A DNA stretch of 64,000 nt, from positions 3,534 to 67,533 of the forward strand of contig JBBRPH010000020.1 in assembly GCA_038228295.1 (NCBI GenBank). Direction: 5' to 3'. Below, in pieces: positions 1 to 64,000 of the stretch. The translations under genes and the position numbers were made by a program. Numbering within the stretch: the stretch's first letter is position 1; each line of letters starts with the position of its first letter. The notes beneath the pieces are model-generated. The model made no database searches and was not told the origin of the DNA. It saw only the letters and a list, made by a program, of their open reading frames with translations. Origin of the DNA: Chloroflexia bacterium. Its GTDB lineage: Bacteria; Chloroflexota; Chloroflexia; QHBQ01; JAICKM01.

Positions 1-78
1 GGTTGCTACGCGGTCAAAGTCGAAGACGGAGGTCTGTTTGTGGACCCCGTGCCGGTTACGTCTCGGTCGCTACGCTAA
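1..78 (+). CDS. 3' end of an upstream gene (GCYAVKVEDGGLFVDP...), possibly a Rieske/ferredoxin-like C-terminus
   Basis: Frame 1 is open from the window start to TAA at 76-78, immediately before the ATG at 79; YxVxVExGxxxV resembles Rieske ferredoxin C-termini. Confidence 0.35.
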   Translation, partial: GCYAVKVEDGGLFVDPVPVTSRSLR

Positions 79-723
79 ATGACCCTGCTGACGGCGATGT
101 GGGCTTACCTGAGCGAAAATAGCGCTCGCTTTTGGCAAGCGTTGGGCACGCACCTATCCCTCAGCGCCGGCGCGCTGCTGATCGCGTTGCTGGTGGCGGT
201 GCCGCTGGGCATCGGCACCAGTCGCTGGGCTGGCGCAGGGCGTGTGGTGCTGAACGTGGTCGGGGTGGCGCGGGTGGTGCCCAGCATCGCCGTCCTCATG
301 TTGCTGCTGCCGATCCTGGGCACCGGCTTCCCCCCGTCGTTAGTGGCGCTTACGTTGCTGGCCGCACCGCCGGTCTTGCTCAACACCGATGCCGGGCTGC
401 GGGCGATTGACCCGGCCATTCTCGAAGCCGGGCGCGGCATGGGCTATCCGGCGGTCCGACTCTTGCGAGAAGTGCAACTGCCGCTGGCCTTGCCGGTTAT
501 TTTGGCGGGGGTTCGCACGGCGGCAGTGGAGGTAATCGCCAGCGCTACCCTGGCGACATTTATCGGCGGTGGCGGCTTGGGCCAGTTTATCGTATCGGGA
601 TTGGCCCTCTCCAACAACGCTATTCTCCTGGCAGGCGCGTTACCCATCGCTGCGCTGGCGCTCACAGTGGAAGCCGGCCTCGCCGGCTTGCAACGGGCGG
701 CAACCCGCCGGGCGACAGCCTAA
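79..723 (+). CDS. Osmoprotectant (glycine betaine/choline) ABC transporter permease
   Basis: Hydrophobic; EAA loop ILEAGRGMG; PLALPVILAGVRTA and IGGGGLG typical of OpuBB/ProW. Confidence 0.92.
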   Translation: MTLLTAMWAYLSENSARFWQALGTHLSLSAGALLIALLVAVPLGIGTSRWAGAGRVVLNVVGVARVVPSIAVLMLLLPILGTGFPPSLVALTLLAAPPVLLNTDAGLRAIDPAILEAGRGMGYPAVRLLREVQLPLALPVILAGVRTAAVEVIASATLATFIGGGGLGQFIVSGLALSNNAILLAGALPIAALALTVEAGLAGLQRAATRRATA

Positions 724-868
724 TTCTCCGACTTCTCCTAACACGTAAGGAGAAGGAGAGCAGGGGTGCAGCGCAGGCAGTCACTTATTGTCAGGGCTAG
801 AGGTTTAGGGTAGTATAGTAAGGTTGTATCGTTGTTAAGTAGTATGTATCGCAAAGGAGGTTCTTCTG

Positions 869-1924
869 ATGAAATCCAACCGTTGGACACCGCTGCTGGC
901 TGGGCTACTGGCGGCGAGTTCGCTATTGGTTGCCTGCGGTGGCGATGCCACCTCACCGACCGTGCCGAGCGGCACAATCCAGACGCCCGGCCCTACCGCC
1001 GGCGGTGCGGGCGCCGCCCCTACTGCCGCGATGGCCGGCATGACCCCCACTGATGCGATGGGCGGCGCGGGGATGACTCCCACTGCCGGCAGCGGCCCGG
1101 TGATGACCAAAGCCAAAGTCGTGATCGGCTCCAAAAACTTCACCGAAGAACTGTTGGTGGGCGAGATGTATGCCTTAATGCTTGAGCACGCGGGTATTCC
1201 GGTGGGACGACAGTTGAACCTGGGCGAAACCGACATCGCACAGGCCGCGCTGGTAAAAGGCGACATCGGCCTCTATCCTGAGTACACCGGCACCGGCTTG
1301 CTTGTCGTGCTGAAAAAGGATGTCATGTCGGACGAAAAGGCCGTTTACGACACAGTGAAAAAGGAATATGAGTCGCAGTTTAAGCTGACTTGGTTGGATG
1401 AAGCGCCGATGAACGACACCCAGGCGTTGGCGACCACCAAAGCCGTAGCCGACAAATACGGCCTGAAAACGCTGTCCGACGTGTCGGCCAAAGCGCCGCA
1501 ATTGCGCTTGGCGACCATTCCGGCCTTCCAAGACCGTCCGGACGGCATCAAAGGCTTGCAGCGCGTCTATGGTGGCTTTGCCTTCAAGAGTATGGACATC
1601 TTCGACATCGGCCTCAAGTATAAAGCGCTGCTTGACGGCAAAGCCGATGTGGCAGTAGCCTTCAGCACAGACGGCGCGATTGCCGGCGACGGGCTACAGA
1701 TTCTGCAAGACGATAAAGGGCTGTGGCCGCCGTATCATCTCGCCCCGGTGGTGCGTGATGATGTGTTGGCCGCCAATCCCAAGATCGCCGATGTACTCAA
1801 CAGCCTGGCCCCCAAACTGACCAGCGATGCCGTTGCGGCTCTCAACTGGGAAGTAGACGGCAAAAAACGCGACTACCAGGATGTCGCCAAAGAGTTCCTA
1901 ACCCAACAAGGGATGTTGAAGTAG
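869..1924 (+). CDS. Glycine betaine/choline ABC substrate-binding lipoprotein
   Basis: SD AAGGAGG; lipobox LVAC; IGSKNFTEE and YPEYTGT motifs of the OpuBC/OsmF family. Confidence 0.93.
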   Translation: MKSNRWTPLLAGLLAASSLLVACGGDATSPTVPSGTIQTPGPTAGGAGAAPTAAMAGMTPTDAMGGAGMTPTAGSGPVMTKAKVVIGSKNFTEELLVGEMYALMLEHAGIPVGRQLNLGETDIAQAALVKGDIGLYPEYTGTGLLVVLKKDVMSDEKAVYDTVKKEYESQFKLTWLDEAPMNDTQALATTKAVADKYGLKTLSDVSAKAPQLRLATIPAFQDRPDGIKGLQRVYGGFAFKSMDIFDIGLKYKALLDGKADVAVAFSTDGAIAGDGLQILQDDKGLWPPYHLAPVVRDDVLAANPKIADVLNSLAPKLTSDAVAALNWEVDGKKRDYQDVAKEFLTQQGMLK

Positions 1925-2036
1925 AACGTAAACGTAAAACGTAATGCGTTAAGAGTCTTGCCCAAACGTTGCTGCGGCAGCAGTCAATAATGGAATCAAG
2001 ATCTTAGCGCATTACGTTTTACGCTTTACATTCTAC
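1921..2036. repeat. Intergenic imperfect inverted repeat built from heptamer (CGTAAAA-like) units
   Basis: cgtaaaacgtaatgcgttaagagtcttg (1933-1960) pairs with caagatcttagcgcattacgttttacg (1997-2023). Confidence 0.75.
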
Positions 2037-2045
2037 GCATTACCC

Positions 2046-3005
2046 ATGACCGACCAACCCGCCATTCGCTTCGATAATGCGCAAAAGCGGTTCCCCGGCG
2101 CGCCGCGACCCGCCGTAGTAGGGGCGAGCCTAGCTGTGCCGGCGGGTGATCTGGTGGTGCTGCTGGGGCCGTCCGGCTGCGGCAAGACGACGCTGCTCAA
2201 GCTGGTCAACCGGCTCTACGAATTGTCCGGTGGACGCATTGAGGTGGAGGGTGCGGACATCACAGGCGTGCCGATTGAGGCGTTGCGGCGGCGGATCGGC
2301 TATGTGATCCAGAACGTGGGCCTGTTTCCGCATATGCGGGTGGGGCGTAACGTGGCCGTGGTGCCGCACCTGCTGGGCTGGGCGACCCACCGCACGGCGG
2401 TGCGGGTAGATGAACTGTTGGACTTGGTGGGCTTGCCGGCCGCCGAGTACCGCGACCGCTACCCGGCCCAGCTATCGGGGGGGCAGCAGCAGCGGGTGGG
2501 CCTCGCACGCGCCCTGGCGGCCGACCCCCCCATCCTGCTGATGGACGAGCCGTTTGCGGCCATTGACAATATCACACGCACGCGCCTGCAAGACGCACTA
2601 CGCGACATCCAACGTCACGTCCGTAAAACGATCCTGTTCGTGACCCACGACGTAGAGGAAGCCTTGCGCTTGGCCGACCGCATTGTGGTCATGCGTGATG
2701 GTGCGGTGCTGCAATACGACACACCACTCGCCCTACTCACGCAGCCCGCCGACCCTTTTGTGGCCCGCCTCCTTGGTGCCGACGATGCCCTGCGCCGCCT
2801 TAGCCTAATGCCGGTTAGCGCAGCCCTCAGCGCGAGCGGGGCCGATGGATCGGCGGATGGGCCGGCACTGGATCCTAGTGACAACCTACGCCACGCCCTC
2901 ACGCGCCTGCTTGCCGAAGGGCGTACCGCCTTACCTGTGACCGGAGGGGGACATTTATCCCTGGCGGCAATCCGTAACCTCGCCACCAATCCCGCTATCC
3001 TATAG
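2046..3005 (+). CDS. Osmoprotectant ABC transporter ATP-binding subunit
   Basis: Walker A GPSGCGKT, signature LSGGQQQR, Walker B LLMDE, H-loop VTHD. Confidence 0.94.
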   Translation: MTDQPAIRFDNAQKRFPGAPRPAVVGASLAVPAGDLVVLLGPSGCGKTTLLKLVNRLYELSGGRIEVEGADITGVPIEALRRRIGYVIQNVGLFPHMRVGRNVAVVPHLLGWATHRTAVRVDELLDLVGLPAAEYRDRYPAQLSGGQQQRVGLARALAADPPILLMDEPFAAIDNITRTRLQDALRDIQRHVRKTILFVTHDVEEALRLADRIVVMRDGAVLQYDTPLALLTQPADPFVARLLGADDALRRLSLMPVSAALSASGADGSADGPALDPSDNLRHALTRLLAEGRTALPVTGGGHLSLAAIRNLATNPAIL

Positions 3006-3063
3006 CGACGGTTCCGCAAGGAACCCGCGATTGCTAGGTTACGGATTGAGCGAGGAGTTTTAC

Positions 3064-3483
3064 ATGACCCCGGAGCAGAAAGAAGCGGTACGTGTGTCGT
3101 TTGCCCAGGTCGTCCCGATTGCTGATCAAGCAGCGATCCTGTTTTACGACCGCCTGTTTACCTTAGACCCCAGTTTGCGCGCCTTGTTCCCGGCCGACCT
3201 GACCGCGCAACGGCGCAACCTGATGTAGATGATCGCGGTGGCGGTGGCGGGCCTAGACCGGCTGGAGGAAATAGTGCCGGCGATCCAGGCGCTTGGCCGG
3301 CGCCATTGCCAGTACGGCGTGCAGGATAGTTCGTATGCTACGGTGGGGACAGCACTGCTCTGGGCGTTGGAGCAAGGGCTTGGCCCCGCGTTCACGTCGG
3401 ATGTGCGCGCCGCTTGGACTACCGTCTACACCCTGCTGGCCGAGACGATGCAGAATGCACCGCTATTGGTTGCGGCGGCTTGA
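3064..3483 (+). pseudogene. Single-domain globin interrupted by in-frame TAG (3226-3228)
   Basis: SD GAGGAG then MTPEQKEAVRVSF..FYDRLF..ALFP..QRRNLM*MIAVAV..LGRRHCQYG..LLWALEQGLG; both ORF halves are in the same frame. Confidence 0.85.
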
Positions 3484-3496
3484 CGAGTAGCGCTTG

Positions 3497-3648
3497 CAGC
3501 GTAAAACGTAGAGTGTGCTACGTGCCCAATATCGTTAAAGGAATCGTGCGGAATTATGGATCACCGCCATCGGGTTAAAGAACGGGCTGAACATTTTGCC
3601 GAGTTCCTTGCTTGATTACCGTTACTAAACACTTTACGCTTTACGCTG
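3497..3648. repeat. Intergenic element with heptamer-based inverted ends
   Basis: cagcgtaaaacgtagagtgt (3497-3516) matches the reverse complement of acactttacgctttacgctg (3629-3648) at 18/20. Confidence 0.7.
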
Positions 3649-3658
3649 ATAGGAGCCA

Positions 3659-4333
3659 ATGGACTATCTGCTAACTCATCCGGACCGCGTGTGGCCGCGC
3701 GCCGTGGAGCATCTGCAACTGGTCGGCCTAGCGCTGGCATTCGCGCTGCTGATCGCCTTGCCGCTGGGCTGGCTGATCAGCCGGGTGCGCCCGCTGACGA
3801 CTCCGGTGCTGGGGGTGCTGGGCGTGATCTATACCATCCCCAGTCTGGCCCTATTTGTCTTGCTGATCCCGATCACCGGCCTCGGCCCGCGTACCGCGTT
3901 GATCGGCCTGGTGGCCTACGCCCAACTTGCGCTGGTTCGTAACACCGCTGTCGCTTTCACCGAGCTAGACCCGTCTATCCTCGAAGCGGCACGCGGCATG
4001 GGTATGACTGCCCGCCAGCAGTGGTGGCAGGTGGAACTGCCGTTGGCCTTGCCGGTGATCCTGACCGGGGTGCGGATCGCCACCCTATCCCTGATCAGCC
4101 TAGCGACGGTCGCGGCGTGGATCGGCGCGGGTGGTCTCGGCCAGATCCTGCTCAACGGCGTGAGCCAGGATAACCCGCCGGTGATTATCGCCGGGGTGAT
4201 CTGTGTGACCATTATGGCTCTGGCCGCCGACGGCTTGCTGCGGGGGCTAGAGTGGATCGTGCGGCGGGGGCCGCGCCGTTCGCAGGAGCCGGTCGCCGTT
4301 GATACCGCTGAGGCGGTGCCCGAACACGTATGA
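3659..4333 (+). CDS. Osmoprotectant ABC transporter permease (second)
   Basis: YTIPSLAL, ILEAARGMG, IGAGGLG motifs. Confidence 0.92.
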   Translation: MDYLLTHPDRVWPRAVEHLQLVGLALAFALLIALPLGWLISRVRPLTTPVLGVLGVIYTIPSLALFVLLIPITGLGPRTALIGLVAYAQLALVRNTAVAFTELDPSILEAARGMGMTARQQWWQVELPLALPVILTGVRIATLSLISLATVAAWIGAGGLGQILLNGVSQDNPPVIIAGVICVTIMALAADGLLRGLEWIVRRGPRRSQEPVAVDTAEAVPEHV

Positions 4334-4989
4334 TCCCGCCACGCACCGGTGTTGTTTCTCCGCCTACGCCTGCAACCACGCGCCCGGCCCTCACCTGGGA
4401 TTATGCCGGGCGCGTGGTGATGCTGGTGGTTGGGCTGTTCGCCTTTGCGCTCGGCATTGTCTGTAACTACAAAGCCGGCATTGGCCTCGGCCCGTGGGAT
4501 TGCTTTCACCTCGGCCTCAGCTTGCACCTGCCGATCACGCCCGGCCAGGCCAGCGAACTCACCGGCGCGCTAATCATCGTCTGCTCGTTGGCGTTCGGCG
4601 TGCGTCCCGGCGTCGGCACTCTTTGCAACATGGTTCTCATCGGCCAGTTTTTCGACGCGCTGAATAGCCGCCTGCCCAGTCTAGCGGAGGCCGCATTGCC
4701 GTGGCGCATCGCGTTGCAATTGCTGGGCATCGCTATCATCGGCTTCGGTTCCGGCCTCTATATCCGCGCTAACCTGGGCGCGGGTCCGCGCGACAGCCTG
4801 ATGCTGGCTCTCACGCGGCACACGGGTCAGCGCGTCGCTGTGGTGCGTGGGCTGGTGGAACTGAGCGCGCTAGGTATCGGCTTTCTGCTCGGCGGGACCG
4901 TCGGTCTGGGCACGCTGATCTATCCCTTCGCCATTGGCCCCGCCGTCGAAGCCGGTTTCCGCCTCTTTCGTGTGCAGGCGCGGCATTAG
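4330..4989 (+). CDS. YczE/YitT-family membrane protein
   Basis: GLGPWD, GAGPRDSLM and GGTVGLGT motifs; ATGA overlap with upstream gene. Confidence 0.85.
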   Translation: MIPPRTGVVSPPTPATTRPALTWDYAGRVVMLVVGLFAFALGIVCNYKAGIGLGPWDCFHLGLSLHLPITPGQASELTGALIIVCSLAFGVRPGVGTLCNMVLIGQFFDALNSRLPSLAEAALPWRIALQLLGIAIIGFGSGLYIRANLGAGPRDSLMLALTRHTGQRVAVVRGLVELSALGIGFLLGGTVGLGTLIYPFAIGPAVEAGFRLFRVQARH

Positions 4990-5032
4990 CGCAGGCGCCC
5001 ATCTCCGGCCTGTTACCGCCGCAGCCTGCTTG

Positions 5033-5425
5033 CTAACCCTCATCCTCCACCGCGTTGCGCAGCCAACGGATGGTAGGGGTGGAGTCACGGTCAAAGTGGA
5101 GCGCGATTACGTCAATGCGCCAGGCGGCGTCGGCAGATAGGTCGTGGACGGCTAAATAGGCCAGAGCGAGGGTCATTACTTGGCGGCGCTTGGCCGGCGT
5201 GACGGATTCGGCGGCAGGCCCGATTCCAGCGCGGCGGGTGCGAACCTCGACAAACACCAGTGTGTCGCCATCGCGGGCGATCAGGTCCAGTTCGCCACGC
5301 ACATAGGGTGCCATAGCGGTGCCGGTGGGCCGCCAGCCGCGCGCCTCAATGGTCAGACCCTGAGCCTCTAGATAGGCAGCGGCGGCCGTTTCACCCTGGC
5401 GACCTAATGCGCGGCGGCTATCCAT
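5033..5425 (-). CDS. yraN: YraN family (UPF0102) predicted endonuclease
   Basis: LGRQGETAAAAYL, GELDLIA, LVFVEVRTR, RIDVIA; start MDSRR overlaps the end of rnhB. Confidence 0.88.
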   Translation of the reverse strand: MDSRRALGRQGETAAAAYLEAQGLTIEARGWRPTGTAMAPYVRGELDLIARDGDTLVFVEVRTRRAGIGPAAESVTPAKRRQVMTLALAYLAVHDLSADAAWRIDVIALHFDRDSTPTIRWLRNAVEDEG

Positions 5426-6176
5426 CGCTCGGCTCCATCCAGTCCGGCTCTGCCGGGATAGCACGGCCGGCGCTGCGGATCGGGGCGAATGAGCGCCGGT
5501 GGTGGGGGCTGGGGCCGTGGGCGCGTAGCGCGGCCAGGTGCGTGGCGGTGCCGTAGCCTTTGTTCTGGGCGAAAGCGTAGGCGGGCCAGTCGGCCGCGTA
5601 GCCGTCGAGCAGCCGGTCACGGGCCACTTTGGCGACAATCGAGGCGGCGGCGATACTAACGGCGCGCGAGTCCCCGCGGATCAGGCCGAGTTGTGGACCA
5701 GGCCACAGCGGCAAGCGGCAGGCGTCAATTAGCACGAAAGCGGGCGGGGCGGACAAGGCGCGCAGAGCGCGGGTGAGGGCGAGCCGGTTGGCCGCACCCA
5801 TGCCGATGCGGTCGCATAGCGCCGCCGACACCGCGCCCAAGCCTACCGCGCCCTGCCGGCGGATACAGCCGTCCAACTCCACGCGCACGGCAGCCGTGAG
5901 TTGCTTGGAGTCGCGCACAGCGGTCAATTCGGCCAGCGCATCCGCCCAGGCGGGATCCGTGGCGCCGACGGCGCGGATCAGCGCGGCGGGAAAGATTACG
6001 GCGGCGGCCATGAGCGGCCCGGCCAACGCGCCCCGTCCCACTTCATCGCAACCGGCGACCGTGGCGTGGCCCGCGCCCAGCGCAGCGGCTTCATAGTTCC
6101 AATCGGGTATGAGTAAGCCCGGCGGGGCCGGCAGTACGCCGGTGGGCGGCTGCCACGGACGACGCGGCATAGGCAA
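5418..6176 (-). CDS. rnhB: Ribonuclease HII
   Basis: GCDEVGRG, DSKQL, SIAAASIVAKVARD, NKGYGT, HRRSFAP. Confidence 0.95.
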   Translation of the reverse strand: MPMPRRPWQPPTGVLPAPPGLLIPDWNYEAAALGAGHATVAGCDEVGRGALAGPLMAAAVIFPAALIRAVGATDPAWADALAELTAVRDSKQLTAAVRVELDGCIRRQGAVGLGAVSAALCDRIGMGAANRLALTRALRALSAPPAFVLIDACRLPLWPGPQLGLIRGDSRAVSIAAASIVAKVARDRLLDGYAADWPAYAFAQNKGYGTATHLAALRAHGPSPHHRRSFAPIRSAGRAIPAEPDWMEPSDG

Positions 6177-6246
6177 AAGCCTCGCTTAAACAGCGCAGCG
6201 CATGGCCCACTGGGCCATGCGCTGCTGGAGTCGGGCGCGGATGCGC

Positions 6247-6600
6247 TTAGACGAATCGCTTTTCCTTAATGCGCGCGGCTTTGCCGGTGCGCTTGCGCAG
6301 ATAATACAACTGGGCGCGGCGTACCAACCCACGACGGGTCACTTCGATTTTGTCAATGCGCGGCGAGTTGAGCATAAAGGTGCGCTCCACGCCGATGCTG
6401 TGCGAGGCGATGCGGCGCACTGTGAAGTTAGCGGCGATGCCGCCGGCGCGCTTACGCATCACGGTGCCCTCGAAAATCTGGATGCGCTCACGAGTGCCTT
6501 CTACGACTTTCGCATGGACACGCACCGTATCGCCGGGGCCGAAATCCGGGATGTCCGTCCGCAACTGGGACGCACTGACGGCTCGTAACAACTCATTCAT
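6247..6600 (-). CDS. rplS: 50S ribosomal protein L19
   Basis: [36 protein letters not shown]. Confidence 0.97.
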
Positions 6601-6710
6601 ACCAAAACTCCTGTCCAACGCCGGCTACCCAACGGGATGCCAAAATCTATGTCGGAACGATGCGTGCCAAAAGCACTCTTGCGCCCGTAGCGTGTTTGGG
6701 CGCGACGTTT

Positions 6711-6744
6711 AGTATATCATACTCGTTAGAAAGGTGCAAGTCAA
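6711..6744 (-). promoter_or_regulatory. sigma70-type promoter(s) of rplS
   Basis: Minus strand TTGACT-17-TATGAT overlapping TTGCAC-17-TATACT. Confidence 0.55.
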
Positions 6745-6792
6745 ATGCGTGTGTTTAGGGATCAGGGCGTGAAGGGGTAGGAGCGCAAACCG

Positions 6793-7278
6793 TTGCGCGT
6801 GAGGAGCCTTATGCAACCATCGTCGTATCATATACCGCCGCCGGAGCCGCCGGGTACCCTACGCGCCGCCGGTGGGCGGGCCGCCGATGCGACGTTGGCG
6901 GCGGTGACCCATGCGGCTATCTTGTTTGGCCTATTCGGGGTGGGATTTCTGATCACGCTCGCGATCAACCTGGGCATCTGGTTCTATAGCCGCCGGTCGC
7001 CTTTTGTGTCCTACCACGCCCGGCAGGCGGGCTGCTACCAGTGTTTCGTGCTGCTGGTCAATGTGGTCTATGTCTTTGTCGGTCTATTGCTGTTCGGCTT
7101 CGTGACGGTCTATCCCCAGTGGACCTGGATCGGATCGTTGTTGTTTGTGGTGGTTGTGGCGGGGGTGGTATGGTTTGTGGTCAGCATCCTGTATGGAGTA
7201 TGGGCGGCGGTGTGCGTGCTGCTCGGCAAGCCGTTTGCCTATCCCGTGTTTGGCCGCTGGGCGGCAAAGGGCAAGTAG
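6793..7278 (+). CDS. DUF4870-like membrane protein
   Basis: Three TM segments; SPFVSYHARQA and GKPFAYP motifs; start may be ATG 6811. Confidence 0.75.
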   Translation: MRVRSLMQPSSYHIPPPEPPGTLRAAGGRAADATLAAVTHAAILFGLFGVGFLITLAINLGIWFYSRRSPFVSYHARQAGCYQCFVLLVNVVYVFVGLLLFGFVTVYPQWTWIGSLLFVVVVAGVVWFVVSILYGVWAAVCVLLGKPFAYPVFGRWAAKGK

Positions 7279-7313
7279 CCGATCCCTATGATAAAGCCCA
7301 CGTATCTACCCCA

Positions 7314-7342
7314 TTGACAGCTCCTACTGCGCCTGCTATACT
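7314..7342 (+). promoter_or_regulatory. sigma70 promoter of the DUF485-actP operon
   Basis: TTGACA-17 bp-TATACT. Confidence 0.75.
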
Positions 7343-7421
7343 CTGCGCTTAATCGGAGGTCGCACCGCTACGACCTTTGCTGAGGCACTGGTAGGAGGAT
7401 CGATTCGCAGGAGGTAGCAAT

Positions 7422-7868
7422 ATGGCTGGCGCAAACGCAGGTCGCCCCGCCCGGCGGGACTTGACCCCCGTCGTGGGGGCTCCCACCGATGTTAGCCCCG
7501 TAGGGCGCAGCGGAGTCAAACCCGCACATGAACAGACCGCGCAGGAAGACCGCGATATGGCCGCCTGGGACGAGGTGGCCGCGATGACCGAGTTCCGGCA
7601 GTTGGTGGCCGCTAAGATCCGCTTTATTGTGCCCGCCACGATCTTTTTCCTGGTGTACTACCTGTTGTTGCCCCTGCTAGTGGGCCTCGCCCCCGATTTG
7701 ATGAAGACAAAAATTCTCGGTCAGGTCAACCTCGCCTATCTGTTCGCCCTCTCGCAGTTCATCATGGCCTGGATTTTGGCCTTCATCTACCTGCGGCAGG
7801 CCGGTGTGTTTGACGACATGGTGCGCGGCATCATCGCCAAGCTGCGCGCTGCACGGGGAGGGCAATAG
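7422..7868 (+). CDS. DUF485 membrane protein (ActP partner)
   Basis: [25 protein letters not shown]; directly upstream of actP. Confidence 0.88.
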
Positions 7869-7870
7869 CA

Positions 7871-9481
7871 ATGTCTATCGCGCTGATTATGTTCGTGATC
7901 TTTATCGCCATCACGCTGGGCATCACCTACTGGGCCGCCCGCCAGTCCACCAACTCCGCCGCCTTTTTCGCCGCCAACCGCCAACTGACCGCTTGGCAAA
8001 ACGGCATCGCCGTGTCGGGCGACTATATGAGCGCGGCTTCGTTCCTGGGCATCGCCGGGCTGATCGCCTTCAACGGCTACGACGGCTTCATGTACTCAGT
8101 CGGCTTCCTGGTCGCCTATCTGACCGTGCTGCTGATCGTGGCCGAACCGCTGCGCAACGCCGGCAAATATACGATGGCCGATGTGCTGGCCTACCGGTTA
8201 CAGGCCCGCCCGGTGCGTTCGATGGCCGCTCTTAGCACGCTCACGGTCAGCACCTTCTATATGATCGCCCAGATGATCGGTGCGGGCACGTTGGTGACGC
8301 TGTTGCTTAGTTCATCGGGTATCAAGTATGAAGCGGCCGTGATCGGCGTGGGCATCCTGATGATCGTCTACGTGGTGTTCGGGGGAATGCTGGCGACCAC
8401 CTGGGTGCAGATCATCAAAGCGATCCTGTTGATGGGCGGCACGATCATCCTCAGCATCATGGTCCTCGGCAACTACGGGTTCGACCTGGGCCGCTTCTTC
8501 GACGCGGTGAGCCATGTGCAATACACCGACGCGACGACCCACGCCCTCGTAACCAAAAACTTCTTGGAGCCGGGCCTGCTCTACAAGGGTGGCTTTTTCA
8601 CGAAGCCTTACGGCGGGTTGGACTTGCTCTCGCTGGGGTTGGCCCTCGTGCTGGGCACGGCGGGGCTGCCGCATATCCTGGTGCGCTTCTATACCGTGCC
8701 TAATGCGAAGACGGCCCGCATTAGCATCGTCTGGGCGATGCTGATCATCGGCTTCTTCTATATTCTGACCACCTTCCTCGGCTGGGGTGCGGCGACGCTG
8801 GTGGGCCGTGATTTTATCGCCAAGAACGGCGGCACCAACATGGCCGCGCCGCTATTGGCGCAAAAGCTGGGCGGCGAGGTGTTTTTCGCCTTCATCTCGG
8901 CCATTGCCTTCGCCACCATCCTGGCGGTGGTCGCTGGGTTGACGATCAGCGCCTCCACGTCTTTCGCGCACGACTTCTGGACCAACGTGGTGCGTCGGGG
9001 TAAGGAGCAGACGAAAGATGAAGAGGTGCGCGTTGCCCGCATTGCCGCCTTCGTGGTCGGCTTAGTCTCGATTGCGTTGGCGCTGGCCTTGAAGGATCTT
9101 AATGTGGCCTTCTTGGTCGGCCTAGCCTTCGCGGTCGCGGCTTCGGCCAACCTGCCGGTGATCGTCTTCTCGCTGTTCTGGAAGCGGTTTAACACCAACG
9201 GAGCGGTGATCGGCATTGCCACCGGGCTGATTGCTTCGCTGGTGCTGATTATCATCAGCCCCAGCATCATGGGCATTGACCCGGCGGGCACGGCCGGCGC
9301 AGCGCGCCACCTGATTCAGGCGAATGCGATCTTCCCGCTCAACAATCCAGGCATCGTCAGCATCCCGCTCGGCTTCCTGGGCGCCTATCTCGGCACGCTG
9401 CTGGGCCGCGAACCCAGCGCCGAAGCCCAATTCACCGAACTGAATGTGCGCGCTAACACGGGCCTGGGCGCCGAAGTCTAG
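7871..9481 (+). CDS. actP: Cation/acetate symporter (SSS family)
   Basis: [46 protein letters not shown]. Confidence 0.92.
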
Positions 9482-9496
9482 CCGTCCTGTCGGTTA

Positions 9497-9541
9497 GCAA
9501 GCCTGGGGCTGGATCAGTGATCCAGCCCCAGGCTTGTTATT
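9497..9541. terminator. Hairpin terminator between convergent genes
   Basis: caagcctggggctggatca-g-tgatccagccccaggcttg perfect stem. Confidence 0.75.
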
Positions 9542-9563
9542 GGCCTAAGTTACCGATTGACGA

Positions 9564-9611
9564 CACCACGGCGACACAGGGATTGCTATTGATCTCCGTG
9601 TCTCCGTGGTG
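9564..9611. repeat. Nonamer-type inverted repeat (CACCACGG.../...CTCCGTGGTG)
   Basis: caccacggcgacacaggga ... tctccgtgtctccgtggtg; related ends at 45651-45834. Confidence 0.6.
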
Positions 9612-9623
9612 AATTGTCACGCT

Positions 9624-10904
9624 TCATGCCTCACGTTTCGCGATTCCTTGTAGCGTCTCTACCAGACGGGCAATCTCAGCCGGCGTGTTGTAGTGGACCG
9701 CGCCGATGCGGACGGCCCCGCCGTGACCTTCGAGGCCCAACCGCTCCATGATCTCCAACGCATAGTAGTTGCCGGTCCAGGCAAAGATGCCGGCGGCGGC
9801 CAGGGCACGCCCGACAGCGACGGTGTCGTGCCCATCTAGCGTAAAGGCTACGGTCGGCACCCGCTCGGCCAAGCGGGCTAGGTCGCTGATGCCGTAGAGC
9901 CGTAGGCCCGGCACCGTCGCCAGGCCGGTGAGCAGGGCCCGGCTGAGATCCGTTTCATGCCGGCGGATCGCGGTCATGGCGGCGTGTAGGGCCGCGTGTT
10001 GCGCTAGATCGACATCAGCGGCGCTGCGCCGGCCTAAGTCGGCCAGATAGCCGAGTGTGCCGACCAGCCCAGCTAGGCACTCGTGGTTTTTGGTGCCGTT
10101 CTCAAAGCGGTCGGGTACGGTGTCGGCGGCGGGCCGCACTTTGTAGGGGCGCAAGGCGTGCAGCAACTCGGCCCGGCCCCAGGCGATGCCCAGGTGCGGC
10201 CCGAAGAACTTGTAGGCCGAACAGACCAAGTAATCGGCACCCAGCGCCTGCACGTCAAGCGGACCGTGCGGGCCATAATGCACCGCGTCTACCCAGAGCA
10301 GCGCGCCTGCCGCGTGAACCAAGCGGGCGACGGCGGCGATGTCGGGTACGGTGCCGACGGCGTTGGAGGCGTGGGTCACGGCGACCAAGCGGGTACGCGG
10401 CGAGAGCAGCCCCGCTAATGCATCCATGTCCAGCGTGCAATCCTCCAGGCGCACCGGCACTCGCTTAATCGTCACACCACGCTCGGCCAAGTCGGTCCAG
10501 GGCGTAACGTTAGCATCATGGTCCAATTCCGTCACCAGCACCTCGTCGCCGGGGCCGAGCGTGCGCCCAATCGCCCGGCTGAGGGTGTAGGTCAACTGCG
10601 TCATATTGGCCCCGAAGATGATTTCCTGCGCCGACGGCGCGTTGAGGAAGTCGGCCATGCCCTGGCGGGCGGTTTGCACCAGCGCATCGGTGCGCGTGCT
10701 GGTCAGGAAGAGACCATGCACATTGGCGTTGCTCGTCTGGAGATAGGTGGTGATCGCATCCATCATCCGGCGCGGCACTTGCGTGCCGGCAGGGTTGTCG
10801 AGGTAGACGACCGGCCGGCCATCCTGTTGCTGCGCCAACGACGGGAACTGGGCGCGTATCCAGGTCGCGTCCAGGTTGGGCGTGGTAGGGGCGAGAAGGG
10901 TCAT
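9624..10904 (-). CDS. Cysteine desulfurase-like PLP enzyme (aminotransferase class V)
   Basis: YLDNPAGTQ, LDHDANV, DAVH, CSAYKFFGPH, RIGAVHYN. Confidence 0.9.
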   Translation of the reverse strand: MTLLAPTTPNLDATWIRAQFPSLAQQQDGRPVVYLDNPAGTQVPRRMMDAITTYLQTSNANVHGLFLTSTRTDALVQTARQGMADFLNAPSAQEIIFGANMTQLTYTLSRAIGRTLGPGDEVLVTELDHDANVTPWTDLAERGVTIKRVPVRLEDCTLDMDALAGLLSPRTRLVAVTHASNAVGTVPDIAAVARLVHAAGALLWVDAVHYGPHGPLDVQALGADYLVCSAYKFFGPHLGIAWGRAELLHALRPYKVRPAADTVPDRFENGTKNHECLAGLVGTLGYLADLGRRSAADVDLAQHAALHAAMTAIRRHETDLSRALLTGLATVPGLRLYGISDLARLAERVPTVAFTLDGHDTVAVGRALAAAGIFAWTGNYYALEIMERLGLEGHGGAVRIGAVHYNTPAEIARLVETLQGIAKREA

Positions 10905-11085
10905 GGGTGGTTCTCCTTATGTTTTGTATGGCGAAATCGCAACTACGATCAGGACTATAGCTCTGCTGCCTGTCTACACGGTCAGGCGACTAGGGTTTAG
11001 CTCTCGGCATCGTTCCTGCTTTTGGCTGGTCCAACGGATTATACAGCGCGCCGGCGGGCGCTAAGGTAAAGGTAAAGGAGTACTA

Positions 11086-12000
11086 ATGAGCCGCATTCAA
11101 TTCGGCTGGTCGCTACCCAGCGGAGCGCGTGACAAGAGCCGCCGCCAAGAATACACCGCCGGCATCGCCCGCGGCATGAAGCTGATCACCGGCCATTTCG
11201 CCTCGACCTGGTTTGTCGATCACTTCCAGTTTGACGATAGCGATCAGTTGGAAGCCTGGGTCGCGTTGAGCTATTTCGCCGCCCAGTATCCGCAGTTTCA
11301 GTTCGGCCATGCCGTATTGTGCCAATCATACCGTAACCCGGCTCTTACTGCCAAGATGGGCGCATCATTGCAGTTTCTGAGCGGTGGGCGCTTCATCCTG
11401 GGCATCGGCGCCGGCTGGCACGAGCCGGAGTATCAGGCTTACGGCTACCCCTTCCCGCCTGCTGGGCAACGGGTGGAGGAATTTGAGGAGACGCTCGAAA
11501 TCATCAAGCGAATGTGGCACGATGAGAAGGCCACGTTCGAGGGCAAGCACTATCAGGTGCGGGATGCCTGGTGTGAGCCGAAGCCGGAGCCGACGCCGCC
11601 GATTATGATCGGTGGGTCGAAGCCGCGAATGTTGCGCATTATCGCCCGTTACGCCGACTGGTGGAACGTATCGTGGACCGGCATTGCGGATTATCGGAAA
11701 CAAGTAGTGGAGTCGGAGCGGGCCTGCGCCGAAATCGGCCGTGACCCGGCGAGCTTGCGCCGCACCTGGTTCGGCGGCTGCCTTTGCGCTTCCACCGAGA
11801 CCGAGGTGCAACGCCTCAACACGCGGGGCATCAAACCGGAGAATGCGTTCGTCGGCACTCCCGCTCAGATCATGGAGCAAATGGCTCCCTTCATTGAATT
11901 AGGTGTAGACTACTTCATGCTCGGCGCAGGCGGCTTTCCCGACCTGACAACGTTGGAACTGTTGGTCAACGAGGTGCTGCCGAAGCTGAACCCGGCGTAG
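11086..12000 (+). CDS. LLM-class flavin/F420-dependent oxidoreductase
   Basis: DHF, YRNPALTAKMGASL..SGGRFILGIGAGW, PIMIGG, ADWWN. Confidence 0.9.
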   Translation: MSRIQFGWSLPSGARDKSRRQEYTAGIARGMKLITGHFASTWFVDHFQFDDSDQLEAWVALSYFAAQYPQFQFGHAVLCQSYRNPALTAKMGASLQFLSGGRFILGIGAGWHEPEYQAYGYPFPPAGQRVEEFEETLEIIKRMWHDEKATFEGKHYQVRDAWCEPKPEPTPPIMIGGSKPRMLRIIARYADWWNVSWTGIADYRKQVVESERACAEIGRDPASLRRTWFGGCLCASTETEVQRLNTRGIKPENAFVGTPAQIMEQMAPFIELGVDYFMLGAGGFPDLTTLELLVNEVLPKLNPA

Positions 12001-12063
12001 CGGGTTGGCAGTGCCGCTGATTGGTCGGAGCACCAATCAGTCTCTATACCATATCTAGTATCT

Positions 12064-12103
12064 ATGAATGTAGGCGCGCCATCCATGGCGCGCCTACATT
12101 CAT
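12064..12103. repeat. Perfect palindrome (REP-like or bidirectional terminator)
   Basis: atgaatgtaggcgcgccat-cc-atggcgcgcctacattcat, 19-bp arms, between convergent genes. Confidence 0.8.
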
Positions 12104-12151
12104 GCCGACCCCTACACCATTGATCGTTAACTGCCGACCGTCAACCACCGA

Positions 12152-13102
12152 CTACCGACCACCGACCAGGCCGTGGGGTGGCTGGATGTTTGCGGCGGTG
12201 AAGTAGTCCATAATCCGCAGCACGGCCTGATCTTTGGCTTTGGCCTCAAACATCACATCGAAGTCGCGCAGGTCGGCGGCGGCTTGGACGTAGGCGGCGA
12301 AAGCGACGGGGTCAATGTAATCGGCGTGCGCGCCGGGACGCGCGGCTTGCAGGCGCGCCGGCTTGCCTTTCACTTTGACCTCCGTTAGCTCCGTGGTCGC
12401 GTCCGAGTAATGCGTCTTCGGCGTGACGGCTGCCGGCCAAGTGGCGAGGCAGGTAGCCAGGGCGCTATGCTCATCTAGGCCGGGCGTGCCGTTCAGCGCG
12501 TGGTGCAGGTTGTCGAACACCACCGGTACGCCGGTCGCCTCGTGAACAACCAGCGCGTCACCCACACTGTATAGCCGATCGTCGTTTTCAATCACCAGGC
12601 GCGCACGGATCGAATCGGGTAACTCGCGGTAATGTTCGATGAAGCGGGCAAGCGCGGTCGGCTTATCGCCGTATACACCGCCGATATGCAGGATCATTTT
12701 GGCCGTCGGGGGCAGGGCCATCATATCCAGTACATCGGCATGGTACTGCAACTCACGCACCGCCGCCGCCCGAATTGCCGGGGTGGGCGAGTTTAGTACC
12801 GTGTACTGACCGGGGTGGCTACTCAGGCGGATGTCGAGTTCACGGGCTAGCGCGCCGGTGCGTGCCAGATCCTCCCGCGCTTCCGCTAACTGGTTGCCGA
12901 ACTGTGGTCGCTTGGGATCGGTGAAATACGGCGCGATGTTGGATGAGAGCCGGTACATTCGGATGCCCTGTTCGCCACAGTAGGCGAGAATTTGGCGGAC
13001 GTATTCCAGACTGGTCCGTAAGTGAGGACCGTTTTCCGGTCGCCGGGCATCGTGTGCCCGCACGTCAATACCCAATACCACACAAGCAAAACCTATGCGC
13101 AT
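12152..13102 (-). CDS. uvsE: UV DNA damage repair endonuclease
   Basis: MYRLSS, RLSSHPGQYTVLNS, LHIGG, VIENDD, FDNLHH, HYSD, HADYI, MFEAKAKD. Confidence 0.92.
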   Translation of the reverse strand: MRIGFACVVLGIDVRAHDARRPENGPHLRTSLEYVRQILAYCGEQGIRMYRLSSNIAPYFTDPKRPQFGNQLAEAREDLARTGALARELDIRLSSHPGQYTVLNSPTPAIRAAAVRELQYHADVLDMMALPPTAKMILHIGGVYGDKPTALARFIEHYRELPDSIRARLVIENDDRLYSVGDALVVHEATGVPVVFDNLHHALNGTPGLDEHSALATCLATWPAAVTPKTHYSDATTELTEVKVKGKPARLQAARPGAHADYIDPVAFAAYVQAAADLRDFDVMFEAKAKDQAVLRIMDYFTAANIQPPHGLVGGR

Positions 13103-13363
13103 GATTGTTGCTCCTCTATTACCCCCGGTCTGTGGATCGGCCCTAAAGCAGGAGGTATGCCGCTTTACAGAGGACGGAGGGCGGAGGGCGGAGTGCAGCG
13201 GGCGTAATATAGTGGATCAACTAGGGAAGTGGGGATTTTGCTTGCTAAATTGGTGGATTTGCCGATTGACTCATGCGGTAAGGTGTGGTAAGATAAGAGA
13301 GCAAACCACTTAACTCCTCGGGCAGCAAATGCCCACTCACTTCCTCTTTTTGCAGGAAACAAG

Positions 13364-13398
13364 GCCCGGCGCGTGGTAACTCTACCAACGCGCCGGGC
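13364..13398 (-). terminator. Hairpin downstream of acyl-CoA ligase
   Basis: gcccggcgcgtggta-actc-taccaacgcgccgggc. Confidence 0.55.
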
Positions 13399-13422
13399 AG
13401 GTGGGGCCGGCTGTTTTATCCC

Positions 13423-15015
13423 CTAGTGAACCCGTGTATCCAGTCCTTGCCAGTAGGGATCACGCAACTCGTTTTTGATGATCTTGCCGGTGCCCGTCTT
13501 GGGGAATTCGCTGCGGATTTCCACGCTGCGCGGGTGCTTGAAGCGCGGTAGTCGCTCGCCGGCAAAGGCCAGCAATTCCTCGGCGGTGGCCGTGTGGCCC
13601 GGTTTGAGAACGACCAGCGCCAACGGCACCTCGCCCCAGCGGTCGTCGGGCACCGCGATCACCGCCGCCTCCAGCACCGCAGGTGACTGGTAAAACACAT
13701 CCTCGATCTCGACCGACGAAATATTCTCACCGCCGCTGATGATCACATCCTTTTTGCGGTCTTTGATCTGCAAATAGCCTTCTTCGTCTATGGTTGCTAG
13801 ATCGCCCGTGTGGAACCAGCCCCCGGCCAGTGCCGCCGCCGTTTCTTCCGGCAGGTTATGGTAGCCGCGCATCACGTTGTCGCCGCGCGCCCAGATTTCA
13901 CCGATTTCGCTGCCATCGCGCGCCACATCATGGCCGTCACTGCTCACCACGCGCACTTCAACTCCCAGGCCGGGCAGGCCGGTCATGGCCTTGCGCGCAT
14001 AGAGTTCCTCCTGCGGGCGGTCGGCTAGCGTGTTCTTGATCGTGGCAACACTCACAAGTGGGCAGGTTTCACTGAGGCCGTAGCCCACGAAGCAGTCTAT
14101 GTTCAACTGTTCGCGGGCGGCGGCGATCAGGCTAGGCGGCGGCGGCGCGCCGCCAATTAGCACCCACTCCAGGCTCGACAGATCATACTTGTGCAGATCG
14201 GGACATGACAGCAGCGCTGCCAGCATCGTCGGCACCAAGCCCATCGCCGTCACGTGGTCGCGCTCCACTGCCTGGCAGACCAGGGTTGGGTCGAAGCGTG
14301 AGATGACCGACATGGTGCCGCCGACTGCCACCATATAATGCGGCGTGCCCCAGGCGTTGACGTGGAACAGCGGCACTGAGCCGACCAGGGCCACGTCGCG
14401 GTCGCGGATGCCGAGAATGGCAATGCAGCTAAAGGCGTGCAGGTAGAGATTGCGGTGGGTTAGCTCGACCCCTTTAGGTCGTCCAGTAGTGCCGCTGGTA
14501 TAAAAGAGTTCGGCCACGCTGTTTTCGTCAATATGGTCATACGGCAGCGGATCGTCAGTTGCGGCGGCCAGCAATTGTTCATAGCTGTGCGCGTGGGCCG
14601 GCGCCTCGTCACCCAGTAAGATAATGTGCTTTAAGCTCGACACGGCCTCCTGCAACTGGAAACCGAGCGCGGTGAACTCCGGTCCGATGATCAGTGCTTG
14701 GGCCGGCGCATCGCTCAGGATATAGGCTAGATCTTGGGGCCGCAAGCGCACATTCAGCGGTAACAACACCAGTTCGGCGGGCAGTACGCCAAAGTAGGCT
14801 TCGAGGATTTGGTGGTTGTTGAGGCCCAGGTAGGCGACAACCGCGCCCGGCCCCAAGCCTAGCCCGCGCAGGGCATGACCGAAGCGGTGGACACGCTCTT
14901 GGAACAGGCGATAGGTGAAGCGCTGATCACCGTTGATGATCGCCGTTTTGTTGGGGTAGACAGCGGCAGCACGATTGAGAAAGCGGGTCGGCGTGAGGGG
15001 CAGTTCCATCGTCAA
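13423..15015 (-). CDS. Long-chain fatty acid-CoA ligase (ANL superfamily)
   Basis: YTSGTTGRPKG, YGLSET, GWFHTGD, DRKKDVIISGGENI, PKTGTGK. Confidence 0.93.
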   Translation of the reverse strand: MTMELPLTPTRFLNRAAAVYPNKTAIINGDQRFTYRLFQERVHRFGHALRGLGLGPGAVVAYLGLNNHQILEAYFGVLPAELVLLPLNVRLRPQDLAYILSDAPAQALIIGPEFTALGFQLQEAVSSLKHIILLGDEAPAHAHSYEQLLAAATDDPLPYDHIDENSVAELFYTSGTTGRPKGVELTHRNLYLHAFSCIAILGIRDRDVALVGSVPLFHVNAWGTPHYMVAVGGTMSVISRFDPTLVCQAVERDHVTAMGLVPTMLAALLSCPDLHKYDLSSLEWVLIGGAPPPPSLIAAAREQLNIDCFVGYGLSETCPLVSVATIKNTLADRPQEELYARKAMTGLPGLGVEVRVVSSDGHDVARDGSEIGEIWARGDNVMRGYHNLPEETAAALAGGWFHTGDLATIDEEGYLQIKDRKKDVIISGGENISSVEIEDVFYQSPAVLEAAVIAVPDDRWGEVPLALVVLKPGHTATAEELLAFAGERLPRFKHPRSVEIRSEFPKTGTGKIIKNELRDPYWQGLDTRVH

Positions 15016-15147
15016 TCTCCTATGGCGTAATACGTCATGCGTAATGCGTAAGGTTTGTTGCGTGAAACGTGATTATGTTGTAGCGGGGGGTGTTCGGCGG
15101 CTCTGTGGCGGTAGTATAGACGGCTGTGGGACTGCTGTCAAGATCCG

Positions 15148-16524
15148 TCACTCGCCCATATCCAGGGCCGGTGCCTCGTCAGAGTCGAGGGTAACACGGC
15201 GGATGCGGGCCCCGATACGCTGGCCCGGACCGCGCACGGCGGAGGCAAAGTGCTGGGCGAGTTCGGCCGCGCTAGGGCGCTGCTGTGGGTTTTTGTGCAG
15301 GGCGTTCAGGACCACGGCCTCCACGGCAGGAGAGATCTGCGAATTAAGCTCATGCAGGGGTGGTGGCGCATCGTGCAGTTGCATTAGCGCGACTTTCAGC
15401 GGATCACCGTCGGGCGACTCAAAGGGTAGCCGGCCGCCCAGCATCCGGTAGAGCATGATGCCCAGGCTGTAGACATCTGCGCGTCCATCGTATGGCTTGT
15501 TTTGTAGCCGTTCGGGTGCCATATAGGCGGGGGTGCCCAACACATGGCCCACCAGCGTCAGTTGCTGTTCGCCTGCCGCGCCGCCCTCGTCGTCCAGGAT
15601 TTTGGCGATGCCGAAGTCCACCACCTTGACGATTTCGGCGTGGCGTGTTTGGTGCAGAAAAATGTTGGCCGGCTTGAGGTCACGGTGGATGATGCCCTGC
15701 TCGTGCGCCTCGGTCAGCACCGCGCAGATCGGCATCAGGATCTCGGCGCAGCGGCCCAGCGTCAGTGTGCCCGCCGAGTTAAGTTCATCGGCTAGCGAAT
15801 AACCTTCCAGCAACTCCATCACCAGATAGGTAATACCTTGCGGTGTGACACCGAAATCCGTCACTGACACCGCATTGGGGTGGTGGATACGGCAGGCGGC
15901 GATGCCCTCGCGCTGGAAGCGGGCGCGCTGTTCGGGGGTGGTGGCGGCTGTGGTCTTGAGGATCTTAATCGCCACATGGCTGCTTAACACTTGGTGCGTG
16001 GCCTTGTAGACGGCGCCTGCCGCGCCCGCGCCGATCAATGATTCCAGCCGATATTTATCGCCGATAATCGTGCCCGGCCCCACTTCGGCCAGGCTGTTGG
16101 GCACGATAGCGGGCCGGGGCGGCTCCGTCACCGGCTGCGCCAGCCGCTTCATGTGCAATTGCGCCTGCACCCGCGCCAGCACCACCGGGAAGTCGAGCGG
16201 CTTGGTCACGTAATCGTTGGCCCCGATTTCCAACGCTTCTACAATATCCTGACTGCCGTCCAGCGCCGTCGCCATGATGATCGGCAGTTCCGTCACTGAG
16301 CGGTTCTTGCGCACGATCTTCAGCACTTCCAGCCCACTGATACCCGGCATCATCACGTCCAGCACCACTAAATCGAAGGTCTGCTGACGGATCAGTTGCA
16401 ACGCCTCAATACCGTCTTTAGCGAGCGCGACACTGTAGCCCTGCCGCTGTAAGCGGCGCGACAACATATGGCGATTCATTTCGTCGTCATCCACGACCAG
16501 CAGTGTGGCAGGGGGAACGTTCAT
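15148..16524 (-). CDS. Response-regulator receiver domain fused to Hanks-type Ser/Thr protein kinase
   Basis: REC: VVDD, LDVMMP, MAT, DYVTKP; kinase: GAGAAG, VAIK, HRDLKPAN, DFG, GTPAYMAPE. Confidence 0.93.
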   Translation of the reverse strand: MNVPPATLLVVDDDEMNRHMLSRRLQRQGYSVALAKDGIEALQLIRQQTFDLVVLDVMMPGISGLEVLKIVRKNRSVTELPIIMATALDGSQDIVEALEIGANDYVTKPLDFPVVLARVQAQLHMKRLAQPVTEPPRPAIVPNSLAEVGPGTIIGDKYRLESLIGAGAAGAVYKATHQVLSSHVAIKILKTTAATTPEQRARFQREGIAACRIHHPNAVSVTDFGVTPQGITYLVMELLEGYSLADELNSAGTLTLGRCAEILMPICAVLTEAHEQGIIHRDLKPANIFLHQTRHAEIVKVVDFGIAKILDDEGGAAGEQQLTLVGHVLGTPAYMAPERLQNKPYDGRADVYSLGIMLYRMLGGRLPFESPDGDPLKVALMQLHDAPPPLHELNSQISPAVEAVVLNALHKNPQQRPSAAELAQHFASAVRGPGQRIGARIRRVTLDSDEAPALDMGE

Positions 16525-16748
16525 CAGTGCCCTTTATGGTTGCATAGCAGTTGGAGTTGCGCCCGCCGGCACCCCGAAGTCGCGCCCGTAAGCACGCGCC
16601 GGACGGCGGTCACTCGCGGCAGTTTGCACCAGTGTAGCACTTCTGAACGGGGTGCGTCAAGCTAGGCTACCCAAAGCCCGCCGTTTCGGGTATAATGCAG
16701 CCAGGATTGCGGCCCAGGCCGCGCTTGCTACAAAGGAGAAGACCGCCC

Positions 16749-18278
16749 GTGCAAATTACGCGCGAAGATATGCCGGATCGCCAGGTGGCGCTCATTATGG
16801 AGTTTGAGCCGCAGGAGATCGAACCGGCCCTCACCAAAACGTATCAACGCCTTGTCCAGAAGGTGAATATCCCCGGTTTTCGGCCCGGTAAAGCCCCCCG
16901 CGCCATTTTTGAGCGCTACGTGGGCCGCGAGGCGTTGGTCCAAGAGGCCAGCCAGGGGTTAATGGCGGATGCCATCAAAGAAGCCCTCGAACGTGAAGGG
17001 CTACAAGGGGCCGAAGTAGACGATGCCGATATCGAAAGCACCGACCCACTGCGCATTCGGGTGGTGTTCGACCAAGAGCCACTGGTCGAAGTCGGCGAGT
17101 ATAGCGACATCCGCGTGGCTGCCGCGCCGGTGAACGTCACCGGTGACGACGTGGACCTGATGCTGGAACATCTGCGCCGCCGTGATGCCGAGTGGCATGA
17201 CTTGGCGGAGCCGCGTGCGGCCCGCTACGGCGACCGGGTGACGATTGACCTGGAAACGTTCACTATCGAGGGTCCGGTGTCCAATATGACCGGGACGGAG
17301 CAGACCCTCGAGTTGAGCGAAAAGACCGGTCCGGCGTGGCCGCACGAAATTGACGAAGGCGTAATCGGTATGCAGATTGGCGAAGAGAAAGACTTTGCCA
17401 TTATTTTCCCCGCCGCTTATACCGATAGCGCCTTGCAAGGCAAAGATGCGACAGTCCACGTTAAGCTGACCGCGATCCAAGAAGCCGACCTGCCGGAACT
17501 GGATGATGCGTTTGCCGCGAAAACGGCGCAAGCGGAATCGTTAGATGCGCTGCGGACTAGCTTGGCCGAGAACCTTCGCAGCGAGCAGGAGAATAACGCG
17601 CGCTCCGCCCAGGTACAGGCGGCGCTGGCCCAAATGAAAGAGCGCAGTCGCGTCGAAGTGCCCAAAACCATGGTGGACACTGAAATCCAGCAACGCTACG
17701 ACAGCTTGGCGGCGCGCCTACAAGAACGGCGCATCACACCGGCGCGCTACTTTACCTATGAAGGCACCACCGAGCAAGCCTGGCGGGAAGGCCAGCGTGA
17801 CGCCGCCCGCGAAGCGCTCAAAGAGTTGCTGGTGCTGCGCGAGTTTGCCGGCCGCGAAGGCATCACCGTCCCGCCCGCCGAAATCCAAGCCGAAATGGAC
17901 GTGATGCTCGAACCGTATGCCGACAACGAGCAGTTGGAGCAACTGCGCGGCCTGCTGGATACCGAACAGCAGCGCACACAAATCGCTAATCGCCTGTTTG
18001 AACGTAAACTCACTGACCGCATGATCGCTATCGCCGAAGGCCGCGCCACTGCGGCCGTTGCCGACACAGAGAACGCCGCCACTGCGGCCGTTGCCGACAC
18101 AGAGAGCGCCGGCCCGAAGCATACGGCAGCCGCATCCGCCGAAGATGAGACGGCCGCGGTGCCGGCTCCCAGCGGCGCGGTGCCGGCGACCGAACAGGAA
18201 CCCGGCCCGCTGGAAACGGCAGGCGGCGCCGCCGAAGCTTTAGGCATCGGCAGTGCCGTAGATGACGAAGCGCGGTAA
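16749..18278 (+). CDS. tig: Trigger factor
   Basis: IPGFRPGKAP ribosome-binding motif, FKBP-like centre; SD AAGGAG before GTG; precedes clpP-clpX. Confidence 0.93.
   Translation: MQITREDMPDRQVALIMEFEPQEIEPALTKTYQRLVQKVNIPGFRPGKAPRAIFERYVGREALVQEASQGLMADAIKEALEREGLQGAEVDDADIESTDPLRIRVVFDQEPLVEVGEYSDIRVAAAPVNVTGDDVDLMLEHLRRRDAEWHDLAEPRAARYGDRVTIDLETFTIEGPVSNMTGTEQTLELSEKTGPAWPHEIDEGVIGMQIGEEKDFAIIFPAAYTDSALQGKDATVHVKLTAIQEADLPELDDAFAAKTAQAESLDALRTSLAENLRSEQENNARSAQVQAALAQMKERSRVEVPKTMVDTEIQQRYDSLAARLQERRITPARYFTYEGTTEQAWREGQRDAAREALKELLVLREFAGREGITVPPAEIQAEMDVMLEPYADNEQLEQLRGLLDTEQQRTQIANRLFERKLTDRMIAIAEGRATAAVADTENAATAAVADTESAGPKHTAAASAEDETAAVPAPSGAVPATEQEPGPLETAGGAAEALGIGSAVDDEAR
18045..18110 (+). 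repeat. 33-bp tandem duplication in the tig C-terminal tail
   Basis: gccactgcggccgttgccgacacagaga(a/g)cgcc twice (ATAAVADTE[N/S]A). Confidence 0.85.
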
Positions 18279-18435
18279 GGGTTGCGTGTGCATAGGCGGA
18301 ATCGTGACTCCACCCTGCGCACTTAGCCCGCTGTAAAGTCGAACAAATGCGCTGATTAAGGTATTGCGTCTGCCTACAGGATACAGTATACTTAACAGTG
18401 TCAGCCAGGGATTCTGGAATCTTGAGGAGTATGGT

Positions 18436-19143
18436 ATGAATCGGTTTGAGTCGCCCAGCGCGATTGTTCCCTATGTGGTGGAAAGCACCAACCGCGGCGA
18501 ACGGGTCTATGACATCTATTCGCGCTTGTTGCGTGACCGCATCATCTTTATCGGCACGCCGATTGACGATCAAATCGCCAATATCGTCGTGGCCCAGTTG
18601 CTGTTCCTTGACTACGAAGACCCGGAGCGAGATGTGCAACTCTACATCCACAGCCCCGGCGGCTCCGTCACCGCAGGCTTGGCGATCTACGACACTATGC
18701 AGTTTATCCGTCCCGATGTGTCCACGATCTGCATCGGCAGTTCGGCCTCGATGGCGACGATCCTGCTTTGCGCGGGAGCCAAAGGCAAACGCCTAGCCCT
18801 GCCTAACGCGACGATCCATATGCACCCGGCCGGCGTGGGCCAAATCGGCGGATATGCCCCCGATGTGGAAATCCAGGCGCGCGAACTGCTGCGGATGCAG
18901 TCCAAAATCCGCCAGCTTATGGCCCAGCATACCGGGCAGACCCTCGAAAAAGTCTCACATGATTTTGACCGCGATCTGTATATGGATGCCAAGCAGGCAC
19001 TGGACTACGGCATTGTGGACGAAGTGATGAGCAACATGAATGCGATCCGCAGTGACGCGGCAGAAGGCGTGCGAAACGAAGACGTGCCGGTTGCTGCCGC
19101 CGCAAAAGACGACAGTAAAAACGGCAAACGGGACGGCGCTTAA
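18436..19143 (+). CDS. clpP: ATP-dependent Clp protease proteolytic subunit
   Basis: [30 protein letters not shown], catalytic S (ASM), H (HMHP), D (DRD). Confidence 0.96.
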
Positions 19144-19270
19144 AGCTAACCCCGGCACAGAGGCGGCGGTCACGTCGCCTCTGTGTTTATTCGGCTCTCG
19201 CCCGGCGCGGCCTACCGCCGGCGGGGCCACCTCGCCGCCCCCGGCGGCTCCTTGAAGCGAGGATTGCAAT

Positions 19271-20581
19271 ATGGCCGGTACACGCGGCGGCAAACCCCAG
19301 TATCATTGCTCGTTTTGCGGTAAAAGCCAGGATGATGTGCGCCGGTTGATCGCCGGTCCTAATTCCGTCTACATTTGCGATGTCTGTGTAGACCTCTGCC
19401 GGGAAATTATTGACGAAGACGAACCAAACGCGCCGAAAGCCGATAGCGGGATCAATCGTCCCATCCTCAAACCGAAGCGTATCTTTGAACTGCTCAACGG
19501 CTATGTGATCGGCCAAGAGCGGGCGAAAAAAGTGTTGTCGGTGGCCGTCTATAACCACTACAAGCGCATCACCAGCAACACGCGCTCCGACGATGTGGAA
19601 CTGCAAAAGAGCAACATCCTCCTGCTCGGCCCCACCGGTTCCGGTAAGACTCTGCTGGCCCAGACGCTCGCCAAAGTGCTGGATGTGCCGTTCTCCATCG
19701 CCGATGCTACCGCCCTTACCGAAGCCGGCTATGTCGGCGAAGATGTCGAAAATATCCTGCTGCGCCTATTGCAATCCGCCGATTTGGATGTGGCGCGTGC
19801 CGAAAAGGGTATCGTCTATATTGATGAGATCGACAAAATTGCCCGCAAAAGTGATAACCCTTCTATCACCCGCGACGTGTCGGGCGAAGGGGTGCAACAG
19901 GCGCTGTTGAAGATCATCGAAGGTACTGTCGCCAATGTGCCGCCGCAGAGCGGGCGCAAGCACCCCCACCAGGATTTTATCCAGATTGACACCAGCAATA
20001 TCCTGTTTATTTGCGGTGGTGCGTTCGAGGGGCTGGAAGAGATCATCGCTCGCCGCGTGGGAGGCGGGCGTACCCTCGGCTTCAACCGCGTCGGCGACAC
20101 CGCCGGTGAGGCCGATGCCGGTTCGGCCTCGCTGCTGGCCCAGGTCACGCCGGAAGATCTGCTCAAATACGGCCTGATCCCTGAATTCGTGGGCCGCTTA
20201 CCGATGATCGTCTCGCTCAATCCCCTCGACAAAGGTATGCTGCTGCGGATTTTGACCGAACCAAAAAACGCGGTGATCAAGCAGTATCAGAAGTTTTTTG
20301 CCTTAGACCGCGTCGAGTTAGCCTTTAGTCCCACTGCGCTAGACGCGGTGGCGGATCGGGCGTTGGATCTCAAGACCGGCGCGCGTGGCCTGCGTAGCAC
20401 CATTGACGAAGTGTTGCTGGACATCATGTACGAATTGCCCTCAATGGACGGGGTGCGCCGCTGTGTGATTACCGATGAGGTGATTCGCCACGGCAGCCCG
20501 CCAATGCTGCTCTCACGCTCGGACCGTGACCCAGCCGACGACGCACTTGACGATGCACTCTATCTGCCGGAGAGTGCGTGA
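19271..20581 (+). CDS. clpX: Clp protease ATP-binding subunit
   Basis: CSFCGK..ICDVC zinc finger, [26 protein letters not shown] loop. Confidence 0.97.
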
Positions 20582-20607
20582 CGGATGCCGAGTGAAAAAT
20601 GGTAAGT

Positions 20608-20643
20608 GAAACCGCCGGTCGGATAAACCGGCGGTTTTGCTTG
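20608..20643. terminator. Intrinsic terminator after clpX
   Basis: aaccgccggt-cggataa-accggcggtt followed by T residues. Confidence 0.7.
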
Positions 20644-20652
20644 CGGCAGGGG

Positions 20653-21222
20653 TCACCGCCCGCCTGCGTGTTCCAGGCGGGCGGTGATGGCCGTGTAACC
20701 GCGTTCTTCAGCCGCTTGGTAGGGTGTTTGCGCCTTTGAATTGAGGGTTTTGAGATCGGTTACACCATGCCTGAGCAGCCATTCGACCATCGCGAACTGC
20801 CCGCTTTGCACCGCTGCATGGAGTGCGGCATCGGCTCCTGCGCCGCCTCCATGCTCTAGCAGCAGGTCGGCTACTGTGGGGTCGCCGCTTAGAGCCGCAT
20901 GGTAGAGGATCGAGATGCCATGTACACCAGTCGCGGTAGCACGGGTCGGGTCGGCGAGCAGCAAGGCGCGTAGGGAGGCTACCCGGCCGAGCATAGCGGC
21001 GGCAAAGATCGTCAGTGGGGCTCCCTGTGCCAGTAGCCACTCCGCGATGTCACGGCGGCCCATGTGTCCGGCAGCTTCCAGCGCCGTCTCATTGAACTTG
21101 GCATAACGTCCGTTGAGCAGCGCCGGCGTGGCTGCATAGAGCCGCTGCACCGCCGCCCAATCATTGTGGGCGGCCAATACGAAAGGGCCGATTTCGTCTT
21201 CGCTCAGGTTGATGGGGTTCAT
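20653..21222 (-). CDS. Ankyrin repeat protein
   Basis: ETALEAAGHMG, ILYHAALSG, ALHAAVQSG..WLL, TPYQAAEERG repeats. Confidence 0.85.
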   Translation of the reverse strand: MNPINLSEDEIGPFVLAAHNDWAAVQRLYAATPALLNGRYAKFNETALEAAGHMGRRDIAEWLLAQGAPLTIFAAAMLGRVASLRALLLADPTRATATGVHGISILYHAALSGDPTVADLLLEHGGGAGADAALHAAVQSGQFAMVEWLLRHGVTDLKTLNSKAQTPYQAAEERGYTAITARLEHAGGR

Positions 21223-21466
21223 GGCTGCGAGTCTCCTCTACTGCGGTAATACGATGATCACGGGCTTGTTAAATCAGCTATCTCATCGCATTATAGCAGC
21301 CGGCACCAAGCTGTTCCATCGCTAAAACGATCATCTACATACTACTTATCCATAGCAGTCGTTACATACAGCGGCCTGTGCTGCATACCAACCCGCTCCC
21401 TAGTCTCATGCCGCGCTAGGGGATTAGTGTGCCGTGGCCGTTGACTACACGAGGAGGACTTACGAC

Positions 21467-22576
21467 GTGGATAACATTCTAATCACTGGGGGCGCAGGCT
21501 TTGTCGGCACGAACTTGGCCGACCGCTTGCTGCGCGACGGGGCGCAAGTCACACTGTTCGACAACCTGGCGCGGCGCGGCACCCAGCATAACCTCGACTG
21601 GCTGCGCGCGACGCACGGCAAACGGCTGCGCTTCGTGCGCGGCGATGTGCGCGACGTAGCGGCATTGAAAGCAGCAGTCGCCGGCTGCGATACGATCTTC
21701 CACTTGGCCGCGCAAGTGGCGGTCACGACCTCAGTGGACGATCCCCGCCACGATTTCGAGGTGAACGCACTCGGCACCTTCAATGTGCTGGAAGCGGCTC
21801 GCGCCCAGGTGCGCCCGCCGGCGGTGTTGTTCACCTCCACCAACAAGGTCTACGGTGGCTTGGAGGATGTGGCACTGCGGGAAACGCCCCGCCGCTGGGT
21901 GTTCGCCGACCGCCCGCATGGCATCGCCGAAACGCAGCCGCTGGATTTTCACTCGCCCTACGGTTGCTCCAAAGGCGCGGCCGACCAATATGTGCGCGAC
22001 TACGGGCGCATCTACGACATTCCAACCGTCGTCTTCCGCATGAGCTGTATTTACGGCCCGCACCAGTTCGGCAACGAAGACCAAGGCTGGGTGGCCCATT
22101 TCCTGATCAGCGCCGCCCGCAATCAACCAATCATGATCTACGGTGACGGCAAGCAGGTGCGCGATATTCTGTTCGTAGATGATCTCGTCGCTGCGTTTAT
22201 GGCGGCGCGGCGGCGGATTGGCACGGTGGCCGGGCAGGTGTTCAACATCGGGGGCGGCGCAGCCAATACGCTGGCGATCTGGACCGAGTTTGCGCCGCTG
22301 ATCCGCAAGTTGACCGGGCGAGTGCCCCCGGTGGAGCGCGGCGCGACGCGGCCCGGCGACCAAGCGATCTATATTAGCGATATCCGACGGGCACAGGAGG
22401 TGTTGGGTTGGACCCCGCAGGTCGGCGTGGCGCAGGGCTGTGCGACGTTATACCATTGGATCGAAACCCAGCCGCACCTGTTTGCGCCGCCGGCAACCGA
22501 GCGGTCCCGCATGCCGGTCGCTGCACCCTATGGTGATCTGTTCGGTGTGACGTCGGAGGCGGCGGCAACGGGATGA
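21467..22576 (+). CDS. NAD-dependent nucleotide-sugar epimerase/dehydratase (CDP-paratose 2-epimerase-like)
   Basis: TGGAGFVG, AAQVAVTTS, STNKVYG, YGCSK, EDQGWVAHF. Confidence 0.9.
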   Translation: MDNILITGGAGFVGTNLADRLLRDGAQVTLFDNLARRGTQHNLDWLRATHGKRLRFVRGDVRDVAALKAAVAGCDTIFHLAAQVAVTTSVDDPRHDFEVNALGTFNVLEAARAQVRPPAVLFTSTNKVYGGLEDVALRETPRRWVFADRPHGIAETQPLDFHSPYGCSKGAADQYVRDYGRIYDIPTVVFRMSCIYGPHQFGNEDQGWVAHFLISAARNQPIMIYGDGKQVRDILFVDDLVAAFMAARRRIGTVAGQVFNIGGGAANTLAIWTEFAPLIRKLTGRVPPVERGATRPGDQAIYISDIRRAQEVLGWTPQVGVAQGCATLYHWIETQPHLFAPPATERSRMPVAAPYGDLFGVTSEAAATG

Positions 22577-23202
22577 CGCCTCTGGTGGTCGGTATTGCCG
22601 GCGGCAGCGGATCGGGTAAAACAACCGTCACCCAGGCGATTATCGCGGCGGTCGGCGCGGCACAGGTGGCCCTGTTGCAACAAGACTCTTACTACCGTGA
22701 CTTCGGCGATCTCTCACCGGAGGCCCGGCTGGCGATCAACTGGGATCACCCCGACGCGCTGGAAGACGCACTGTTGATAGCTCACGTCGCGGCGTTGCGG
22801 GCGGGCCAAGCCGTGGCTGTGCCCCGTTACGATTTCCGCACCTATCACCGCCTACCCGAACCCGCGACGGTTGCGCCGCGTCCGATCATTATCGTTGAAG
22901 GCATCCTGATTTTGGTGGAACGCGACTTGCGTGATCTGATGGACATCCGTGTGTTTGTGGACATTGATGCGGATGTGCGTTTTGTGCGCCGCCTGGAACG
23001 AGATATTCGTGAACGTGGGCGTGCAGTCGAGTCAGTCATTCAGCAGTATTTAGCGACGGTGCGCCCCATGCACCTGGAGTTTGTCGAACCGAGCAAACGT
23101 TACGCCGATGTGATCGTGCCGCAGGGCGGGCACAATCGGGTGGCGATAGATATGTTAGTGGCGCGGGTGCAGGCGAGCCTACGCGCCGGGGAGGGATCAT
23201 AA
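22573..23202 (+). CDS. udk: Uridine kinase
   Basis: GIAGGSGSGKTT, QDSYY, NWDHPDA, RRLERDIRERGR, VEPSKRYAD. Confidence 0.95.
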   Translation: MTPLVVGIAGGSGSGKTTVTQAIIAAVGAAQVALLQQDSYYRDFGDLSPEARLAINWDHPDALEDALLIAHVAALRAGQAVAVPRYDFRTYHRLPEPATVAPRPIIIVEGILILVERDLRDLMDIRVFVDIDADVRFVRRLERDIRERGRAVESVIQQYLATVRPMHLEFVEPSKRYADVIVPQGGHNRVAIDMLVARVQASLRAGEGS

Positions 23203-23957
23203 TGAACGGATGGGTAGGATTCTTATCGAGCTTCCTGGCAAGCGCCGTGGAAGTGGTCGAGGCGGTGACACTGGTGTTGGCCGCCGGGGTGACGCGCGGC
23301 TGGCGCAGTGTTTGGATCGGCGTGGTGGCGGCCGGCGTGGTGTTGGCAGTGCTGGTGGGGGTGTTCGGGGTGGGCTTGTTGGCCGTCATCCCGATCCAAG
23401 CGCTGCGGATCGTGATCGGCACCTTGCTGCTGGTTTTCGGCTTGCAATGGTTGCGCAAAGCGATCATGCGCTATACCGGCCTGAAGGGTTTGCACGACGA
23501 AGCGGCAATTTATGAGCGTGAGGTTGCAACCCTCAATCAGGCGCCTAGTGCCGCCACCGGCATGGACTGGACCTCATTCACGGTGGCCTTCAAGGGCGTG
23601 TTGCTAGAAGGGCTGGAAGTGGTATTCATCGTGATCACCTTCGGCCTCAGTTCGCACGACATGCTTTCGCCCACGCTCGGCGCACTGGCGGCGGCTGTCG
23701 TGGTGACCGTTGTGGCTTTCGCAGTGCATGAGCCACTCAGCCGGGTACCGGAAAACACGCTCAAGTTTGTCGTTGGGTTGATGCTGACGGCGTTCGGTAC
23801 CTTTTGGGCCGGTGAGGGCGTAGGTCTAGACTGGCCGGGTGCTGATTGGGCCATCCTCGGCCTGTTGATCTTTTATGCCGTCATCGCGGCGGGCTTGATC
23901 GTCGCGTTGCGTGGGCGCACGGCCCCGGCGAGTGGAAAGGCGGTCGGCAACGCATGA
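23202..23957 (+). CDS. COG4280-like membrane protein (ExxE motifs, possible metal transporter)
   Basis: AVEVVEA, FKGVLLEGLEVVFIV, RVPENTLKF motifs. Confidence 0.8.
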   Translation: MNGWVGFLSSFLASAVEVVEAVTLVLAAGVTRGWRSVWIGVVAAGVVLAVLVGVFGVGLLAVIPIQALRIVIGTLLLVFGLQWLRKAIMRYTGLKGLHDEAAIYEREVATLNQAPSAATGMDWTSFTVAFKGVLLEGLEVVFIVITFGLSSHDMLSPTLGALAAAVVVTVVAFAVHEPLSRVPENTLKFVVGLMLTAFGTFWAGEGVGLDWPGADWAILGLLIFYAVIAAGLIVALRGRTAPASGKAVGNA

Positions 23958-24166
23958 AGTACATCACGGGGTTTTTCGCCTTCTGGTATGATTTTATCGT
24001 CGGAGATGCCTGGGAAGTGGCCGCCGGGGTAATCGTCGGTCTGGTGTTACTGGGCTTGGCTGCGCCTACTAGTAGCTTGATGCACGATTACGGCGCGCTG
24101 TTACTGCCTCTGCTGATTGGTGCGGTGCTGGCCTACAGCCTCTGGCGTGTGCGCGGCACCGCTTAG
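23954..24166 (+). CDS. Small membrane protein (FWYDFIVGD motif)
   Basis: ATGA overlap with the COG4280 gene; two TM helices. Confidence 0.7.
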   Translation: MKYITGFFAFWYDFIVGDAWEVAAGVIVGLVLLGLAAPTSSLMHDYGALLLPLLIGAVLAYSLWRVRGTA

Positions 24167-24170
24167 TGCC

Positions 24171-24923
24171 GTGCCGCTACGCGATCTGTTTAGTGTAGAC
24201 GATCTGCTGCGACCGGCTCTACTCATCAGTTGGGCAGTGCCGGCCGCACGGGTGCGGCCCCTGGTGCCGTCGTGCCTCGCCCTCGATACGGTGTCGGGGG
24301 CGGGCGGTGTCGAGTTGGCCTTACTGACCGTGGCCGTCGTCCTCAATGTCGGGATGCACCCGCACCTGTTGCCGGCTCTGCACACAACCTGCGCGCAGGC
24401 CAATTATCGCACCTATGTGCGGGGCCGCGACGGCGCACCGGGGGTCTACTTTTTCGCGAATTTTGTGGCGGGGCGGGCGGGGTGGGTCATTCCGTGGCTG
24501 CTCTCGGCTAATGTCCATTATGCCCCGGCGCGCCTGCGGGGGTATCTCCCCCACACCGCCACGCCCGGCGCCACCTGGAATCTACAGTTGACCATGCACA
24601 GCCCGCTTGGTCCCACCCAGCTGGTGGTCGGCGGACCGTGTGTCCCGCTCACGGTCCCGGCTTACTGGCCGGACCCGGCCACTGCCGCACACTTCCTCAG
24701 CCAGCGCCTAACCGGCTACCTGCGTGACCGGCGCAATCGGGTGTGGGCGTTGCCGGTGCATCATCTGGAGATGACGCCCTGGCCGGGTACGGTTCAGGTG
24801 ATCACCTGCGCGCCCTGGCAGCACTGGGGCTTGCTCTCCGCCGCCGAAACGGCGCAACCCTTCGCTGTGCTGCTGCAACCGGAAGTGCTGTTTCGCGCCT
24901 ATGTGCCGCGCCCCGTGTGGTGA
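24171..24923 (+). CDS. DUF2071/YqjF-like protein
   Basis: QANYRTYVRG..PGVYFF, FLSQRLTGY, VHH..W; start uncertain. Confidence 0.65.
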   Translation: MPLRDLFSVDDLLRPALLISWAVPAARVRPLVPSCLALDTVSGAGGVELALLTVAVVLNVGMHPHLLPALHTTCAQANYRTYVRGRDGAPGVYFFANFVAGRAGWVIPWLLSANVHYAPARLRGYLPHTATPGATWNLQLTMHSPLGPTQLVVGGPCVPLTVPAYWPDPATAAHFLSQRLTGYLRDRRNRVWALPVHHLEMTPWPGTVQVITCAPWQHWGLLSAAETAQPFAVLLQPEVLFRAYVPRPVW

Positions 24924-24980
24924 GCATCGCGTTGGGCGCAGCCAGCGCCCCCAACTCTGCCCAGGCAGGGTAAATAGGTT

Positions 24981-25023
24981 AAAAGGGTAGTCGCTCAATC
25001 GTTGGGCGACTACCCTTTTTATC
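24981..25023. terminator. Bidirectional intrinsic terminator
   Basis: aaaagggtagtcgctcaa-tcg-ttgggcgactaccctttt between convergent genes. Confidence 0.8.
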
Positions 25024-25101
25024 TGCGTGCTAAATCGAGCGGCACAATGCGGCAGGCAGAAGGGTGGGCGAGCTAGCTCGCCGCCCATCGCCGGGTGGCG
25101 C

Positions 25102-25797
25102 TCAGCCGCTGTGACGGTGCGGCCCCCCGCCTTTACGCCCTTTGTTGCGGGCGCGCCCGGGTGTGGCCGGTTGATCCGGCGCGGCGGCTGCGTGCGCGGC
25201 CGGTACGGCCGGCGAGGTGGACGGGACACTAGCATGGGCTGTTTCCGGCGCCGCAGGCTTGGACGCGGTGGGTGCGGCGCCGGCGTGCGTGGTGTCCGAG
25301 GCCGCCGGCATTGCCCGCGTGGTGAGATCGGACGTGGTGGGAGTGGGAACCGCTACGGCGGCGGCAACGGCGGCGCGCGCGGCGATGGCCGCTTTTTCGC
25401 CGGCGATGGTGCGACCGGGGGGCAAGACCACGCCCGTGTTTTCGTCGTCCGCGCTCTTATCTTCGCTGACTTGGTGGAGCAGGATCGGGGGTCGGTTGCC
25501 GCCGGCTGCCGTGGCCTCCAAGCTGCGAGCCGTGGGCACGTTCAGGCTCGCTACCGCCTGGTGCAGCGCGTCGCCGGTTAATTTGGCGAAATCGGCGGCG
25601 GGATCTTGCTCACCCTCGATATGAATGCGGGCGGTGCTGTTGCCCTGTGCGTCGGGCGGGGCCACGCTCTGAACCGTTAGATGTAGAGTGGGATTCGTAG
25701 CGGCGAAGGCGGCAGCCAGCGCGGCGCCGACCTGATCCGCCGCGCCGGGATCGTTGCCGATATGCAGGTGTGCACTAAGATTGATGGCTTTTTTCAT
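25102..25797 (-). CDS. Hypothetical protein with Ala/Pro-rich C-terminus
   Basis: SD GGGAG before ATG, 12 bp downstream of the previous gene; no recognised motif. Confidence 0.6.
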   Translation of the reverse strand: MKKAINLSAHLHIGNDPGAADQVGAALAAAFAATNPTLHLTVQSVAPPDAQGNSTARIHIEGEQDPAADFAKLTGDALHQAVASLNVPTARSLEATAAGGNRPPILLHQVSEDKSADDENTGVVLPPGRTIAGEKAAIAARAAVAAAVAVPTPTTSDLTTRAMPAASDTTHAGAAPTASKPAAPETAHASVPSTSPAVPAAHAAAAPDQPATPGRARNKGRKGGGPHRHSG

Positions 25798-25809
25798 TGC
25801 TGCTCCCCT

Positions 25810-27150
25810 TTACCGCTTGTTGCCGTTGGCGATGGTTGAAACGACCGTGCCGTTCGCATCGAGCAATTCGGCAGCATCACCTTTATTGCTCCAGATCGCT
25901 CTGCCTGACCCGAAGGAGAAGCCGCCGCTCTCGGTGTGGTGTTCATTGGTGTAGATGCGGATGCGCTTGCCGGCTTGCAAGGTAAAGCCCTGCCAGGTGA
26001 ACTCCTCCCCGCCGTATACGTCACGCAACACCCACCCGTTCAGACTAACGGGACCATTAGTGACGTTATGCAACTCCACGTATTCGTCCGGCTCATTGGG
26101 ATTGATGGCCCCATTGTAGAAGATGTCGGCGATTTCCACCGGGCCGCCGCTAGTAGTTTGACCACCGCTGCTGCCCTGGGCCGGACGTGGGGTGCGCGTG
26201 GGCGGCGTATTCGGCTCCGGCGTTTCGACCAGCGCAGGCGGCAGGTAGGGGTCTTGGGTCGGGACAGCATCCGCGCCGCCGGCGGTGGTGGTGGTTGAAG
26301 CGCGTCCCGTGTCGAGCGCGACCCAGCTGTTGCCGCGTTGCACATCGAAGGCGATGATCGGGTGGATCTCCCAGATGGTGCCGCGGGTTTTGCCCACCTG
26401 GTCAGGGTGTTCCTGATCCATCAGCAGCCAGCCACTGATGCGGACACGGGTACGGCCGTCTACCAGCGGATTGACGCGCGCGAAAGCCCAGCCGGGGTGC
26501 TGCGCGCGCACACGCGGTGTGATTTCGACGACAACCGACTGGGAGCGGTCTTTGGCCGGGCCGTCTACGATCCAGAGATGATTATCTACATCATCGGCGG
26601 CGTGGCAGTTGCAGGACTCCGGCCCCTCTTGCTTGGCCCCGGCTAGGTAGCCTTCCACCTGTATCGGGATGCCTTCGGTGCGAGCCACTGTTGCCGCATC
26701 GGCGGACGACCAGCTAGCGCGGCGCTGCCGCTCAATTGCTTTGGGCCAGGGCAACGCCAGCAAATCGGCGATCTGCACGGGATACCAGGGCGCCGAATCA
26801 ATACGATCTTTACGAACGTTGAGACCGGGATCGCCACCGTCGCCGGTGGATGGACAGCCCTGGTAGGTATTGGACGGCGGCTGCGGGCGGGAGGCGCTGA
26901 GGGGGATGCCTCCCTGCGGGTTGGGCGCGACGTTGCCCCCCAGGTTGCCGCCGATGCCGCGACTGCTGTCGCTGCTGCCGCCCCCCCCGGTGTCGGCGGT
27001 GGGGTTCTGTACAAAGCCACTGCCCCCCGAATTGCCTACCGGATTGGGGGCTACCGGCGTGAGGTTGGGGTCGCTGCAACTGGCAACTCCGCCGGCCAGC
27101 GTCGTAAGAAGTAGCAGCAGGAGCAGCGCGGCTCCCAGGCGTGCGTTCAT
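25810..27150 (-). CDS. Lipoprotein with central OB-fold-like domain and C-terminal lamin-tail domain
   Basis: Lipobox VASC; LTD motifs DEYVELHN..LNGWVL..IWSNKGDAAEL. Confidence 0.8.
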   Translation of the reverse strand: MNARLGAALLLLLLLTTLAGGVASCSDPNLTPVAPNPVGNSGGSGFVQNPTADTGGGGSSDSSRGIGGNLGGNVAPNPQGGIPLSASRPQPPSNTYQGCPSTGDGGDPGLNVRKDRIDSAPWYPVQIADLLALPWPKAIERQRRASWSSADAATVARTEGIPIQVEGYLAGAKQEGPESCNCHAADDVDNHLWIVDGPAKDRSQSVVVEITPRVRAQHPGWAFARVNPLVDGRTRVRISGWLLMDQEHPDQVGKTRGTIWEIHPIIAFDVQRGNSWVALDTGRASTTTTAGGADAVPTQDPYLPPALVETPEPNTPPTRTPRPAQGSSGGQTTSGGPVEIADIFYNGAINPNEPDEYVELHNVTNGPVSLNGWVLRDVYGGEEFTWQGFTLQAGKRIRIYTNEHHTESGGFSFGSGRAIWSNKGDAAELLDANGTVVSTIANGNKR

Positions 27151-27475
27151 AAGAGATGATCCTTTATAGTATTCGGCTCCAAGCACCGCAGGGTATGCCT
27201 ACATCCACGGGCGGTCAGTGTGCGTCACCACGCTGCTCGCCTCTATTGTAACATAAATTGCGGTGCAACCGACAACATTGCGTGTTACGTTTCGCCGACC
27301 CACCGACACACTGACGATTGCCCGTAACTACGGTTCACTATGCGCATTTCTCTAACGGGTGGACTGCGCAGCGGCAGTCGGTTACACACCGCCTTGCTGC
27401 TGCCGGCCGGTTCTACTTAAACAGACCCGGCAGATTATTGGGTGAGACAATATCGAATACAGCATTATAAGGAGG

Positions 27476-28405
27476 ATGGTCATGAAAGTACAGGGACAGC
27501 GCCGCATCGCCGGTTTGGCGTTAGGCTTGCTGGTGAGCATGAGCTTGGCGGCTTGCGGTGGTGATGCAGCAACCTCAACCGCTGTACCGGCCGCCGTGCC
27601 AACTGCGACAACGGTGGCGGCTGCGCCGACTGACACAACCGCATCGGCGGCCCCCACCGCTACAGCGGCTATGGTTGCGCCGACCGCGACGACGGCGCCG
27701 GCTGCGCCGACTGATACGGCTATGGTTGCGCCGACCGCGACGACGGCGCCGGCTGCGCCGACTGATACGGCCATGTCTGCCGCCCCGACCGCGACGACGG
27801 CCACCAGCGGCGGCACGGGCGGTGTGCCCCTCAGTGGCGATGCCGGTCTGCTGCAACAGGCCGTGGCCGGAATGCGCGACCTCAAGAGCTACCACATGGA
27901 CATCGCGTCGGAGGTGGGTGGTCAGAAGACGCAGACGGGTGTAGATGTAGATGTGGCAAACAAAGGTGTGAAAATGACGAGTACCGTGGGCGCCTATAGC
28001 AGCGTCGTCCTAGTGATCGGCGACAAATCTTGGATTAGTGCCGATGGCGGCAAGACTTACACGGTCAGTCCGACCGGCGCATCGATGGGCAGTGCGTTCG
28101 ACGGCTTTATTAATATGTGGAAAAATAGCTCGATGGGCGGGGCGGGCACACCGATCCCGGACATCAAGGCGGGTACTCCGGCTACTGAGCAGATCGACGG
28201 CACCGATACCAAGCACCTGACCCTGGACAGCAAAGCCTTCAGCGGCACGACCGGAGGTACCGTTGATATGTGGGTGACGACCGGCGCGCAGCCGCGCATT
28301 CGGCAAATGAAGTCCGCCGTTACCGCGAGCGGGCAAGCCGTTACGTCCACTATCAAGTGGAGCAAGTTCGACGAAGACCTAGGCATCAAGGCACCGGCCA
28401 AATAG
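27476..28405 (+). CDS. LppX/LprAFG-like lipoprotein with Ala/Pro/Thr linker
   Basis: Lipobox LAAC; LKSYHMD, EQIDGTDTKH, IKWSKFDE..IKAP. Confidence 0.75.
   Translation: MVMKVQGQRRIAGLALGLLVSMSLAACGGDAATSTAVPAAVPTATTVAAAPTDTTASAAPTATAAMVAPTATTAPAAPTDTAMVAPTATTAPAAPTDTAMSAAPTATTATSGGTGGVPLSGDAGLLQQAVAGMRDLKSYHMDIASEVGGQKTQTGVDVDVANKGVKMTSTVGAYSSVVLVIGDKSWISADGGKTYTVSPTGASMGSAFDGFINMWKNSSMGGAGTPIPDIKAGTPATEQIDGTDTKHLTLDSKAFSGTTGGTVDMWVTTGAQPRIRQMKSAVTASGQAVTSTIKWSKFDEDLGIKAPAK
27666..27800 (+). repeat. 51-bp tandem repeat (MVAPTATTAPAAPTDTA) in the lipoprotein linker
   Basis: Identical units starting at ATG 27671 and 27722, degenerate third copy. Confidence 0.85.
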
Positions 28406-28455
28406 CCGGCTAGGATGTAGTGTGGCACCTGTCGCGCCGCACTGGTCTAACAACC

Positions 28456-28501
28456 ATCGCCGCGCAGCTACGGAGACTTGGACTCCGTAGCTGCGCGGCG
28501 G
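28456..28501. terminator. Hairpin between convergent genes
   Basis: cgccgcgcagctacggag-acttgga-ctccgtagctgcgcggcg. Confidence 0.75.
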
Positions 28502-28525
28502 GATCTATTAGCTTTCAGACCGCTC

Positions 28526-31429
28526 TCAGCACGCCGTATCCGGCACTTCATTCTCGTCGGCTTCAGCTAATGCTATCGCCGCGTCTAGCGACAGGTTTGC
28601 GCCGGTGGTCCAGGCAGTGGCCCAGGCAGTCGGCGATAGCGCGGCTTCGGCTGCGCGCCGACTGTGCTCGTAGGGTGCTTGGTCGGCAGGGTCGAGCGTG
28701 GTGCCGATAGCGGCCAGCAACGTTTCGGCAGCGGCAAACAGCATGGCGGCGCGGGTCGGGTAACTCGCCGCGACCGCCACTGCACCCAAACCACTCAGGC
28801 ACCAGGCGACGGCGACTCGGCGACCCGTCTCACCGGCCAGTCGTAACGCCTCGCGGAAAAGCGGGTCGGCTTTAGCAAGATCGCCGACTTGCACGGCCAC
28901 GCAGCCCAGGTTGTAGAGCGCTGTGGTGATGCCGTAGCCGTTGCCCAATTGCCGATGCAAGATCAGCGCTTGCTCATAGAAGACGGCGGCTTGCGGATAG
29001 TCGCTGGTGTAGCGTGCCACTTCGCCGAGGCTATTGAGCAGCCAAGCTGTGGTGTCGGGGGTACCCATGCTCGTATTGAGTGCTAGGCTCTCCTCGAAGA
29101 GGGCACGGGCAGCCGGATAGTCACCTTCGGCCAGTGCGGTGCGCCCCAGATGATAGAGACACGTCGTCACACTTCGCCCGTCACCGAGACTACGCACCAG
29201 GCTTAGGCTTTCTTCGAGCCGGGCGCGCGCTTCCGATAAGCGCCCCTGCGCCAACGCGGTGCGGCCCACCTGGAAGAGTGCGGAGGCGACGGCAACACGA
29301 TCGTTCAATGCCCGTGTCAGGCTTAGAGCTTCGTCGGCCAGTGTATAGGCTTCGGCGAGCGCCCCCTGGATGCGGACTTCTTCGGCCAGCGCATCAAGTG
29401 TCGCCGCCAACGCCGGGTGGTTGCCCAGGCTGCGCCAGAGCGTGGCGCTTTCCTCCAGATAGGCGCGGGCCGTGACCGAGTCGGTAGTCAGGGAGCCGAG
29501 GCCAAAGAGGGCTTGGGCGCGTGCCGCCGGATAGGCGGTCGCTTCCGGCGCAGCCAGCATGGTTTCGAGCCAGGCGCGGCCGGCTCGCCACTGCCCGCGC
29601 AACAGCCAGAAGCGCCACAGCGCGCCGGCTAACCGCAGTCCGGCTTCCCGGCCCACAGGATCACCCGCGCACCATTCGAGCGCGGCGCACAAGTTATCGT
29701 CCTCGCTTTGTAGCCGCCGCAATACGCTATCCTGGCCCGCGCTGCGGAGTTGCGGTGCGGTGGCTTCGGCCAACTGCACATACCAGTCGCGATGCCGGCG
29801 ACGGACGGCCGCTGTTTCGCCGGTTTCGAAGAGACGTTCACGCGCGTATTGGTGGATCGTCTCCTGATAATAATAGCGGGTCTGGTCCGGTTGGTCCTCA
29901 ACCAATACCAGCGACTTATTGACCAGTTGCTGTAGCCCATCCAGCACTTCGTATACGTCCAGTTCATCGCCCGCACAAACGGCCTCGGCGGCTTCGAGCG
30001 TCCACCCGCCGATGAACACAGCGAGACGATGGAGGAGAGTGCGCTCTTGGGTACCGAGTAGATCATAGCTCCAGTCAATCAGCGCACGGAGGGTTTGCTG
30101 TCGCGGCAAGGCGGTGCGGCTGCCGCCGGTGAGCAGGCGAAAGCGATCGTCGAGCCGCGCGGCGATACCTTCGACCGGCAGCACCTTGACGCGGGCGGCG
30201 GCAAGTTCAAGTGCCAACGGAATGCCGTCGAGGCGACGGCAAATGTGCAGCACCGCCGGCGCATTGGCCTCGGTAAGCACAAACCCCGGCTGCACCGCCT
30301 GGGCACGCTCAATAAATAAGCGTATCGCTTCGTAGCGCAGCAGCATACCGATCGCCGGCCGCTCCGGCTGTGCGCCGGTGTTGCGCTGGGGCAGGGCCAA
30401 CGACGGCACCCGTAGGGTGGTCTCACCGGCAATGCCCAGTGCTTCGCGGCTGCTCGCGAGGATGCGCACGGTCGGGCAGTTGCGGAGTACGGCCTCGGCC
30501 AGTTCGGCGCAGGCGGTAATCAGGTGTTCGCAGTTATCGAGCAACAGCAGCAGATTTTTGTCGCGCAGCCTTTGGGTGAGCGTGGTCAGCCATGCTACGC
30601 CCAGTTCTTCGCGCACGCCCACGGCGCTGGCGACGGTCGCCGCAACCAGCGCGGGATCCGTTAGCGCGGCCAATTCGATGAACCAGACTCCGTCCGAGAA
30701 GTTGTCGCTTAGTTCGGCGGCCACTTGCAAGCTCAGGCGCGTCTTGCCGGTGCCGCCCGGTCCGGTGAGGGTGAGCAAGCGAGTGGTGCCGAGCAGCCGC
30801 TGCACGTCAGCCATTTCGCGGTCGCGCCCAATAAAGCTGGTGAGTTGTAACGGCAGATTGTGGGCGAAGGCTTCGAGCGAACGCAACGGCGGGAACTCCG
30901 CCGGCAGATCGCTGCTGACCAGTTGGAAGACGCGCTCCGGACGGATAAGGTCTTTGAGCCGTTGCTCGCCCAGATCGCGCAGGCCCACGCCGGGCGGCAG
31001 CGCCGCGCCTAGTGCCTCTTGCGTGCTAAGGGACAGCAGCACCTGTCCGCCGTGGCCCGCCGCCATGATCCGCGCCACCCGGTTGAGCGCCGGGCCGACA
31101 TAGTCGCCGTCGCGCACGGTAGCCACGCCGGTGTGCAGTCCCATACGGACGCGCAAAGGGCCGGTCGCCCCCCAGGCTCCGGTGGTCAGATCGCGCTGGG
31201 CGGTGATGGCGGCCGCCAACGCATCCGCTGCGTCCGTGAAGGCGGCGGAAAAGGCATCGCCGCCTGTCTTGAACACACTCCCCCTATGGCTCTCGATAGC
31301 GGCGCGCAGGATGGCATCGTGACGCGCCAGGGCCACGGCCATCTCCTGAGGGTGTTGCTCCCACAGCCGCGTGCTACCCTCAATGTCGGTGAACAGAAAC
31401 GTAATCAGCGGCGCTGCATCTTCGGTCAT
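28526..31429 (-). CDS. Adenylate/guanylate cyclase - STAND (NB-ARC-like) ATPase - TPR protein (STAND-1)
   Basis: FLFTDIEGST, KTGGDAF, LNRVARI; Walker A GPGGTGKT, Walker B LLLLDNCE; [12 protein letters not shown]; C-terminal TPRs. Confidence 0.93.
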   Translation of the reverse strand: MTEDAAPLITFLFTDIEGSTRLWEQHPQEMAVALARHDAILRAAIESHRGSVFKTGGDAFSAAFTDAADALAAAITAQRDLTTGAWGATGPLRVRMGLHTGVATVRDGDYVGPALNRVARIMAAGHGGQVLLSLSTQEALGAALPPGVGLRDLGEQRLKDLIRPERVFQLVSSDLPAEFPPLRSLEAFAHNLPLQLTSFIGRDREMADVQRLLGTTRLLTLTGPGGTGKTRLSLQVAAELSDNFSDGVWFIELAALTDPALVAATVASAVGVREELGVAWLTTLTQRLRDKNLLLLLDNCEHLITACAELAEAVLRNCPTVRILASSREALGIAGETTLRVPSLALPQRNTGAQPERPAIGMLLRYEAIRLFIERAQAVQPGFVLTEANAPAVLHICRRLDGIPLALELAAARVKVLPVEGIAARLDDRFRLLTGGSRTALPRQQTLRALIDWSYDLLGTQERTLLHRLAVFIGGWTLEAAEAVCAGDELDVYEVLDGLQQLVNKSLVLVEDQPDQTRYYYQETIHQYARERLFETGETAAVRRRHRDWYVQLAEATAPQLRSAGQDSVLRRLQSEDDNLCAALEWCAGDPVGREAGLRLAGALWRFWLLRGQWRAGRAWLETMLAAPEATAYPAARAQALFGLGSLTTDSVTARAYLEESATLWRSLGNHPALAATLDALAEEVRIQGALAEAYTLADEALSLTRALNDRVAVASALFQVGRTALAQGRLSEARARLEESLSLVRSLGDGRSVTTCLYHLGRTALAEGDYPAARALFEESLALNTSMGTPDTTAWLLNSLGEVARYTSDYPQAAVFYEQALILHRQLGNGYGITTALYNLGCVAVQVGDLAKADPLFREALRLAGETGRRVAVAWCLSGLGAVAVAASYPTRAAMLFAAAETLLAAIGTTLDPADQAPYEHSRRAAEAALSPTAWATAWTTGANLSLDAAIALAEADENEVPDTAC

Positions 31430-31435
31430 GTGGCT

Positions 31436-31444
31436 ATTATAGCA
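31436..31444 (-). promoter_or_regulatory. Extended -10 element, probable leaderless promoter of STAND-1
   Basis: Minus strand TGCTATAAT-agccac-ATG, no SD. Confidence 0.6.
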
Positions 31445-31473
31445 TCTTCCGTGCGCGAACAACGGAGCGGGCA

Positions 31474-31506
31474 GCAAAAAACCTCCACCCAATGGTGGAG
31501 GTTTGC
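31474..31506 (-). terminator. Intrinsic terminator of the Gly-rich peptide gene
   Basis: Minus strand aaacctccacc-attg-ggtggaggtttttt, about 22 bp after the stop codon. Confidence 0.85.
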
Positions 31507-31528
31507 GATTCTGTAGCGTGGCGGCCGG

Positions 31529-31870
31529 TTAGGCCATGCCACCGCCGCTGCTGCCGTTGGCTCCCCCCATGCTGCCGCCGCCGCTGCTGCCGCCGACGAT
31601 CACGGTCCCCCCCATGCTGCCACCGCCGCTGCTGCCGTTGGCTCCCCCCATGCTGCCACCGCCGCTGCTGCCGCCGACGATCACGGTCCCCCCCATGCTG
31701 CCACCGCCGCTGCTGCCGTTCATGCTGCCGCCGCCGCTGCTGCCACCCACAACCACGGAGTTACCACCGGTATGAGTGACCGCTACCTGATTCCCATGTG
31801 CGCCAATAGCTCCTAAAGCCATTGCTACAGTGATGGATACAGCCCATTTTTTAACCGATGCGATCTTCAT
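31529..31870 (-). CDS. Small secreted Gly/Ser-rich repeat peptide precursor (six GSSGGG cores)
   Basis: Signal-peptide-like MKIASVKKWAVSITVAMALGAIGAHG; SD GAGGG; own promoter and terminator. Confidence 0.85.
   Translation of the reverse strand: MKIASVKKWAVSITVAMALGAIGAHGNQVAVTHTGGNSVVVGGSSGGGSMNGSSGGGSMGGTVIVGGSSGGGSMGGANGSSGGGSMGGTVIVGGSSGGGSMGGANGSSGGGMA
31532..31760 (-). repeat. Tandem repeats encoding (G/N)GSSGGGSM, including an 81-bp higher-order duplication
   Basis: ccaccgccgctgctgccgttggctccccccatgctgcc at 31539 and 31620. Confidence 0.9.
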
Positions 31871-31965
31871 GGATGTGTTCCCTCTCTACTAGTTGCTGTA
31901 ATCAATAACGATTAACTATTCACGCTGGTGGAGTAACAATCAACTCGGTACTCGCAACCATCGTC

Positions 31966-31994
31966 ATTGTAGCAGAAGCATCGGCTGGAGTCAA
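31966..31994 (-). promoter_or_regulatory. sigma70 promoter of the peptide gene
   Basis: Minus strand TTGACT-17 bp-TACAAT with TGn extension. Confidence 0.75.
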
Positions 31995-32010
31995 TAGGCG
32001 GATTCACTAT

Positions 32011-33357
32011 TTATCTATTACCGGCACCAAAATGTTGTTGCAAAACTTTTGCCACTAATCTGGGGCGAAACAGTATTCCAGGGGGTTTGAGGAGTTGCGT
32101 GACAGCGAATAGGATACCGTGCGCTTTCGCATCGTGCGCGGCTAACATGGTTAGGCGATCCAGATACCAGTGTAGCAGTGGCGACCATTGCGGCTTCTCG
32201 CCCTGTGTTGTGCGATAGCGAAAGTCACGGTTGGTCGCCAGTAGCCACGGAGCCGTATTGTTTTTGGCTAGTTCTTGTTGGAAGTACAAGGCGAAGCCCG
32301 CCGGATCGCGGTGTGTGGTCGTTTGGCTGTAGGTGTGTAAGCATCTGTCCAATACTTTGGCGCTCTGGGCTGCAACGGTAATGCCTTGCGAGTGCTGCGG
32401 ATTGAGGATACACGCCGCATCGCCTAATACGATAAACTGTTCGGGTCGGCTTGATAGCGATTCATAATGACGTAAGCGATTTTCTGTATGCTGATAGCCC
32501 CAAACAGGCGAAATCGGTACCGCAGTGTCTATAAACTGGTATGCCTGGGAACTCGGCAGGCTACGTACAAAATCTAGTAGCGGCTCTTCCTCTAACGGTG
32601 GGTAATCCCCTGCTACTCCGGTGATGGTGGCAAGCCAACGGTTTCCCTCCACACGGGCAATCACACAACCCCTGCTAGCGGTTTCCGTTAGCATCACTTG
32701 CCAATCAGGTGTGCGATCACTTGGGCAAGTGTAATAGCGGCTGACGTAACGCACCAATGAGTTGACAGTGGTCTCTTGGGGTGGCGTGTACCCGAGTGCC
32801 TCTAACCACTTAGGGGCGCGGGAGTAACGGCCACCGGCATCTATTATTAGGTCAGCGTACAGGCTTTCCTCTGCTGCTGCATTTTGACTCCGCCCGCGTG
32901 TCTGCACTCCTATGACAACTGTGTGCGATTCGTCGGCTAGGAGGCTAGTCACCTCTTGTTGTTGCAAGCAGCGGATCTGTGGAGAAGCGAGTACGCGCCG
33001 GCGAATGCTCCACTCCAGTAAATCTCGGCTGTAGTAATGGACATTGTAATTGGTGCCGAAGTATGAACCTGATGCGACAGGGGTTAAAGGCGCAATAGTG
33101 CCGGACCAATCTACTACGGTAGCCCCCGCGTTGAGCAGGTCTGCTTCGATACCTGGAAAAAGCTGTTCTAGGATCAGACGGCCGCCCATAAGGAGCTGAT
33201 GCCGGTGCCGAGCATGAGGTGTACCTTTACGCGGCTGAGGTTCTGCGGGTAGAAAGTCCCGCTCGACAATCGTCACCCGATCAAAGTGATTACAGAGAAC
33301 ATGAGCCGCCAATAAGCCCGCAATACTGCCGCCAATGACGAGCGCGTGGGTGGGCAA
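32011..33357 (-). CDS. FAD-dependent oxidoreductase (monooxygenase/epoxidase-like)
   Basis: IGGSIAGL, VERD, DLIIDAGGR, LGDAACILNP..QGIT; lower GC than flanks. Confidence 0.85.
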   Translation of the reverse strand: MPTHALVIGGSIAGLLAAHVLCNHFDRVTIVERDFLPAEPQPRKGTPHARHRHQLLMGGRLILEQLFPGIEADLLNAGATVVDWSGTIAPLTPVASGSYFGTNYNVHYYSRDLLEWSIRRRVLASPQIRCLQQQEVTSLLADESHTVVIGVQTRGRSQNAAAEESLYADLIIDAGGRYSRAPKWLEALGYTPPQETTVNSLVRYVSRYYTCPSDRTPDWQVMLTETASRGCVIARVEGNRWLATITGVAGDYPPLEEEPLLDFVRSLPSSQAYQFIDTAVPISPVWGYQHTENRLRHYESLSSRPEQFIVLGDAACILNPQHSQGITVAAQSAKVLDRCLHTYSQTTTHRDPAGFALYFQQELAKNNTAPWLLATNRDFRYRTTQGEKPQWSPLLHWYLDRLTMLAAHDAKAHGILFAVTQLLKPPGILFRPRLVAKVLQQHFGAGNR

Positions 33358-33392
33358 AACTTACATCCCCTCTGTATAGGCTAGTTGTTTAA

Positions 33393-36158
33393 TCATTTGA
33401 TGAGTGACGCTAACGCTAATTCTAAAGCTTCCTGTAGGGACATTGCCTGCCCGGCGGTCCAAGCAGCTGTCCATTCGGTTTCATTAATCGCAGCCTGCAC
33501 CGCGGCGACATGGGGTGCGTAGGCACCGGCATCGGGGGGATCTAAGTGCGCGTTTATGGCTTGCAAAAGGCCATCTGTTGCTCCGCACAGCTGGGCAGCG
33601 TGAAGCCAATGGCTGCGTTTGGCAGCCACTCCGACTGCTGCCGCCCAGCACATAGCGATGCCTTCTTTGTTGCCCAACTGTTGATATAAGACCATACTCT
33701 CAGTAAATAAGTCTGCCGCTTTGTGGAAATCGCCTTGAGCCAAAGTAATTTGACCAAGGTTGTGTGAAGCTAAAGCCAATCCTGATCTATCCATACAATC
33801 AGTGTATATTCTTAACGCTGATTCTACAACATGGGTAGCGGGTATCAATTGGCCTTGTGCCCGTAGAGCCTCGCCTAAGTTAAGTGCGCTACTTGCAACT
33901 CCTTGCATATTATTTAGCATTCGCCGTAGTTGTAAACTTTCTTCTGCAAGTAATTGTGCGCTGTGGGCATCACCACGATTAAGCGCCAATATACTTAAAT
34001 TATCGAGTACACTAGCGACCCCCGGTTTATGATCTACGACACGATAGAGGGTCAAACTTTCTTCCAGTGCGTTCTTGGCCTCTGCAATGTCGCCCTGTCG
34101 CTGTGCTATCCAGCTAAGGTCCACTAGCGCGCGCGCCGTTGATTTGCGATCACCAATTTCACGGTACAGTTTCACACTAACCTCCAACTGTGTGTGCGCT
34201 TCGACGAAATCGCCTTGACCGGTTGCGAAGCGACCGGCTCCTTCTAGGGCTTTAGCGCGGGCTGCAGGCGTGGCGGGACCGGGGCGATCTAGCGCCGCAT
34301 CCAGCCAAGCGCGCCCTTCGATCCAGTAGCCACGGCGCAGCCAGAATGGTTGGAGCGCGCCGACGAGGCGTAGTTCGGCCTCGATGCCCGCTGGGTCGTC
34401 CTGGCACCATTCGAGGGCGGCGCGCAGATTGTCGTGTTCGAGTTCAAGGCGATCCAGCCATTGTACAGCTTGCTGCTCGCGGATTGGAGCTTCGGCTTCC
34501 TCGGCTAGGGCCAGGAACCAATCGCGGTGGCGAATGCGGACGGCGGCGGATTCGCCGGCTTCGGTCAAGCGGTCGCGGGCATACTGCCGGATCGTTTCGA
34601 GCAGGCTATAGCGTGGGCTGCCGTCGGGTATGGGTTCGACCAGCAGCGACTTGTTGATCAGCTGTTGGAGGCTGTCGGCACAGTTGCCGCTGACAGTCGT
34701 GTCTGTATCGGTCACGGCGGCAGCAGCCTCGGCAGTAAAGCCGCCCGCGAAGACCGAGAGGGCACGTAGTAGGCGACGTTCCGCGTCGGGTAGCAGATCA
34801 TAGCTCCAGTCAATCAGGGCACGCAGGGTTTGCTGGCGGGGTAGGGCGGTGCGACTGCCGCCGGTGAGCAGGCGAAAGCGATCATCGAGCCGGGCAGCGA
34901 TGCCGTCCACCGGCAGCAGGCGTACACGGGCGGCAGCCAATTCAATGGCGAGTGGGATGCCGTCGAGCCGGCGACAGATCTGGGCTACAGCAGGCGCGTT
35001 ATCGGCGGTGAGCCGGAAATGGGGCTGCGCCGCCTGCACGCGATCTAGAAACAAGCGCACCGATTCGACCGTAGCTAACGCGCTAGGGTCGGTGGCCCCG
35101 GTGGGCGGTAGGCTCAGTGACGGCACGCGGTAGACAGCTTCGTTGGGCAGGCTCAACGGTTCGCGGCTGCTCGCCAGCACCGTCACTCCCGGACAGGCGG
35201 CCCGTAACTGCTCGACTAGAGCCGCGCAGGCGGTCAGCACGTGTTCGCAGTTATCAAGCAGCAGCAGCGTGGTCTGCGGCTGAAGATGGGCGATCAGACT
35301 CGCCTCCAACGGCCGTCCGGGTTCCCCTCGCACCCCCAGTACCGTTGCCACCGCTTGAGCCAGCAGCGCCGGGTCGGTCAAAGCCGCTAGTTCGACGACC
35401 CAAACCCCGGTGGGAAAGCGGTCGAGCGATTGGGCAGCGGCTTGCAAAGCGAGGCGCGTCTTGCCGGTGCCGCCGGAGCCGGTGAGCGTGACTAGGCGGC
35501 TCGTCGCCAGCAAGTGTAGCACGGTCGTCAGCGCCTCAGCGCGCCCAATAAAAGGGGTTAATTGGATCGGCAGATTATGCGCGGTGGCGGGCAAGGCGCG
35601 GAGCGGATCGGTTCGGTCAGGCAGGCCCGCGCCGATCAACTGGAATACTCGCTCCGGCTGTTCCAGGTCACGGAATCGCTGTTCTCCTAGGTCGCGCAGG
35701 GTCAAATCGGTCGGCAAGGCTGGGCCGAGCGCGGCAGCGGTTGCGCCGGTGAGCAGGATCTGGTCGCCGTGTCCGGCCCCCAGCAAGCGCGCGGTGCGAT
35801 TAAGCGCCGGGCCGAAAAAATCGCCGGCGCGCTGTTCAGCGGGGCCGCTGTGCAAGGCCATCACTACACCGGGCGGAGCCAGCCCATTATGCATATCCCA
35901 AGAGTGGGTGGCTAGTGCGCGCCCAGCGGCGGCCGCCGCCTGTACTGCCGCCGCCGGCGCAGCAAATACCGCGTAGACGGCACTGCCACTGCGCTTAAAG
36001 ATCGTGCCGCCCACCCCCTGCACCGCCTCGCGCATCAGCCGATCATAGTGGCCCAGGATGCGGCCCATCGTCGCGGGGTATTCTTCCCACAGGCGGACAT
36101 TGCCCACAATGTCGGCAAAGAGGAAAGTTAGGCCGGCGGGTGCGCTTGTTACGTCCAT
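33393..36158 (-). CDS. Cyclase-like - STAND ATPase - TPR protein (STAND-2)
   Basis: FLFADIVG, LNRTARL; GSGGTGKT; LLDNCE; LDGIPLAIELAA; TPRs. Confidence 0.93.
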   Translation of the reverse strand: MDVTSAPAGLTFLFADIVGNVRLWEEYPATMGRILGHYDRLMREAVQGVGGTIFKRSGSAVYAVFAAPAAAVQAAAAAGRALATHSWDMHNGLAPPGVVMALHSGPAEQRAGDFFGPALNRTARLLGAGHGDQILLTGATAAALGPALPTDLTLRDLGEQRFRDLEQPERVFQLIGAGLPDRTDPLRALPATAHNLPIQLTPFIGRAEALTTVLHLLATSRLVTLTGSGGTGKTRLALQAAAQSLDRFPTGVWVVELAALTDPALLAQAVATVLGVRGEPGRPLEASLIAHLQPQTTLLLLDNCEHVLTACAALVEQLRAACPGVTVLASSREPLSLPNEAVYRVPSLSLPPTGATDPSALATVESVRLFLDRVQAAQPHFRLTADNAPAVAQICRRLDGIPLAIELAAARVRLLPVDGIAARLDDRFRLLTGGSRTALPRQQTLRALIDWSYDLLPDAERRLLRALSVFAGGFTAEAAAAVTDTDTTVSGNCADSLQQLINKSLLVEPIPDGSPRYSLLETIRQYARDRLTEAGESAAVRIRHRDWFLALAEEAEAPIREQQAVQWLDRLELEHDNLRAALEWCQDDPAGIEAELRLVGALQPFWLRRGYWIEGRAWLDAALDRPGPATPAARAKALEGAGRFATGQGDFVEAHTQLEVSVKLYREIGDRKSTARALVDLSWIAQRQGDIAEAKNALEESLTLYRVVDHKPGVASVLDNLSILALNRGDAHSAQLLAEESLQLRRMLNNMQGVASSALNLGEALRAQGQLIPATHVVESALRIYTDCMDRSGLALASHNLGQITLAQGDFHKAADLFTESMVLYQQLGNKEGIAMCWAAAVGVAAKRSHWLHAAQLCGATDGLLQAINAHLDPPDAGAYAPHVAAVQAAINETEWTAAWTAGQAMSLQEALELALASLIK

Positions 36159-36222
36159 AGGGAGTTAGCACCCATCTAAGCAAAAATCTATACGGCGCGC
36201 CGGCTACGTGCCTGCGGCTGCA

Positions 36223-37008
36223 TTATAGCATGGATTCGTTGCCGCGTGCGAGGTGGATATACATTTGCAGGTTGTAGTAGGCCATCGCCGTCGCCAGCAC
36301 TAGGCCGAGCGGCCCATCGCGCCAGCCCGCTAGTGTGATGAAACGCCGGCGGAACTCGCGCAACGGTTGCAGCACAAAGTTCTGCGGTTTGGCGCGCACC
36401 CCGGCGGTCCGTAGGGCGCGCGCTTCGTAGGCAGCATAGGCGCGTTGCTTGGCGGTGAACCGGCTCCAGTGGCTATAGTTATAGTGGATCAACGGTTGCC
36501 GCAGATACGCCTGCCGGTCGGCGGGAATCTGCGCGATTTCATGCACAGTGCGTCCTTCGTCGTAGCGGGCCACAGTGCGCCGCAGCAGGCGTAGTTGGTG
36601 GTCGGGCCACCAGCCGGCGTGGCGCACCTCGTGGCCGAACATGAAGGTGCGCCGTGCCACCCAGTAGCCTGCGTATTCGCCCGGCTCCGCCAAAACCGCC
36701 CGGATCTCGCGCACCAGGGCGGGGGTCACGCGCTCATCGGGGTCAAGGAACAGCACCCAATCGCCGTGTGCGTGGTCCAACCCGCGATTGCGCTGGGCGG
36801 AAAAGTTGACGAAGGGCACCCGATAGACGGCAGCCGTATGGTGGCGGGCTACCACTTCGACCGCCGGCGTGGCGAGTCCGTCCAGAATTACCACTAATTC
36901 ACAGTCCGGCGACGCGATCAGGTCGGCCGCTGCGGCTAGGCAGGCAGCCAGGTGATCGGCTTCGTCCAGCGCCAGGATGACGACCGACAGGTGGGGGGCG
37001 GCGTTCAT
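36223..37008 (-). CDS. Glycosyltransferase family 2
   Basis: LSVVILALDE, FSAQRNRG, FLDPDE, WPDHQLRL, VHE. Confidence 0.9.
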   Translation of the reverse strand: MNAAPHLSVVILALDEADHLAACLAAAADLIASPDCELVVILDGLATPAVEVVARHHTAAVYRVPFVNFSAQRNRGLDHAHGDWVLFLDPDERVTPALVREIRAVLAEPGEYAGYWVARRTFMFGHEVRHAGWWPDHQLRLLRRTVARYDEGRTVHEIAQIPADRQAYLRQPLIHYNYSHWSRFTAKQRAYAAYEARALRTAGVRAKPQNFVLQPLREFRRRFITLAGWRDGPLGLVLATAMAYYNLQMYIHLARGNESML

Positions 37009-38039
37009 AGGCGGAACACCGCGCCGTAGGTGCGCCGCAGGGCACGCGCTTCGGCGGCGGCCAGCCGTCCGCGCGCCTGGTCCCAAGCCACGGCCAGCGC
37101 TTTGCGGATCATACCGAGTCGCACCAGCACGCGCACCGCCCGGCTTACTGCGCGGCTCCGATGCTTGGCAAAGTAGCGATAGCGCGCCCGCCAGAGTTCC
37201 ACATACATTTGCCCGGCGCGTTGGCGGGTGCTTTGCCCGGCCAGGTGGACGATCTCAGCGGCGGGCACCTGCCAGATTTCCCAGCCGGCGGCGCGGATAC
37301 GGCGACACCAGTCCACTTCTTCGGCATACATGAAAAAGCCCTCATCGAAGCCACCTACTTCATCCACTACCGCCCGCCGCACCAGCATCGCCGCGCCGAG
37401 TGGGTGGTCGATCTGAAACGGCGCAGCGGTGGACCGCTGTTCGGCGGGATAGCGGCCGTTGAGTGGGCTTTCGAGCAAGCGTGGGTGTAGTGGGAAGAGG
37501 TCTAGCGCGACTTGGACTGCACCGGGGAAGCGGAAGGCGTTGCGCTGCAACGATCCGTCGCTGTAGCGTAGGCGCGGCGCGATCAGCCCGGCGGCGGGAC
37601 GGCTCTCGCCGAACGCGAGCAGGCGATCCAGCGCGCCGGGCTGCACCACCGTGTCGGGATTGAGCAGCAGCAGCCACGCTCCCCGCGCCACGGCCATCCC
37701 CCGGTTGTTAGCGCGGCCAAAGCCGAGATTGACCGGGCCGGCGATCAGGCGCACCTGCGGCCACGCCGCCCGTAGCCACGCCGCCGTGCCGTCGGTCGAG
37801 GCGTTGTCCACGACGATGATTTCCGTGCGCCGTAGGTCGTGGGCCGTGCGCTGTGAATCGGTAGGCTCAGTTACGGCTATCGGTGTGCTGCTTTGTGCTG
37901 CTCTATGGGGCGTAGCTGCGCTCCTGTCACCGCCTACGGCCCACGGCGCAGGGCTCACGGACCGTAGGCAGGCATCCAGCAGCGTGCGGCTGTTCCAAGT
38001 GACGATTATGATAGAGAGGTAGATGGGCGGGTTGTTCAC
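37005..38039 (-). CDS. Glycosyltransferase family 2 (rhamnosyltransferase-like)
   Basis: SIIIVTWN, VVDNASTDG, NLGFGRANN, LLNPD, FFMYAEEVD; start uncertain. Confidence 0.9.
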   Translation of the reverse strand: MNNPPIYLSIIIVTWNSRTLLDACLRSVSPAPWAVGGDRSAATPHRAAQSSTPIAVTEPTDSQRTAHDLRRTEIIVVDNASTDGTAAWLRAAWPQVRLIAGPVNLGFGRANNRGMAVARGAWLLLLNPDTVVQPGALDRLLAFGESRPAAGLIAPRLRYSDGSLQRNAFRFPGAVQVALDLFPLHPRLLESPLNGRYPAEQRSTAAPFQIDHPLGAAMLVRRAVVDEVGGFDEGFFMYAEEVDWCRRIRAAGWEIWQVPAAEIVHLAGQSTRQRAGQMYVELWRARYRYFAKHRSRAVSRAVRVLVRLGMIRKALAVAWDQARGRLAAAEARALRRTYGAVFRL

Positions 38040-38279
38040 CGTTAGCTTGGTACTCCGTTGATCGGGGTTGGTTCTCTGTGCTATGATACCGGAAGTCGCC
38101 CGCTTGCGCCACCCACCATCGGGAAGACTCTGTGCCTCCATCTATGCTGGACCTATCCCATCCTATGATGTAGGCGCGGCGCCGAAAGCCCTATTGGCGC
38201 CGCATCGGCGGGTTGCGCCGCATACCCTTCGCCCACATCCTTATACGACGGCGCGGCTCTTAGTGCGGCGAGCTAGGGA

Positions 38280-39281
38280 TCACGCGGCTGGACGCGCCAT
38301 ACCGGGCGTGCCGCCCGGTTCCACCAGGCCACCGCTGCTTGCCGGTAGCTCTAGGTCGGGTGCATGGCGCACCGGCAGCCGCCGGGTGGCGACGAGCAGG
38401 CTAATGGCGGCCAACAAGACCAGCCAGCCGCTCCAGCCAAAGATCGTCGCCTGGGCCGTGTCGAACTTTGTACCGGCCTGGGTGAGCAGTACAGCCATGC
38501 CGGCGCTGCCGTTAAACGCGGCGTGGCCGATCACCGCCGGCCAAATGCTGCCGGTCGCCAACCGCGTCCAACCGAACAGGACGCCGAGTAGCACGCAAAA
38601 GACGATGAACAGGCCCACGCCGAGGGTGGGGTGCAGCGGATAGTTGTAGCCTAGCAGCAGGATCGGCGCGTGCCACAGCCCCCAGATCGCCCCCGTGGCG
38701 ATCAGCGCGCGCCATTGGCCGAGCGGCAGTAGCGCAGGCAGCAAATAGCCGCGCCAACCCCATTCTTCGCCAAAGGTGAACAGTCCGTTGATGATCGGCG
38801 CCAGCGGGATCAGGAGCAGTTGGAGGCCGACCAGCGCACCAATCGGCAGTCTGTCGAGCGCTGCTTTGGCGCGCGGCGTAGCATCGAGCAACGCACGGTA
38901 GCCGGAAAAGTCGGCTAGATCCATGTGGTAGAGACCGAACGCGGCACTGACAAACAGGGCGGCAATCACCAGCAGCGGCACGCCCAGCCACGCGGCGGCG
39001 TAATACCAGCCCCAGCGGGTGCCTGCGGCGCCCCAGCGTAGCCCCGTGGCGCGGCGCACGCCGGCCGCCGGCCGGCGTAGGTGCGTCACAATCCCGGTTG
39101 CCACGGCCGGCATAAACATCTGCCCCGCCAACAGTGCGCCCGCCCAGGGTACGCGCAAGCCGTGCCCGCTGAGATAAAATGCGCTGTCCAGCAACCAGGT
39201 CAGTCCAAACGCTAAGGCTATAAATAGACCTACGCCACGCCAATCTACTCGTCGGCTATCACCTTGTAATGCCGCTTCCAT
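38280..39281 (-). CDS. CPBP (CAAX/Abi) intramembrane metalloprotease
   Basis: GEEWGWRG, WGLWH, HAAFN motifs; SD AAGGAGG. Confidence 0.9.
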   Translation of the reverse strand: MEAALQGDSRRVDWRGVGLFIALAFGLTWLLDSAFYLSGHGLRVPWAGALLAGQMFMPAVATGIVTHLRRPAAGVRRATGLRWGAAGTRWGWYYAAAWLGVPLLVIAALFVSAAFGLYHMDLADFSGYRALLDATPRAKAALDRLPIGALVGLQLLLIPLAPIINGLFTFGEEWGWRGYLLPALLPLGQWRALIATGAIWGLWHAPILLLGYNYPLHPTLGVGLFIVFCVLLGVLFGWTRLATGSIWPAVIGHAAFNGSAGMAVLLTQAGTKFDTAQATIFGWSGWLVLLAAISLLVATRRLPVRHAPDLELPASSGGLVEPGGTPGMARPAA

Positions 39282-39319
39282 TAGCGCTCCTCCTTCACGT
39301 CTGCCACAAGGGCTGTCAC

Positions 39320-39370
39320 ATTGTATCATTAAACTAATACAATGATACAATAGATTCGATCCAATGTCAA
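39320..39370 (-). promoter_or_regulatory. Promoter of the CPBP gene overlapped by a palindromic operator
   Basis: Minus TTGACA-17-TATCAT; attgtatcatt-N10-aatgatacaat perfect 11-bp arms. Confidence 0.7.
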
Positions 39371-39499
39371 TAGATCTGCGCGCCGGATGTTTGTTGTAAG
39401 CTGCCCCACGATACGGCAGCATGGTATACTAGGTGGGGAAATGTTCCCGCCACAGTCATGTACGCCCCAGGCGCGGGCTTTTGTTACGAGGGAGAGATA

Positions 39500-40021
39500 A
39501 TGGAACTTAGCGGCAAGCGGATTGCGATCCTGACTGAAGACAATTATGACGAGCAGGAGTTTATCTACTGCAACCTGCGGATGCGCGAAGCCGGGGCTAC
39601 GGTGACAATCGTCGCGCCTAAAGGGGATCATGAGTACCGCAGCAAAGCCGGCCTGATCAATCACTCCGACGCAGCAGCAAGCGCGGTGCGTGCCGCCGAT
39701 TTCGACGCAGTGATCATTCCCGGTGGCTATGCCCCCGACCGGATGCGACGCGATCCGGCGTTGGTGCGCTTGGTGCGTGAGGCGGCGCAAGAGGGCCAGA
39801 TCGTGGCCGCTATTTGCCATGCCGGTTGGGTATTGGTGACGGCGGGGGTGTTGATGGGTCGCACTGTGACCGGCTTTTTCAGCCTGGAACCCGAGTTACG
39901 CGGCGCAGGTGCCACTTATGTGGATCAGGCTGTGGTTCGCGACGGCAATCTGATTACCTCGCGCACGCCTGCTGACCTGGGCGATTTTTGCCGCACCATC
40001 ATCGCTGCTTTGCAGGAATAA
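39500..40021 (+). CDS. PfpI/DJ-1 family (type 1 glutamine amidotransferase-like) protein
   Basis: DAVIIPGG, AAICHAGW, VVRDGNLITSRTPADL. Confidence 0.92.
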   Translation: MELSGKRIAILTEDNYDEQEFIYCNLRMREAGATVTIVAPKGDHEYRSKAGLINHSDAAASAVRAADFDAVIIPGGYAPDRMRRDPALVRLVREAAQEGQIVAAICHAGWVLVTAGVLMGRTVTGFFSLEPELRGAGATYVDQAVVRDGNLITSRTPADLGDFCRTIIAALQE

Positions 40022-40091
40022 CGTCGGCCCAGCACCACGGCGGAAGGTGCGGCCGGCGTTTACGGTCGCTAAATCGCCGGCCCCTGTGCAG

Positions 40092-41369
40092 TTAGGCGGC
40101 TTCGGGCTTGAGCACCGGGGCTGCCGCTTCCTGGGCCGCAACGGCGGCCGTTTTGTCGGCGCGCAGGCGGTGTTCCTGTGACCACATCAGGCTGCTGGCA
40201 ATACCCGCACTAACGGCGTGCAGCCCCGCCAGCAAGCTGAACAGGTAAATCGGGCCGATGGTGTAGAGTGGACCACTAATGAGCGTGCCGGCGAAGCCGA
40301 CGCCGGTGTTAGTGGTGCTGATCATGCCCTGCAAGCGCCCACGCATTGTCGGCGGCAACACATCGGCCATATAGCTGGACGATGCCGGATCGAGAATTGC
40401 GATCATCGCGCCTTCTAACACCCCCAACGCCAGGATAACCGGAATACTAGTGATAAAGCCGTAGACAAAATAGATCGCGCCTGCCACCAGCGACGGGATC
40501 AGGATCAGCAGCGCTCGGTTGTGGCGGTCGGCTAGGCGGCCCGCCCACGGCCCGATCAGGATCATGGGCAGGGCGAACAGGGTATAGCTGAGACCGATGA
40601 TATTGAGGTCGCCGCCGAGGTCATGGATCCAGATGTTCCAGACCACGCTGAAAAAGCCGCCGACAAAGCCCCAGCCAATGGTGCTGACGAACAGCGGCGC
40701 GATGGCTCGCCAGGGGATGCGTACTGCGACGGGTGCGCCGGCCGGGATTGTGGCCTGATCTTCCTTATGCTGCATCGGCTTGCCGCCGTGCATCTTGACT
40801 GCCAGCCAACTGCCCGCGATCAGGCTGGTGATCGCGCCGAACCAGAAGGGGCCGCTCATCCCGCTGAAACCGCCGAGGAAGCCGCCGAAGGCCGGGCCGA
40901 GCATCATGCCGCCGTTAAACGCCGCGCCTAGCAAACCAAACGCTTGGCCGCGGCGGGCGGCGGGCATCGTGTCCATGATATAGGCGCGCGCGGCGGGCAT
41001 ATTAGCGGCGGCGGCCATGCCGTCTATGAAGCGCAGCGCAGCGAATTCCCAACTGCCGTGTGCGCCTAGATAGAGCAGTGAGGTGACGACGTGGACCAAC
41101 AGGCCGCCGACTAGCAGCGGTTTGCGGCCGATGCGGTCGCTGGCCCAACCGGCCGGCACCTGAAACAGGAAGTTAGCTGCCATAAAGGCGCTGGTCACCA
41201 AGCTAATTTCGGTTAGGCCGATACCCTGCCCTTGCATATAGAGCGTGAACACCGGCCAAATCGAGGTGAGGCCGAGAAATACCACAAACACCCCGACCAC
41301 GATCAACGCCAGTTGCGGATACTCCCAGAGCATATGGCTGGCGAGTTGTTTCCGTATTCGGTCGCGCAC
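40092..41369 (-). CDS. MFS transporter
   Basis: GWASDRIGRK, GRLADRHNR, about 12 TM segments. Confidence 0.9.
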   Translation of the reverse strand: MRDRIRKQLASHMLWEYPQLALIVVGVFVVFLGLTSIWPVFTLYMQGQGIGLTEISLVTSAFMAANFLFQVPAGWASDRIGRKPLLVGGLLVHVVTSLLYLGAHGSWEFAALRFIDGMAAAANMPAARAYIMDTMPAARRGQAFGLLGAAFNGGMMLGPAFGGFLGGFSGMSGPFWFGAITSLIAGSWLAVKMHGGKPMQHKEDQATIPAGAPVAVRIPWRAIAPLFVSTIGWGFVGGFFSVVWNIWIHDLGGDLNIIGLSYTLFALPMILIGPWAGRLADRHNRALLILIPSLVAGAIYFVYGFITSIPVILALGVLEGAMIAILDPASSSYMADVLPPTMRGRLQGMISTTNTGVGFAGTLISGPLYTIGPIYLFSLLAGLHAVSAGIASSLMWSQEHRLRADKTAAVAAQEAAAPVLKPEAA

Positions 41370-41534
41370 TTAGCTATCCTTCCTGACTGATCGCTACGTG
41401 TCCCTGCCCCATTCATCCGAGCACGCTCTCTATTATACCGGCCTCCTATACGGGCCGACTAGGGCCGTAAGACGGAGTTTCTCTCCGCCTTTCGGGCGGA
41501 CACGGACTATAGGGATCGTCGCTAACCGCAGAAC

Positions 41535-41591
41535 TTGACAAGTACCGCTGGTGTGCTATAATAGGTCTAACCGACATACTATTAGACCTAT
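41535..41591 (+). promoter_or_regulatory. Promoter and palindromic operator upstream of padR
   Basis: TTGACA-16-TATAAT followed by ataggtctaa-N11-ttagacctat. Confidence 0.75.
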
Positions 41592-41631
41592 AACAAGTTT
41601 GTAATAAAGTCGCGGTAACACAAGGAATCCC

Positions 41632-42216
41632 ATGTATGAGCTAATCATCCTATCCTTGTTGATGCGCCACCCGTTACACGGCTACCTGCTAGCCCGCATT
41701 ATTAACGACATCAGCGGGCCGGTTGCCAAACTCAGTAACGGCACGCTATACCCCCTATTGACCAAGTTGGAGCACGCCGGCCTGATTGCGGCGGCTCCCT
41801 TGGACAGCGATGCGCCCCTACACGACCGCCCGGCGCGGACCTTCTTGCTTACTGAGGCGGGGCGGGCGCGCCTACACCAATTGCTGATGGACACAAACGC
41901 TAATCAGGGCGACTATGGCCGTATTTTCCGCTACAAAGTGGCTTATTTCTATCTCGTGTCGGCCAAAGAACGGCTGCATCTCATTCAGCACTACATCAAC
42001 TACTGTCAGACGCATATCCTCTACTTCAGCGCGGAGGCGGAAGATTTAGTGTTTGAACACGAGCGCGCCGGCCATGTGGCGGTAGATGCTGCTTTCTTGG
42101 AATATACCGACGATATGATGCAGCATCAAATCCGGCAGTGGCAGGGCGAATTGGCTTGGGCGGTGCGCTTGCGCGACCGGGAACACGCCCGTATGGAGAA
42201 GGAGAACAGCGGATGA
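41632..42216 (+). CDS. PadR family transcriptional regulator
   Basis: HGYLL..SNGTLYPLLTKLEHAGLI..LTEAGR. Confidence 0.9.
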   Translation: MYELIILSLLMRHPLHGYLLARIINDISGPVAKLSNGTLYPLLTKLEHAGLIAAAPLDSDAPLHDRPARTFLLTEAGRARLHQLLMDTNANQGDYGRIFRYKVAYFYLVSAKERLHLIQHYINYCQTHILYFSAEAEDLVFEHERAGHVAVDAAFLEYTDDMMQHQIRQWQGELAWAVRLRDREHARMEKENSG

Positions 42217-43928
42217 ACGCGCAGGAGTCTATTCCTGTCCTAATCGTGGGCGGTGGCCCGGCGGGGCTGACCGCCGCGCTGGTGTTGGCGCGCTACGGCG
42301 TAGCCGTTGTGCTGATTGAGCGTCACAGCGGCACTTCGATCCATCCCCGTGCGCGCGGATTGAACGTGCGAACGATGGAGATCTACCGTGCGTTGGGCTT
42401 GGAAGCGCCGATCCGCGCCGCCGGGGCGGTCCTGGCGGCCAGTCGCTATATGCTGTTTGTGGACACGCTGGCCGGTGCTGAAATCCGCCGCGTGCCCGAC
42501 GACGACCTCATGCCGTTGGGCGATGCATTGGCTGCCGTAACGCCGTGCGGTTGGTGCCAATGCGCGCAAGACGAGTTGGAGCCGATCTTGGCCGCTGCCG
42601 CCCGCGCTGCCGGTGCCGATCTGCGCTTCGGCACCGAACTGACGGCGCTTACCCAAGATGCCGCCGGCGTAGCCGCCACAGTGGTTACGCGCGCCGATGG
42701 GACGCAAGAGACAATCCGCGCCCACTACGCTATCGCCGCCGACGGCGCAGGCAGCCTCGTGCGCGAGCAGTTGGGTGTGGCGCTGGAAGATCACGGCACG
42801 ATGGGCCACTATGTCAACATCTATTTCCGCGCCGATCTGCGCGCGCTGGTGGCGGGCCGCGAATTCGGCATCTGCTTTGTCGAGAACCCGGCGGCGGCGG
42901 GTCTGTTTCTGGCGGTCAACAACAGCGACCGCTGGCTGTTCAACGCCGAATACACGCCGGCCACCGGAGCCGGCCCTGCCGACTTCACTCCGGCGCGCTG
43001 TCTAGAGATCGTACGCGCCGCCGTGGGCCTGCCCGACCTAGCGGTGGAGATCCTGAGCGTGCTGCCGTGGGTGGCCGCCGCGCAGATCGCCACGCAGTTA
43101 GCTGTTGGGCGAGTATTTCTGGCGGGCGATGCGGCCCATATCATGCCGCCTGCCGGGGGCTTCGGTCTCAACACTGGGGTGCAAGATGCCCACAACCTGG
43201 CCTGGAAGCTGGCGGCGGTGCTGCGTGGCGGAGCGGCTCCGGCTTTATTGACCACCTACGCCGCTGAACGCCGCCCAGTAGCCGCTGCGGTTGTCGTCCA
43301 AGCGGCTTGGGATATGATGGCGCCCACCCCCGATACCCTCGGCGGGCCGGGCGGGACAAGCGATGGACCACCTGATCGGACAGCGGATGGTCCACCAACC
43401 GGTGACGGCCCGCCTGAATGGGGCGGCGAGGTGGATGACGCCATGCGCTTGGCGCTTTTGGTGCCCGTGTTGGGCTATCGCTACGAATCCGACGCGGTGC
43501 AGGCTGAGCGGGGTGCTGACACCCCGCCGGACGGGAGCCTAGACTTGAGTGGGCGGCCCGGCACGCGCGCTCCACACGTTTGGCTGGAACAGGCCGGGCA
43601 GCGTGTTTCTACGGTCGATCTCTTCAACGGCGGCTTCGTGCTGTTAGCAGGCGCCGCGGGGGCCGCTTGGTCTGGCGCCGCCCGCACCGTCGCTGCTCAG
43701 CGTGGGTTAGACTTGACTGCCTACCGCATCGGCCTCGGTGGCGACCTGGCTGATCCCGCCGGCGTATGGCCCACTACTTATGGCCTCACTCCAGCCGGCG
43801 CAACGCTGGTGCGCCCCGACGGCTTCGTAGCCTGGCGCAGCCCCGGTCCCAGCACTACGCCCGCCACGGTGCTGGCCGACGCGCTGACCGCGCTGCTCGG
43901 TCCGGCTTCTAGCGGCGCCCGTGCTTGA
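42213..43928 (+). CDS. FAD-dependent aromatic monooxygenase (RdmE/PheA-like)
   Basis: GGGPAG, AADG, GDAAH..GGFGLNTG..DAHNLAWKL, PGTRAPH, LVRPDG. Confidence 0.92.
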   Translation: MNAQESIPVLIVGGGPAGLTAALVLARYGVAVVLIERHSGTSIHPRARGLNVRTMEIYRALGLEAPIRAAGAVLAASRYMLFVDTLAGAEIRRVPDDDLMPLGDALAAVTPCGWCQCAQDELEPILAAAARAAGADLRFGTELTALTQDAAGVAATVVTRADGTQETIRAHYAIAADGAGSLVREQLGVALEDHGTMGHYVNIYFRADLRALVAGREFGICFVENPAAAGLFLAVNNSDRWLFNAEYTPATGAGPADFTPARCLEIVRAAVGLPDLAVEILSVLPWVAAAQIATQLAVGRVFLAGDAAHIMPPAGGFGLNTGVQDAHNLAWKLAAVLRGGAAPALLTTYAAERRPVAAAVVVQAAWDMMAPTPDTLGGPGGTSDGPPDRTADGPPTGDGPPEWGGEVDDAMRLALLVPVLGYRYESDAVQAERGADTPPDGSLDLSGRPGTRAPHVWLEQAGQRVSTVDLFNGGFVLLAGAAGAAWSGAARTVAAQRGLDLTAYRIGLGGDLADPAGVWPTTYGLTPAGATLVRPDGFVAWRSPGPSTTPATVLADALTALLGPASSGARA

Positions 43929-44205
43929 TCGGCTATACTAGAGCACGAGGCGCCCGCTGTCGGATGCACGTTTCTGGGTTGATAAAACCCGGTATTCCCT
44001 ATAGCTCGTAGCGCACGACCGACCGCCGGGATCGTGCCTCTTACGAACTATAGGTGCGCTGGGCGGGTGGTGCGATCCCTTGTTATCCTCCCGCAGCCCC
44101 GCCGCCGTCACCGGCGGGCTAGGCGCAAGCCGAACTGCCTGGTAGTTTGTATGCCTATTGATAGTGACTGACCCTACACCGTTATCGGCTAGAAAAGGAA
44201 CCATT

Positions 44206-45636
44206 ATGCCTATTACCCACCCCTTACGCTCTATGCGTGGACTGCTGATCGCTCTAGCGGTGGTCGGGGCGGCACTGCCGCCCCTGGCTGCTGCCGCCCC
44301 GACAGCGGTGCCGGCCCATGCGCCGGCCTTCAATTTCGCCGACTCCAGCTTCGATCTGCTGTGGATGCGGACCGATATGGGCGTGGCGAACCATAGCGTA
44401 ACCCGCTCGTGGATCTGGGGGCCGGCTCCCGGCGCGGCGGGGCAAGAAGCCTATGTTGAAGCGCCTGACGGCTCCGGTCGGCGCTTGGTGCAATACTGGG
44501 ATAAGGGTCGCATGGAGGTCAATAACCCGTTGGGCGACCCCAGTGTGCAGTGGTTTGTTACCAGCGGCCTGCTGACGGTGGAGTTGATGACGGGACGGCA
44601 GCAGCAGGGCAACACCGCCTACGTAGAGCGCCCGCCCGCCGCCGTGCCGATTGCCGGCGATGGTAACGACGCGAACGCGCCCACCTACGCCTCATTCCTG
44701 GGTGTGAGCAACACGCCGAAAGGCGAACACCGCCAAGCCAATCGCAACGGCCAGGTCGTCACTGACGTGATCCAAAAGGACGGCAAGACGTTCAGCGATC
44801 CCGGCAAGAGCCAATATCCCGGCCTGCGCGTGACGTATTTCGAGCCGAAGACGGGGCACAACATCCCCGAAATCTTCATGAACTTCCTGACTCAGAGCGG
44901 CCCGACCTTTCAGGCGGGTGCGACCGGCAGCCACGCGCTGTTCGATCCGTGGGTATTCACGATGGGGCTGCCCATTTCCGATCCCTACTGGGCCACCGTG
45001 TTGGTGAGCGGGCAGCCGCAAGAAGTGCTGATCCAGGCATTCGAGCGCCGTGTGCTGACCTATCAGCCGAGCGCCGCCCCCGCGTGGCGTGTGCAGATGG
45101 GTAATATCGGCCGGCACTACTACGATTGGCGCTACGGTGGTAGTTGGACGGACGGTACCGCCGGGCCGACCCCGTTCCCGGCCGCTGCTCCGGCCATGCC
45201 GCACCAACTGGTGATTCCCAAGATCGGAGTGCGCGCTGCGGTCGAGAACCTGGGCGTGGATAAGAGCAACAACTTCGACATTCCGAAAGATCCGCACAAC
45301 GTCGGCTGGTATGCACCCGGCACGCGCCCCGGCGACCTGGGCAGCGCGGCCATAGACGGCCACCTCGATTGGTACGGCATCGGGCCGGTGGTCTTCTGGC
45401 GCTTGGGCGATCTCCAGGTGGGGGACCATTACTGGATGCGCGATGCAAGCGGCCGAGACCGCTTGTTTGTGGCGACCGAGACATCCTCCTGCCCTTATAA
45501 CAACTGCCCCGTCCAGCGCATCTTCACCGCCAACGCGGGCCGCTACCTAAACCTGATCACCTGTCATGGTACCTTCAACCGGGCCGCGAAAAACTATGAC
45601 AAGCGCCTGGTAGTTTATGGGGAATTCGTGCAGTAG
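44206..45636 (+). CDS. Secreted protein with C-terminal class F sortase domain
   Basis: Signal peptide; RSWIWGP/VQYWDKGRME/QAFERRVL domain; sortase IDGHLD, LITC, R. Confidence 0.85.
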   Translation: MPITHPLRSMRGLLIALAVVGAALPPLAAAAPTAVPAHAPAFNFADSSFDLLWMRTDMGVANHSVTRSWIWGPAPGAAGQEAYVEAPDGSGRRLVQYWDKGRMEVNNPLGDPSVQWFVTSGLLTVELMTGRQQQGNTAYVERPPAAVPIAGDGNDANAPTYASFLGVSNTPKGEHRQANRNGQVVTDVIQKDGKTFSDPGKSQYPGLRVTYFEPKTGHNIPEIFMNFLTQSGPTFQAGATGSHALFDPWVFTMGLPISDPYWATVLVSGQPQEVLIQAFERRVLTYQPSAAPAWRVQMGNIGRHYYDWRYGGSWTDGTAGPTPFPAAAPAMPHQLVIPKIGVRAAVENLGVDKSNNFDIPKDPHNVGWYAPGTRPGDLGSAAIDGHLDWYGIGPVVFWRLGDLQVGDHYWMRDASGRDRLFVATETSSCPYNNCPVQRIFTANAGRYLNLITCHGTFNRAAKNYDKRLVVYGEFVQ

Positions 45637-45650
45637 CTATACTAACGACT

Positions 45651-45834
45651 TTCACCACACGGCAGGGAGCCACGGAGATTTCCGGCGATCACACGGATGA
45701 TGTTGACATAATATGCTTGCGATAGTGCGTGTAACCAAGAATGTCACGGGAGCGCCTACCGTTCCGGCGGTAGCGCGTTCATTCGCTGTGTCTAGAAGTG
45801 TGCCTCGCTGTGGCTCCGTGGCTCCGTGGTGAAA
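45651..45834. repeat. MITE-like element with nonamer-repeat inverted ends
   Basis: ttcaccacacggcagggagccacggag ... gtggctccgtggctccgtggtgaaa. Confidence 0.6.
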
Positions 45835-47319
45835 CGACACGTCGCTATTGTCGGCGCAGGGGTAGGCGGGCTGGCGACGGCGGTGCGGCTGGCGGCCGCC
45901 GGCCTGCAGGTGACCGTTTGCGAGGGTAACAGGCAGCCCGGCGGCAAGATGAACCGGGTGCAGGCGGCCGGCTTCACCTTCGATACCGGCCCCTCGCTCA
46001 TCACCATGCCGGGGGTGTTCACCGAGCTATTCCGCGCCGTCGGGCGACCAATGGCTGATTACCTGCGCTTGATGCCGCTTGACCCGCTCTGCCGCTATCG
46101 CTGGCCCGATGGTAGCGGCTTGGATAGCTCGTCTGACCCGCAAACAATGGCGGCGGCGGTGGACCGCTTCGCGCCGGGCGCGGGCGCCGGCTTCGGCGCT
46201 TTTCTAGCGCACAGCAAAACCCTGTATCAGCGCGCAGCACGACCGTTCTTGTTCGGCGAACGGCCCCGCCCGACCGATCTGCTGGCCCGTAACGGGCTTG
46301 ATACACTGCGGATTGACGCGCTGCCGACGATGGACCGTGTGGTGCGCCGCTACTTCCATGACCCGCGCCTGGTGCAACTCTTCAACCGCTACGCGACCTA
46401 TAACGGCTCCTCGCCCTACAAAGCGCCCGGCACACTCTGTCTGATCCCCTATGTGGAGTTCGCGGGCGGTGGCTGGTACATTCCCGGCGGGCTGTATCGG
46501 TTGGTGGAGAGCCTGGTCGCACTCTGCGATGAGTTGGGCGTGGACCTGCGCCTGAGCACGCCAGTGGCCGAGGTGTTGGTGGCGGGGACCGGCCGGCGAG
46601 GTCGCGCAACCGGGTTGCGCCTAGCCGACGGCTGCTTGATCGCCGCCGATGCGGTCGTGGTGAACGCCGATCCGCTTTACGCCCGTGCGGCGCTGTTTGC
46701 TCCGTCGTGGCGAGCAGCGACGGGTAGCCGACCCATCACGCCCGCTGCGGATCTCTCCTGCTCCGGCTTTGTGCTGTTGCTAGGCACCAATTGCCGCTGG
46801 CCGCAATTGGCGCACCACAACATTTTGTTTAGCCGCGACTATCCCGCCGAATTTCGGGCGATCTTCGCTGAGCGTCGTCCTGCGTCCGAGCCGACGATCT
46901 ATATCAGTTACACTAGTGCCAGTGACCCCACGCAAGCACCGCCGGGCGCGGGCAACCTGTTCGTGTTGGTTAACGCACCGCCGGTAGCCGACCCGACGCA
47001 ATGGGCGACCTGGGCCGGTCCCTACGCTGAACGCATCCTGGATCGTCTCGCCGTCACATTGCCCGGCTTGCGTGATCACGTGGTCTATCGGCAGACGCTT
47101 ACGCCCGCCGATTTCGCCGCCCGCTACCATGCTTACGGCGGTGCGCTCTACGGCTACGCTTCGCATAGCCGTTTAGCCGCCTTTGCCCGCCCCGCTAACC
47201 GTGCGCCGGGCATCGGCGGCCTCTATTTCGTGGGTGGCAGCGCCCATCCCGGCGGCGGGGTGCCGTTGGTATTGCTGGGCGCACGGTTGGTGGCGGGGAT
47301 TGTGGCGCAGGAGACGTAA
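45826..47319 (+). CDS. Phytoene desaturase-family (CrtI/CrtD-like) oxidoreductase
   Basis: GAGVGG, FDTGPSLITMP, YATYNGSSP, HHNILF, HPGGGVP. Confidence 0.9.
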   Translation: MVKRHVAIVGAGVGGLATAVRLAAAGLQVTVCEGNRQPGGKMNRVQAAGFTFDTGPSLITMPGVFTELFRAVGRPMADYLRLMPLDPLCRYRWPDGSGLDSSSDPQTMAAAVDRFAPGAGAGFGAFLAHSKTLYQRAARPFLFGERPRPTDLLARNGLDTLRIDALPTMDRVVRRYFHDPRLVQLFNRYATYNGSSPYKAPGTLCLIPYVEFAGGGWYIPGGLYRLVESLVALCDELGVDLRLSTPVAEVLVAGTGRRGRATGLRLADGCLIAADAVVVNADPLYARAALFAPSWRAATGSRPITPAADLSCSGFVLLLGTNCRWPQLAHHNILFSRDYPAEFRAIFAERRPASEPTIYISYTSASDPTQAPPGAGNLFVLVNAPPVADPTQWATWAGPYAERILDRLAVTLPGLRDHVVYRQTLTPADFAARYHAYGGALYGYASHSRLAAFARPANRAPGIGGLYFVGGSAHPGGGVPLVLLGARLVAGIVAQET

Positions 47320-47642
47320 AAGGTAAAGCGTGAGTAGTATTTAGCCTGTGGTAGATGCGGCAGTAATTGTTCATCCGGCGGACTGCGGCGTATCGTCGCG
47401 CAAAGAGAACACAAAAAGGCCATGCACCGAGCGGCGAGCATAGCGGGAGCGCGTATTTAGCCTGTGGCTGTCGGAGCAACCTGCTCCGGCGGCGAGCAAT
47501 TCAAGTGAGATGAAGTTGGGTGATCCGGATCGCCCTCGAAGTAGTCGGCGTTGGCTCCGCTGCTTCTGTCTATACTAACGCACGATGTGGTGCGAGGTTG
47601 CACGCTTTAGCGACGAGTTTTAATGGATTTTTGCAGCGCATC

Positions 47643-50303
47643 TCAAGCCTCAGCAGTAAGGGCGGCTAGTACACTGTCGAGGGTAGTCATGCGCCCGGCC
47701 AGTGCGAAGGCAACGGCATGGTCGAGTGACATCGTCCGGCCCGCCGTCCAAGCAACGGCCCATGCCGACGGGGTCAACCGGGCTTGGGCTAGGGCGACGT
47801 GTTTGTGATAGGCGGCCTGTTCCAGTGGGCGTAGCGGGGTGCCGATCGCCTCGCGCAGTGCCTCGGCGGCTCCGAACAGGCGCGCCGCCTGTGCCGGCGG
47901 ATCTTGGTGCGCGGCAACCTCGGCCAACCCGTGCAAGCTGAGGACCATCAGTGGGCGGTTGCCGAGTTCGCGTAACAGCACCAGGCTTTCCCGATATAGC
48001 GTGCGGGCCTGCTCGTAATCTCGGTCGCACTGGGCCGATTCGGCCAAATTGTATAATGTGTTTGCCAGCCCCCAGCTATCACCTAACTGCTGACGCAGGA
48101 CCAGGCTTTCGCGGAAAAACTGCCTCGCTGCCGCGTAGTGACCCTGATAGCGGGTCACGACACCGAGGTTGTTGAGCGATATGGCGATGCCCGCCGTGTC
48201 ACCAAGCGTGCGCCGTCCGGCCAGGCCGGCCCGGTAGTAACCCTCGGCGCGCTCATAATCGGCTTGGTCAGTGGCGATCAGGCCCAGTGAGTTGAGCGTA
48301 TTAGCGATATTCCAGGGATCGTCCAGCCGGCGAAACAGGGCCAAGCTTTCCTGCAATAGCGTCTCGGCCTGTGCATAGTCACCTTGCTGGCCGGCTAACG
48401 CCCCCGCCACGCGCAACCCTTTGGCCCGCGTGGCGGGGCTGATCGGGCGGGCCAGCGCGCTCTCCAACCAGCGGCGCCCCTCGCTGAGGTGGCCGTGAGC
48501 ATACCAAAAGCGCCACAGCGCTGCCGCTGTCCGCACGGCATCTTCGCTCGCGCCCTCGGCCAGCATCCAGGCCAGCGCGGCGCGCAAATTATCGTGCTCC
48601 TCCTCCAGGCGCTCCAACCAGCGCACCTGATGCACGCCGCGCAACTCCGGCTCGGCGTGCTCGGCCAGCACCTGATAATAGGCGGCGTGCCGGCGGCGTA
48701 GGGTCGGTGCCTGATCGTCGGCGGCCAACCGCTCCGCTGCGTACTCGTGGATCGTGTCCAGCATTCCGAAGCGCGGTTCCCCGTCCGCTCCCTCGCGCTG
48801 TTGTAACAAGCTGTGATCTAGTAAGGCTTCTAATCCATTGTGGAGCGTGGCAGCGGGGGTATCGTTCGCAACGCCGGTGACGGCGGTGGCGGCGCCCGCC
48901 GAGCAGCCACCGACAAAGACGGCGAGTTGCACAAATAGCGTCTGCTCAGTCGGGGTGAGTAGGCGGTAGCTCCACTCCATAGCATCGTGCAGCGTTTGGT
49001 GTCGGGCGGGACGCAGCGGGGTTGTGCCCGTCAGCAGCTGCTGTGAGGCGTGACCGTCGCCCAGGCGGGCCAGCAATTGGGCCGGCGTAAAGGCATTGCT
49101 GCGCGCCGCCGCCAGTTCCAACGCCAGCGGCAGCCCGTCGAGGCGCACGCAGAGGGCGGCGACGGCGGCGGCATTGTCGCCGGTGAGGCCGAAGCTGGGG
49201 CGGGCCAGCCGGGCGCGCTCCACAAACAGGCGTACTGCGGCGGTTTCCAGTAAGCGTTTCGGTGGCGGCAGGTGCTGGAGATCGGGTAGCGCCAACGGCG
49301 GCACGGGTAGCTCTTGCTCGTCCGCCAAGTGCAGCACGGTGCGGCTGGTAACGATTAGGCATAAAAGAGGAGCTGCGGCCAGCAGTTCGGCTAACAGGGG
49401 AGCGGCAGGCAATCCGAGTTCAAAATTATCCAGCACCAACAGGCACGCCTCGGCGCGCAGCCGGTTTTGTAGAGCCGGCCACAACGGAGTAGCGGGGGTC
49501 TCCACCACGCGCAGCGTCCCGGCTAACGCCAGAACTAACCCTTCTGTATCTGTAGCCGCGTTCAAGCTCACGCAGCCTACGCCGGCGGGAAAGCGGTCCC
49601 GTAGCAGCCGCGCTAGGTGCAAAGCGAGGTGTGTTTTGCCCACGCCACCGGGACCGGTCAGCGTCAGCAGGCGCACTCCGCCGCGGCGCAGGGCCGCCAG
49701 CGCCGCGGCCACCTCCGTTTCTCGCCCAATGAGGGGGGTAACCGGCTCCGGCAGATCGAGTGGTTGCCCAGGTAGGCGTGGCTCCGGCAGGCCGTTACCG
49801 GCGGCCTTGACGATGATGCAGGCGAACACTTGCGTAGGCTCGACATCGCCCTGTAGCCACCATGCGCCGAGATCCTGTAAACCTACGGCCGGCGGTAGTA
49901 AGGGCAAGACGGCAGTTACCGCCGCATCGGTCAACAGGATACGGCCGGCAGGGGTGGCGGCTAGTAAACGCCGTGCGGGGGTCGCCTGGACATCTATGTT
50001 CTCGCCGGCCACAACCAGCGCAGTATGCAAAGCGAATGCGGGGGGGATTGATGGGCCTGCGTCCGCGTGGGCGGCTCGGAGCACAGCCAGAGCGACTCCC
50101 AGTGCCACGCCCGCATCGCTGAACGCGGCGCCGACGCTAGGCGCTGCGCTTGGCAACACCACCCCGCCCGCCCTGCCCAGGATCGTGGCAACGTCGATTT
50201 GTTGGCGGCGCAGAGTCGCCGCTGGTGCTTCCTCACCGCTGGGGATCGGCTCGACGTTATGCGCGAATAGAAACGTCACCATCCCGGTTGGCAATTCAGA
50301 CAT
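47643..50303 (-). CDS. Degenerate cyclase - STAND ATPase - TPR protein (STAND-3)
   Basis: [12 protein letters not shown]; GPGGVGKT; VLDNFE; [12 protein letters not shown]; TPRs. Confidence 0.9.
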
Positions 50304-50381
50304 CCGTCTCCCCTTTGCCGGGCCGGCGCGCCAAGTCCGCTAACAGCCGCAGCTAAAACCGGGAGCCGTGCTCCTAGTCTT

Positions 50382-50411
50382 AGTATAAGCGGTTGTAGCC
50401 GCTTGCGTCAA
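50382..50411 (-). promoter_or_regulatory. Putative promoter of STAND-3 with a palindrome in the spacer
   Basis: Minus TTGACG-18-TATACT; aagcgg-N6-ccgctt. Confidence 0.45.
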
Positions 50412-50564
50412 CCACAGGGCACGCTACCTTCCGCACTTCGCACTCGCTAGCGCGTATCTTTCCCCATCTGGTAGCCGCCGGCTGTGCGGGCATTGCGGAA
50501 GTAGGCCGCTTCCGCGCGGGCAGAGTCTATCCCTTGTACAAGGTTGTACGGTGGTGCAGTCCAT

Positions 50565-52286
50565 CTACACGGCCTCCGTATTGAGCGGCAGGGCGCCACC
50601 GTGCGCCGGCAGGCACACGGTAAATACAGATCCGACTGCCGGCGTGCTGACCACATGGATGTCACCGCCTAACAGCCGACAGATACGGCGGCTGAAGGCT
50701 AGGCCCAGTCCTGTGCCGGCGTAGCGGCGGGTCGTTGAGGAATCGCCCTGCATGAACGGCTCGAACAGGTGCGGTAGTTGCTCGGCGGTTATGCCGATGC
50801 CGGTGTCGGCTACCACGAACTCGACCCAGCCGGCAGGATCAGTTGCACTGCGGCGGGCGGTTAAGGTGACCGTGCCGGCTGTGGTGAATTTGGCGGCGTT
50901 ATTGAGCAGGCTGTGCAACACTTGGCTTACTTTCGTCTCATCGCTGACCATTGTCCCGATGTCGGGCGCGATCTCTAGCACGAATTGATTACCGTTCGCC
51001 GCCGTCAGCGGCTGGGCGGCTTGCGCCACGTTTTCCAGCAATGCTTGCAGTGAAAAAGCATAACGGTTCAGCTCCAGTGTACCTGCTTCGATCTTCGACA
51101 TTTCTAGGATGTCGCTGATCAACGCCAGCAGATGGCGGCTTGATCCCTGAATTTTGAGTAAATCAGGCAGGAAGCCGGTGTTGCCCAGCGTCTGTGCCTC
51201 CTCCAGCAAAAAATCGCTGTAACCGATGATGATATTTAACGGCGTGCGTAACTCGTGGCTCATGTTGGCGAGAAACGCACTTTTAGCTTGATTGGCGGCT
51301 TCAGCGGCCTCCTTAGCTGCGCGTAGGGCGGCTTCTACTTGCTTACGCTCAGTGATGTCGCGCACCGCCACGACCCGCGCCTGCTGCTCACCATATGGGA
51401 TGGTTTTGCCGTGAAGTTCGATGGGGAATAGCGTGCCGTCCTTTCGCACGCCTATCGTTTCATACGGTTCGCTGTATCCCGCCAGCATACGCTCCCATAC
51501 GACGGCCTGCGCGGCCGGCGCGATCACCTCCAGCGCGTTGCGGCTTAACAACTCGCTAGCGCTGTAGCCGAACAGTGTCCGCACTGCCTGGTTGGCATCC
51601 AGGATGTGGCCGCGTTCGTGGATCAGGATGCCTTCAAAGCCGGCTTCCGCCAAGTGGCGGAACCGCTCCTCGCTCTGCTGGATGGCGACGGCATTGGCTT
51701 GGAGTTCGCTCTTTTGCTGTCGGTCGCGTAGGCGTAGCCCCTCCAGGCGGCTGAACGTTCGCTGCCGCACGGTGAAGACCACGCCCGCTAACAGCGTAGA
51801 CCCCAGCAACATAAAGGCGAAGTGCAGCAGGTCGGGCGAGGGTGACAAGATCAGGCCGACCACTCCACCCCAGCCCACCAATGCCAGCCCGATCAGCAAC
51901 ACTGTCCAGCGCGCCGACAGTAACAGGCAGCCGGTGCCGATGATCATCAACGCGACATTTGTAGTCTGCTTGATTTCGGCGACCAATGCCATGTGCAGCA
52001 GACTGTTGACCAATACCAAGCCCATAATCGCGGCCGCTAGGGGATGGATCCGCTGCGCCGGCAGCCGTCGCCGGCCTAGCATCACTCGCAGGGTAGCATA
52101 AATCAGCGCCGTCAGCGCGGCCACGCTACACATAATTACGGCAGTAGTGCCCTGTAGCAGGAGGACATGGCTGAAGGCGAAGATGCTATAGAGCACTGTC
52201 AGTGCCGTGAGGACCGGCGGCAGGCTGTCACGTACTACGCGATTCAGCGCCCGCGTGATGGCGGGCCGACTTGAAATGTTTGTCAC
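50565..52286 (-). CDS. Membrane-bound PAS sensor histidine kinase
   Basis: N-terminal TMs, [33 protein letters not shown]. Confidence 0.93.
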
Positions 52287-52581
52287 ACGCGCCTCAGATT
52301 GCTTTGTTTAGATCGCTCCTGGGGGAATTGTCGCCGAGTTGTGGCCTTCGTCTAAAATGCGCTTTCAGTGTAGCACAGGCGGTGATGCGGTGCAACCCGC
52401 TAGGATTAGGCAGCGGGGACTGTGCGAAAGTCGGGTTGGGGAGTAGTGGGACGAGGTTCTGCGCCGGCACGAATAGGGGGCACATGGCTTCGTGGTTTGC
52501 GGGGTGTGGTGGCACAAGGGTTGCTTATAGTAAAGCGGGGGCCGTTACTTACTGTTTACATAAGATACAAGGATGCCGCTC

Positions 52582-52917
52582 ATGTTAACGTTACGCCTGC
52601 ACAACCACAAACTACTCACCGGCTGGTGGACCGTTCTCCTGGCCGCCGTGCTTTTGCTCGGCGTGGTCGGTTTCGCTGCCGGTCACGGTCACTGGTCCCT
52701 CGGTAGTGTTTCCACCCCGGCGTATGTGAGCAACACTAGTTCTTTAATCGGCACCGCCGACGGTAGTCTGGTCGAAGGATCTACTGCTGTTGCTGCTCAG
52801 CCTACGGTTGCTTCTCTTCCCGCTTTAGAGTTGCTATTAGTAATATTAACGACTTTAGCCGGGGTCGTATTTGTGCTGGCCCGTCTCTATACGTGTCTCT
52901 GCCGCCGTCTCGCTTAG
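52582..52917 (+). CDS. Hypothetical small membrane protein
   Basis: Two hydrophobic segments; followed by a terminator. Confidence 0.5.
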   Translation: MLTLRLHNHKLLTGWWTVLLAAVLLLGVVGFAAGHGHWSLGSVSTPAYVSNTSSLIGTADGSLVEGSTAVAAQPTVASLPALELLLVILTTLAGVVFVLARLYTCLCRRLA

Positions 52918-52924
52918 ACTGTCG

Positions 52925-52979
52925 GTAAGCGTGGGAAAAGCAGCAAGCGAGATTATGCCGCTTGCTGCTTTTCGCTTAC
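52925..52979. terminator. Bidirectional terminator
   Basis: gaaaagcagcaagcg-agattatgc-cgcttgctgcttttc. Confidence 0.75.
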
Positions 52980-53041
52980 CCTCGTGCCGTGTATGGACGA
53001 GCGTCACACACCTCTCGCAGCTATATTTCGTGTCCCGGCTT

Positions 53042-53779
53042 TTACAGCAGCGTCGCCGCCGTCCAGGGTGCAGTTAATTCCACCCCGTCGCAAGTGGGGC
53101 GGTTGACGAGTGTTGCGACGGGGTGGGCAGTCATCGCCGTCGGTGGGTAAGGCCGGAGCAGCGCCAGCCATGCTGCGTCACCCGCTTGCGGGTCCAGCCA
53201 GGCCGCCTCTGCTGCCGCCGGCAAGATCACCGGCATCCGCTCGTGGATAGGGGCCAGCCGATCATTCGCGGTGGTGGTGATAATGGTGTAACTCCAGAGC
53301 GCGTCACCATCGGGACTACGCCAACAATCGTATAGTCCTGCGAAGGCAAACAAAGCGCCCGGCCCGTCACTGCCCAGCACCTGCATATAATAGGGTTGCT
53401 TTGTTTTGCCGCTACCTTGCCATTCGTAAAAGCCGGTGGCGGGGACCAGGCAACGCCCCTGGCGCAAAGGGCCGCGATAGGTCGGTTTTTCGGCGACGGT
53501 CTCGGCCCGTGCATTGATTGTGCTGTAACGCGCCGACGGCTCACGCGCCCAGCGCGGCACCAACCCCCAACTCATTGCCGCGACCGCGCGCCCCTCGCCT
53601 TGCGCCACCACAACCGGGTGGAGTTGACCGGGTGCGAGATTAAAGCGCGGACCGTCTAGCGCGGCCAATGTGTCGGCCTGCCCCACGGCGCCCACCGTGT
53701 CCGCCACTGTGCCGACTGCGCCGCCGAAGCGTGCAGCCACCTGGGCCACTGTTGCCGCCAATGTATAACGTCCACACAT
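53042..53779 (-). CDS. SRAP (SOS response-associated peptidase, abasic-site protection)
   Basis: N-terminal MCGRY, WGLVP, NARAET, GFYEW, IHERMPVIL. Confidence 0.93.
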   Translation of the reverse strand: MCGRYTLAATVAQVAARFGGAVGTVADTVGAVGQADTLAALDGPRFNLAPGQLHPVVVAQGEGRAVAAMSWGLVPRWAREPSARYSTINARAETVAEKPTYRGPLRQGRCLVPATGFYEWQGSGKTKQPYYMQVLGSDGPGALFAFAGLYDCWRSPDGDALWSYTIITTTANDRLAPIHERMPVILPAAAEAAWLDPQAGDAAWLALLRPYPPTAMTAHPVATLVNRPTCDGVELTAPWTAATLL

Positions 53780-53853
53780 GGGTTTACTTCCTCCTCTCCC
53801 TATCCTATCGCCTCCGTCTTGCCCAATGCGGCAAATTGCTGCTCCTAGTGGCG

Positions 53854-54515
53854 TCACTCCGCGAACGGCGACTCTGCGAGGTGCGCCAGCAAGTCAGCGG
53901 GATCGGCATAGACGGCAACGGCTCCGCGTAAATCAGTATCCGTCCAGCCGCCGCAGCGCAGGGCCACCGTGCGAATGCCTGCCTTGTGGGCTGCCTCAAT
54001 GTCGTAGGGCGTGTCGCCTAGCATGATCGCTGCGTCGGGGGGCAACCTAGCTTGCCCAGCGCCACCTGCACAATGTCGGGGTCAGGTTTCGACTCTTTGA
54101 CCTCACTGCCTGATGCTTGTTCTTTGATCAGGTCCGTCACTTCGGCAATCCGCAGTAGTTTTTGCAACTCGTCGTCTTGTGCCGAACTGGCGGTCGCCAG
54201 TTCAATACCCCGCGCACGTAACCCTTGCACCAAGGCCCGCGTTTGGGGAAAAGGTTGTAGTTCCGACAGGTATTGCTCTTTAAAAATCTCGCCCCGCCAA
54301 CGACTGATCTGTTGTTCTAAAGGACTATCCGCCGCTAGGCCCGTGACTTGCGGCAGCAACTTGTCGCCACCCATGCCGATTAGTTTCACGATACGCTCCG
54401 CTGACTCGTGATAGCCGGCGCGCGCTAATGCCGCTACCCAGGTCCGCGCATGGGCCTCGTTGCTGTCCACCAGCGTACCGTCTATGTCTAGCAGTGCGGC
54501 TTTAATCCGGGTCAT
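53854..54515 (-). pseudogene. HAD-family hydrolase split by a frameshift at a C6 run
   Basis: DIDGTLVDS and SKPDPD in one frame, GDTPYDIEAA in another; junction near 54037-54045. Confidence 0.8.
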
Positions 54516-54718
54516 TAGAGTTCCTCCTGCGGATAATCTTTCGCTGAGACTAGAGCAAGCTATGTGCCGGTCGGCGGGGTTGCGTGCAGTGTGCGCCTCC
54601 CGTATGCCGGCTTACAGCGCGCCGCCCTCTGAGCCTCTATAGTAGAGAGGTGCAGATAGCCGACGGCGAAACCGCGCCGCCCACGACTGCGTACACTTTG
54701 CGGGGGATAGTTACCAGT

Positions 54719-55879
54719 ATGACCTTTGGGATTACAGCGGTTACGAATTTCGCGGCTGCGCCTACAGCGGCGGTGTGGACCGATCTGTGTGGTCGTTCAG
54801 CCGCAAACCCCGTGTTTGCGGGTTATGCTTTTAATCATGCGTGGTGGCAGGCTTTCTGTGCCGACGCGGACTGTTCCTGTCAACTTGCTGTCTTGATTTT
54901 GCATGAAGGGGGTACTCTGATGGGAGTAGCCCCTTTTTATTTGTCTACTGTTACCGCCGCCGATGTAGCGGCCGACCAAGAACGCGCCGCCGTCACGGCC
55001 CGTATCGCGGCGCGCACGACACCCGATTCCTCGGCGCTTCCCCTTTCTGGGGAGGCGATCGCGACTCCCCCTTCCGCCGGCGGGCTGGTGGCCGGAACGT
55101 TAGGGCAGCGGGTTGTGCAACTACTGGGCGGCGTGGCGGTGCGTGATTACGGCGATATTATCGCGCCGCTGGGGCGCGAAGCCGAAGCATGGGCGGCGGT
55201 ATTGGGCTATTGGAACGGGCAGGTCGGCTGGGATGTGCTGGATTTGCACGCACTGCGGGCGGCGCCGGCCGCGCAGGCTGCCGCCGCTGCCGCTGCGCTC
55301 GGCTGGACGGTCGCGCAAGGGATCGAAGAGACCTGCCCGGCGCTGACCCTGCCTGCTACCTGGGACGATTACTTAGCCGGCTTGGGCAAAAAGGATCGCC
55401 ACGAACTGCGCCGCAAGCTGCGGCGCATCGAAACCCAGCCGCTTGCCGTCCGTCGGCGGGTGCAGACCGCCGGCCCCGCTTTAGCGGCAGCCTTCGCCGA
55501 GTTCTTGACCCTGCACCGCCTGAGTGGCGCGGCCAAAGCTGCGTTTATGACCCCGGCGATGGAGCGCTTTTTCCGCCGGCTGCTGGCTGAGGAGCCGGCG
55601 GGGTTAGAGATCGCTACGCTCTATGTAGACGATCAGCCGGTGGCGGCCTACCTGTCGTTTAGCGTCGGTGACCGGCTACTGCTCTACAACTCCGGGTATG
55701 ACCCGCAGTATGCCGACCTCGGCGCGGGATTTGCTTTATTGGTGTATCGTATTGAAGCGGCAATTGCCGCCGGTATCACGGTGTTTGATTTTTTACGAGG
55801 CGACGAGCGTTATAAGTACGACCTGGGGGCAATGGATCAGTTTGTCTACCGGGTGATCGGCCGCCGTCCGGCGGCATAA
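54719..55879 (+). CDS. GNAT family acetyltransferase (CelD/BcsL-like)
   Basis: DYGDII, LPATWDDYL..KKDRHELRRK, LYNSGYD, FDFLRGDERYK; start uncertain. Confidence 0.85.
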   Translation: MTFGITAVTNFAAAPTAAVWTDLCGRSAANPVFAGYAFNHAWWQAFCADADCSCQLAVLILHEGGTLMGVAPFYLSTVTAADVAADQERAAVTARIAARTTPDSSALPLSGEAIATPPSAGGLVAGTLGQRVVQLLGGVAVRDYGDIIAPLGREAEAWAAVLGYWNGQVGWDVLDLHALRAAPAAQAAAAAAALGWTVAQGIEETCPALTLPATWDDYLAGLGKKDRHELRRKLRRIETQPLAVRRRVQTAGPALAAAFAEFLTLHRLSGAAKAAFMTPAMERFFRRLLAEEPAGLEIATLYVDDQPVAAYLSFSVGDRLLLYNSGYDPQYADLGAGFALLVYRIEAAIAAGITVFDFLRGDERYKYDLGAMDQFVYRVIGRRPAA

Positions 55880-55889
55880 AGGTGGGTGT

Positions 55890-57146
55890 ATGTGTAGAAT
55901 TGCGATGTTGAGTGTGCATACCTGTCCGCTGGCAACGTTGGGCGGCAAAGAAACCGGCGGCATGAATGTTTATGTACGCGAACTATCGCGCGAGCTGGGC
56001 CGGCGCGGCAAGAAAGTGGATGTCTTCACCCGTTCCATAGATCCCACTATCGCGCCGGTGCGTGAGCTGGGGCCAAACGCCCGTGTAATCCACTTGCCGG
56101 CCGGCCCGGTCGGCCCCTACGATAAAAACAAAATTTATAATCACTTGCCTCAATTTGTGGCTGGGGTGGAGGCATTCCGCCGGGCTGAAGGGCTGCACTA
56201 TGATCTAGTGCATGGGCACTACTGGCTGTCCGGGCTGGCCGGTCGGCCACTGGCCCAGCAGTGGGATGTGCCGTTGGTGCAGATGTTCCACACGCTGGGC
56301 CACATGAAAAACGAAGTGGCAAAAACCGCCGGTGACCGTGAAGTGGACTTGCGGATCGAAAAAGAGACCGAAGTGCTGCGCCTGGCCGACCGTATTGTGT
56401 CGCCGACTGCCACCGAGCGTACCCAACTCGCCTGGTACTATGGGGCCGATCCCGCCAAGATCAGCGTGATCCCGTGTGGTGTAGACACGAGTCTGTTCCG
56501 CCCGCGCGATCAGCATGAAGCGCGGCAGCGGTTGGGCCTGCCTTGCGGCCGGCTACTACTGTTTGTGGGTCGCATCGAACGCTTGAAGGGCATTGATACG
56601 CTGCTGGAAGCGGCTGCGCTGCTGCTGGCCCGGCCCGGCTATGGGGATCTGCGTGTGCTGATCGTCGGCGGCGACCTGGAGAGCAACGGCGATAATCCCG
56701 AACTGCTGCGTGTGCAGGCGCTGGCAAACAGCCTAGGTATTCGCGACCATGTAGACTTCTTGGGATCGCAACCGCAAACGGAGTTACCCTACTTCTATTC
56801 GGCAGCGGATCTGACGATCATGCCTTCGCATTACGAGTCGTTCGGTATGGTGGCGCTGGAGTCGATGGCCTGTGGCACGCCGGTCGTGGCTTCGCGGGTA
56901 GGCGGCCTGGCGCGGTTGGTGCGCGACGGTGAAACGGGTATCTTGGTGCCCGAAGAATCGCCGACCGCGCTGGCGATGCAAACGCACGCTATCCTGAGTG
57001 ATGCCGCCGAGCGCGGGGCAATGGCCCGCCGTGCCGCCGAGTACGCCGACGAATATGCCTGGGGCCGCATTGCCGATCGCATGATCAAGTTGTATGATAG
57101 CGAACTTCACGGCGTGGCCGACCGGACGTGCCCGTGCGTGATCTGA
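55890..57146 (+). CDS. MshA-like GT-B glycosyltransferase
   Basis: SVHTCP..GGMNVY, HYWLSG, FHTLG, FVGRI..KG, ESFGMVALE. Confidence 0.88.
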   Translation: MCRIAMLSVHTCPLATLGGKETGGMNVYVRELSRELGRRGKKVDVFTRSIDPTIAPVRELGPNARVIHLPAGPVGPYDKNKIYNHLPQFVAGVEAFRRAEGLHYDLVHGHYWLSGLAGRPLAQQWDVPLVQMFHTLGHMKNEVAKTAGDREVDLRIEKETEVLRLADRIVSPTATERTQLAWYYGADPAKISVIPCGVDTSLFRPRDQHEARQRLGLPCGRLLLFVGRIERLKGIDTLLEAAALLLARPGYGDLRVLIVGGDLESNGDNPELLRVQALANSLGIRDHVDFLGSQPQTELPYFYSAADLTIMPSHYESFGMVALESMACGTPVVASRVGGLARLVRDGETGILVPEESPTALAMQTHAILSDAAERGAMARRAAEYADEYAWGRIADRMIKLYDSELHGVADRTCPCVI

Positions 57147-57739
57147 GTGGATCGGCGGTGCGGCTGCTGGCGCTCGACGGCGATCATACGCTGTGGCAGC
57201 CGCTCGACGGCACTTGCGCCTCGGAACGCTATCCCGATGATCCGGTAGGCGCGGCCGACTTCCGCTTCGCGCCCGATCCGGCAGCTCCCGACCTTATCGT
57301 CAGAGCAGACGGTCCGCGTTTTCAGCTTTTGCCGGGAGTACGTGCTACCTTGACTGCCTCTCACGCGGCCGGGCTGGGTTTGGCAACGATTAGCTACAAC
57401 CACCAGCCGCCGATCCAGGCCATGCTGGCCGCCTTTGGACTGTTGCCGCTGTTCCGCCAGGTTGTCGCGGCTTGGACTCCCGACAAAGCAGCTATGCTCC
57501 GCACGATCCTAGCAGGCGAAGCCGCTGCGGGGCAGCCTATTGCCCCCGCCGCCCTGCTGTTCGTGGACGACGATCCTAACGGCCTCTACCGTCCGATGGC
57601 TGCTGCGGTCGGCGTGCAGTTTCTGCAAATGGGCCGACCGGATGAACTGCGTGACTGGGCGGATCTGGCGCGCTACTTGCACGAGGCGGGTGCACTACCC
57701 CGTCTGCTTGCTCCGCTGCTTGGCGCTAGTAAGCCGTAG
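57128..57739 (+). CDS. HAD-superfamily phosphatase (MDP-1-like)
   Basis: LDGDHTLW (DxD), SYN, K, LFVDD motifs; overlaps the mshA-like stop. Confidence 0.7.
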   Translation: MPVRDLSGSAVRLLALDGDHTLWQPLDGTCASERYPDDPVGAADFRFAPDPAAPDLIVRADGPRFQLLPGVRATLTASHAAGLGLATISYNHQPPIQAMLAAFGLLPLFRQVVAAWTPDKAAMLRTILAGEAAAGQPIAPAALLFVDDDPNGLYRPMAAAVGVQFLQMGRPDELRDWADLARYLHEAGALPRLLAPLLGASKP

Positions 57740-57755
57740 ACCGCTAATTTGCCCA

Positions 57756-57784
57756 TTGACAAGGCCGGTAAACGGTGCTATGCT
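57756..57784 (+). promoter_or_regulatory. sigma70 promoter of the T-box leader
   Basis: TTGACA-17-TATGCT. Confidence 0.7.
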
Positions 57785-57816
57785 AGAAATACGGTGCATT
57801 GCACCCTGATAATTCT

Positions 57817-58090
57817 GCTGTGACGAGGACATATAGCGCCGGCTATGCGCCAGAGAGACGGGGCCACCGACTGGAAGCCCTGTTCGCCCCTGACCTGCTG
57901 CTACACCTCCTCTGAGCTGATGCCTGGAACCGCCGGATCGCTCCGGCTTATTATAGGCATCCGGTCGGCCCCGTTAGCCGCCGTCTAAGCGTAGCATCGC
58001 TCCTGCCCGGTGGGCCGACCGAAGCTACGGAACTTGGGTGGAACCGCGTGGATACAATCCTCGCCCCAGCACTGGGGCGAGGATTTTTTA
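57817..58090 (+). ncRNA. T-box riboswitch (transcriptional attenuator)
   Basis: GA/K-turn ends gctgtga..tgagc, AGAGA box, stem II gatgcct..aggcatc, CCGTTA, T-box AACTTGGGTGGAACCGCG (58031-58048), terminator aatcctcgcccca..tggggcgaggattttt. Confidence 0.9.
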
Positions 58091-58150
58091 TTGTGGTGTG
58101 CCGCCCGGTATTTACCGGCCATACACACATAAGCATAAGGAGGGTTCCCG

Positions 58151-58360
58151 ATGGCTCGCTATGAATTGTCTGCCGACCGCCAACCAGACTTGGCGGTCGC
58201 CCCCGCGCCGGACTGGCCGCTACCTGTGGCTGTGGGCGATGGGGATGACTGGTCGGGTGTGATCGGCTGTTGCCATGCGCTGCGCCCGCCACCCGCCGCG
58301 CCGCCGGCTTTACCCGCCGATGACGCGGAGGATTGGGGTTATGAGCAAGTAGCCTGTTGA
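58151..58360 (+). CDS. Small hypothetical protein directly downstream of the T-box
   Basis: Strong SD TAAGGAGG before ATG; no recognised motif. Confidence 0.5.
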   Translation: MARYELSADRQPDLAVAPAPDWPLPVAVGDGDDWSGVIGCCHALRPPPAAPPALPADDAEDWGYEQVAC

Positions 58361-58421
58361 GCGTGCGGACTGGTGGCACCGATGTTGCTGCCTTGCCTTT
58401 CAACGACGAAAGGATCCTTCT

Positions 58422-59357
58422 ATGCTACAGATAGCGGTTGCTCCCGCCGGCGCGATTGGGGCTTATTTTGGTGGGCGGCTAGCCCAAGCCGGGGCCGGTG
58501 TGCGCTTCCTGGCGCGTGGAGCGCAACTGCGTGCCCTGCAACAAAGGCTGGTGGTGCAAAGTATCGCCGGCGATTTTCAATTAGAGCCGCCGGCTTATAA
58601 CGTCAGCGAGGATGCGGCAGCGGTCGTGCATGGGGCTGACTTCGTGCTGTTCGCGCCCAAAGCGTTCGATACGGCAAGCGTGGCTCAGGCACTTGCAGCG
58701 CATCTGGGGCCGGCGACGGTGGTGATCTCGTTGCAAAACGGCATCGAAAACGAGGCCGTGTTAGCCGCTGTTTTGGGACCGCAGCGGGTTGCCGCCGGGG
58801 CCGCCTATATTGAGGCCGAAGGCGATGCGCCCGGCCATATCACGCACCGGCGCTTGGGTCGGGTGATTGTCGCTGAACAGACTGAAGCCGGCACGCCCGT
58901 GCCGCAGTTAGATGCGCTGCACGCCCTCAGCACCCGCGCCGGCTTTACATTTGAGCGCGCCGCCGACTCCCGCACCCTAAAGTGGAGCAAGCTAGTGACG
59001 ATCAGCGCCTTAAGCGGCTGGACTGCCGCTGCTCGACGCAAACTCGATGCGATCCTAGTTGACCCGGAGCTACGCGCCGCGTTTACCGCCACGCTGCTCG
59101 AAACCGCGACCGTGGCCGCTGCTGACGGCGCACACCTGGACCCGGCGCAAACCGTCGCCGGGGTGCTGGCGCTGTGTGCCAAGTTGGGCGACATGGGTAG
59201 CTCGCTGCTTTACGATCTGGAACACAACCGCCGGCTAGAAGTAGACGCGCTGAACGGAGCAGTAGTTCGCCGGGGCCGTGCGCTTGGTATCGCTACGCCC
59301 TACAATCAGGCGCTGCTGGCTTTGTTGGGTGCTCAGCAGGGTACTGTTCGCGCTTAA
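58422..59357 (+). CDS. panE: Ketopantoate reductase family protein
   Basis: AGAIG, KAFD, SLQNG, KWSKL, SSLLYD, LEVDALNG. Confidence 0.8.
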   Translation: MLQIAVAPAGAIGAYFGGRLAQAGAGVRFLARGAQLRALQQRLVVQSIAGDFQLEPPAYNVSEDAAAVVHGADFVLFAPKAFDTASVAQALAAHLGPATVVISLQNGIENEAVLAAVLGPQRVAAGAAYIEAEGDAPGHITHRRLGRVIVAEQTEAGTPVPQLDALHALSTRAGFTFERAADSRTLKWSKLVTISALSGWTAAARRKLDAILVDPELRAAFTATLLETATVAAADGAHLDPAQTVAGVLALCAKLGDMGSSLLYDLEHNRRLEVDALNGAVVRRGRALGIATPYNQALLALLGAQQGTVRA

Positions 59358-59377
59358 CGCTGCCCCTTGTGGCGTGA

Positions 59378-60385
59378 CTACTCCGCCTCGTCGGAGGCGG
59401 ATGGGCGGACGAGATGCAAGTGGGCTGGTTCGCCGGGTACCAAGATAGGTGTGGGCGGGGCGGCTTTCTCGTGCACATAGGTCCGCAGGTAGCGCAGTAG
59501 CACCGGATCGAGTTGTGCGTCGGGGCGCAGGCGGTCTTCCAGATTTTCGCGCTCGGCGAACGCGGTGAAGGCACCGGCGGTGACCGCATCAAAGGCTGAG
59601 TCGCTGGGCACAGTGGGTAGATAATGCGCTTGGTGCAGCAGGGCGCGTAGTTCGGCCAGCAGGCTACCGGTCAGCGGGCGCAGGGCAGCCGGATCGGGCG
59701 GCTGGAAATAGAGTTGGTGCAGATCGAGGATGCGGCGCAGTTCGGCGATAGGCGCGGGGTGATCATCCACACGCAGGTCAATATAGCGGTCGTTGAAGGC
59801 TGAGTAGCCGCCGTCCGCACGCACCACCAGCAGGGCCGCCGACTGCATACCGCGACTATCACCGCCCGCCGTTTGGCCTGCCGCCAGCGCCGCCACCAGA
59901 TGATCGGCCAATTCACCCTGTCCACTGGTCTGTTCGGTTAGCAACGTCTCCACTAGCGCGTCCACCGTCGCCTCACTGACCAAGATATTGCCCTGTGCGG
60001 CGAAGTGCGGTCCGCTGCGCCCGCCTGCCCAGGCGAAGCACTCCGGGCCGGTATACGTCGCCGCCCGGCCTTGCGCGTCCACAAGGCCGGCTTGCCGCTT
60101 GGCGCGCCCTTCGTCGGCAGCCGTCAGTTGATCCAACACCGTCTGCGGATCGTGGCCTGCCGCCAGCGCGTTTAATCCGGCTGGGCCATAGGTTGTGTTG
60201 GCCCATGCTTGCGTGGCAATGGCGCCTACGCCCGCCCGCGCCCACGGTACTACTGCGCCCACGCCCAGGAACTTGGACTGCACGACCACGCCCAAGTCGC
60301 CGTTGCGCGGATCATGCGCGACAAGAGAAAACGTTGCCACGAGCGGTGTGTGAGGGGCGACGGAAACTCGCTTGGGATGCGACAT
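59378..60385 (-). CDS. DUF1028 Ntn-hydrolase-like protein with C-terminal peptidoglycan-binding-like domain
   Basis: TFSLVA, GAIATQA, AQGNIL, GGDSRG.QSAAL, DLRVDDH, ENLEDR. Confidence 0.88.
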   Translation of the reverse strand: MSHPKRVSVAPHTPLVATFSLVAHDPRNGDLGVVVQSKFLGVGAVVPWARAGVGAIATQAWANTTYGPAGLNALAAGHDPQTVLDQLTAADEGRAKRQAGLVDAQGRAATYTGPECFAWAGGRSGPHFAAQGNILVSEATVDALVETLLTEQTSGQGELADHLVAALAAGQTAGGDSRGMQSAALLVVRADGGYSAFNDRYIDLRVDDHPAPIAELRRILDLHQLYFQPPDPAALRPLTGSLLAELRALLHQAHYLPTVPSDSAFDAVTAGAFTAFAERENLEDRLRPDAQLDPVLLRYLRTYVHEKAAPPTPILVPGEPAHLHLVRPSASDEAE

Positions 60386-60399
60386 AGTGTGCTCCTTAG

Positions 60400-60468
60400 G
60401 TGATGCGTAGTGCGTAAAGAGATGTAATCACGCTTCACGCAACTCAGACCTCAGACCTCAGACCTCCG
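60400..60468. repeat. Heptamer tandem repeats (CTCAGAC x3 and GCGTAA-type inverted pair)
   Basis: gatgcgtagtgcgtaa..tcacgcttcacgc; ctcagacctcagacctcagacctc. Confidence 0.65.
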
Positions 60469-61611
60469 TCACCGGCTCCATGCCGGCGCGCCGGCATCCG
60501 GCAGCACGCCGGCCTGCCCAGAGCCGTCGGCGCGGATACGTGCGATGCCGGTGGGTTGCCAGGCCGGGAAAGTCTCGCCCTGCACCAAGCCGCCGGTTTC
60601 GTAGACAATCCATTGGCCGTCGGGTGCCCAGTTCGCGTGATTGGCGGTGGGCAGGAACAGATATTCGCTGCCGTCGCGGGCGCGCACGCCCACCGCCGGG
60701 CTTTTGTCGTCACTTTGTGCACGATACAGGATCAGCGAGCCGGCGCCGTTAAAGCGCGGCAGCGGGCCTTCGGCCGCCGTATCGTTGAGGCGTGTACCGT
60801 CGCGCGTTTTTTCGTTACGATACGGCTGGCGGTCGTCGGTCACGGTATCGTGCAGCACCAACGCACCGTTCAGGGTCTCGGTGAGCAGCAGCGTGCGGAA
60901 GTCCGGCGACCAATCGGGTTCGCCACCGAAGACTGTTAATGGGTTAGCGGTTGAGTCCAGCGGTAATACTTGGATCGGCCCGGCGGGACCGCTCACGGCC
61001 ACACGGCGCATATCTCCGGCCCACGTGATGCCCTGCTCGAAGCTAGGACCGACCGCTTCACTCCCACTGGTTATGCGGGTGATCACGACCGCCGGCCCGC
61101 CGGCGACCGGCACAGCCCAGGCGATTTCCGCGCCCATCGTTTGCGCGTCCAAAGTGAAGTAGCCGATCTGCCGGCCGTCGGGCGACCAGTTAGGTCGTTG
61201 GCGGGGGGCCGGCGCACCTTCGGCTAGCGTTGTCTCCGCACCGCTTGCTGTATCCAGCAGCAACAGTTTGCGGTTGCTGATGAAAGCGACGTGCGCGCCG
61301 TCGGGAGCCGGCGCGGGCGGGGCCGTGGCCGGACTGGTGGAAACGACTCGCGCGCCACTGCCGTCAGGTGCGGCGGTCCACACGCGCCCTCCGCGCACGA
61401 ACCAGAGCCGCCCCGTCGGCGCCAGCGTCAGCGGCGCCGGCGTAGGCGTGGGGCCGTTCGATTGCAACACCGGCGTGCGCGTGGTCGATCCAATCACCGG
61501 CGTAAGCTGCTCCAGCGGCGGCTTAGGCACATCGCAGGCAACCACGAACAGCCCCACGAACAGCCCCAGGCAGCCGGCCTGCACGCACATCCAGCCTCGT
61601 CGGTGCTTCAC
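60469..61611 (-). CDS. TolB-like (PD40 repeat) beta-propeller lipoprotein
   Basis: Lipobox VVAC; repeated P.WSPDG motifs. Confidence 0.8.
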   Translation of the reverse strand: MKHRRGWMCVQAGCLGLFVGLFVVACDVPKPPLEQLTPVIGSTTRTPVLQSNGPTPTPAPLTLAPTGRLWFVRGGRVWTAAPDGSGARVVSTSPATAPPAPAPDGAHVAFISNRKLLLLDTASGAETTLAEGAPAPRQRPNWSPDGRQIGYFTLDAQTMGAEIAWAVPVAGGPAVVITRITSGSEAVGPSFEQGITWAGDMRRVAVSGPAGPIQVLPLDSTANPLTVFGGEPDWSPDFRTLLLTETLNGALVLHDTVTDDRQPYRNEKTRDGTRLNDTAAEGPLPRFNGAGSLILYRAQSDDKSPAVGVRARDGSEYLFLPTANHANWAPDGQWIVYETGGLVQGETFPAWQPTGIARIRADGSGQAGVLPDAGAPAWSR

Positions 61612-62654
61612 AGACCCGCTCCTAGCGAGGCGCTATCCGGCTCGATCACATAGGCCACGCCGCCGTGGCGTAAAAAGACGTGGCGCAAGCCGGCGCGGGA
61701 GTAGCGACGCGCCACTGCTTGGCCGTGCGTCGGATCGGCATCCGGTTCGTTAACAAGGAAATCACCGGCTGCCGTCACGCCGGTCACCACCAATAGGTGG
61801 CCCGCCGTGCCTGCCGTGGGCGATTCCGGCAGTTCGCCTGCGGCGAATGCGATACTGATCACGATCGGCCGGCCCGCCTGTAGCTCGCGTTCCAGGTCGC
61901 CCAAACAGGTGAAATGGCGCACTACGGCCCGCAACCCGCAGCTGCCGGCGTAGGCGACGTTGAACGCCCAGTTGCCGTAGATCGCCGCGCCGTGGTCGAA
62001 CACGGCCTCGGCCACCTGGGTTGTCGGTTGGTCGTGGCCGTAGAACTGTAGCACCATACCCAGCGAGGTGGGGCTGCACACATGGAGCGCAAGGTCGGCG
62101 GGCGCGGCGTGCTGCGAACGGGCGGGCACCGGCAACTGCACGGCCCGGCCTAACGGCGGGTCGGCGGCGGGCGGCGGCAGCGACCGCCTCCGGTGGATAG
62201 TGCTGACCGCCAGCCGCCGCACCGTCGGCGTGGTTGTACCCCCGCTCAGGTGGAGCCGCACGGCAAAGGCCGTTGCTTCCAGCCCGGAATCGAGGCGTAA
62301 CACATCAATCTCGTGCCGCAAGCCGGCGTCCCCGCCGCTGCTGCTGCGCGGTAGTCGCTGGTCAGGCGCCGCTACGTTCCGGCCCCAATGGCCCATCGTC
62401 TGCCAGTCCGACCAGTCGGCGGCTTCCGGCGGCGCATCTGCTGCCCCGTAACGCAGGCGCAAGTCTGCCTGTAGCGCGGTGCCCGGCGGCATATCGGCAT
62501 TCCACGACAGGATTGCTTCGGTGAACGGCGCGGCACTCAGGTCTATCGGGGTTAATTCGTAGCCTGCCTCGGCCATGTAGCGCACGGGAGGATCGGTGGG
62601 AGGGGTTAGTTCGGGTAACACGAACCGGGTATGATCGAGCCATAGCATGGGCAC
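61608..62654 (-). CDS. Peptidase C39-like protein
   Basis: RSQ, CSPTSLGMVL, YGNWAFN, GHLLVV, VNEP. Confidence 0.82.
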   Translation of the reverse strand: MPMLWLDHTRFVLPELTPPTDPPVRYMAEAGYELTPIDLSAAPFTEAILSWNADMPPGTALQADLRLRYGAADAPPEAADWSDWQTMGHWGRNVAAPDQRLPRSSSGGDAGLRHEIDVLRLDSGLEATAFAVRLHLSGGTTTPTVRRLAVSTIHRRRSLPPPAADPPLGRAVQLPVPARSQHAAPADLALHVCSPTSLGMVLQFYGHDQPTTQVAEAVFDHGAAIYGNWAFNVAYAGSCGLRAVVRHFTCLGDLERELQAGRPIVISIAFAAGELPESPTAGTAGHLLVVTGVTAAGDFLVNEPDADPTHGQAVARRYSRAGLRHVFLRHGGVAYVIEPDSASLGAGL

Positions 62655-62854
62655 AGGATCTCCTCTAATCTATCGGCCCAGTATAGCAAGCCCGTCGTGC
62701 GCTGGCAAGGTGATCGGCAATCGGGTATAATTGGCAACTGCGGGTCGCCTATTTGCGTGTGCCTGGATCTAGCGGACAGAGCTGCCGCATTAACGCAATT
62801 GTGGCGAACTTTTAAGCAAACTTTAATCTGCTGACCACGTTAGGGAGTACCGCA

Positions 62855-63937
62855 TTGACTGTTTTAGCTCGGCAACGCAATAAAATCCTGGGGTCGGTGG
62901 CTTTCGCCGTATTGGTGTATGCGCTCTTCCTCGGTCTCAACGACTACGGCAAGCTCTCGAAAGTGCTGGCAACGTTTACCTGGAGCCTGATCCCGGTGAT
63001 CTTGTTCTTTAGCGCTTTCAACTACACCTTGCGCTTTCTCAAATGGCATTTCTACCTGCACGTCGTTGGGGTGCGCGGTATTCGCTGGCCCGACAGCCTG
63101 TTGATCTTTCTTAGCGGCTTCAGCATGACGATTACGCCGGGCAAAGCGGGCGAGTGGTTGAAATCGCTGATGGTCAAGCAGCTCACCGGCACCCCCATTG
63201 CCACAACTGCCCCGATCATCCTGGCCGAGCGTATGACTGACGGGTTGGCGATGTTGCTGCTGGCGGGAGCGGGTCTATTCCTGTTCGACAACCCGCTGGT
63301 GCGCTGGTTTATGATCGCGGTGATCATCGGCGCAGTGGTCGTCACGGCGCTGATCCAAAACCGGCGCTTTGCCGGCTGGGCGGCCGGGCGGTTGCGGCGC
63401 ATCTCGTTCCTGAGCGGCCGCGTGGATGGATTGCGCGCTTTCTATCTCAGCACGTATCAATTGTTGCGTCTGCAAAACCTGGCCCTGGCTGTCGCGCTCG
63501 GTTTCGTCTCCTGGTCGGGCGAGTGCATCGCCCTGTTCTTGATACTCAACGGCATGGGCATCCCCATGTCGTGGCAACTGCTGGTGCTGTCGTCGTTTGC
63601 GATGGGCACCTCCACGCTGGTCGGATCGGTGCTCCTGTTGCCGGGCGGCTTGGGTGCCACTGAGGGCAGCATCGAAGGCTTGCTGACTCTGTTCGGCCGG
63701 CCGCCGTCGCTACCCACCGGAATAATTACGCCCACCGTTGCCACGGCGGCGACTTTGCTGATCCGCTTTGCCACACTTTGGTTTGGTGTGGCGGTCGGCT
63801 TCGTCGCTCTGGCCCTCGCTCAGGCCCGTTTTGGTAAGATTGTTGAGCCGCCGCTGGACTCTACCGACCTTTCGGCGAAAGGGGGGGCGGATCTCCCTGC
63901 GTTGGAGGAGCGCACGCCGGTGCGCGTGAGCCGATGA
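62855..63937 (+). CDS. Lysylphosphatidylglycerol synthase TM / flippase-like membrane protein
   Basis: RFLKW, TPGKAGE, AERMTD, PGGLGATEG. Confidence 0.85.
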   Translation: MTVLARQRNKILGSVAFAVLVYALFLGLNDYGKLSKVLATFTWSLIPVILFFSAFNYTLRFLKWHFYLHVVGVRGIRWPDSLLIFLSGFSMTITPGKAGEWLKSLMVKQLTGTPIATTAPIILAERMTDGLAMLLLAGAGLFLFDNPLVRWFMIAVIIGAVVVTALIQNRRFAGWAAGRLRRISFLSGRVDGLRAFYLSTYQLLRLQNLALAVALGFVSWSGECIALFLILNGMGIPMSWQLLVLSSFAMGTSTLVGSVLLLPGGLGATEGSIEGLLTLFGRPPSLPTGIITPTVATAATLLIRFATLWFGVAVGFVALALAQARFGKIVEPPLDSTDLSAKGGADLPALEERTPVRVSR

Positions 63938-64000
63938 GCCGCCTGCTGCGGGGTATCATGACTGTCGGTTGCTTACCGGCGGTGGCGGGGCTGCTCGTTG
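63934..64000 (+). CDS. 5' end of the next gene (signal-peptide-like, truncated by the window)
   Basis: ATGA overlap; MSRLLRGIMTVGCLPAVAGLL. Confidence 0.45.
   Translation, partial: MSRLLRGIMTVGCLPAVAGLLV

Follow-up and report, generated by a model that had tools for sequence, protein, structure and literature searches.

The window analysed here is a stretch of 64,000 nucleotides from the genome of a Chloroflexota-like bacterium (G000), and its minus strand carries, at 31529-31870 with the stop codon included, a small open reading frame of 113 aa, P0001. A sigma-70-type promoter, TTGACT-17-TACAAT, lies ahead of this frame at 31966-31994 on the same strand, with 10 of 12 matches: the -35 element TTGACT occupies positions 31994-31989 and is followed, across a 17-bp spacer, by the -10 element TACAAT at 31971-31966, with a TG at 31974-31973. 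It should be noted that this promoter match is not significant by itself, as one was found where 0.5 were expected. Transcription from the inferred start would give a 5'UTR of about 90 nt (31871-31960, minus strand), which holds a purine-rich Shine-Dalgarno-like sequence, GAGAGGGA, at 31886-31879 of the minus strand. Behind the frame, folding revealed an intrinsic terminator (31475-31503, minus strand) that consists of a 10-bp GC-rich stem, a 4-nt loop and a U tail; the hairpin reaches -21.7 kcal/mol (z = -4.3), and none of 200 shuffled sequences folded as well. A simple terminator scan found no terminator at the P0001 locus, and the likely reason is that the stem continues, by A-U pairing, into the T run. 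No Rfam family reached the threshold at this locus, 5'UTR included, and the sole Rfam match in the searched stretch (E 0.15) lies outside the UTR, over the terminator (31476-31547). All of the elements that a sequence-only reading had described here, namely the frame, the promoter, the Shine-Dalgarno site, the signal sequence, the repeated units, the higher-order repeat and the terminator, are present on the minus strand at the positions it had given.

The predicted protein starts with MKIASVKKWAVSITVAMALGAIGAHG/NQ..., and its first 26 residues (31793-31870, minus strand) resemble a Sec-type signal peptide by inspection, hydropathy and AlphaFold2. The n-region is basic (K2, K7 and K8), the h-region is a 16-residue hydrophobic stretch (WAVSITVAMALGAIGA), and A-H-G precedes N27, with small residues at positions -3 and -1. 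The maximum 15-aa Kyte-Doolittle hydropathy of the N-terminus is 1.99, and P0001 passes a home-made heuristic hydropathy filter for signal peptides. Judged by inspection only, this N-terminus fits the layout of a Sec signal peptide with a predicted cleavage by SPase I. Inspection also led us to reject P0001 as a lipoprotein (no lipobox Cys), as a Tat substrate (no twin-Arg) and as a substrate of sortase or other C-terminal sorting (no LPXTG or CTERM motif at its C-terminus), and we likewise decided against a leader of the type IV pilin kind.

The predicted mature part of 87 aa (31532-31792, minus strand), as characterised by composition and AlphaFold2, contains 37 Gly, 18 Ser, 9 Val, 6 Met and 5 Asn; Gly and Ser make up 64% of it. 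It has no charged, aromatic, Pro or Cys residues, no obvious cleavage site and no recognisable protease site. The six GSSGGG units counted in the sequence-only reading are indeed there, and so are the two contexts in which they stand, behind (S/T)V(V/I)VG and behind N or AN; five of them read GSSGGGSM, and the final one reads GSSGGGMA. AlphaFold2 predicts a helix at residues 5-23 and, where the hydrophobic segments SVVVG, TVIVG and TVIVG lie, short strands that span residues 38-41, 62-65 and 89-92, three in all, and leaves the remainder unstructured, but with a mean pLDDT of 50 from a two-sequence alignment these strands are to be taken as a hint only.

Downstream of P0001, on the same strand, lies a gene (STAND#1; 28526-31429, minus strand) for a protein of 967 aa in which Pfam recognises a Guanylate_cyc domain, a STAND NTPase and TPRs. 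The stop codon of P0001 and the start of STAND#1 are 99 bp apart, and these genes are very probably transcribed separately, a terminator and then a promoter lying between them. STAND#1 has its own conserved TGnTATAAT at 31444-31436, and because this -10 element is placed six bases ahead of the ATG, the STAND#1 mRNA is suggested to be leaderless. A second gene, STAND#2 (33393-36158, minus strand), encodes a cyclase-like, STAND and TPR protein of 921 aa that is 53% identical to STAND#1. The TPR_12 matches have E values of 7.9e-39 in STAND#1 and 8.3e-21 in STAND#2, and there are matches to TPR_MalT too. We consider both genes as genomic context of P0001 and as candidate partners at most. The family to which they belong is hugely expanded in the genus, with 6-68 matches per genome at E <= 1e-50, and to our knowledge it has no known ligands. 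The upstream neighbour of P0001 is a gene for an FAD-dependent oxidoreductase (32011-33357, minus strand; FAD_binding_3 in Pfam), which shows weak matches, far below the cut-offs, of the QhpG (E 6.6e-6), LodB (E 3.5e-5) and halogenase-like kinds. Two GT2 glycosyltransferases and a CPBP/CAAX protease are also encoded upstream.

We compared the locus with that of the closest relative, an unpublished genome (G006) in which ClpX is 94% identical; the conservation described below could thus partly reflect a short divergence time. The syntenic counterpart of P0001 in this relative is an ORF of 133 aa, P0002, with a protein identity of about 50%. The -35 element is identical in 5 of 6 positions and the TGn plus -10 element in 7 of 9, although the flanks diverge, and the terminators share 26 of 29 bases, the two differences in the hairpin both being in the loop. 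Identity is 41% in the 5'UTR (36 of 88 aligned bases) and 203 of 341 bases in the coding sequence. In both proteins the n-region is basic, hydropathy over 15 aa peaks at 2.0, and positions -3 and -1 are occupied by small residues; both contain exactly three [ST]V[IV]V segments, 24-30 residues apart; and P0002 shares the Gly and Ser content of 64% in its mature part. The repeat differs in sequence, in length and in regularity, as the relative has a period of 78 bp with 3.2 copies and 75% matches, compared with 81 bp, 2.3 copies and 99% in P0001, and as the unit is mostly GSSGGSH there and GSSGGGSM here. This difference between the species fits a spacer rather than a recognised peptide. The adjacency to STAND#1 is kept in the relative, where the orthologue of STAND#1 is 79% identical (TPR part 74%, cyclase 82%, NTPase 83%). 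The FAD gene is absent there from its place upstream of the small ORF, where a gap of only 137 bp leads to the next STAND gene, and the best match to the enzyme, with 41% identity, is encoded on a different contig. As judged from this comparison, the gene for the FAD enzyme is outside the conserved unit.

These observations bear directly on the proposal of the sequence-only reading that P0001 is a multi-core precursor from which the GSSGGGSM units are released as pheromones or, after modification (for example on Ser), as RiPPs. A RiPP precursor would draw some credit from the weak similarity of the upstream FAD enzyme to protein-modifying flavoenzymes, from the glycosyltransferase and protease genes nearby and from the resemblance of Gly/Ser-rich repeats to the Gly/Ser/Cys-rich substrates of the microcin B17 type. 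However, the FAD gene is missing from the locus of the relative, and the supposed cores are not conserved between the species, while the three strands between them are. A Pfam scan of the 25 neighbouring ORFs (26 when P0001 itself is counted; 16.7-53.9 kb, about 15-22 kb each way) revealed no RiPP maturase, RRE or peptidase-ABC exporter; genes of the YcaO, Lan, radical-SAM, RRE, ATP-grasp and C39-ABC kinds were all absent from these ORFs. Moreover, a Sec-type leader would carry the peptide away from cytosolic maturases, P0001 has no Cys, its mature part has neither Trp nor charged residues, and conserved flanking motifs for recognition or cleavage are absent. We therefore regard a RiPP precursor as extremely improbable, and nothing found here supports the cutting of P0001 into pheromones or modified peptides.

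P0001 and its counterpart differ at 36, 40 and 61 sites in the first, second and third codon positions, respectively, with a pN of 0.335 and a pS of 0.615, but these values come from a single relative and from an alignment of repeats that was guided by the protein, a procedure that favours the coding frame. The antisense frames are likewise open in both species. The frame, the start and the selective pattern thus appear to be kept as in a protein-coding gene, and the evidence for coding is to be read as moderate only, because it depends on one relative and on that protein-guided alignment.

The coding evidence has to be weighed against the view that there is no functional protein at all, the ORF being incidental to the young expansion of a repeat within an intergenic transcript rich in GC, which would be either non-coding or translated into an inert product, or the repeat being in part an assembly artefact. 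The region from 31537 to 31720 on the minus strand is a higher-order tandem repeat with a Tandem Repeats Finder score of 361, and the 99% identity of its copies indicates a very recent duplication. Several frames remain open on both strands within the P0001 repeat region. Furthermore, in the Logan contigs of run X1, which are an independent assembly, a break falls within the repeat and 31506-31607 is left uncovered, so that the copy number of the repeat is without independent confirmation; this gap bears solely on that number. The restriction of the gene to two of seven genomes of the genus, with no match elsewhere, and the absence of the exact protein from public protein sets would be expected under this view as well. 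However, the Shine-Dalgarno-like site, the ATG and the signal-like N-terminus lie outside the repeat and are kept in the relative despite diverged nucleotides, differences are most frequent at third codon positions with pN below pS, and the two species have the three hydrophobic segments in the same number and with conserved spacing, in spite of different loops and repeat periods. On balance, we consider the absence of a protein function unlikely. In agreement with the sequence-only reading, which had taken the ORF to be a real autonomous gene, P0001 is very probably a separately transcribed, lineage-restricted small gene. This view is supported by the anatomy of the gene, by the conservation of its promoter, terminator, frame, N-terminus and number of strands, and by its restriction to two genomes.

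The two genomes of the genus with a P0001-type gene are the closely related G000 and G006. When the genomes of 41 relatives were searched in six frames, 18 gave a match at E <= 1, of which only that in G006 combines synteny with the build of P0001; the others (E >= 0.0017) are in long unrelated frames or contain stops, and no Gly-rich small ORF was found in the loci fetched from those other genomes (L003 and L005-L016). A DNA pattern for GSSGGSHGSSGG matched only the same two among 301 genomes of the class, and none of the 90 metagenome stretches that it also matched has the P0001 build. The P0001/P0002 alignment gave 143 pattern matches in genome contigs and 512 in metagenome contigs, none of which was confirmed. 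At the protein level, P0001, searched by word index in 5.8 billion protein clusters, gave no match at E <= 0.01 among 8000 scored candidates, a profile of both proteins found none at E <= 0.001 among 1.84 billion protein representatives, and the ESM Atlas held no usable match to P0001. Neither protein matched a family in Pfam (E up to 0.01 and 1) or in NCBIfam (E up to 1), and chaplin, curlin, KGG and TIGR03000 families were accordingly not among the matches. These blanks in protein databases are weakened by the finding that the exact sequences of P0001 and P0002 are absent from a collection of 15 billion proteins, since relatives may be uncalled too. The same absence bears out the expectation of the sequence-only reading that gene callers may skip the ORF. 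A non-exhaustive literature search found no published description of such a protein.

The reading that we favour, with a probability of roughly 0.4, is that P0001 is a young, fast-evolving, exported and disordered 'glycine-loop' protein that stays whole and associates with itself at the cell envelope. A Gly-rich structural or amyloid-like surface protein had been named in the sequence-only reading as the alternative to a multi-core precursor, and it now takes first place. The product would enter the Sec pathway through its N-terminal signal peptide, and the exported part of 87 residues would be intrinsically disordered and uncharged, with Gly/Ser-rich 'glycine loops' interrupted at intervals by Met, or by His in the sister species. 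We infer that the protein would remain whole after export and that its three beta-branched hydrophobic segments could act as 'stickers', pairing into an intra- or intermolecular beta-sheet, with the Gly/Ser loops as flexible hydrophilic spacers. At the cell envelope, the outcome may be a coating or a matrix component that is silk-like, amyloid-like or gel-like. Through duplication and homogenisation the repeats would evolve fast, a mode of change that would keep their composition and the number of strands while their sequence is not kept.

Similar designs are known from other organisms. Plant class I GRPs are glycine-rich structural proteins that bear a signal peptide, and the tails of keratin and loricrin form the 'glycine loop'. 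P0001 resembles these proteins in the secretion signal (known for GRPs and predicted here), in quasi-repetitive Gly/Ser loops with occasional hydrophobic anchors, and in being of low complexity, probably disordered and fast-evolving in repeat number. However, there is no homology, and P0001 is a bacterial protein of 113 aa with beta-branched pentapeptide anchors instead of aromatic ones and without cross-linking residues (Tyr, Lys, Gln-rich). Chaplins, curli CsgA and FapC, on the other hand, are functional amyloids or surface-coating proteins that bacteria export through Sec. With these, and with silk-like block designs, P0001 shares its small size, its putative secretion via Sec and its repeated strand-loop units, and its hydrophobic strands rich in Gly and Val/Ile may be able to stack as in functional amyloids. 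It differs from them in having no Pfam or NCBIfam match and loops of 19-22 residues that are nearly pure Gly/Ser; in addition, no nucleator, secretion or sortase genes adjoin P0001, and the formation of amyloid is a proposal.

The position of P0001 next to a TPR-bearing protein of cytosolic type raises the question of an RRNPP-like system, in which the exported protein would be cut outside the cell into short peptides that are re-imported, bind the adjacent cyclase/STAND/TPR protein or proteins and set their cAMP output. The sequence-only reading had likewise raised the possibility of flanking receptors, one for each variant. According to PMC10075063, the RRNPP signature comprises five criteria, namely a propeptide of 10-100 aa (RRNPP_detector), export via Sec, a receptor of about 250-500 aa, TPRs and neighbouring genes, and two of the five, the TPRs and the adjacency, are seen here, the latter also in G006. 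P0001 also resembles the RRNPP(A) cassettes of Bacillota (PMC10075063, PMC11343458) in that a small gene with a putative Sec-type signal and internal repeats is the direct neighbour of one that encodes a TPR protein of cytosolic type, and in phage Rap-Phr systems a single propeptide may contain pheromones duplicated in tandem (PMC11343458). However, by these criteria, the neighbours are too long with 967 and 921 aa, and so are the ORFs with 113 aa here and 133 aa in G006; the partner is an adenylate-cyclase/STAND/TPR protein, the ORF is of low complexity and the organism is Chloroflexota-like. The somewhat higher divergence of the TPR part of STAND#1 compared with its cyclase and NTPase speaks for such a system, but the repeat unit of P0001 is of low complexity and differs between the species, whereas the putative receptor is 79% identical. 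Only 1 of the 10 paralogues with a STAND/TPR NTPase core in G000 has a signal-peptide-like small ORF alongside, as compared with 52 of 1110 other long frames, and a Gly-rich small ORF is likewise missing from all loci of such paralogues that were fetched from the other genomes of the genus (L031-L040). Together with the uncharged mature part, which offers no recognisable protease site, and with the probable separate transcription of the small gene and STAND#1, these findings leave us with little credence in an RRNPP-like system. The more specific proposal of a peptide-signalling cassette outside Bacillota, in which repeat-derived peptides would be sensed by the TPRs of the adjacent, putatively leaderless protein, seems very improbable. 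It is only through such a signalling link to the adjacent cyclase/STAND/TPR gene that the locus would open a major question: a secreted multi-copy signal would then be coupled to cAMP synthesis in a Chloroflexota-like bacterium, and it would be the first ligand of the very large cyclase-STAND-TPR family.

The composition of the loops brings up another candidate function, that of an extracytoplasmic metal buffer or chaperone in which flexible Gly/Ser spacers would present regularly placed Met or His for the binding of Cu(I), Ni, Zn or other metal ions of the soft or borderline class. Met and His are metal ligands, and the only recurring residue of the loops other than Gly and Ser is Met in P0001, whose mature part has 6 of them, and His in the counterpart, again with 6. 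Repeats of the (GSSGGSH)n type and Cys/His-rich variants also occur behind signal peptides in metagenome proteins with the TIGR03000 domain (plancto_dom_1). P0001 and P0002 have the signal-like N-terminus and the repeats in common with these proteins, but not their conserved C-terminal domain of about 75 aa, and the similarity is compositional only. Potential ligands are sparse, with about one Met per 9-14 residues, classical MxxM, HxxH or Cys motifs are absent, and no metal-resistance or transport gene adjoins P0001, the nearest being an OFeT_1 iron-permease-like ORF 8 kb away. As metal binding would also leave the conserved hydrophobic strands unexplained, we consider this function quite unlikely.

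If the favoured reading of an exported glycine-loop protein is true, P0001 would be a very young gene, overlooked by gene callers, that nevertheless has complete and conserved expression signals, and it would apparently have arisen when a signal peptide and a GC-rich repeat of the trinucleotide type were joined. Among extracellular proteins, it would be a bacterial addition to the class described as 'glycine-loop' or silk-like, and it would suggest that real small secreted proteins of Chloroflexota-like metagenome-assembled genomes go unseen when low-complexity filters are applied. ORFs of 50-400 aa with a Gly and Ser fraction above 0.5 and a Gly fraction above 0.3 number only 5 in the whole genome. 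The best unfiltered tblastn match to P0001 within its own genome, with 54-63% identity over the repeats, is a cytosolic protein with GSSGGSH, GSSGGGSM and HDSGE repeats (contig C1, 106348-106758). Its combination of GSSGGSH and GSSGGGSM units with acidic residues would suit metal binding. Apart from one metagenome contig, it occurs only in G000 and G006, as P0001 does; unlike P0001, it is acidic, lacks both a signal peptide and hydrophobic strands, and stands in another genomic context. The occurrence of the same repeat units in this cytosolic protein indicates that the units are not specific to an extracellular role.

The ORF P0001 (31529-31870, minus strand) encodes 113 residues (MKIASVKKWAVSITVAMALGAIGAHGNQ...) with six GSSGGG units, five of which read GSSGGGSM and the last GSSGGGMA. 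These units alternate in context, following either a short hydrophobic segment (SVVVG, TVIVG, TVIVG) or N or AN, and Tandem Repeats Finder reports a minus-strand repeat at 31537-31720 with a period of 81 bp, 2.3 copies and 99% matches. The sole independent assembly (Logan contigs) is broken within this repeat, and the copy number thus rests on one assembly. One Logan contig over 31618-32200 carries A>G (plus strand) at window position 31658, the third position of codon 71 and 41 bases from the contig end, which may be a strain variant or the result of confused repeat copies. On the same strand as the ORF, the promoter scan returned TTGACT-17-TACAAT at 31994-31966 (10 of 12 matches, with TG before the -10), this being one site against about 0.5 expected by chance in the stretch, and inspection showed a purine-rich GAGAGGGA 8 nt before the ATG. 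A hairpin 3' of the stop codon (10-bp stem, 4-nt loop, U tail) folds at -21.7 kcal/mol (z = -4.3), a value equalled by none of 200 shuffles. It is absent from the list of the consensus terminator scan, probably because A-U pairs at its flanks absorb part of the T run. The sequence-only reading had described a six-unit ORF of 113 aa with repeat, promoter, SD and U-tailed terminator, and all of these elements were found.

The closest genome available, G006, has a ClpX that is 94% identical, as compared to 79-88% in three other relatives; the best named ClpX matches of the source genome are Chloroflexota metagenome-assembled genomes at 66-70%. In G006, which is unpublished and the only relative contributing comparative evidence, an ORF of 133 aa (P0002) lies on the same strand directly upstream of the orthologue (79% identical) of the downstream neighbour, STAND#1. 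DNA alignment of the two loci showed identity at 5/6 positions of the -35 and 7/9 of the TGn plus -10. The terminators are identical at 26/29 positions, the two differences within the hairpin both falling in the loop. Divergence is greater in the 5'UTR, with 36/88 positions identical, and in the coding region, with 203/341. Over 113 aligned codons, differences by codon position numbered 36, 40 and 61, the third position being the richest, and a Nei-Gojobori count gave a pN of 0.335 and a pS of 0.615; this evidence is only moderate because the alignment is protein-guided and lies within repeats. An incidental or functionless young ORF would be an unlikely explanation of the locus. The antisense frames are likewise open in both genomes, but the sense frame alone combines an ATG with a ribosome-binding site and with an N-terminus outside the repeat. 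On these sequence features, P0001 is very probably a real protein-coding gene.

The small ORF had no match in a word search over 5.8 billion protein clusters, and a HMMER profile of P0001 and P0002, run against all of 1.84 billion representatives, likewise returned nothing. The ESM Atlas gave no usable match, Pfam and NCBIfam gave no family, and scanning genome and metagenome contigs by pattern plus tblastn gave no confirmed match. The exact sequences of both small ORFs are also absent from a 15-billion-protein collection, which means that gene callers or the source sets miss them and makes the blanks in protein databases weaker. Six-frame searches, which are independent of gene calling, covered 41 relatives' genomes, of which G006 alone gave a match that agreed in both synteny and build. 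Likewise, among 301 genomes from the class, a DNA pattern for GSSGGSHGSSGG occurred in just 2, namely the source genome and G006. As judged from these searches, the small ORF is an orphan.

P0001 and P0002 are about 50% identical as proteins. In both, a hydrophobic stretch (15-residue hydropathy peaking at 1.99 and 2.05) comes after a basic n-region, small residues precede the likely cleavage point by inspection, and Gly and Ser make up 64% of the predicted mature part, which in P0001 holds no charged, aromatic, Pro or Cys residues. The number of [ST]V[IV]V segments is three in each protein, at intervals of 24-30 residues. AlphaFold2, at low confidence (pLDDT 50) on the two-sequence alignment, predicted a helix spanning residues 5-23 and strands spanning 38-41, 62-65 and 89-92, with the rest unordered. 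The GSSGGGSM unit has mostly become GSSGGSH in G006, where an additional acidic motif follows each strand and the repeat has a period of 78 bp with 75% matches (81 bp and 99% in P0001). Such conservation of the export signal, the Gly/Ser composition and the number and spacing of the beta-branched hydrophobic pentapeptides, while the loops turn over, is expected of a spacer-and-sticker protein, and as far as two sequences indicate it is unlike what a precursor would show if its repeats were the product to be recognised. The product would be exported through its Sec-type signal, which would then be cleaved, and the chain would remain whole as an intrinsically disordered 'glycine-loop' protein, self-associating at the cell envelope through its three short strands in a silk-like or amyloid-like design. 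We tentatively favour this reading, at a probability of about 0.4; the Gly-rich structural or amyloid-like protein, put forward initially as a fallback, has thereby moved to first place on the strength of its composition and of strands that are kept as loops change. In plain terms, this is an ordinary-looking small, probably secreted low-complexity protein from an orphan gene that is very probably real. Possibilities outside the readings named here retain a minor share of the probability.

Without filtering, the strongest match to P0001 within its own genome is an acidic repeat protein of about 136 aa without a signal peptide (contig C1, 106348-106758, minus strand; 6001-6411 of the fetched locus L017), which is 54-63% identical over the repeats. 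It has four GSSGGSH-GSSGGGSM-GSSGGSH-DSGE repeats, a good AGGAGG ribosome-binding site and no match in Pfam or NCBIfam. G006 has an orthologue-like ORF where one of its contigs begins, and there is another on the metagenome contig L165; the protein may serve under stress, either in the manner of a hydrophilin or by binding metal. Many metagenome proteins (L177:255-920, minus strand, and others at L174, L132 and L183) combine a signal-peptide-like N-terminus, Gly repeats of the type (GSSGGSH/Y/W)n or rich in Cys/His, and a C-terminal TIGR03000 domain (plancto_dom_1), confirmed for L177 with an E-value of 2.4e-19. Unrelated secreted proteins thus share this low-complexity unit. These related repeat proteins, together with the regularly placed Met of P0001 and His of its G006 counterpart, would suit a metal buffer, but this role leaves the strands unexplained and seems rather improbable.

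The start codon of STAND#1 (28526-31429, minus strand; 967 aa; Guanylate_cyc, STAND NTPase and TPR by Pfam) is the ATG at 31429 and not an upstream TTG. Six bases lie between this ATG and the end of the gene's own TGnTATAAT element, which falls within 31427-31444 on the minus strand and is kept in G006; STAND#1 is therefore a unit separate from P0001, and its mRNA is probably leaderless. Upstream of P0001 on the minus strand lie a FAD-dependent oxidoreductase (32011-33357; Pfam, with weak, sub-threshold similarity to QhpG, LodB and halogenases) and STAND#2 (33393-36158), a 921-aa Pfam-assigned protein of the same build as STAND#1. QhpG and LodB are protein-modifying flavoenzymes. In G006 the upstream TPR gene and the small ORF are 137 bp apart with no oxidoreductase gene between them, which points to a local indel; the G006 gene most similar to the oxidoreductase gene is 41% identical and lies on a different contig. 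Pfam detected no RiPP maturase, RRE protein or peptidase-type exporter in the 25 neighbouring ORFs (26 with P0001) at 16.7-53.9 kb. The proposal of an autonomous gene is supported by the signals and frame conserved in G006; its extension to a pheromone or RiPP precursor lacks support, as the core is not kept and no maturase lies among the ORFs scanned, and a multi-core RiPP precursor appears extremely improbable.

RRNPP-like peptide signalling through the adjacent TPR protein is also quite improbable. Two of the five signature criteria given in PMC10075063, TPR and adjacency, apply to this locus, but the sizes of both propeptide and receptor do not agree with them, and for Sec secretion the signal-like N-terminus was judged by inspection only. 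According to PMC11343458, phage Rap-Phr systems are known to carry tandemly duplicated pheromones within a single propeptide. The adenylate-cyclase/STAND-NTPase/TPR family is strongly expanded: at E <= 1e-50 the source genome has 11 matches and other genomes of the genus have 6-68 each. It has three members in the window (28526-31429, 33393-36158 and 47643-50303, all minus strand). A home-made signal-peptide filter found a small ORF with a signal-like N-terminus in the flanks of 1 of 10 NTPase-core paralogues in the source genome, this one being P0001, against a background of 52 of 1110 other long frames.

Beyond the oxidoreductase gene and STAND#2 lie two GT2 glycosyltransferase genes and a CPBP/CAAX intramembrane protease gene (38280-39422, minus strand). 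The latter, together with genes for a 458-aa protein with a terminal Lamin Tail Domain (25810-27186, minus strand) and a 492-aa protein with a C-terminal sortase domain (44158-45636, plus strand), all from the family scan, are envelope-related genes of the window, with no link to the small ORF implied.

Follow-up and report, generated by a model that had tools for sequence, protein, structure and literature searches.

A low-GC block joining the TPR sensor part of a STAND ATPase to a small-protein gene differs in history or rate from its conserved flanks

The pherotype loci of Firmicutes, agr, comQXP and comCD (PMC2751782, in excerpt), join the ligand-recognising part of a receptor to the gene of a secreted product, and the divergence boundary lies in frame inside the receptor gene, with conserved DNA outside. 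The block described here has the same layout. However, the putative receptor here is cytoplasmic, a STAND ATPase that carries a cyclase domain, while theirs is a membrane histidine kinase, the predicted secreted product is a 113-residue Gly/Ser-repeat protein, and the putative modifier is absent in the congener. Moreover, the block is known from two genomes and a tree-conflict test argues against exchange. RRNPP-type TPR receptors such as Rap-Phr (PMC5199041, part of the text) also place a cytoplasmic TPR sensor beside a small secreted product, the pair diverging fast, but here the TPR repeats belong to a P-loop STAND ATPase, the small product is a long, repetitive protein, and no RRNPP fold or output domain was seen in the locus.

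In the hypervariable repeat sensors of the STAND/NLR type (PMC4986451, in extract), the C-terminal sensor outpaces the nucleotide-binding part and modules are shuffled, as found here for the TPR sensor and for the family members P0128 and P0129, respectively. Unlike those sensors, the fast block at this locus also takes in a downstream gene and has a strong low-GC signature, silent saturation and edges that are conserved between species. The multidomain class III cyclases of Actinobacteria (PMC2447327, a portion of the article) have the same N-terminal cyclase-homology domain, P-loop ATPase and C-terminal TPR, but here the genes form a tandem pair and the cyclase domain of one of them scores below the Pfam cut-off.

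The window, that is, the whole stretch of DNA that was analysed, is 64,000 nucleotides long. The orthologous locus was compared at the DNA level in one other genome, G006, an unpublished congener (contig L011, from a metagenome bin). The gene order in G006 is the same (LTD protein, 308-aa protein, STAND-1, small protein, STAND-2), except that there is no flavoenzyme gene. The features of the locus are as follows.

28526..31429, minus strand: STAND-1, predicted to combine a class III cyclase domain with a P-loop STAND ATPase and TPR repeats; it flanks the block and is conserved.
31427..31441, minus strand: predicted STAND-1 promoter, -10 box TATAAT, 6 nt and ATG, read from the sequence; conserved in G006.
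31476..31503, minus strand: predicted intrinsic terminator of the small gene, a GC-rich hairpin followed by T6, read from the sequence; conserved left edge of the block.
31529..31870, minus strand: small protein (113 aa) in the divergent block; its N-terminus resembles a signal peptide, and Gly/Ser-rich repeats built on TV(I/V)VG cores come after it.
31966..31994, minus strand: predicted sigma-70-type promoter of the small gene, TTGACT, 17 nt, TG, TACAAT; core conserved in G006.
31997..33440, minus strand: stretch of 1444 nt that has 57 nt in its place in G006, by blastn of the two loci.
32011..33357, minus strand: predicted FAD-dependent monooxygenase of group A flavoprotein type, 448 aa, 35 nt downstream of the STAND-2 stop.
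33393..36158, minus strand: STAND-2, 921 aa, frame unbroken.
33393..34295, minus strand: STAND-2 aa 622-921, the part with the TPR sensor; GC is low, silent sites are saturated relative to G006, and the protein changes at about twice the rate of the ATPase part.
34296..36158, minus strand: STAND-2 aa 1-621, apparently degenerate cyclase-like domain and P-loop STAND ATPase; conserved right flank.

A two-change-point fit over 29000-37000 placed the low-GC segment at 31759-34210 (log-likelihood gain 71), with a GC of 0.516 compared to 0.660 on its left and 0.656 on its right. Windows of 2 kb with a GC of 0.53 or less make up 0.94% of the 10,739 in the whole genome (5.68 Mb, GC 0.633), and 45 regions of the genome have a GC of 0.54 or less. 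An earlier sequence-only reading had proposed a tract near 31780..34260 on the basis of four hand counts (24/60, 23/60, 26/60 and 42/60), with a GC shift at the ATPase-to-TPR boundary of STAND-2 that left the frame intact. On recounting, all four figures were exact, the tract fell within the lowest 1% of the 2-kb windows, and both the GC3 profile and the continuous open reading frame bore out the shift. The composition is uneven within the tract, GC3 being about 0.3, about 0.53 and about 0.4-0.47 by part. The contigs of an independent assembler, probably working from the source run, covered 33159-34678 without a difference and 31618-32904 with one, bridging both edges of the tract with an even depth of about 6. 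The stretch was found in one sequencing run, probably of the source sample, and in none listed as RNA.

The assignment of the STAND proteins to P-loop ATPases with TPR repeats is based on the motifs GSGGTGKT (Walker A) and LLLLD (Walker B), readable in translation, and on class support from Pfam (AAA_22, nSTAND-type matches, TPR_12, TPR_10 and TPR_MalT). The cyclase-ATPase-TPR architecture is that of Rv0386-type proteins. In STAND-1, Guanylate_cyc was matched at 2e-10 (41.0 bits vs a cut-off of 21.9; TDIEGS...GDAF), along with AAA_22 and TPR_12 (7.9e-39). In STAND-2, AAA_22 was matched at 2.4e-6 and Guanylate_cyc at 0.0024, its 17.9 bits lying below the cut-off of 21.9, and the cyclase-like motif ADIVGN...GSAV has GSA where STAND-1 has GDA. 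GSA is common to the STAND-2-type orthologues in the consensus of an 8-row alignment that includes STAND-1. The activity of class III cyclases depends on both metal-binding aspartates, and the cyclase-like domain of STAND-2 looks catalytically degenerate. Both proteins are predicted to be cytoplasmic TPR-sensor ATPases with a cyclase-type output, and STAND-2 may serve STAND-1 as a partner.

The GC3 of STAND-2 was 0.65-0.78 as far as about aa 630, then dropped to 0.28-0.33 over aa 691-810 and rose again to 0.53-0.55 at the C-terminus, and the GC change point within the gene was at 34210, about aa 650. The TPR half in G006 also dips, to 0.45-0.55 compared with 0.72-0.93 in most of its ATPase part. 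At aa 726-805, GC3 was 0.25-0.28 here vs 0.50-0.53 in G006, and the former value is below that expected from simple amelioration from a shared ancestor. Among 10 paralogues of at least 700 aa in the genome (11 ORFs were found and 1 shorter one was dropped), a C-terminal GC3 drop was seen only in STAND-2, the other 9 having values of 0.68-0.77. Since neither these paralogues nor the equally TPR-rich STAND-1 (GC3 0.62-0.87) has a comparable drop, the rapid evolution of TPR repeats does not explain the composition.

The residues F, Y, M, I, N and K account for 0.15-0.21 of aa 691-840 in 7/7 orthologues, compared to 0.12 in the same region of STAND-1; in the ATPase halves, all eight proteins have a share of 0.08-0.12. 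The GC change points in the congener are at 7331 and 8320 of L011, and the boundary in STAND-2 is 271.7 codons from the C-terminus in this genome and 270.3 codons in G006. The low-GC boundary thus lies at the same codon, within 2 codons, in both species and AT-rich residues are found in all seven orthologues, so that the tract is old, rather than recently replaced in this genome.

Silent sites were assessed as the fraction of identical codons at conserved residues relative to within-residue shuffles. The excess over the shuffles was 0.18-0.35 (z 3.5-8.1) in all 9 flanking segments or genes, with 0.18-0.28 in the ATPase part of STAND-2 and 0.24-0.35 in 5/5 segments of STAND-1. In contrast, it was 0.03 (z 0.7) in the TPR half of STAND-2 and 0.00, over 55 columns, in the small gene. 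The protein encoded by the flanking gene hyp309 has diverged like the TPR half (65% identity), yet the gene retains an excess of 0.19 (z 3.8). Codon identity changed at aa 621/622 from 0.595 to 0.342 (support interval aa 615-626), a change reached by 0/500 permutations. Silent similarity was therefore lost in the TPR half and the small gene and kept in the flanks, so that the sensor and its neighbour constitute a single hyper-divergent block, the history or rate of which differs from that of the flanks. This divergence, far deeper than that of the flanks and sharply bounded, is as anticipated for a pherotype-type specificity cassette. By arithmetic on the silent-site results, the block exceeds the flanks, where dS is about 0.8, in silent divergence by a factor of at least 1.6, with a point estimate of about 2.7. 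A back-of-envelope model in which GC pressure is simply relaxed gives about 1.4 times, less than the silent divergence seen, so that one has to invoke extra mutation, a directional change in composition or an earlier split of the block.

The protein sequences show the same asymmetry. The divergence of the TPR half was about 1.4-2.8 times that of the ATPase half in all orthologue pairs, with change points at aa 617-667 in 8 of the 11 pairs. The ATPase half of STAND-2 is 79-82% identical to those of its orthologues, and STAND-1 is about 72-83% identical to its orthologue in G006. The TPR halves of STAND-2 align without gaps; that of G006 is by far the nearest (68%), the next best being 41% or less, and the C-terminal tails vary among the orthologues.

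The small protein matched no family in Pfam or NCBIfam, and when it was compared with the same genome by tblastn, low-complexity Gly/Ser matches dominated the result. It is 50% identical to its G006 counterpart, in which the repeat unit is different, and its gene contains two 81-nt units that are 99% identical. A Gly/Ser-repeat protein of this size with a signal-peptide-like N-terminus does not resemble the precursors of the agr and ComX systems. Against a promoter swapped along with the block, as had been supposed, the -35/-10 core is orthologous in the two genomes (TTGACA, 17 nt, TATGAT, with TG, in G006). The terminator, which a simple terminator scan missed, is almost identical in G006. 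Promoter-like sites at 33821-33936 have no counterpart in G006 and were taken to be by-products of AT-richness.

The 1444-nt stretch comprises the last ~15 codons of STAND-2 and the flavoenzyme gene with its stop codon. The product matched FAD_binding_3 (PF01494) at 4.7e-7 (29.8 bits vs a cut-off of 22) and, among PDB sequences, MonCI at 8.7e-60 over residues 2-435 and Lsd18/LasC at 9e-53; by these matches, it is a predicted group A flavoprotein monooxygenase of the MonCI/Lsd18-like type. Like these polyether epoxidases (PDB 8t3p, 8up4 and others), which it matches over nearly the full length, the flavoenzyme has an N-terminal GxGxxG-type FAD-binding motif. Unlike in their setting, no polyketide genes were found near it in the ORFs scanned, and the protein belongs to a large uncharacterised clade from cyanobacteria and Chloroflexota (44-50% identity), an epoxidase role being only putative.

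The flavoenzyme gene has a GC3 of 0.535, among the lowest 29 of 1801 long coding-like ORFs. Its best non-self match was 66% and the next 50%; in 40 relatives the best match was 47% or less, and 15/41 genomes gave any match at all. In the tree, it grouped only with P0005, apart from the homologues of the relatives (GC3 0.67-0.92). Seven homologues fetched from relatives were in unrelated contexts, with an adjoining Gly/Ser-rich ORF in 0/7 and a STAND TPR gene nearby in 1/7. A search for short TPR fragments that could lie beside P0005 gave 11 matches, the best 38% identical, which lends no support to an old association between flavoenzyme and STAND-2 and does not disprove it. No direct or inverted repeats were found flanking the gene. 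The stretch is a 1.4-kb insertion or deletion within the block and not a constant partner; the idea that the flavoenzyme is the cognate modifier of the block fails on its absence in G006 and on the unrelated contexts of the seven homologues. The stretch was probably gained horizontally, and both a gain here and a loss in G006 would be possible.

The interpretation that we favour, and to which we assign about an even chance, is that the tract forms the low-GC part of a block that is long-lived and sharply delimited and has diverged fast, mostly in place. The block would begin with the TPR at about aa 621-650 of STAND-2, take in the promoter and end at the small-protein stop codon, between the conserved cyclase/ATPase part of STAND-2 on one side and the terminator and STAND-1 on the other. 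A block with these edges and an AT-shifted make-up would already have existed in the common ancestor of this genome and the congener, and would later have diverged mostly in place, silent and replacement sites changing about 2-3 times faster than in the flanks. We infer that it escaped whatever holds GC3 near 0.75 elsewhere in the genome; a candidate cause is that divergence has become too great for the segment to undergo homologous recombination, and with it GC-biased gene conversion. The 1.4-kb stretch with the MonCI/Lsd18-like monooxygenase gene is an additional part of the block in this lineage. The low modelled rate, the very low GC3 at aa 726-805 and the paralogues that show no drop all count against divergence in place.

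The sequence-only reading had instead proposed that the sensor and its neighbours were swapped as a unit. In such an exchange, whole blocks of TPR sensor, promoter and small gene, some with the flavoenzyme and some not, would be old alleles that homologous recombination has carried from one lineage to another, crossing over within the conserved ATPase-coding part on one side and in the terminator or STAND-1 on the other, as in agr/comQXP. The alleles in this genome and in G006 would then differ and predate the species split. This we consider unlikely, though a serious contender. It would account for the sharp in-frame change point in silent divergence at aa 621/622, for saturation that is confined to the block while even an equally protein-diverged flanking gene keeps its signal, and for the differences between the blocks in gene content and small-protein repeat unit. 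Among three apparent classes (P0001; P0125; P0124/6/7), TPR divergence is nearly constant at 0.30-0.38 and ATPase divergence is 0.12-0.21; across pairs, however, the TPR divergence scales with that of the ATPase half.

Congruent trees of the two halves had been named beforehand as the outcome that would tell against a swap, and the gene in the window shows no tree conflict. In 21-row trees, its protein grouped with P0124-P0127 (support 99 and 96 in the trees of the two halves), with P0128 as sister (100 and 100), and the AU test of the TPR half did not reject the topology of the ATPase half (p 0.64). The search for alternative cassettes found no STAND-2-like ATPase half with another TPR allele in 40 relatives. 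The conserved promoter core also argues against exchange, and the sequence was found in a single sequencing run. A genome-contig search with P0001 for more orthologous loci gave at least 79 loci, those listed being paralogues of 51% identity or less, and a metagenome-contig search with P0128 gave 55% or less, the contig of P0128 itself not being among the matches. Thus, of the proposal that sensor and neighbour changed as a unit, the discrete block from aa 621/622 to the small-gene stop stands and the wholesale swap is not borne out. Elsewhere in the family there is a real module mosaic: P0128 and P0129 are 41% identical before aa 519 and 73% after it, and their pairing in the ATPase half was rejected by the AU test (p 0.037), for which the P0129 group was chosen with the tree already in view. 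This mosaic shows that the sensor module can be exchanged in this protein family.

It is rather improbable that the tract is an ancient foreign mosaic, in which a TPR module and its downstream DNA passed from a lower-GC organism to the ancestor of the STAND-2 orthogroup, with amelioration still unfinished today, and an independent, later horizontal transfer brought the flavoenzyme gene into an already AT-rich spacer. AT-rich residues and low GC3 confined to the TPR half of this orthogroup are consistent with such an origin, as are the atypical composition and phylogeny of the flavoenzyme and the identity between STAND-1 and STAND-2, which is 60% in the ATPase halves and only 35% in the TPR halves. 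However, a common origin of the STAND-1 and STAND-2 TPR halves was not rejected by the AU test (p 0.52), a lower-GC donor lineage was not found, the nearest outside TPR matches being 41% or less, and at a flank dS of about 0.8 the GC3 should be well above 0.28. An event before the species split would also leave the silent saturation between the two genomes unexplained.

A recent genomic island was rejected: the composition is atypical, but G006 shares the TPR and promoter part, edges included, only the flavoenzyme stretch being specific to this lineage relative to G006. In agreement with the earlier reading, no integrase or transposase domain was found in 13 window ORFs scanned (25.8-42.2 kb), nor was there a tRNA gene at 15-50 kb of the window or a flanking repeat. 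Rfam gave no match over 27000-37500 (E up to 0.1). A diversity-generating retroelement as the source of divergence was considered and set aside, with no reverse-transcriptase match in the ORFs scanned and divergence over ~900 nt that includes silent sites. An artefact, either chance fluctuation or a chimeric metagenome contig, is scarcely credible, although the source assembly has 177 contigs and is 89.75% complete and the comparison genome is also a bin, given the rank and likelihood gain of the tract, the even depth of the independent contigs across both edges, the continuous frame, the gap-free alignment to orthologues and the same boundary in G006.

The fast TPR part of STAND-2 and the adjacent small, presumably secreted protein are candidates for a co-diverging specificity pair. 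A far more speculative reading, which we regard as a long shot, is that the block determines specificity in a signalling system for cell-cell or self-recognition, probably one of Chloroflexota. The co-diverging TPR sensor would recognise the secreted Gly/Ser-repeat protein, modified in some lineages by a flavin monooxygenase, STAND-2 would switch on cAMP synthesis through a heterodimer with STAND-1, and the block would be kept diverse, recombinationally isolated and hence AT-drifted, resembling a pherotype locus but with STAND cyclases as its basis. If the block does set specificity, the locus would represent a peptide- or protein-sensing pair of STAND cyclases in an uncultured, probably Chloroflexota, lineage, and a fast-diverging sensor segment that has lost the GC bias of its genome within fixed edges, which would bear on how high GC is maintained in bacteria. 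As it stands, the mosaic of composition and divergence is well documented while the function is putative, and the locus illustrates that an intragenic drop in GC need not be a recent import; here the drop is older than the split of the two species.

The likely start of STAND-1 is the ATG at 31429, while the mechanical ORF extends to 31492. The TATAAT box is only 6 nt before this ATG, which suggests that the STAND-1 mRNA is leaderless.

The locus is a STAND sensor segment that diverges fast and is unusual in its composition and silent-site signature, with a gene for a secreted protein linked to it. A sliding GC profile and a two-change-point fit located the low-GC tract noticed in the sequence-only reading at 31759-34210, where the GC content was 0.516 versus 0.66 on either side, and the four GC hand counts made earlier were reproduced exactly. 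In the source genome, G000 (5.68 Mb in 177 contigs, GC 0.633), only 0.94% of 10,739 windows of 2 kb had a GC content of 0.53 or less. The tract is one of 45 regions of at least 2 kb in G000 with a GC content of 0.54 or less. The genes of the tract were all on the minus strand:

28526-31492, minus strand, STAND-1, probable ATG start at 31429
31529-31870, minus strand, small Gly/Ser-repeat protein, 113 aa
32011-33357, minus strand, FAD monooxygenase (the flavoenzyme)
33393-36158, minus strand, STAND-2

As had been noted, GC shifted inside STAND-2 with the reading frame intact. Over roughly the first 630 residues GC3 was 0.65-0.78; it dropped to 0.28-0.33 for aa 691-810 and came back to 0.53-0.55 at the C-terminus. 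The drop was peculiar to STAND-2 among the 10 G000 paralogues of at least 700 aa that were kept from 11 ORFs found, one shorter ORF being dropped. Two to three promoter-like sites were seen on the minus strand at 33821-33936, where the STAND-2 coding region is richest in AT and approximately 460-580 nt upstream of the flavoenzyme start; they had no counterpart in the same-genus relative G006.

The sequence-only reading held that the TPR sensor, the flavoenzyme and the peptide promoter had been swapped as a unit, in the manner of an agr or comQXP cassette. Trees were calculated separately for the ATPase half (aa 181-640) and the TPR half (aa 641-921) from 21 rows: the window protein, six orthologues (P0124-P0129), STAND-1 of G000 and G006, eight G000 paralogues of at least 700 aa and four distant matches. 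The window protein grouped with P0124-P0127 in both halves (support 99 for the ATPase half and 96 for the TPR half), P0128 was the sister of this group with a support of 100 in each, and the ATPase-half topology was not rejected by the TPR half (AU test, p 0.64). Nor was a common clade of the STAND-1 and STAND-2 TPR halves rejected (AU test, p 0.52). No STAND-2 with an alternative TPR was found among the nearest other proteins of the relatives, all of which were paralogues (one example, in G002, had 62% identity in the ATPase half and 33% in the TPR half). The TPR half had diverged approximately 1.4-2.8 times as much as the ATPase half in every orthologue pair, and in 8 of 11 pairs the protein-identity change point fell within aa 617-667. 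Agreement of the half-trees, which that reading had itself named beforehand as counting against it, and the lack of an alternative TPR thus speak against a swap. Outside the window, the metagenome proteins P0128 and P0129 had 41% identity before aa 519 (numbering of the window protein, P0001) and 73% after it. Their pairing was rejected in the ATPase half (AU test, p 0.037, for a group named after the tree was seen), and in the STAND-2 family the sensor module has moved among different STAND ATPase backbones.

Among 40 relatives, the orthologous locus was found in G006 alone, and this genome, flagged as unpublished, was the sole second genome in the DNA comparisons. Its contig C411 carried, in the same order and orientation, genes for an LTD-domain protein, a 308-aa protein, STAND-1, a small Gly/Ser-repeat protein and STAND-2, with the flavoenzyme gene missing. 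The database protein P0124, labelled by one source as a Chloroflexota MAG, proved identical to the G006 STAND-2, whose protein alignment with the G000 STAND-2 was gapless. G006 also had a low-GC segment (positions 7331-8320 of its locus sequence, L011; GC 0.54 versus 0.70) and a GC3 dip in STAND-2, down to 0.45-0.55, and change-point fits placed the GC edge at 270.3 codons from the STAND-2 C-terminus in G006 and 271.7 in the window. In the protein collection, the STAND-2 orthogroup consisted of seven proteins, P0001 and P0124-P0129, with 53-68% identity in the TPR half, and the next TPR-half match outside it had at most 41%. Together, F, Y, M, I, N and K made up 0.15-0.21 of aa 691-840 in all seven members versus 0.12 in STAND-1. 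Because these AT-codon-rich residues are common to the whole orthogroup, the compositional shift predates the separation of these lineages and does not reflect a recent replacement in G000.

The silent sites gave a more unusual picture. Between G000 and G006, pS (Nei-Gojobori) was 0.48-0.51 throughout STAND-1 and in STAND-2 aa 100-640, and 0.84, a saturated value, at aa 641-921. In a composition-aware test, codons at conserved residues other than Met and Trp were scored for identity, and the identical fraction was compared with 500 shuffles of codons within residue type. All nine flanking segments or genes tested had a codon-identity excess of 0.18-0.35 (z 3.5-8.1). The STAND-2 TPR half had an excess of 0.03 (z 0.7) and the small gene one of 0.00, the last from 55 columns with an alignment made uncertain by the repeats. 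The flanking gene hyp309 was as diverged in protein sequence (65% identity) as the TPR half, yet had kept its silent-site similarity. The change point in codon identity lay at aa 621/622 of STAND-2 (support interval aa 615-626); identical codons made up 0.595 ahead of it versus 0.342 beyond it, a likelihood gain matched by none of 500 permutations. Since the TPR sensor and the small gene have both lost silent-site similarity, they make up one block together with the spacer, and this block ends at the conserved small-gene terminator. By our own arithmetic, silent divergence from G006 in the block was at least 1.6 times that of the flanks, with a point estimate of approximately 2.7 times.

The reading that we prefer, and to which we give about an even chance, is that an old block with fixed edges has been diverging in place, at a raised rate for silent and replacement sites alike, with a drift towards AT. 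This drift might reflect escape from GC-biased conversion, if the segment has become too diverged to recombine. True cassette exchange is a possible but distinctly less probable explanation. It would account for the sharp break in silent-site similarity, the different gene content of G000 and G006, a divergence between allele classes that hardly varies (0.30-0.38) and the mosaic of P0128 and P0129, but the window's own gene is in no tree conflict. Overall, the observation stood and the cassette interpretation found partial support. That the block is an ancient foreign module, with the flavoenzyme inserted separately, seems improbable. An artefact can be dismissed almost entirely: contigs of an independent assembler, from the one run that contains the stretch and is probably the source sample, bridged both tract edges with 0-1 differences and an even depth of approximately 6, so the tract is real. 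All four readings leave unexplained the GC3 of 0.25-0.28 at aa 726-805 in G000 versus about 0.5 in G006.

DNA homology with G006 broke off approximately 45 nt ahead of the STAND-2 stop codon, and the distance from this break to the small-gene promoter was 1444 nt in G000 (33440-31997) versus 57 nt in G006, so the flavoenzyme gene is a clean insertion/deletion, placed past the end of STAND-2 and ahead of the -35 box. The promoter core (31994-31966; TTGACT, 17 nt, TG, TACAAT) was kept in G006 (TTGACA, 17 nt, TATGAT), and the terminator hairpin was nearly identical in the two genomes. No repeats flanking the flavoenzyme gene and no nearby tRNA gene were found, nor any mobility gene among 13 ORFs scanned. 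The STAND-1 promoter (31427-31441), also nearly identical in G006, has TATAAT 6 nt ahead of the ATG, which suggests a leaderless message.

The flavoenzyme matched the polyether epoxidases MonCI (E 8.7e-60) and Lsd18/LasC (E 9e-53) and belongs to a large, uncharacterised clade. It had 1058 database matches, the best non-self match being P0005 at 66%, followed by one at 50%. Any match occurred in 15 of 41 genomes, the best in the 40 relatives being 47%. In a tree of 78 rows (a subset of the database matches and seven homologues from the relatives), the flavoenzyme paired with P0005 alone, apart from the relatives' homologues. Its GC3 of 0.535 was among the lowest 29 of 1801 long ORFs, and that of the relatives' homologues was 0.67-0.92; none of the seven had a Gly/Ser-rich ORF beside it. 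Horizontal gain in the G000 lineage thus appears more likely than loss in G006. In two genomes of a related genus (L018, G015:C85; L019, G033:C8), a flavoenzyme homologue with 37% identity lay approximately 2.5 kb or less from a STAND TPR gene, a closeness that may be chance given dozens of STAND genes per genome.

In STAND-1 and STAND-2 alike, a class III cyclase-type domain is joined to a P-loop ATPase and TPR repeats. The STAND-2 N-terminus (35979-36158) has GSA where that of STAND-1 (31250-31429) has GDA, whose aspartate we take to be metal-binding. GSA was the consensus of the STAND-2-type orthologues in an 8-row alignment that included STAND-1, and the Pfam Guanylate_cyc score of STAND-2 was 17.9 bits, under the cut-off of 21.9. 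The STAND-2 cyclase-like domain looks degenerate, and an asymmetric cyclase dimer could arise from such a tandem of one active and one inactive partner.

In the small protein, an N-terminus resembling a signal peptide is followed by Gly/Ser repeats. It had no match among known families, and its repeat unit was unlike that in G006. Linkage and joint fast divergence are the basis on which the STAND-2 TPR is suggested as a receptor and the small protein as its ligand; a role of the flavoenzyme as modifier of the small protein found no support. A second Gly/Ser-repeat coding stretch (G000 C1:106357-106734), which is 54-63% identical to the small protein across 73-95 aa, does not adjoin the STAND paralogues found on that contig. 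Within the small gene, two 81-nt units (31537-31698) were 99% identical, a pattern that points to recent duplication within the gene or to concerted evolution of the repeats.
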